Shown here: positions 1-64,000 of the stretch, one piece after another | Layout: every line of letters starts with the position of its first letter | Numbering within the stretch: position 1 is the first letter of the stretch | Assembly (NCBI GenBank): GCA_964016885.1 | Contig: OZ024761.1 | Coordinates: forward strand, 26,536,001-26,600,000 | Length of the DNA stretch: 64,000 bases | Reading direction: 5' to 3' | Origin: Eledone cirrhosa | Taxonomy: Eukaryota | The notes under the pieces: model-generated | What the model saw: the letters and a program-made list of their open reading frames with translations, nothing else | What the model was told of the DNA's origin: nothing | Databases searched by the model: none | Position numbers and translations under genes: made by a program

Positions 1-27786: not shown

Positions 27787-28596
27787 ATATATATGTGTGT
27801 ATAATCAGATCGTACGCCACTCCATCACGTGCATATATCATAACACTTTGTGATTCTTTTGAAAAGCAAATCTGAGATAAAGACAAATTTTCTTTCTTCA
27901 AGGAATTATTTCCGGGATTATTCTACGTGAATTCTTCCCATTTTCTCAGTGCAGCGCTCGCAGTTTCATGGACAATAGCAACAGCGGATTTAAAGTTAGA
28001 CTAGATTCTTCTTCTTTTTCTTCATCTTCGTCCCTTTCTTTAGACGTTTAGAGTTCATTGTCGTTCAAATTATGTTCTATCAGAGCCGCCATTTTTTCGT
28101 TTGTTTTTCATGCTAACATTTTCATAAAGCTATCCTACAGATGAAAGTTCTCGAAAAGGTAACTCTAATTATATAATTTGTATAGCGAGATAAAGGCAAC
28201 TCTCTTTTAGTCGAGAATATCCCCAAAATAACTCTTTCACACTAATACTCGATGCATTATAATCGTGAATAGCTAATTTTATTCCGAACAGTTCAGGAGA
28301 GCTTCCATTTTTGAAAATTTCCAACTTTACACACAATATATATAATGGCGCCGTTTAATCAAACTTAATATCGAAACTAGTGAAACACATTAACAGCGGA
28401 TAGAGACCATTCAGTGAGATTTTGATCTTTGTAGCCTCCGCATAAATCAAAGAACATATATGCAAGAAAACGAACACAATTCTATACGATCGTTTCAATG
28501 CTACCTTGGTTCATACCTTCTTTTTCTTTTCTTTTCTTTTTCTTTTTCTTTTTCTTTTTCCTTTTCCTTTTCTTTGTCACTTTCAAATGCATATAT

Positions 28597-28649
<53 letters not shown>

Positions 28650-29187
28650 TATATATATATATATATAAGTATATATATATATATAAGTATATATATATAT
28701 ATTATATGTATGTATATATATATGTATCTATATATATATATATTATATGTATGTATATATATATGTATCTATATATATATATATTATATGTATGCATATA
28801 TATATGTATCTATATATATATATATTATATGTATGCATATATATATGTATCTATCTATCTATATATATATGTATGTATATATATATGTATGTATATATAT
28901 ATGTATGTATATATATATGTATGTATATATATATGTATCTATCTATCTATATATATATGTATGTATATATATATGTATCTATCTATCTATATATATATGT
29001 ATGTATATATATATGTATCTATCTATATATATATATATGTATCTATCTATATATATATATATGTATCTATCTATATATATATATATGTATCTATCTATAT
29101 ATATGTATGTATCTATCTCTCTATATATATGGATGTATATACATAGATATATGTATGTACATAGATATATGTATGTGCATATATATA

Positions 29188-29224
<37 letters not shown>

Positions 29225-29290
29225 CCACGTAAATATACATAAAAATATACGCACACATAGACACACTTTCAATGAGACACATGAATATAA

Positions 29291-29362
<72 letters not shown>

Positions 29363-29687
29363 ATATATATATGTCTGTGTGTGTATGTATTGCCACACAC
29401 TGCTGGGTAGCTCTTATCCTCTCTACTTCCGCATGCGGAACAGACCAATTGTATACATTTGAATTGACTTTCATTTCCATCAATGCTACTGCAAATAGAT
29501 GTAATATATGATATCAAAGTATATATAGATATATGTACAGAGACATTCACACATAGACACACACACGCACACACGCACACACACATACACACACCACACA
29601 CACGCATATATATATATATATATCAAAGCACATATGGATAAATATAGGCGATCACACGCACTCGTGTTCATAAACGCAGACATATAT

Positions 29688-29735
<48 letters not shown>

Positions 29736-29794
29736 CCATATAGTGGTATATGTACACACATGCACACACGCATATATATATGTATATACCTTTC

Positions 29795-29848
<54 letters not shown>

Positions 29849-29907
29849 GAAAGGTATAGAAAGTATTTTAGCAAGAAGCCAACAGTATTCCATAATATAT
29901 ATATATA

Positions 29908-29952
<45 letters not shown>

Positions 29953-29972
29953 CATATATCTAATATCAATGC

Positions 29973-30006
<34 letters not shown>

Positions 30007-30028
30007 GTCTGTGTATGGATATGTAAAA

Positions 30029-30084
<56 letters not shown>

Positions 30085-30337
30085 GTCTAACGACACAGAC
30101 AGAAACACATATAAACTATATTCTACATTACACAGACAACTAAGGTTCGCATCTATAAACATTCCTGCTCGTTTATATTACATATATATATACATGTCGG
30201 TTTACTACAGAAAGCTTTGACAGACACAACTTGTGTTCCTATTCAAATATAGATATAGCGAATGCAACGTCGCTTATGTACAGTCATCTACTCTTGCTAA
30301 TAAGATTCTTGTTCACATATCGGAGATACATATGTAA

Positions 30338-30381
<44 letters not shown>

Positions 30382-30520
30382 ATACTTTGGGAGGGTCATG
30401 TTGCCAATAAGAAACACACGCACCAGTTGCTTTCACTTCAATTTAATTTATTGTATATTTATAAATTTACAAATTTATAAATTTCTGGTTGGTTGGTTGG
30501 TTCCACAACAAATTCAGAAA

Positions 30521-30584
<64 letters not shown>

Positions 30585-30609
30585 ATAGAGGTGCAACACA
30601 CGAGTTATG

Positions 30610-30987
30610 ATATATTGGTAAACGGAAAAGAAAATGGTGACAAATTGTTCACAGTGAAAAATAGTTTAATTAGGAATAAGTGAAAATTAGTAATGATATT
30701 GCTTAGTATTCAGTTTTGGTTTTAAGTTTTACCGGTTGCGCATTTCTAATGCTTTTCAAAAATAATTTTGAGATAGAGCCCCGTGTGGTTTGCTCTAATC
30801 TGAACAAACCACACGGGGCTCTATCTCAAAATTATTTTTGAAAAGCATTAGAAATGCGCAACCAGAAAAGCTTAAAAGCAAAACTGAATACTAACCAATA
30901 CTATTACTAATTTTCACTTATTCCTAATTAAACTATTTTTCACTGTGAACAATTTGTCACCATTTTCTTTTCCGTTTACCAATATAT
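30610..30987. mobile_element. ~180-bp fold-back of a PLE-like fragment
   Basis: 30610-30792 is the reverse complement of 30805-30987, with a 12-nt spacer. HHR-like TTGAAAA-gcat-tagaa-atgc-GCA-ACCGGT-A on the minus strand at ~30727-30762. Confidence 0.8.
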
Positions 30988-31011
30988 ATATATATATAAA
31001 TATATATATAT

Positions 31012-31214
31012 ATAGGAACGAGTAGGACCCCGACGGCTGAGCTCAAGCCGTTTCGACCGCTAATTCTGGACTAAAATTTAGTCCAGAATTAGCCGTCGAA
31101 ACGGCTTGAGCTCAACCGTCGGGGTCCTACTCGTTCCTATTACCCACTCTACTACCCTAAATATTGAGTACTTTGGTGTGTTATGGTCCATCTGGTTCCT
31201 TACCACATTTCCTT

Positions 31215-31217
<3 letters not shown>
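31012..31217 (+). mobile_element. PLE-like family P1 fragment with 5' palindrome
   Basis: Palindrome 31012-31140 centred at 31076; HHR 3' half GAA-acgg...ccgt-C. Other copies at 13161-13246, ~24090-24265(-), 41910-42093 and 55945-56133(-). Confidence 0.85.
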
Positions 31218-31263
<46 letters not shown>

Positions 31264-31522
31264 TGTGTATGTATGTATAAGTATGTGTGTGTCTGTGTGT
31301 CTATATATATGTGAGTGTATATATAGTGTATATATATATATGTGTATATGATATATGTATATTTGATATATATATGTAGTATGTATATATATATATATAT
31401 ATAACATATATCTGATACTAATGCAGAGTTTTTAAAACATTTAATCACTTACAGTCGTTTCATCCGAGCACAAGGACGGATTCATATATATTATATATTT
31501 ATATATATTTAATATATATGTG

Positions 31523-31600
<78 letters not shown>

Positions 31601-31984
31601 ATATTAAACGTTAGTATAGTCTATCCATGCTTTAGTTCACAATATTCTACAATACATATAAAGCTAAATATTGACATAGTGTCATACAGACACAACTTTT
31701 GAAGAAAATCATAAAATAAGTCGCTTCCATATTCCTTGGTTATATTTAGAAATATCTATCAATTATTGTATAACCATGAACTCTGCAGTAGATATTGGAA
31801 AAAGCGTTACTGATTAGAAAACTAATTCAATTAGAATAATTATACAAATTAGTAGAATATTTTTCAAAATAAATAAATAAAGAGTTGAATGTATAATTAT
31901 GTTTTTCAGATACTTTTTTTTTAAGAACGTAAAGTAAAACAGTTTATTTCAGTTAAAATGTTTCTGTTTATTTGTTTATGAATG

Positions 31985-32036
<52 letters not shown>

Positions 32037-32245
32037 TAAATTAGCCAGAATCGTATTTCGGCTTAGGAATTAACGAAAAACAACTTCCGGTATGTGTGGC
32101 AAGCGCTCAATGATTCAGATGAACCAGAGCTACAACATACGTTAAAGGCCAAACACACTGAGACGATGGTTAAACAATCATCCACACAGCCAAAGAAACG
32201 ACCAAGTAACTCGGGTCATACAATAAAAATGAGTGTGTGTGAATG

Positions 32246-32278
<33 letters not shown>

Positions 32279-32379
32279 ATATATGTGTGTTTGTGAGTAT
32301 ATATATATATATGTTTGTGTGTGAGTATGTATATATATATATATATGTGTGTGTGTGTATGTATATATATGTGTGTGTG

Positions 32380-32410
<31 letters not shown>

Positions 32411-32620
32411 ATATATATATATATGTCTGAGTGTGTATGTATATATACATATATGTGTGTGTGTATATATGTATATATACATATATGTGTGTGTATGTAT
32501 ATATATGTGTGTGTATATATATATATATATATATGTCTGAGTGTGTATGTATATATACATATATGTGTGTATGTATATATACAAATATGTGTGTGTGTAT
32601 ATATATATATATGTGTGTGT

Positions 32621-32651
<31 letters not shown>

Positions 32652-32737
32652 TATGTGTATATATACATGTGTGTGTATGTGTATGTATATGTGTGTTTGT
32701 ATATATGTGTGTGTCTATATATATGTGTGTGTATGTT

Positions 32738-32826
<89 letters not shown>

Positions 32827-32942
32827 CAGCGGGGTCACAGCGTCTGACACAAGCCAAACGCTGTCCAGAAAAACAAAACCATAATTCATATCAAATAAGC
32901 TGTATCAAATACACATTGAATTTATGTGACGGCATATTTATG

Positions 32943-32984
<42 letters not shown>

Positions 32985-33285
32985 TATTTACGTATCGAGA
33001 GTGAGAAAAAAGGGGAGGATAGGTGATAGATATAGTTATTTGCCAAGTAGCGTATGCCAAAGCTGCTCGATACTAGTGCCGGCAGTATTAAATATTCGAA
33101 GTGTTAATATTTAGTGGGCTAGCGAGTTAGCAGAGCGGAAGCACGTGGGAAAGTAAGAAATCGGAGAATAGACTGGTGCTGTTTTAAATAAACATGCTTT
33201 AACGGTCTATTCTCCGATTTCTTACTTTCCTACGTATATATATATATATAATATAAGATCAAAAGATGGTTAAAAGAGTTCCAAG

Positions 33286-33356
33286 TATTTTATTATGAGC
33301 ATTTCAAAAACAAATATCATCATGGGATGATATCTGCGTTCTCATCAGATAAAATA
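33286..33356 (-). ncRNA. Hammerhead ribozyme
   Basis: Minus strand: tattttat-CTGATGA-gaacgcagatatcatc...gatgatatttgttttt-GAA-ATGCTCAT-A-ataaaata. The paralog at 57100 has the perfect palindrome ATGCGCAT. Confidence 0.75.
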
Positions 33357-33633
33357 GGGAGACATGGTATGAAGCCTAAAAAACACTTGTGAGCAGTGAA
33401 GTTTGTAATCAACATATGAAAAATAAAATAAGATGGATGTATGGGATTGGGAAAAAGTTGCGGGGGGGGGGGGGCGATAAGGAAGAGGAAGAAATAAGAT
33501 AATAAAATACCTGGAATTCTTTCAACAATCTTTTGATCTTATATTATTTATACTCCAGTCCTACAAACTGCAGAGTGCTACTTATCCAATATCTGCAGTG
33601 CTTTATTGTGCTACAATAAAACTCACCTCCTAC

Positions 33634-33685
<52 letters not shown>

Positions 33686-34904
33686 AATTTTAGTACAGCA
33701 TCAACGAAGCTTTTGGCTGCAGCCAAGCTAATGAATGCAGGTTCCGTGTGCAGCTAAGCACTCAATGGAGAATATTACCCCAGAGTTGTAACATTACGTT
33801 TAGACAGCTTTGCAAATCAGATACAGCGACCGATAGTCGGACCGCATTGCCATAGCGACGAAAAAATTGAACGCAGGAAAAATGTTATATATATATATAT
33901 ATAGTTATATTAATAAGGTAATGAATTCTTTTACAATGGAATTAGCTCGAAGGAGGAAAATACCCCTGAGCCGTGTATAAACAAATATATATGTGATGAA
34001 ACACAGATACCAACACATCTGTATATATATTGCAAAAGAAAATTTAGCCAGATTGAAGTATACTAATTATTATACTACAGTTTGTCCATATCGATTTAAA
34101 ATAATAAAACAACAAAGACGAACTGCATTGCCAAAAGGCTATGATGTTTAGACACATTTAAATTTCAAAATCAAACCTGTTCTGTAGATAAGTTTAAACT
34201 TTAAAATCCAAATATGTTTCGAGATAAATAAGTGTAGGAATATCATGTCCTGCTCTCCTCAGTAAACATCCAGGGACAAATTGATATGCTTCACTTCTAA
34301 ATAATTTAAAAGACTGTGTGACGCACATGGTTTAACAGTATCTGGCTAGTCTCATAACCGTACTGCTAGAAATAACAGTCGTATATATGAGGCGGCTTTC
34401 AGCTCAGACTAGGAGCAGTTATATTAATAAGGTAATTTTCTTTTGCAATATATATACAGATGTGTTGGTATCTGTGTTTCATCACATATATATTAGTTTA
34501 TATATATTTATATTAATATTGTTAGTTACGTGTTACCATCTAAAAACATTATATCTGTATGTTTGTCACATAAATGTTAGAAAGATTGTGTCACTATTTA
34601 CTGTTGTGCATATGCAGGTGTGTTTGTGTGTGTGTGTGTTAGGGTGTGTGTTTGTGTGTGTGTGTTTGTGTATATGCCTGTATGTATGTATGCGTGTGTG
34701 TGTATGCATGCGCGTGTGTGCGTGTGTGTGTGTTAATCTGTGTATGAGTATGTGTGGTTATGTGAGTCTGTGTGTACGAGAGAGATATAACAGGATCCAT
34801 GTTTAGGTAAATTTCAACATGCAATGTTGAATGTTTTATTCTAGAATGTATGCAGGGAATGTGATTAGATCTTGGATAATCATGTTAAGTTAAATAAATT
34901 ATGA

Positions 34905-35380
34905 GAGTGCAAAACACAAAACACAACACAACACTTACAGCAATACACACAACACAACACACATACGACAAAACACACAACACACATACGGCAAAATACA
35001 CAACACAACACGCATACGACAAAACACACGACACAACACACATGCGACAATACACACACGGAAACACAACACAACACACATGCGACAATACACACAACAC
35101 AAGTAAACACAACACAAAACACACATACACAACACAAAACTCACATACACAACACAAAACATACAAGGAAACACAACACAACGCACACAAGGAAACAGAA
35201 CACATACAACAAAACACACAAGGAAACAACACAAAAGCACAACACAACACAGACGCTGCAGATCTCACAAAAACAAAAACGTATAAAACACACAAACTGT
35301 AAAATACACATTTAAACACAACACAGGATATACAACAATACATCACAACACAACACAACACAACACAACGAAACACAGCT
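34905..35380. repeat. ACACA-rich simple repeat
   Basis: Direct inspection. Confidence 0.85.
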
Positions 35381-35561
35381 TAAAAGACAGAACATTTAAT
35401 GATTAATAAAGTATATATATTGTTATACTTTGGGAGGGTCACGCTGCCAATAAAAACACACGCACCTGTTGGGTTTCACTTCAATTTATTATAGATTTCC
35501 ATTTGGCTGGATGGTTGGTTCGATAACCGGATGGATGTTTATATATTGTTGTTTATATATT

Positions 35562-35604
35562 GTCAAAGCTCTTTCGTCACACATTCTGTGACCTCCTCAA
35601 TGAC
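35562..35604 (-). ncRNA. Hammerhead-like motif (C3U)
   Basis: Minus strand: gtca-TTGAGGA-g-gtcac-agaatgt-gtgac-GAA-agagct-t-tgac. Lies in a family also at 30376-30505, 45520-45655 and 52511-53012. Confidence 0.6.
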
Positions 35605-35913
35605 TAAGTTTTGTATGCTGTGTTTCTCCTCATGTTCTGTCATACACCATCTTGTTTTTCTTGTTCTGTCATACACCATCTTGTTTTTCTTGTTCTGTCA
35701 TACACCATCTTGTTTTTGACAATATATAAACAACCATCCGGTTATCGAACCAACCAACCAACCAACCAAACGGAAATTTATAATAAATTGAAGTGAAAAC
35801 CGATAGGAGTGGATGTTTTTATTGGCGGCATGACCCCCGCAAAAGTATAACAATATCTGTTTCAACACACGTTTTCAGATAAGGAATCTAGCAAAACAAA
35901 TTCAAAAGCGAAA

Positions 35914-35951
<38 letters not shown>

Positions 35952-35992
35952 GATATATTAACAAATGGAAACTATATTTATAAAACCATATT

Positions 35993-36057
35993 TATTTCAT
36001 TATACATATTTCAAGGACACCAAGTTAAATTATGGTGTGCTTTCATCAGATAAAATA
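35993..36057 (-). ncRNA. Hammerhead ribozyme (second copy at 61608-61672)
   Basis: Minus strand: tattttat-CTGATGA-aagcacacca-taatttaact-tggtgtcctt-GAA-ATATGTAT-A-atgaaata. Confidence 0.8.
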
Positions 36058-36224
36058 TAATATAGAGGAGTTTTATAAATAAATATTGACATACCCTTAA
36101 AGAGTGCGACCATTTCTGTTGGAAGCTCCCGGATAGTGGGGTTATAAATTTATTTATACTATTATGCAAATTAGTGTCGGATATTTTTAAATCACAGTAG
36201 ATTTAAATAAGCCGTTGGGTTATG

Positions 36225-36266
<42 letters not shown>

Positions 36267-36515
36267 AAAGTTAAACAAGGTTCAATGCATACACCAAAGA
36301 ATGAGTTTTACAATAGATTGGAAGCACTCAACAGTGAAAGGCTTTCCACAGTTATTAATATTAATTCAAAATATTAACAAAATAGATATTCTTGTGATCA
36401 ATTATATGTTATTATACATATTTCAGAGGTACTGAGTTAAGTTCAACAGTACGTCCTGATCTGCCATGACTAAATCTTAACCATCTAATATGTCAAGGTG
36501 TGTCATGTATCATTT

Positions 36516-36582
36516 TATTTTATCTGATGAGGACGTACTGTTGAACTTAACTCAGTACCTCTGAAATATGTATAATAAAATA
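36516..36582 (+). ncRNA. Hammerhead ribozyme
   Basis: tattttat-CTGATGA-ggacgtactg-ttgaacttaact-cagtacctct-GAA-ATATGTAT-A-ataaaata. Lies within the inverted repeat 36356-36461 / 36526-36631. Confidence 0.85.
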
Positions 36583-36952
36583 TAATTGATCACAAGAATA
36601 TCTATTTTGTTAATATTTTGAATTAATATTATATATATATAATATAGAAATGGCGTCTACAGGACTAGAACTGTTTCATTCGGGGGAAATCATCAGGAAA
36701 GCTTAACTAATGATTTATCCCGCATAAAACATTTCTATATTAACTATTTATACTCTGGTATGTATTGAGTGCCTTTCTTCCTGTGGTTATTCACGATTGA
36801 ACCCGGGATAAACGTATATATATATATATATATATATTAATAAAAGGAATTCCAGCTTTGTCTGATTTACTCGTTTTATTTACAATCCTTTAAAATTTAT
36901 AATGGTATTATAATGAAATAGTATGATAGAATATTAAATATTAAGTGTTAAT

Positions 36953-36991
36953 TGAACAAGTACTTTCATGCTTTCGCAATCTTCAGGTTCA
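36953..36991 (-). ncRNA. Minimal hammerhead identical to 42462-42500
   Basis: Part of a ~190-bp repeat, 36836-37024 = rc of 42427-42617. Confidence 0.85.
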
Positions 36992-37164
36992 TAATGTGTG
37001 GTGACAGTCAAGTTTGCAATTTTCATATATATATATATGAAATAAAATTTCAGATTTAAATGCTAAGATGAATATATTATCAAAACGAGTATTACGTCTG
37101 TTTGTTTGCATTAATATTCAATAATTAGCATTGTTTATGCAAATAATGTGCTGCATAAACTCGT

Positions 37165-37237
<73 letters not shown>

Positions 37238-37500
37238 ATATATATATATACACACACACACATATATATATATACACACATATATATATATACACATATA
37301 TATATATATATATACACACACATACACATATATATATATATATACACACACTTATATATATATATACACACATATATATATACACACAAGCACATATATA
37401 TATACACACACACATATATATATACACACATACACATATATATATATATACACACATACACTATATATATATACACATACACATATATATATATACACAC

Positions 37501-37539
<39 letters not shown>

Positions 37540-37568
37540 CACATATATATATATATATACACACAGAT

Positions 37569-37630
<62 letters not shown>

Positions 37631-38077
37631 CATACACACACATACATATATAACTGGTTGGATGCGCTTTTGTTTACAGGAAAGTCTCTATGCATTTATG
37701 CGTAATTACTCCGGAAATTTTAAGTACACCAACAACTGCAAAAATAATCACGTATCGATTGTTCTGTCTTAAAATTTCTGGGAGACTAAGAAATTTTCGT
37801 CTCAGTCAAATTCTGATGTAATGTTTCGAAGAATTAAGTCGCATGGAATTGGTTTTTTATCATTTTTACTATTATATTTTAACTAGAATTTATTTTCCAT
37901 ACGCTGACGCGTATGTGTGTGTGCATATGCATACATTTGTATGTATGAGTATATAAATATAAAGGTTCAAAAATAGACAGACTTACAAATATATACATTC
38001 ACACAAATACATACATTCATTCACACAAATATTCACACAAATTTGCACAAAACACATCTATAAAAGCACGCACATAT

Positions 38078-38109
<32 letters not shown>

Positions 38110-38129
38110 CTTAACTTTTCCTCATCCTC

Positions 38130-40460
38130 TTCCTTCCTTCTACACACATACATTCACACAAACACACACATACATTCACACAAACACACACATATATTCA
38201 CACAAGCATATACAAATGCATCTATACAAACACACACAGCCTAGCTCTTTCACCATCCCCGTCCTTCCTTCTACACACATACATTCACATAAACACACAC
38301 ATACATTCACACAAACACACACATACATTCACACAAGCACACACATATATTCACACAAACACACACATATATTCACACAAACACACACATATATTCACAC
38401 AAACACACACATATATTCACACAAACACACACATATATTCACACAAACACACACATATATTCACACAAACACACACATACATTCACACAAACACACACAT
38501 ACATTCATACAAACACACACATATATTCACACAAGCACATATAAATGCATCTATACAAACACACACAGCCTAGCTATTTCACCATCCCTGCCCTTCCTTC
38601 TACACACATACATTCACACAAACACACACATACATTCACACAAACACACACATATATTCACACAAACACACACATATATTCACACAAACACACACATACA
38701 TTCATACAAACACACACATATATTCACACAAGCACATACAAATGCATCTATACAAACACACACAGCCTAGCTATTTCACCATCCCCTTCCTTCCTTCTAC
38801 ACACATACATTCACACAAACACACACATACATTCACACAAACACACACATACATTCACACAAACACACACATACATTCACACAAACACACACATATATTC
38901 ACACAAGCACATACAAATGCATCTATACAAACACACACAGCCTAGCTATTTCACCATCCCTGCCCTTCCTTCTACACACATACATTCACACAAACACACA
39001 CATACATTCACACAAACACACACATACATTCACACAAACACACACATATATTCACACAAGCACATACAAATGCATCTATACAAACACACACAGCCTAGCT
39101 ATTTCACCATCCCTGCCCTTCCTTCTACACACATACATTCACACAAACACACACATACATTCACACAAACACACACATACATTCACACAAACACACACAT
39201 ATATTCACACAAGCACATACAAATGCATCTATACAAACACACACAGCCTAGCTCTTACACCATCCCCGTCCTTCCTTCTACACACATACATTCACACAAA
39301 CACACACATACATTCACACAAACACACACATACATTCACACAAACACACACATACATTCACACAAACACACACATATATTCACACAAACACACACATACA
39401 TTCACACAAACACACACATACATTCACACAAACACACACATACATTCACACAAACACACACATATATTCACACAAACACACACATACATTCACACAAACA
39501 CACACATACATTCACACAAACACACACATACATTCACACAAACACACACATATATTCACACAAGCACATACAAATGCATCTATACAAACACACACAGCCT
39601 AGCTCTTTCACCATCCCCGTCCTTCCTTCTACACACATACATTCACACAAACACACACATACATTCACACAAACACACACATACATTCACACAAACACAC
39701 ACATATATTCACACAAACACACACATATATTCACACAAGCACATACAAATGCATCTATACAAACACACACAGCCTAGCTCTTACACCATCCCCGTCCTTC
39801 CTTCTACACACATACATTCACACAAACACACACATACATTCACACAAACACACACATATATTCACACAAGCACATATAAATGCATCTATACAAACACACA
39901 CAGCCTAGCTATTTCACCATCCCGTTCCTTCCTTCTACACACATACATTCACATAAACACACACATACATTCATACAAACACACACATACATTCACACAA
40001 ACACACACATATATTCACACAAGCACACATAAATGCATCTATACAAACACACACAGCCTAGCTATTTCACCATCCCCTTCCTTCCTTCTACACACATACA
40101 TTCACACAAACACACACATACATTCACACAAACACACACATACATTCACACAAACACACACATATATTCACACAAGCACACATAAATGCATCTATAGAAA
40201 CACACACAGCCTAGCTATTTCACCATCCCCTTCCTTCCTTCTACACACATACATTCACACAAACACACACATACATTCACACAAACACACACATATATTC
40301 ACACAAGCACATACAAATGCATCTATACAAACACACACAGCCTAGCTATTTCACCATCCCTGCCCTTCCTTCTACACACATACATTCACACAAACACAAA
40401 CAAATATATTTATACAAACACATACATACACATACACTCACACAGCTTAGCTTTTTTCAC
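38130..40460. repeat. Compound satellite: constant anchor plus a variable number of 22-bp acacacacatacattcacacaa units
   Basis: About 12 anchors aatgcatctatacaaacacacacagcctagct...ccttccttct. Confidence 0.9.
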
Positions 40461-40797
40461 CATCCCCTTCCCTTTACATACACATACATTCACGCAGGAA
40501 GCAGACGCTCAGAGGGGGAAGTAGTATGAGGTAGTCAAGTTTTTCCTCTCTCTTTACGTGTTATGACAAAATCGCAGAAATTTATATATAGATTCTTCTA
40601 GAAAAACTCCAGCCTAAATAATATTTCGCGATATTTTCTGGGAATAATGGAAGACTTATGTTGTTGTTGTTTTCTTGCTGCGTTTTGGTTGTTTTCATGT
40701 GTTTTTATTTTTGCTTTATTTTGTGATTTTTGTAAAAGGAGGATTTGGTTGTTTGCGGGGGAGTATATTTCTTTATACATGTATGTGTATGTATAAT

Positions 40798-40938
<141 letters not shown>

Positions 40939-41710
40939 CTGTTTATTTTATGTTGCTCCTATTAATTTAATTTGATGCTTATATAATTTTATCAATGGTA
41001 AATATCTTACATATATATATATACCCATGGGCATGCATACATTGTTCCAATCATTTGGAATTTTGCATTTGAAGAGAAGAAAATGAAAGAATAATTCAAA
41101 GAATGCAATCCCCCCCCCCCCCAAAAAAAAATAATAATAAAAATAATAATTTCAAAAATTTTATTAAAATTTTATTAAATAAATAAATAAGTAGACAAAA
41201 GTCTTTAATTCTGAAAGTTAGGAATAAATATTTGGAAGATATTACCCCGAAAAAAAAACGCCAGTATAACAATGAACTGAAATTACACGTGTATATAAAA
41301 AATATATAACATTATAGATAAGACTTAATAGTATATGTTCGACCCCGGATATGGTAATTCCTTGGAGCACACTGATTAAAATTATATTCACTCGTTCATG
41401 ATGGCGGTTTTTTTTTAGGGATCTTTGGGGTTTGGGGGTCTTGTGTTTGTAGTTTTTGTTTGTTGCTTTTTTATTGTTGTTGTTTTTTGTTTTTTTTTAT
41501 TTGGGGGGGGGGGGGGGCTTGTACAATAATCGGATGATCCACGTTGTAAGAACGACATCTTTAATAGGAAAAGATTGTGTTTGAAGATGAAGAAAGAAAA
41601 AGGGGGAGATAGAAGGTGGTAGAGGGATAATGATTGAGAGGGAGAGAGAGGGAGAGGGAGAGTGTGAGAGAAAGGGTGAGTGATAGGGAGTGAGGATGAG
41701 AGAGATATAG

Positions 41711-41748
<38 letters not shown>

Positions 41749-41859
41749 GGGAGAATAATCGAGAGAGAGAGGTTGAACGAGAGTGAGAGGGAAAGACAAA
41801 GACAGAAAGAGAGAACGACAGAGGTTGAAGAGAAAACATTCCATGGTGTGTTATTGGTG

Positions 41860-41913
<54 letters not shown>

Positions 41914-42091
41914 GTATGACCCCGACGGCAAAGCTCAAGCCGTTTCGACGCCTATTTCTGGACATAGCCGTCGAAACGGCTTGAGCTCTGTCGTCGGAGT
42001 CATACCTTTCCCTATTACCCACTCTACTACCCTAAGTATTGAGTACTCTGGTCCGTTATGGTCCATCTGGTTCCTTACCACAATTTCTTCG

Positions 42092-42158
<67 letters not shown>

Positions 42159-42461
42159 CAATACATAAACAGAGAAAGCCTTAAGCGATACTCCGACCAA
42201 TTCCATGCTATTTTCATCATTTCTAAAATAGCAAAACAATTGATGCTTTGGATATGATTAATTAATGGTCGTTAGACATGCTCAACCAGCCGTGACGCTT
42301 AAACAAATCAGCTTTAGTAATTCAGTGAAACTACACACCGATTGGTCGAAATACAGTTTGCAAGATTTAGCATTCTGGAGCCACTTTTCACTATATAAGG
42401 AACAAAATTTACCCATCTCATTACAGTTGAAAATTGCAAACTTGACTGTCACCACATATTA

Positions 42462-57300: not shown

Positions 57301-57599
57301 ATGTATATGTTTGTATGTATGTATAAACTCAAGTGGGACGCATTATACTCGATAAATTCATAATTTATTTTAATTTCCCTCACGGACAGAAAAGGAAAAA
57401 CAAAACCCTAGTGGCAATCATTAACGACACAAAAACAAGCAAGGGAGATAATCGACATAAATTAAGAATACATTCTTGGTTGAATTTATATTTATGGAAA
57501 TCTATTCTAATGACACCTTCGAGTTATTTTCTCTGAGTGTCTTTTAAGTTTTAATTCTATAAATAATATTTCTTCAACAATGTATGGAACTGTTTTCGC

Positions 57600-58970
57600 C
57601 TGTTAACCCTTATGGTGTCAAACCGCCTGGAACTAACGTCTTCGTTTGCACCTAAAAACCTTCCATCATACTTTTATATAAGAACCTTTGTTAAGTTATG
57701 TTCCATCTCCCATCTTAATCCTTTTCATATCAAATCACCTGAAACTGACAAGACATCACTATTTATTTCAAAGACTTAATATGTAACTGAAAATATTTTA
57801 TCATGATTTTATGTAAGAACCTTTGTTAAGTTATGTTCCAACTCTCAACTTAACCGGAAGCTACCCCTAATTCTACGATATCCTTTAATTTCTTTAAAGC
57901 TTTTATCTTTATACATAAAAAAACCTTCCATCATAATTTTATGTAAGAACCTTTGTTAAGTTATGTTCCAACTCTCAACTTGACCGGAAACTACCCCTAG
58001 TTCTGCATTATAAAAGTGTTTGCTTTAAAGTTTTTATATTTACATATAAAAACATTCCATCATAATTCTACATGAGATCCTTTGTTAAGTTATGTTCCAA
58101 CTTCCAACTTATCCCTTATCATATAAAACCGCCTGAAACCAAACGATTCAAAACTATTTATTTTCAAGTCTTTGTATGTATCTGAAAATATTTTATCATA
58201 ATTTTATGTTAGAACCTTTGATAAGTTATTTCCAAATCCCAGCTTAATCCTTTTGATACCAAACCATCTGATACCACTCATGGTTATATGGTACACAATT
58301 ATTTATCTTAAATTCATTGTATTTATCTAAAAAAACCGCTCATCATAATTTTATGCAAAAACCTATGTTAAGTTATGTTCCAAATCAAAGCTCATACACC
58401 CATGAATAGTATGAGGTGGTTTGGTACCTAATGTCTTTGTATTCATCTAAAAAAAAAATACCTTCCATTATAATTTTATGTAAGAACCTTTATTAAGTTA
58501 TGTTCCGAACACCAGCTTAATTATTAAACTTAATAGAAAAAAATTCAAAATTGGGCTGTGTGTTTCAAAAGAAATATAATAATAAAAAATTAAAAATGTT
58601 TATCTAAATCTAAAAACCTTCCACCATAATTTTTTGCAAGAACCTTTGTTAAGTTATGTTCCAAACACCAACATAATAAGATAATAAACTTCCACCATAA
58701 CATTTTGTAAGAACCTTTGTTAACCTTTTAGTATTTACATTACTCTATATTTATTGTATTTTCACGGTAAATACTTTATTTCACATAATTATCTCACACA
58801 ATATCAAATCTACGAGATTTTGATATCATTTATTTTGAGAACAATACCTTAACATAACTATGAGCAGCTGGTTATGGCCGGTTTGAACAGAAAGAGGTGA
58901 GAGAATTCTGGCCGGATATGGCCAGTTTAAATGCTACAGGGTTAAGTTATGTTCCAAACACCAACTTAAT
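57600..58970. repeat. Degenerate ~130-bp tandem array with a TTAA MITE inserted at 58720-58945
   Basis: aagaacctttgttaagttatgttcc recurs about 9 times; the last unit is split at TTAA. Confidence 0.8.
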
Positions 58971-59830
58971 AACGAAACAGATAGTTACATCACTATATTC
59001 TTGAAAATTCTAGGTTATTTTGAAAAAGATATATGAAAATTATGAGATTTTTCAAGTCTATAGGACGATTCGTAGGCTATGGGCACTGTCCCTTCTCCCT
59101 GGCCCCCTCCCCCCACAGATGCCGGATTAAAGAATGTTTGTGTCTTTACCTTATAGAATGGCTGTTGGTAATAGAATCCTATAAAATCCAGACTTGATTC
59201 AATCAGTTGGTTGAGAAAACTGTGGTGTTACTACTACTAGTAGTGGTGATGGTGGTGGTAGTAGTAGTAGTGGTGATGGTGGTGGTAGTAGTAGTAGTGG
59301 TGGTGGTGGTGGTGGTGGAGGTGGTAGTAGTAGTAGTGGTGGTGGTGGTGGTAGTGGTAGTGGGGTGCTGGTGGTGGAGGTGGTAGTAGTAGTGGTGGTG
59401 GTGGTGGTGGTGGTAGTAGTAGTGGTGGTGGTGGTGGTGGCGGTGGTGGTGGTAGTAGTAGTAGTGGTGGTGGTGGTGGTAGTAGTGGTGGTAGTGGGGT
59501 GCTGGTGGTGGAGGTGGTAGTAGAAGTGGTTGTGGTGGTGGTGGTAGTAGTAGTGGTGGTGGTGGCGGTAGTGGTGGTAGTGGGGTGCTGGTGGTACTGG
59601 TGGTAGTAGAAGTGGTTGTGGTGGTAGTGGCGATGGTAGTAGTAGTAGTAGTAGTGAAGATACGGTGGTATAGCTGGTTATGCCATACAAATCATAATAA
59701 TTATTGTTGTTGTTGTTATTGTTGTTGTTGTTGTTGTTGTTGTTGTTACTGTTGTTGTTGTTGTTGTTACTGTTGTTGTTGTTCTACTTAATGTTAAATC
59801 TATGTCCACGTGCCGGTATGAGTAATGATC

Positions 59831-59884
<54 letters not shown>

Positions 59885-59907
59885 GATGCTGCTACTGTTG
59901 CTGCTGT

Positions 59908-59987
<80 letters not shown>

Positions 59988-60029
59988 TTGTTACTACTAC
60001 TACTACTACTACTACCCCAGCCACTTTCT

Positions 60030-60450
60030 GTACCAGTAATGCATTGGGGTTAATTAAATCGGCCTCCCACCGTCAACTTTCAACCTTACGGGGTCGATAA
60101 AATAAATTACCGATAAAGTAAAGTACCGATAAAAGTAGATAAAAGTAAAGTACCGATAGAATCGACTTTTCTCTCCTCCCACAAATTTCTGGCCTTGTGC
60201 CTATAATAGAAATCGTGGATTGGCAGTATCGGTAGAGGGTCGGACGCCATGTTAGGGCGGTGGATTGGCAGTATCGGTAGAGGGTCGGACGCCATGCTTT
60301 ACAGCAAAGAGTTACGTCCCTTTATGGTCTGAGTTCAAATCCCGCCGAGGTTAACTTTGCCTTTCATCCTTACGGGGGTCGATAAAATAAAGTACCAGTA
60401 ATGTTCTGGTTTAATTGCTGGCCTTGTGCCAAAAGTAGAAACAATTATTG
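60030..60450 (+). mobile_element. SINE A cluster with duplicated 5' end
   Basis: gtggattggcagtatcggtagagggtcggacgccatg occurs twice, followed by a full body. Confidence 0.85.
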
Positions 60451-60596
60451 GTCTTATATTTAATTCAACTCTTCAATGTATTTCTGAGCACTGTTCAATG
60501 TGTCTTGGATATGTGCAGCCATGATTTTTCTATTGTATTGAGATAACTGTTTGTAATATGTCTGTGTTGTATTGTTGTTGTTATTGCTGTTGTTGG

Positions 60597-60632
<36 letters not shown>

Positions 60633-60797
60633 AGTTGTTGTTGCTGTTGGTGTTGGTGTTGTTGTTGTTTTTGTTGTTGTTGCTGTTGGTGTTGGTGTTG
60701 TTGTTGTTACTGTTGTTGCTGTGGTTGCTGCTGTTGTAGCTGCTGTTATTATTGTTGTTGTTGCTGATCTTTTAGCGGATGTTATTGCTGCCGTTGT

Positions 60798-60829
<32 letters not shown>

Positions 60830-61184
60830 TTGTTGTTGATAAGATGTCGTTCCATAATGTCTATTGAAATACAACGGCGATGGTTGAAGACTTGCTTGAC
60901 ACCTCTGTATGACATCACCACCACCATCATCATCATCACCATATTCCCACCACCACTACCACCATCACCAACCACCACCACCTACCATCACCACCACCAT
61001 CACCATATTCCCACCACCACTGCCACCATCACCACCAACCCCACCATTATATCAACCAACCAGTTGTTTGTATATATTGTATATATAAAGCCATATTGTT
61101 TATATAGTGGATAAATTGAAGTTGTGATAACTACAGAGTGTTTATATACACACATACATACACACAGACACACAAACACGTACA

Positions 61185-61287
<103 letters not shown>

Positions 61288-61306
61288 CATATATATACAT
61301 ATATAC

Positions 61307-61358
<52 letters not shown>

Positions 61359-61752
61359 GCATATAAATAAATATATATATATATATATATATATTATTCA
61401 AAATGTTAATAAATGAAAAATATTCTCATAATCAAAATATATTTTATTATACATATTTCATATATATATATATATATGCAAAAGTTCTATTTAAATTGTT
61501 GGGATACAACAAGCAAATATTTTTATAACTGATATAAAGCACTCAACAAGTATTTGGAGTAAACATACGAGATTAACAAATGGAAACTATATTTATAAAA
61601 CCATATTTATTTCATTATACATATTTCAAGGACACCAAGTTAAATTATGGTGTGCTTTCATCAGACAAAATATAATATAGATCAGTTTTATAAATAAATA
61701 TTGACACACCCTTAAAAAATGCAACCATTACTGTTGGAAGCTCCCGGATATA

Positions 61753-61913
61753 TACATGGACACACTAGAAGAGGAAGACCAAGGTTAACATATGTTGATG
61801 CCCTAAGGACAGACACTGGTCTGTTGGAGATGCAGGATATGGCAGCGATAATGAGGGACAGAGGCCGCTGGAGAGAACTCGTCCATGGATCTCGGGAATT
61901 TTACCCGCCTTAG
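61753..61913 (+). mobile_element. RTE LINE 3' end, 5'-truncated
   Basis: HGHTRRGRPRLTYVDALRTDTGL...MRDRGRWRELV; overlaps and completes the 322-629 copy. Confidence 0.85.
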
Positions 61914-61973
61914 ATATATATATATATATATATATACGTTATTCCGGGTTGAATCGGAGGTAACCACAGTAAG

Positions 61974-62028
61974 TGAGATTCCTGATGATTTCTAAAGAAT
62001 GAAACAGTTCTAGTCCTGTAGAATCTCA
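61974..62028 (+). ncRNA. Complete type I hammerhead ribozyme
   Basis: tgagattc-CTGATGA-tttc-taaa-gaat-GAA-ACAG-ttctagtc-CTGT-A-gaatctca. Paralogs at ~36650-36705(-) and a degenerate one at ~24995-25045. Confidence 0.85.
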
Positions 62029-62035
62029 TCTCTCT

Positions 62036-62100
<65 letters not shown>

Positions 62101-62105
<5 letters not shown>

Positions 62106-62280
62106 CAGTATCGGTAGAGGGTCGGACGTCATGCTTTGACGCATAGAGTTACGAGCCTTTCCATTCTGAGTTCAAATCCCGCTGAGGTTGACTTTGCTTT
62201 TCATCCTTACGGGGTCGATAAAATAAAGTACCAGTAATACATTGGTAATTGCTGGCCTTCTGCCTAAATGTAGAAACAAT
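62101..62280 (+). mobile_element. SINE A
   Basis: Matches the family. Confidence 0.9.
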
Positions 62281-62471
62281 CCGTAGAGAGTTTAACCTGG
62301 CAGAGCCCAACCCTCTCCAAGTCTGAACACAGCCGATTTCTTTCTATAAAGGAAGAATCGACCCCAGTAGTGAACTGGTATTATTATTAAATTGAAAAGA
62401 TGAAAGGTAAAGATGACCCCGGCAGGATTTGAACTCAGAGCAGGCAATATGGTGGAACGAATACCGTAATG

Positions 62472-63105
62472 CATGTATGTCAAACATGCGGCCCTTTACA
62501 AGCACACCTGCGGCCCGCACAAAGGTTTTTGCAGCGCGAAGATGTTTTATCTTCGTAATATATATAATAAAAAAAAATTGTTATAATGTGCGCAATTAGT
62601 TGTGTGTGGCCCTCAGACAACACATATGAGACCTATGTGGCCCTCAGACAACACATATGAGACCTATGTGGCCCTTAGACAACACATATGAGACCTATGT
62701 GGCCCTCAGACAACACATATGTGACATATGTGGCCCTCAGACAACACATATGTGACCTATGTGACCCTCAGACAACACATATGTGACATATGTGGCCCTC
62801 AGACAACACATGTGTGACTCATGTGGCCCTCAGACAACACATGTGTGACTCATGTGGCCCTCAGACAACACATGTGTGACTCATGTGACCCTCAGACAAC
62901 ACATGTGTGACTCATGTGGCCCTCAGACAACACATGTGTGACTCATGTGACCCTCAGACAACACATATGTGACCTATGTGGCCCTCAGACAACACATATG
63001 TGACATATGTGACCCTCAGACAACACATATGTGACATATGTGGCCCTCAGACAACACATGTGTGACATATGTGGCCCTCGGGGCAGCCTCAGTTAGACAT
63101 GCCTG
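62472..63105. mobile_element. hAT-like MITE with internal 31-bp minisatellite, inserted in a minus-strand SINE
   Basis: TIRs catgtatgtcaaac / gttagacatgcctg; 8-bp TSD ccgtaatg / ccgtaaag; about 15 units atgtggccctcagacaacacatatgtgac.. at 62604-63079. Confidence 0.85.
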
Positions 63106-63452
63106 CCGTAAAGCATTCTGTCCGACGTCTGAACGACTCTGCCAATTCGCTGCTTATCTCCCTTGATAACCAGTCATACCCCCGTCCCATCCACTTCACA
63201 CGTAATGTACTATACAACAGAAATGAAGGATGACTGTACTGATATGTAACCGTCACCTAGTTTGCTAACATAACTTCACACATAACTTCACACACGCACA
63301 CACACATACACATACACACACACAGCGAACACACACACGCACACACACACACACACACAGAACACACACACTCTCTCTCACACATCCGGCATATATATCT
63401 ACATTTTATATAAATGATTTATATATATTTACATTATATCTTTATGTGTATA

Positions 63453-63484
<32 letters not shown>

Positions 63485-63491
63485 CATATAC

Positions 63492-63632
<141 letters not shown>

Positions 63633-63734
63633 CGTACACACACACATATATATATGTATATAATATATATATATATATATCTCATGTCTGTATGTATATA
63701 TATATAAATATATATATATAAATATATATATATA

Positions 63735-63802
<68 letters not shown>

Positions 63803-63813
63803 AATATATATAC

Positions 63814-63872
<59 letters not shown>

Positions 63873-63882
63873 TATATATATA

Positions 63883-63918
<36 letters not shown>

Positions 63919-64000
63919 AATATACAAACAGATATACCTACCATCACAAAGGCACAAAGAGACCTTCCACTCCAAATATCCATTGAACAAGTTCGATGTG

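Follow-up and report, generated by a model that had tools for sequence, protein, structure and literature searches.

Palindromic repeats at TA runs as likely 3′-end stubs of a Hydra-like Penelope retroelement

Three palindromes and two tail-only copies of one repeat family

The analysed stretch of DNA (64,000 nt, hereafter the window) is microsatellite-rich and of animal type. It contains five copies of a repeat family, P1, three of which are palindromes with unlike centres and TA-run flanks, each composed of a short arm and a long arm that carries a tail of 77–80 nt. Element positions are given throughout in the window coordinates of copy 1, with one arm plus tail (31076–31218) as the reference. 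Copy 1 (31012–31140) has 64-nt arms with two mismatches and a 1-nt centre at 31076 (ctaaa-a-tttag). Specifically, its short arm, which is inverted and tail-less, occupies 31012–31075 on the minus strand and has its outer end, element position 31140, in a TA run, while the centre base and the long arm (31076–31140) lie on the plus strand and are followed by the tail (31141–31220, plus strand), which extends from a proximal end (31140) to a distal end (~31217–31220) and gives way to a TA run. The TA run at the short-arm end (30982–31014) is common to the short end of a neighbouring palindrome (30610–30987), and the one at the tail end spans 31219–31260.

In copy 2 (41910–42009), 44 of 52 positions are paired around a 10-nt spacer (cta-tttctggaca-tag). 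The short arm of this copy (41910–41963, minus strand) reaches element position 31081 and extends 8 nt further 5′ than the long arm, and its outer end lies 6 nt short of the usual site; the long arm, from element position 31089, and the tail (42016–42095) together occupy 41964–42095 on the plus strand. Copy 3 (56023–56133) is oriented opposite to copies 1 and 2 and has 55-nt arms with one mismatch around the centre aattc-t-gaatt at 56078. Its tail (55943–56022) and its long arm, to element position 31085 and including the centre base 56078, lie at 55943–56078 on the minus strand, and its short arm (56079–56133, plus strand) ends in a TA run. The predicted DNA hairpin energies of copies 1, 2 and 3 are −76.0, −44.5 and −72.5 kcal/mol, respectively. 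Copies 4 (13161–13248, plus strand) and 5 (24177–24263, minus strand) consist of the tail only, starting at element positions 31133 and 31134, beside the proximal site. Copy 4 ends in a TA run, and copy 5 is directly adjoined by the hairpin-bearing tail of another family. At this locus (24150–24263, minus strand) the P1 tail is joined at a TTAT site of the other tail, and a nested insertion is possible.

A preliminary description made from the sequence had reported the three palindromes, their unlike centres, short arms that end at or beside a TA run, and folds about 10–25 nt upstream of GAAA. All of this is present as described, with the arm 5′ ends 9–22 nt upstream of the G of GAAA; the left arm of copy 2, given there as gagctc, actually reads aagctc, and the two tail-only copies had been missed. 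All six palindrome ends, those of the three short arms and of the three long-arm tails, sit in TA runs, and a target-site duplication of P1 is therefore unreadable. The tails are identical at 68–73 of 77 positions among the five copies. The six arm inner ends lie at 31076, 31077, 31081, 31085, 31086 and 31089. Subfamily variants are common to both arms of each copy, and copies 1 and 3 belong to one subfamily. At element positions 31092–31094 each copy has one C/G transversion between its arms, in differing arms and places, which is unexplained. With half a ribozyme and without an ORF, the P1 inserts are likely dead.

P1 arms carry the 3′ half of a predicted type I hammerhead

The P1 arms present, in order, CGAA, a 5–6-bp helix with a palindromic loop, GUC and GGGGTC. 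In the predicted register this corresponds to the 3′ half of a type I hammerhead (31090–31126, plus strand), comprising the helix II 3′ strand (31090–31096), CGAA (31097–31100), helix III with its palindromic loop (31101–31119), the GUC site (31120), and the helix I 3′ strand (31121–31126). A half-hammerhead descriptor (GAAA, helix III, NUH, helix I 3′ strand) matches five of the six arms; the sixth, the long arm of copy 1, has a private change. Among 20,000 dinucleotide-shuffled versions of the unit, 186 contain a half pattern of CGAAA, a helix of at least 4 bp and UH, and 6 contain this pattern with a 6-nt palindromic loop as well, both patterns having been chosen post hoc. In the reads described below, P1 is conserved over 31090–31126, except at 31114 and for C-to-T changes (~10–15%), and becomes strongly variable from 31127, the end of the 6-nt helix I strand.

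The CUGANGA core is absent from all six arms and from the tail, in agreement with the earlier proposal that this half had been lost, and the P1 inserts are not ribozymes. No copy with a CUGANGA half or an ORF was recovered among the window copies or in the collection scans, and an exact-pattern scan found no P1 relatives in metagenome contigs, viral contigs or prokaryote genomes; we infer, from the 3′ half, the 5′ hammerhead half of the parent. There are no Rfam matches in the window at gathering score, and the 150 matches listed of 334 in an E-value scan are all of miRNA or snoRNA type, below gathering scores, and located on microsatellites and palindromes. A type II or type III hammerhead was considered and rejected, since neither the tail nor the opposite strand yielded a CUGANGA core. 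GAAA as the tetraloop of loop II was likewise rejected, since no core lies on either side of the competing hairpin. The word AGCCGTCG is present twice in 31090–31121, before GAAA and after loop III, which makes the predicted helices II and III near duplicates and allows this competing hairpin to form; it folds at 0.42 in the short arm of copy 3 and at 0.99 in the long arm of copy 1.

Several Hydra-clade hammerheads have a 7-bp helix II directly before CGAA, with loops of 4–10 nt (PMC8557442, in the rows covered), and TAGCCGT-CGAA in P1 fits this predicted register. Placed on it, all six arm ends would lie in or just past the predicted loop II. The earlier suggestion that tagccgtc could be the 3′ strand of stem II is compatible with this register; the arm ends fall in the predicted loop II and not demonstrably in the stem.

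A shared tail hairpin stands at a set distance from the short-arm ends

The P1 tail contains a hairpin of the form RCTC-stem-loop-stem-NN-GAGY, followed by RCT (31146–31172 in copy 1, plus strand). In particular, the motif has a 4-bp base formed by RCTC and GAGY, a 2-nt bulge and an upper stem. It is intact in copies 2, 4 and 5, and the upper stem of copy 1 carries a single change private to that copy. A descriptor built from the motif common to the P1 tail and the 3′ end of Hydra-2_Amil gave 11 matches in the window, whereas 60 block shuffles averaged 0.78 and never exceeded 4. Three of the 11 matches are in P1 and eight in other sequences, and RCT, which is outside the descriptor, follows in five of these eight. 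The shared hairpin (13174, 33552 and 42021 on the plus strand; 24173, 24251, 32130, 33786, 33971 and 61560 on the minus strand) spans several unrelated stub families, and most of the tails that bear it reach a TA run 45–80 nt further on.

By eye, when long and short ends are compared, RCTC lies 4–7 nt past the short end in 8 of 11 cases, one of the remaining comparisons having ACTG at 3 nt and two being without the motif; some of the families compared are related, giving perhaps five independent lineages, and two comparisons use separate loci. The short arm of copy 2 stops 11 nt, not 4–7 nt, before the hairpin. P1 tails fold no better than shuffles (z from −0.9 to +0.1), and no covariation was found within the five P1 tails. 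The covariation across families in an alignment of seven tails, from which the descriptor matches at 25983 and 53206 were left out as probably due to chance, is not counted, since the descriptor itself had served to select the rows and the argument is circular. Together with the position of the short-arm end, which is the same in thousands of reads, the set distance from the hairpin indicates that this end is likely a programmed start of reverse transcription and not the result of chance annealing.

Related stub families in the window

Other families in the window share the build of P1 and have complete hammerheads downstream of the fold. A complete hammerhead-like descriptor has six matches in these families, one of which is probably due to chance. 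Related lopsided palindromes lie at 43085–43446, 53055–53336 and 30579–30987, with centres of 1, 8 and 12 nt that lie upstream of the hammerhead; the 43k copy has a complete minimal hammerhead with a U3-A8 core variant and a CCGG helix III, and in the 30.6k copy GCAA apparently replaces GAAA. A further family group (36264–36629, and 36049, 61664 and 33348 on the minus strand) has complete type I hammerheads with a 7–8-bp helix I. At 36.4k, the arm with the tail halts inside the core, and the whole ribozyme is on the short arm. Two copies that are 97% identical over 187 nt (42467, plus strand; 36986, minus strand) carry a hammerhead-like motif in the CTGAAGAT..TGAA register, as in several of the Hydra-clade rows covered in PMC8557442. 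Another pair of related lopsided palindromes is found at 25086–25600 and 33900–34502. In the 34k copy a brief repeat of the tail end opens the inner end of the short arm, as might result from a template jump. Short inverted repeats are present at 52510–52612, 33143–33235, 13660–13796 and 7380–7463, the first three of them beside TA runs and with one-sided extensions.

Fixed outer ends and head-to-head joints in public reads

We compared four public runs with the reference arm plus tail (31076–31218). One of them, run X12, is a reduced-representation library from another sample and study. P1 is very abundant: matches were obtained in 13,266 contigs of run X1 and in 20,401 of the 12,467,656 raw reads of run X12. 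The outer ends of P1 are fixed at 31140 and ~31217, while the inner ends vary over 31076–31093. Specifically, among the loose ends listed, a TA run stands directly behind 31140 in at least 3,363 raw reads, and the tail-end TA run stands behind 31217, 31214 and 31207 in at least 6,997, 1,020 and 986 raw reads, respectively; among those listed for run X1, 85 contigs have the 31140 end and 191 the tail end.

Eleven head-to-head (opposite-strand) joints are listed, with the two arms assigned by their coordinates; raw reads contain 10 of the joints, and 4 are common to X1 and X12. In 5 of the 11 the second arm begins beyond 31140, so that the arms have no sequence in common; in 6 the second arm starts at 31131–31149, beside the proximal site; and in 7 the other end is at 31080/31081. 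None of the 11 is near-symmetric. The expectation that the palindromes would be found in raw reads is thus borne out for the fixed outer ends and the head-to-head joints, and not for the symmetric centres, which are unconfirmed there. Next to the centre, 7,154 and 822 molecules end at AATT sites (31087 and 31075, respectively), and this piling up of read ends at both AATT words suggests that the library enzyme cuts exactly there. The set of joints has probably been filtered by library cutting and by hairpin loss, which would favour non-overlapping joints, and the non-overlapping joints could themselves stem from later deletion of one arm. In run X6, which bears another organism label, one contig folds back symmetrically at 31080/31081, with 13 of 15 loose letters matching. 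One joint, present in 9 reads, returns to a position 51 nt earlier after a TA spacer; the window itself contains no direct pLTR or partial tandem.

Comparison with Penelope-type elements

A Penelope-like element (PLE) typically inserts as an inverted, 5′-truncated copy that has a tail on one side only (PMC3846280; PMC8557442). P1 resembles the standard EN+ PLE insertion in that an inverted 5′-truncated copy is joined head to head (three copies and 11 joints), with a palindrome at the junction, AT-rich targets, and a tail on one arm only that has two discrete 3′ ends; it differs in its total length of less than 210 bp, its tail of 77 nt compared with the 30–40 nt described, and its lack of a direct pLTR or an ORF (PMC3846280). 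No Pfam match to a retroelement domain, RT and GIY-YIG included, was obtained among 150 of the 177 non-repetitive ORFs of the window, the 27 excluded being in part tandem-repeat duplicates.

Insertion into (TA)n is found in nearly all Hydra families and is typical also of Naiad and Neptune (PMC8557442), and the (TA)n flanks of P1 are therefore not diagnostic of the Hydra clade. P1 also shares with Hydra-clade PLEs a type I hammerhead motif near the 3′ end, several of these hammerheads combining the 7-bp helix II and CGAA with a 4-bp helix III, and a TAT-type site ~20–30 nt past the cleavage site. It differs from them in the lack of an ORF, the half hammerhead, and the longer helix III (5–6 bp, with a palindromic loop of 7–9 nt). 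By eye, the bulged tail hairpin of P1 recurs in Hydra-2_Amil and Hydra-2_Ajap and, with one mismatch, in Hydra-1_Crog (PMC8557442), which amounts to three of the six new Hydra consensi, the other three ending within ~50 nt of the cleavage site; the 3′ end of Hydra-1_Obim differs from that of P1 by eye. The passages of PMC8557442 searched contain no description of the hairpin. Longer P1 words have no match in the Hydra and Naiad consensi or the supplement of that paper, in the parts covered, and two 9-letter words matched unrelated coding sequence. P1 likely belongs to the Hydra clade. Its identity as a PLE and the identity of its hammerhead likewise appear likely from the 3′ half, the tail and the architecture. 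Penelope expansions are described in cephalopods (PMC8967140).

Frangieh et al. (2024, PMC11167929) showed with a purified PLE protein that both strands of AT-rich DNA are nicked and extended, and that reverse transcription begins at two sites, which set the limits of the genomic tail. The two fixed ends of P1 would fit such starts by analogy, with the proximal one tied to the hairpin. On this reading P1 resembles this element, Poseidon of Anolis (PAc), in having two tail-delimiting starts, extension of both strands and AT-rich cut sites; in PAc, however, the starts are adjacent and non-homologous to the target, whereas those of P1 lie 77 nt apart and carry a TAT able to pair with (TA)n, and the PAc hammerhead, unlike that of P1, overlaps the start of the ORF. 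Hammerhead cleavage is not needed by PAc in vitro (PMC11167929). PLE hammerheads also occur as pairs on opposite strands, 100–700 bp apart (Cervera and de la Pena 2014, PMC4209133). With the hammerheads of that paper that have a palindromic helix III, P1 shares C11.1 before GAAA, a palindromic loop III and an expected long helix II; it differs in being without the 5′ half, in being unable to self-cleave as a monomer, and in its stable helix III. Non-LTR retrozymes are, like P1, short, non-coding and PLE-derived and carry a type I hammerhead, but they form head-to-tail tandems with complete hammerheads, whereas P1 is head to head and has a half motif (bioRxiv 10.64898/2026.07.22.740005). A literature search, with most subscription papers and Repbase/Dfam outside its scope, turned up neither P1 nor the tail hairpin nor twin priming by PLEs, and three unrelated papers each contain one 13-letter P1 word; with this partial coverage, the result is weak evidence of novelty.

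Proposed formation by two primings on opposite target strands

We propose that the P1 inserts are 3′-end stubs of a (TA)n-targeting, Hydra-like Penelope retroelement with two programmed starts, the short cDNAs of which are joined head to head, and we give this reading a probability of about 0.72. It is favoured by the short arms that contain sequence beyond the long arm and by the non-overlapping joints near the proximal site. The short arm also extends further 5′ than the long arm in the 53k and 36.4k families and probably in the 25k family; the 34k insertion is a counter-case, in which the long arm runs further 5′. In the proposed mechanism, the RT/GIY-YIG protein of the element would bind the tail hairpin and nick both strands of (TA)n. 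One nick would prime at the distal site and give rise to the tail arm, and the other would prime 5 nt 5′ of the hairpin and give rise to the short arm, each priming being aided by ~3 nt of TAT pairing. Synthesis would stop in or beside loop II of the hammerhead, the CUGANGA half thus never being copied, and the two cDNA 3′ ends would then be joined head to head. A tail-primed cDNA that stops near the proximal site would yield an inversion without overlap, and one that does not would yield a palindrome.

The overlap could arise in either of two ways: the RNA could be copied a second time and two like cDNA ends then pair through a 2–6-bp pseudo-palindrome, or the short-arm cDNA could fold back. 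At the centres of copies 1 and 3, like cDNA ends may have paired by way of short palindromes of odd length that have T-T in the middle, an arrangement that would impose no loop constraint; a fold-back with untemplated bases is the alternative. Copy 2 may represent a fold-back of the short-arm cDNA inside helix II. In the twin priming of L1, reportedly described by Ostertag and Kazazian in 2001, the second target strand is said to prime internally on the RNA and to produce a 5′ inversion joined by microhomology, the internal site reportedly being random and the segments non-overlapping. The internal site of P1, in contrast, is fixed, and its segments often overlap into a palindrome.

In the model of the preliminary description, one tail-primed cDNA stalls in helix II, snaps back and copies itself, and a TAT met by chance then lets it anneal to the TA target. 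Near-perfect symmetry at three centres (31076, 31085 and, in the X6 contig, 31080), subfamily variants common to both arms of a copy, and centres clustered at the predicted helix II/loop II speak for such self-priming, which was put forward for PLE junction palindromes in 2013 (Arkhipova et al. 2013, PMC3846280); the 1-nt excess of the long arm over the short arm in copies 1 and 3 is compatible with a plain snap-back too. Nevertheless, in copy 2, in three other families and in 5 of the 11 read joints, the short arm holds sequence that is missing from the long arm, and copy-back from a tail-primed cDNA cannot produce it. The short end, furthermore, lies at a set hairpin distance across families and matches a known internal start site (PMC11167929), the centre of copy 3 would need a 1-nt loop or untemplated bases, and other families fold upstream of a complete hammerhead, making a stall in helix II unnecessary. 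We therefore regard the snap-back as unlikely and do not uphold the claim that the short arm is a self-copy annealed to TA by chance, given its fixed end, its hairpin distance, the extra 8 nt of copy 2 and those five joints. Inheritance of the hairpin, in which a palindromic master is copied whole as a half-ribozyme SINE and its centres are then eroded by deletion, is likewise improbable. The inner ends do all crowd into 31076–31093, with no upstream half seen, the centre letters of copy 1 are common in reads, where ~1,160 molecules cover 31076 on one strand, and copy 2 is explicable as an asymmetric deletion of a copy-1-like centre. Against this, copy 3 would require the loss of 18 nt in exact symmetry about the centre, no arm mismatch is shared from copy to copy, long ends outnumber short ends ~2–3 to 1, and tail-only and non-inverted truncated copies occur. 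That the palindromes formed anew at insertion, as the preliminary description had held, is the simplest reading of copies 1 and 3, which share a subfamily and have unlike symmetric centres, and of arms that share variants.

The inverted repeats, TA flanks, small size and high copy number would suit a DNA transposon such as a MITE, bounded by terminal inverted repeats and duplicating a TA target. Its termini should be inverted copies of one another around a constant centre, which the earlier description had itself named as the finding that would undo its view; instead, there are three unlike centres and no terminal inverted repeat, the 77-nt tail is on one side only, partial copies retain the 3′ end and lose the 5′ side, and a ribozyme half and a PLE-type tail are present. 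A DNA transposon is hence highly improbable, and the retroelement origin is supported. A fold-back artefact of assembly or library would account for the lack of symmetric centres in raw short reads, but the arms carry mismatches and stop at a fixed element position instead of entering flanking DNA. Raw reads of another sample contain both kinds of end as well as head-to-head joints, and a contig with another organism label (X6) likewise folds back; an artefact is very improbable as well.

Taken by themselves, the P1 palindromes are what Penelope-type insertion would be expected to leave behind. Their value likely lies in what they record, namely two likely programmed starts and a hairpin that is a candidate for positioning, and the question on which they bear is the origin of the inverted ends and one-sided tails of PLEs. 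With fewer than 210 bp and very many copies, the family allows a single read to cover both start sites and the joint, and its shared hairpin is a specific candidate RNA signal for mutation in the existing in vitro system. We tentatively suggest, as a possibility that we hold to be less probable than its converse, that a conserved, covarying RNA hairpin at the start of the tail would act as a ruler for an internal start of reverse transcription 4–7 nt upstream in TA-targeting Penelopes, on a twin-primed RNA with cDNAs that end in loop II, and that P1 may spread as a half-ribozyme non-autonomous element. If this were true, the PLE tail, the inverted pLTR and the palindrome at the junction would all follow from one cis signal. 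For annotators, P1-like repeats resemble MITEs or miRNA hairpins, yet are retroelement stubs on the reading preferred here.

Other repeats in the window

A decayed coding fragment at 341–714, which has no Pfam match and which we take to resemble a LINE C-terminus from its motif, is adjoined on the opposite strand by a CTGATGA..GAAA motif, and pieces related to this region lie at 61753–61913. A SINE-like repeat of ~180–240 nt is abundant (1238–1420, 17318–17506, 21581–21778, 44929–45115, 60258–60457, 62103–62280 and others) and may be akin to the tRNA-derived SINEs of octopus. An inverted pair of 700-nt repeats (3193–3892 and 47979–48671) is 92% identical and 44 kb apart, and there is a weak C2H2 zinc-finger match at 3571–3741. 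Tandem arrays at 26220–26929, 62605–63079 and 57633–58723 have units of ~79, 62 and 130 nt, respectively.
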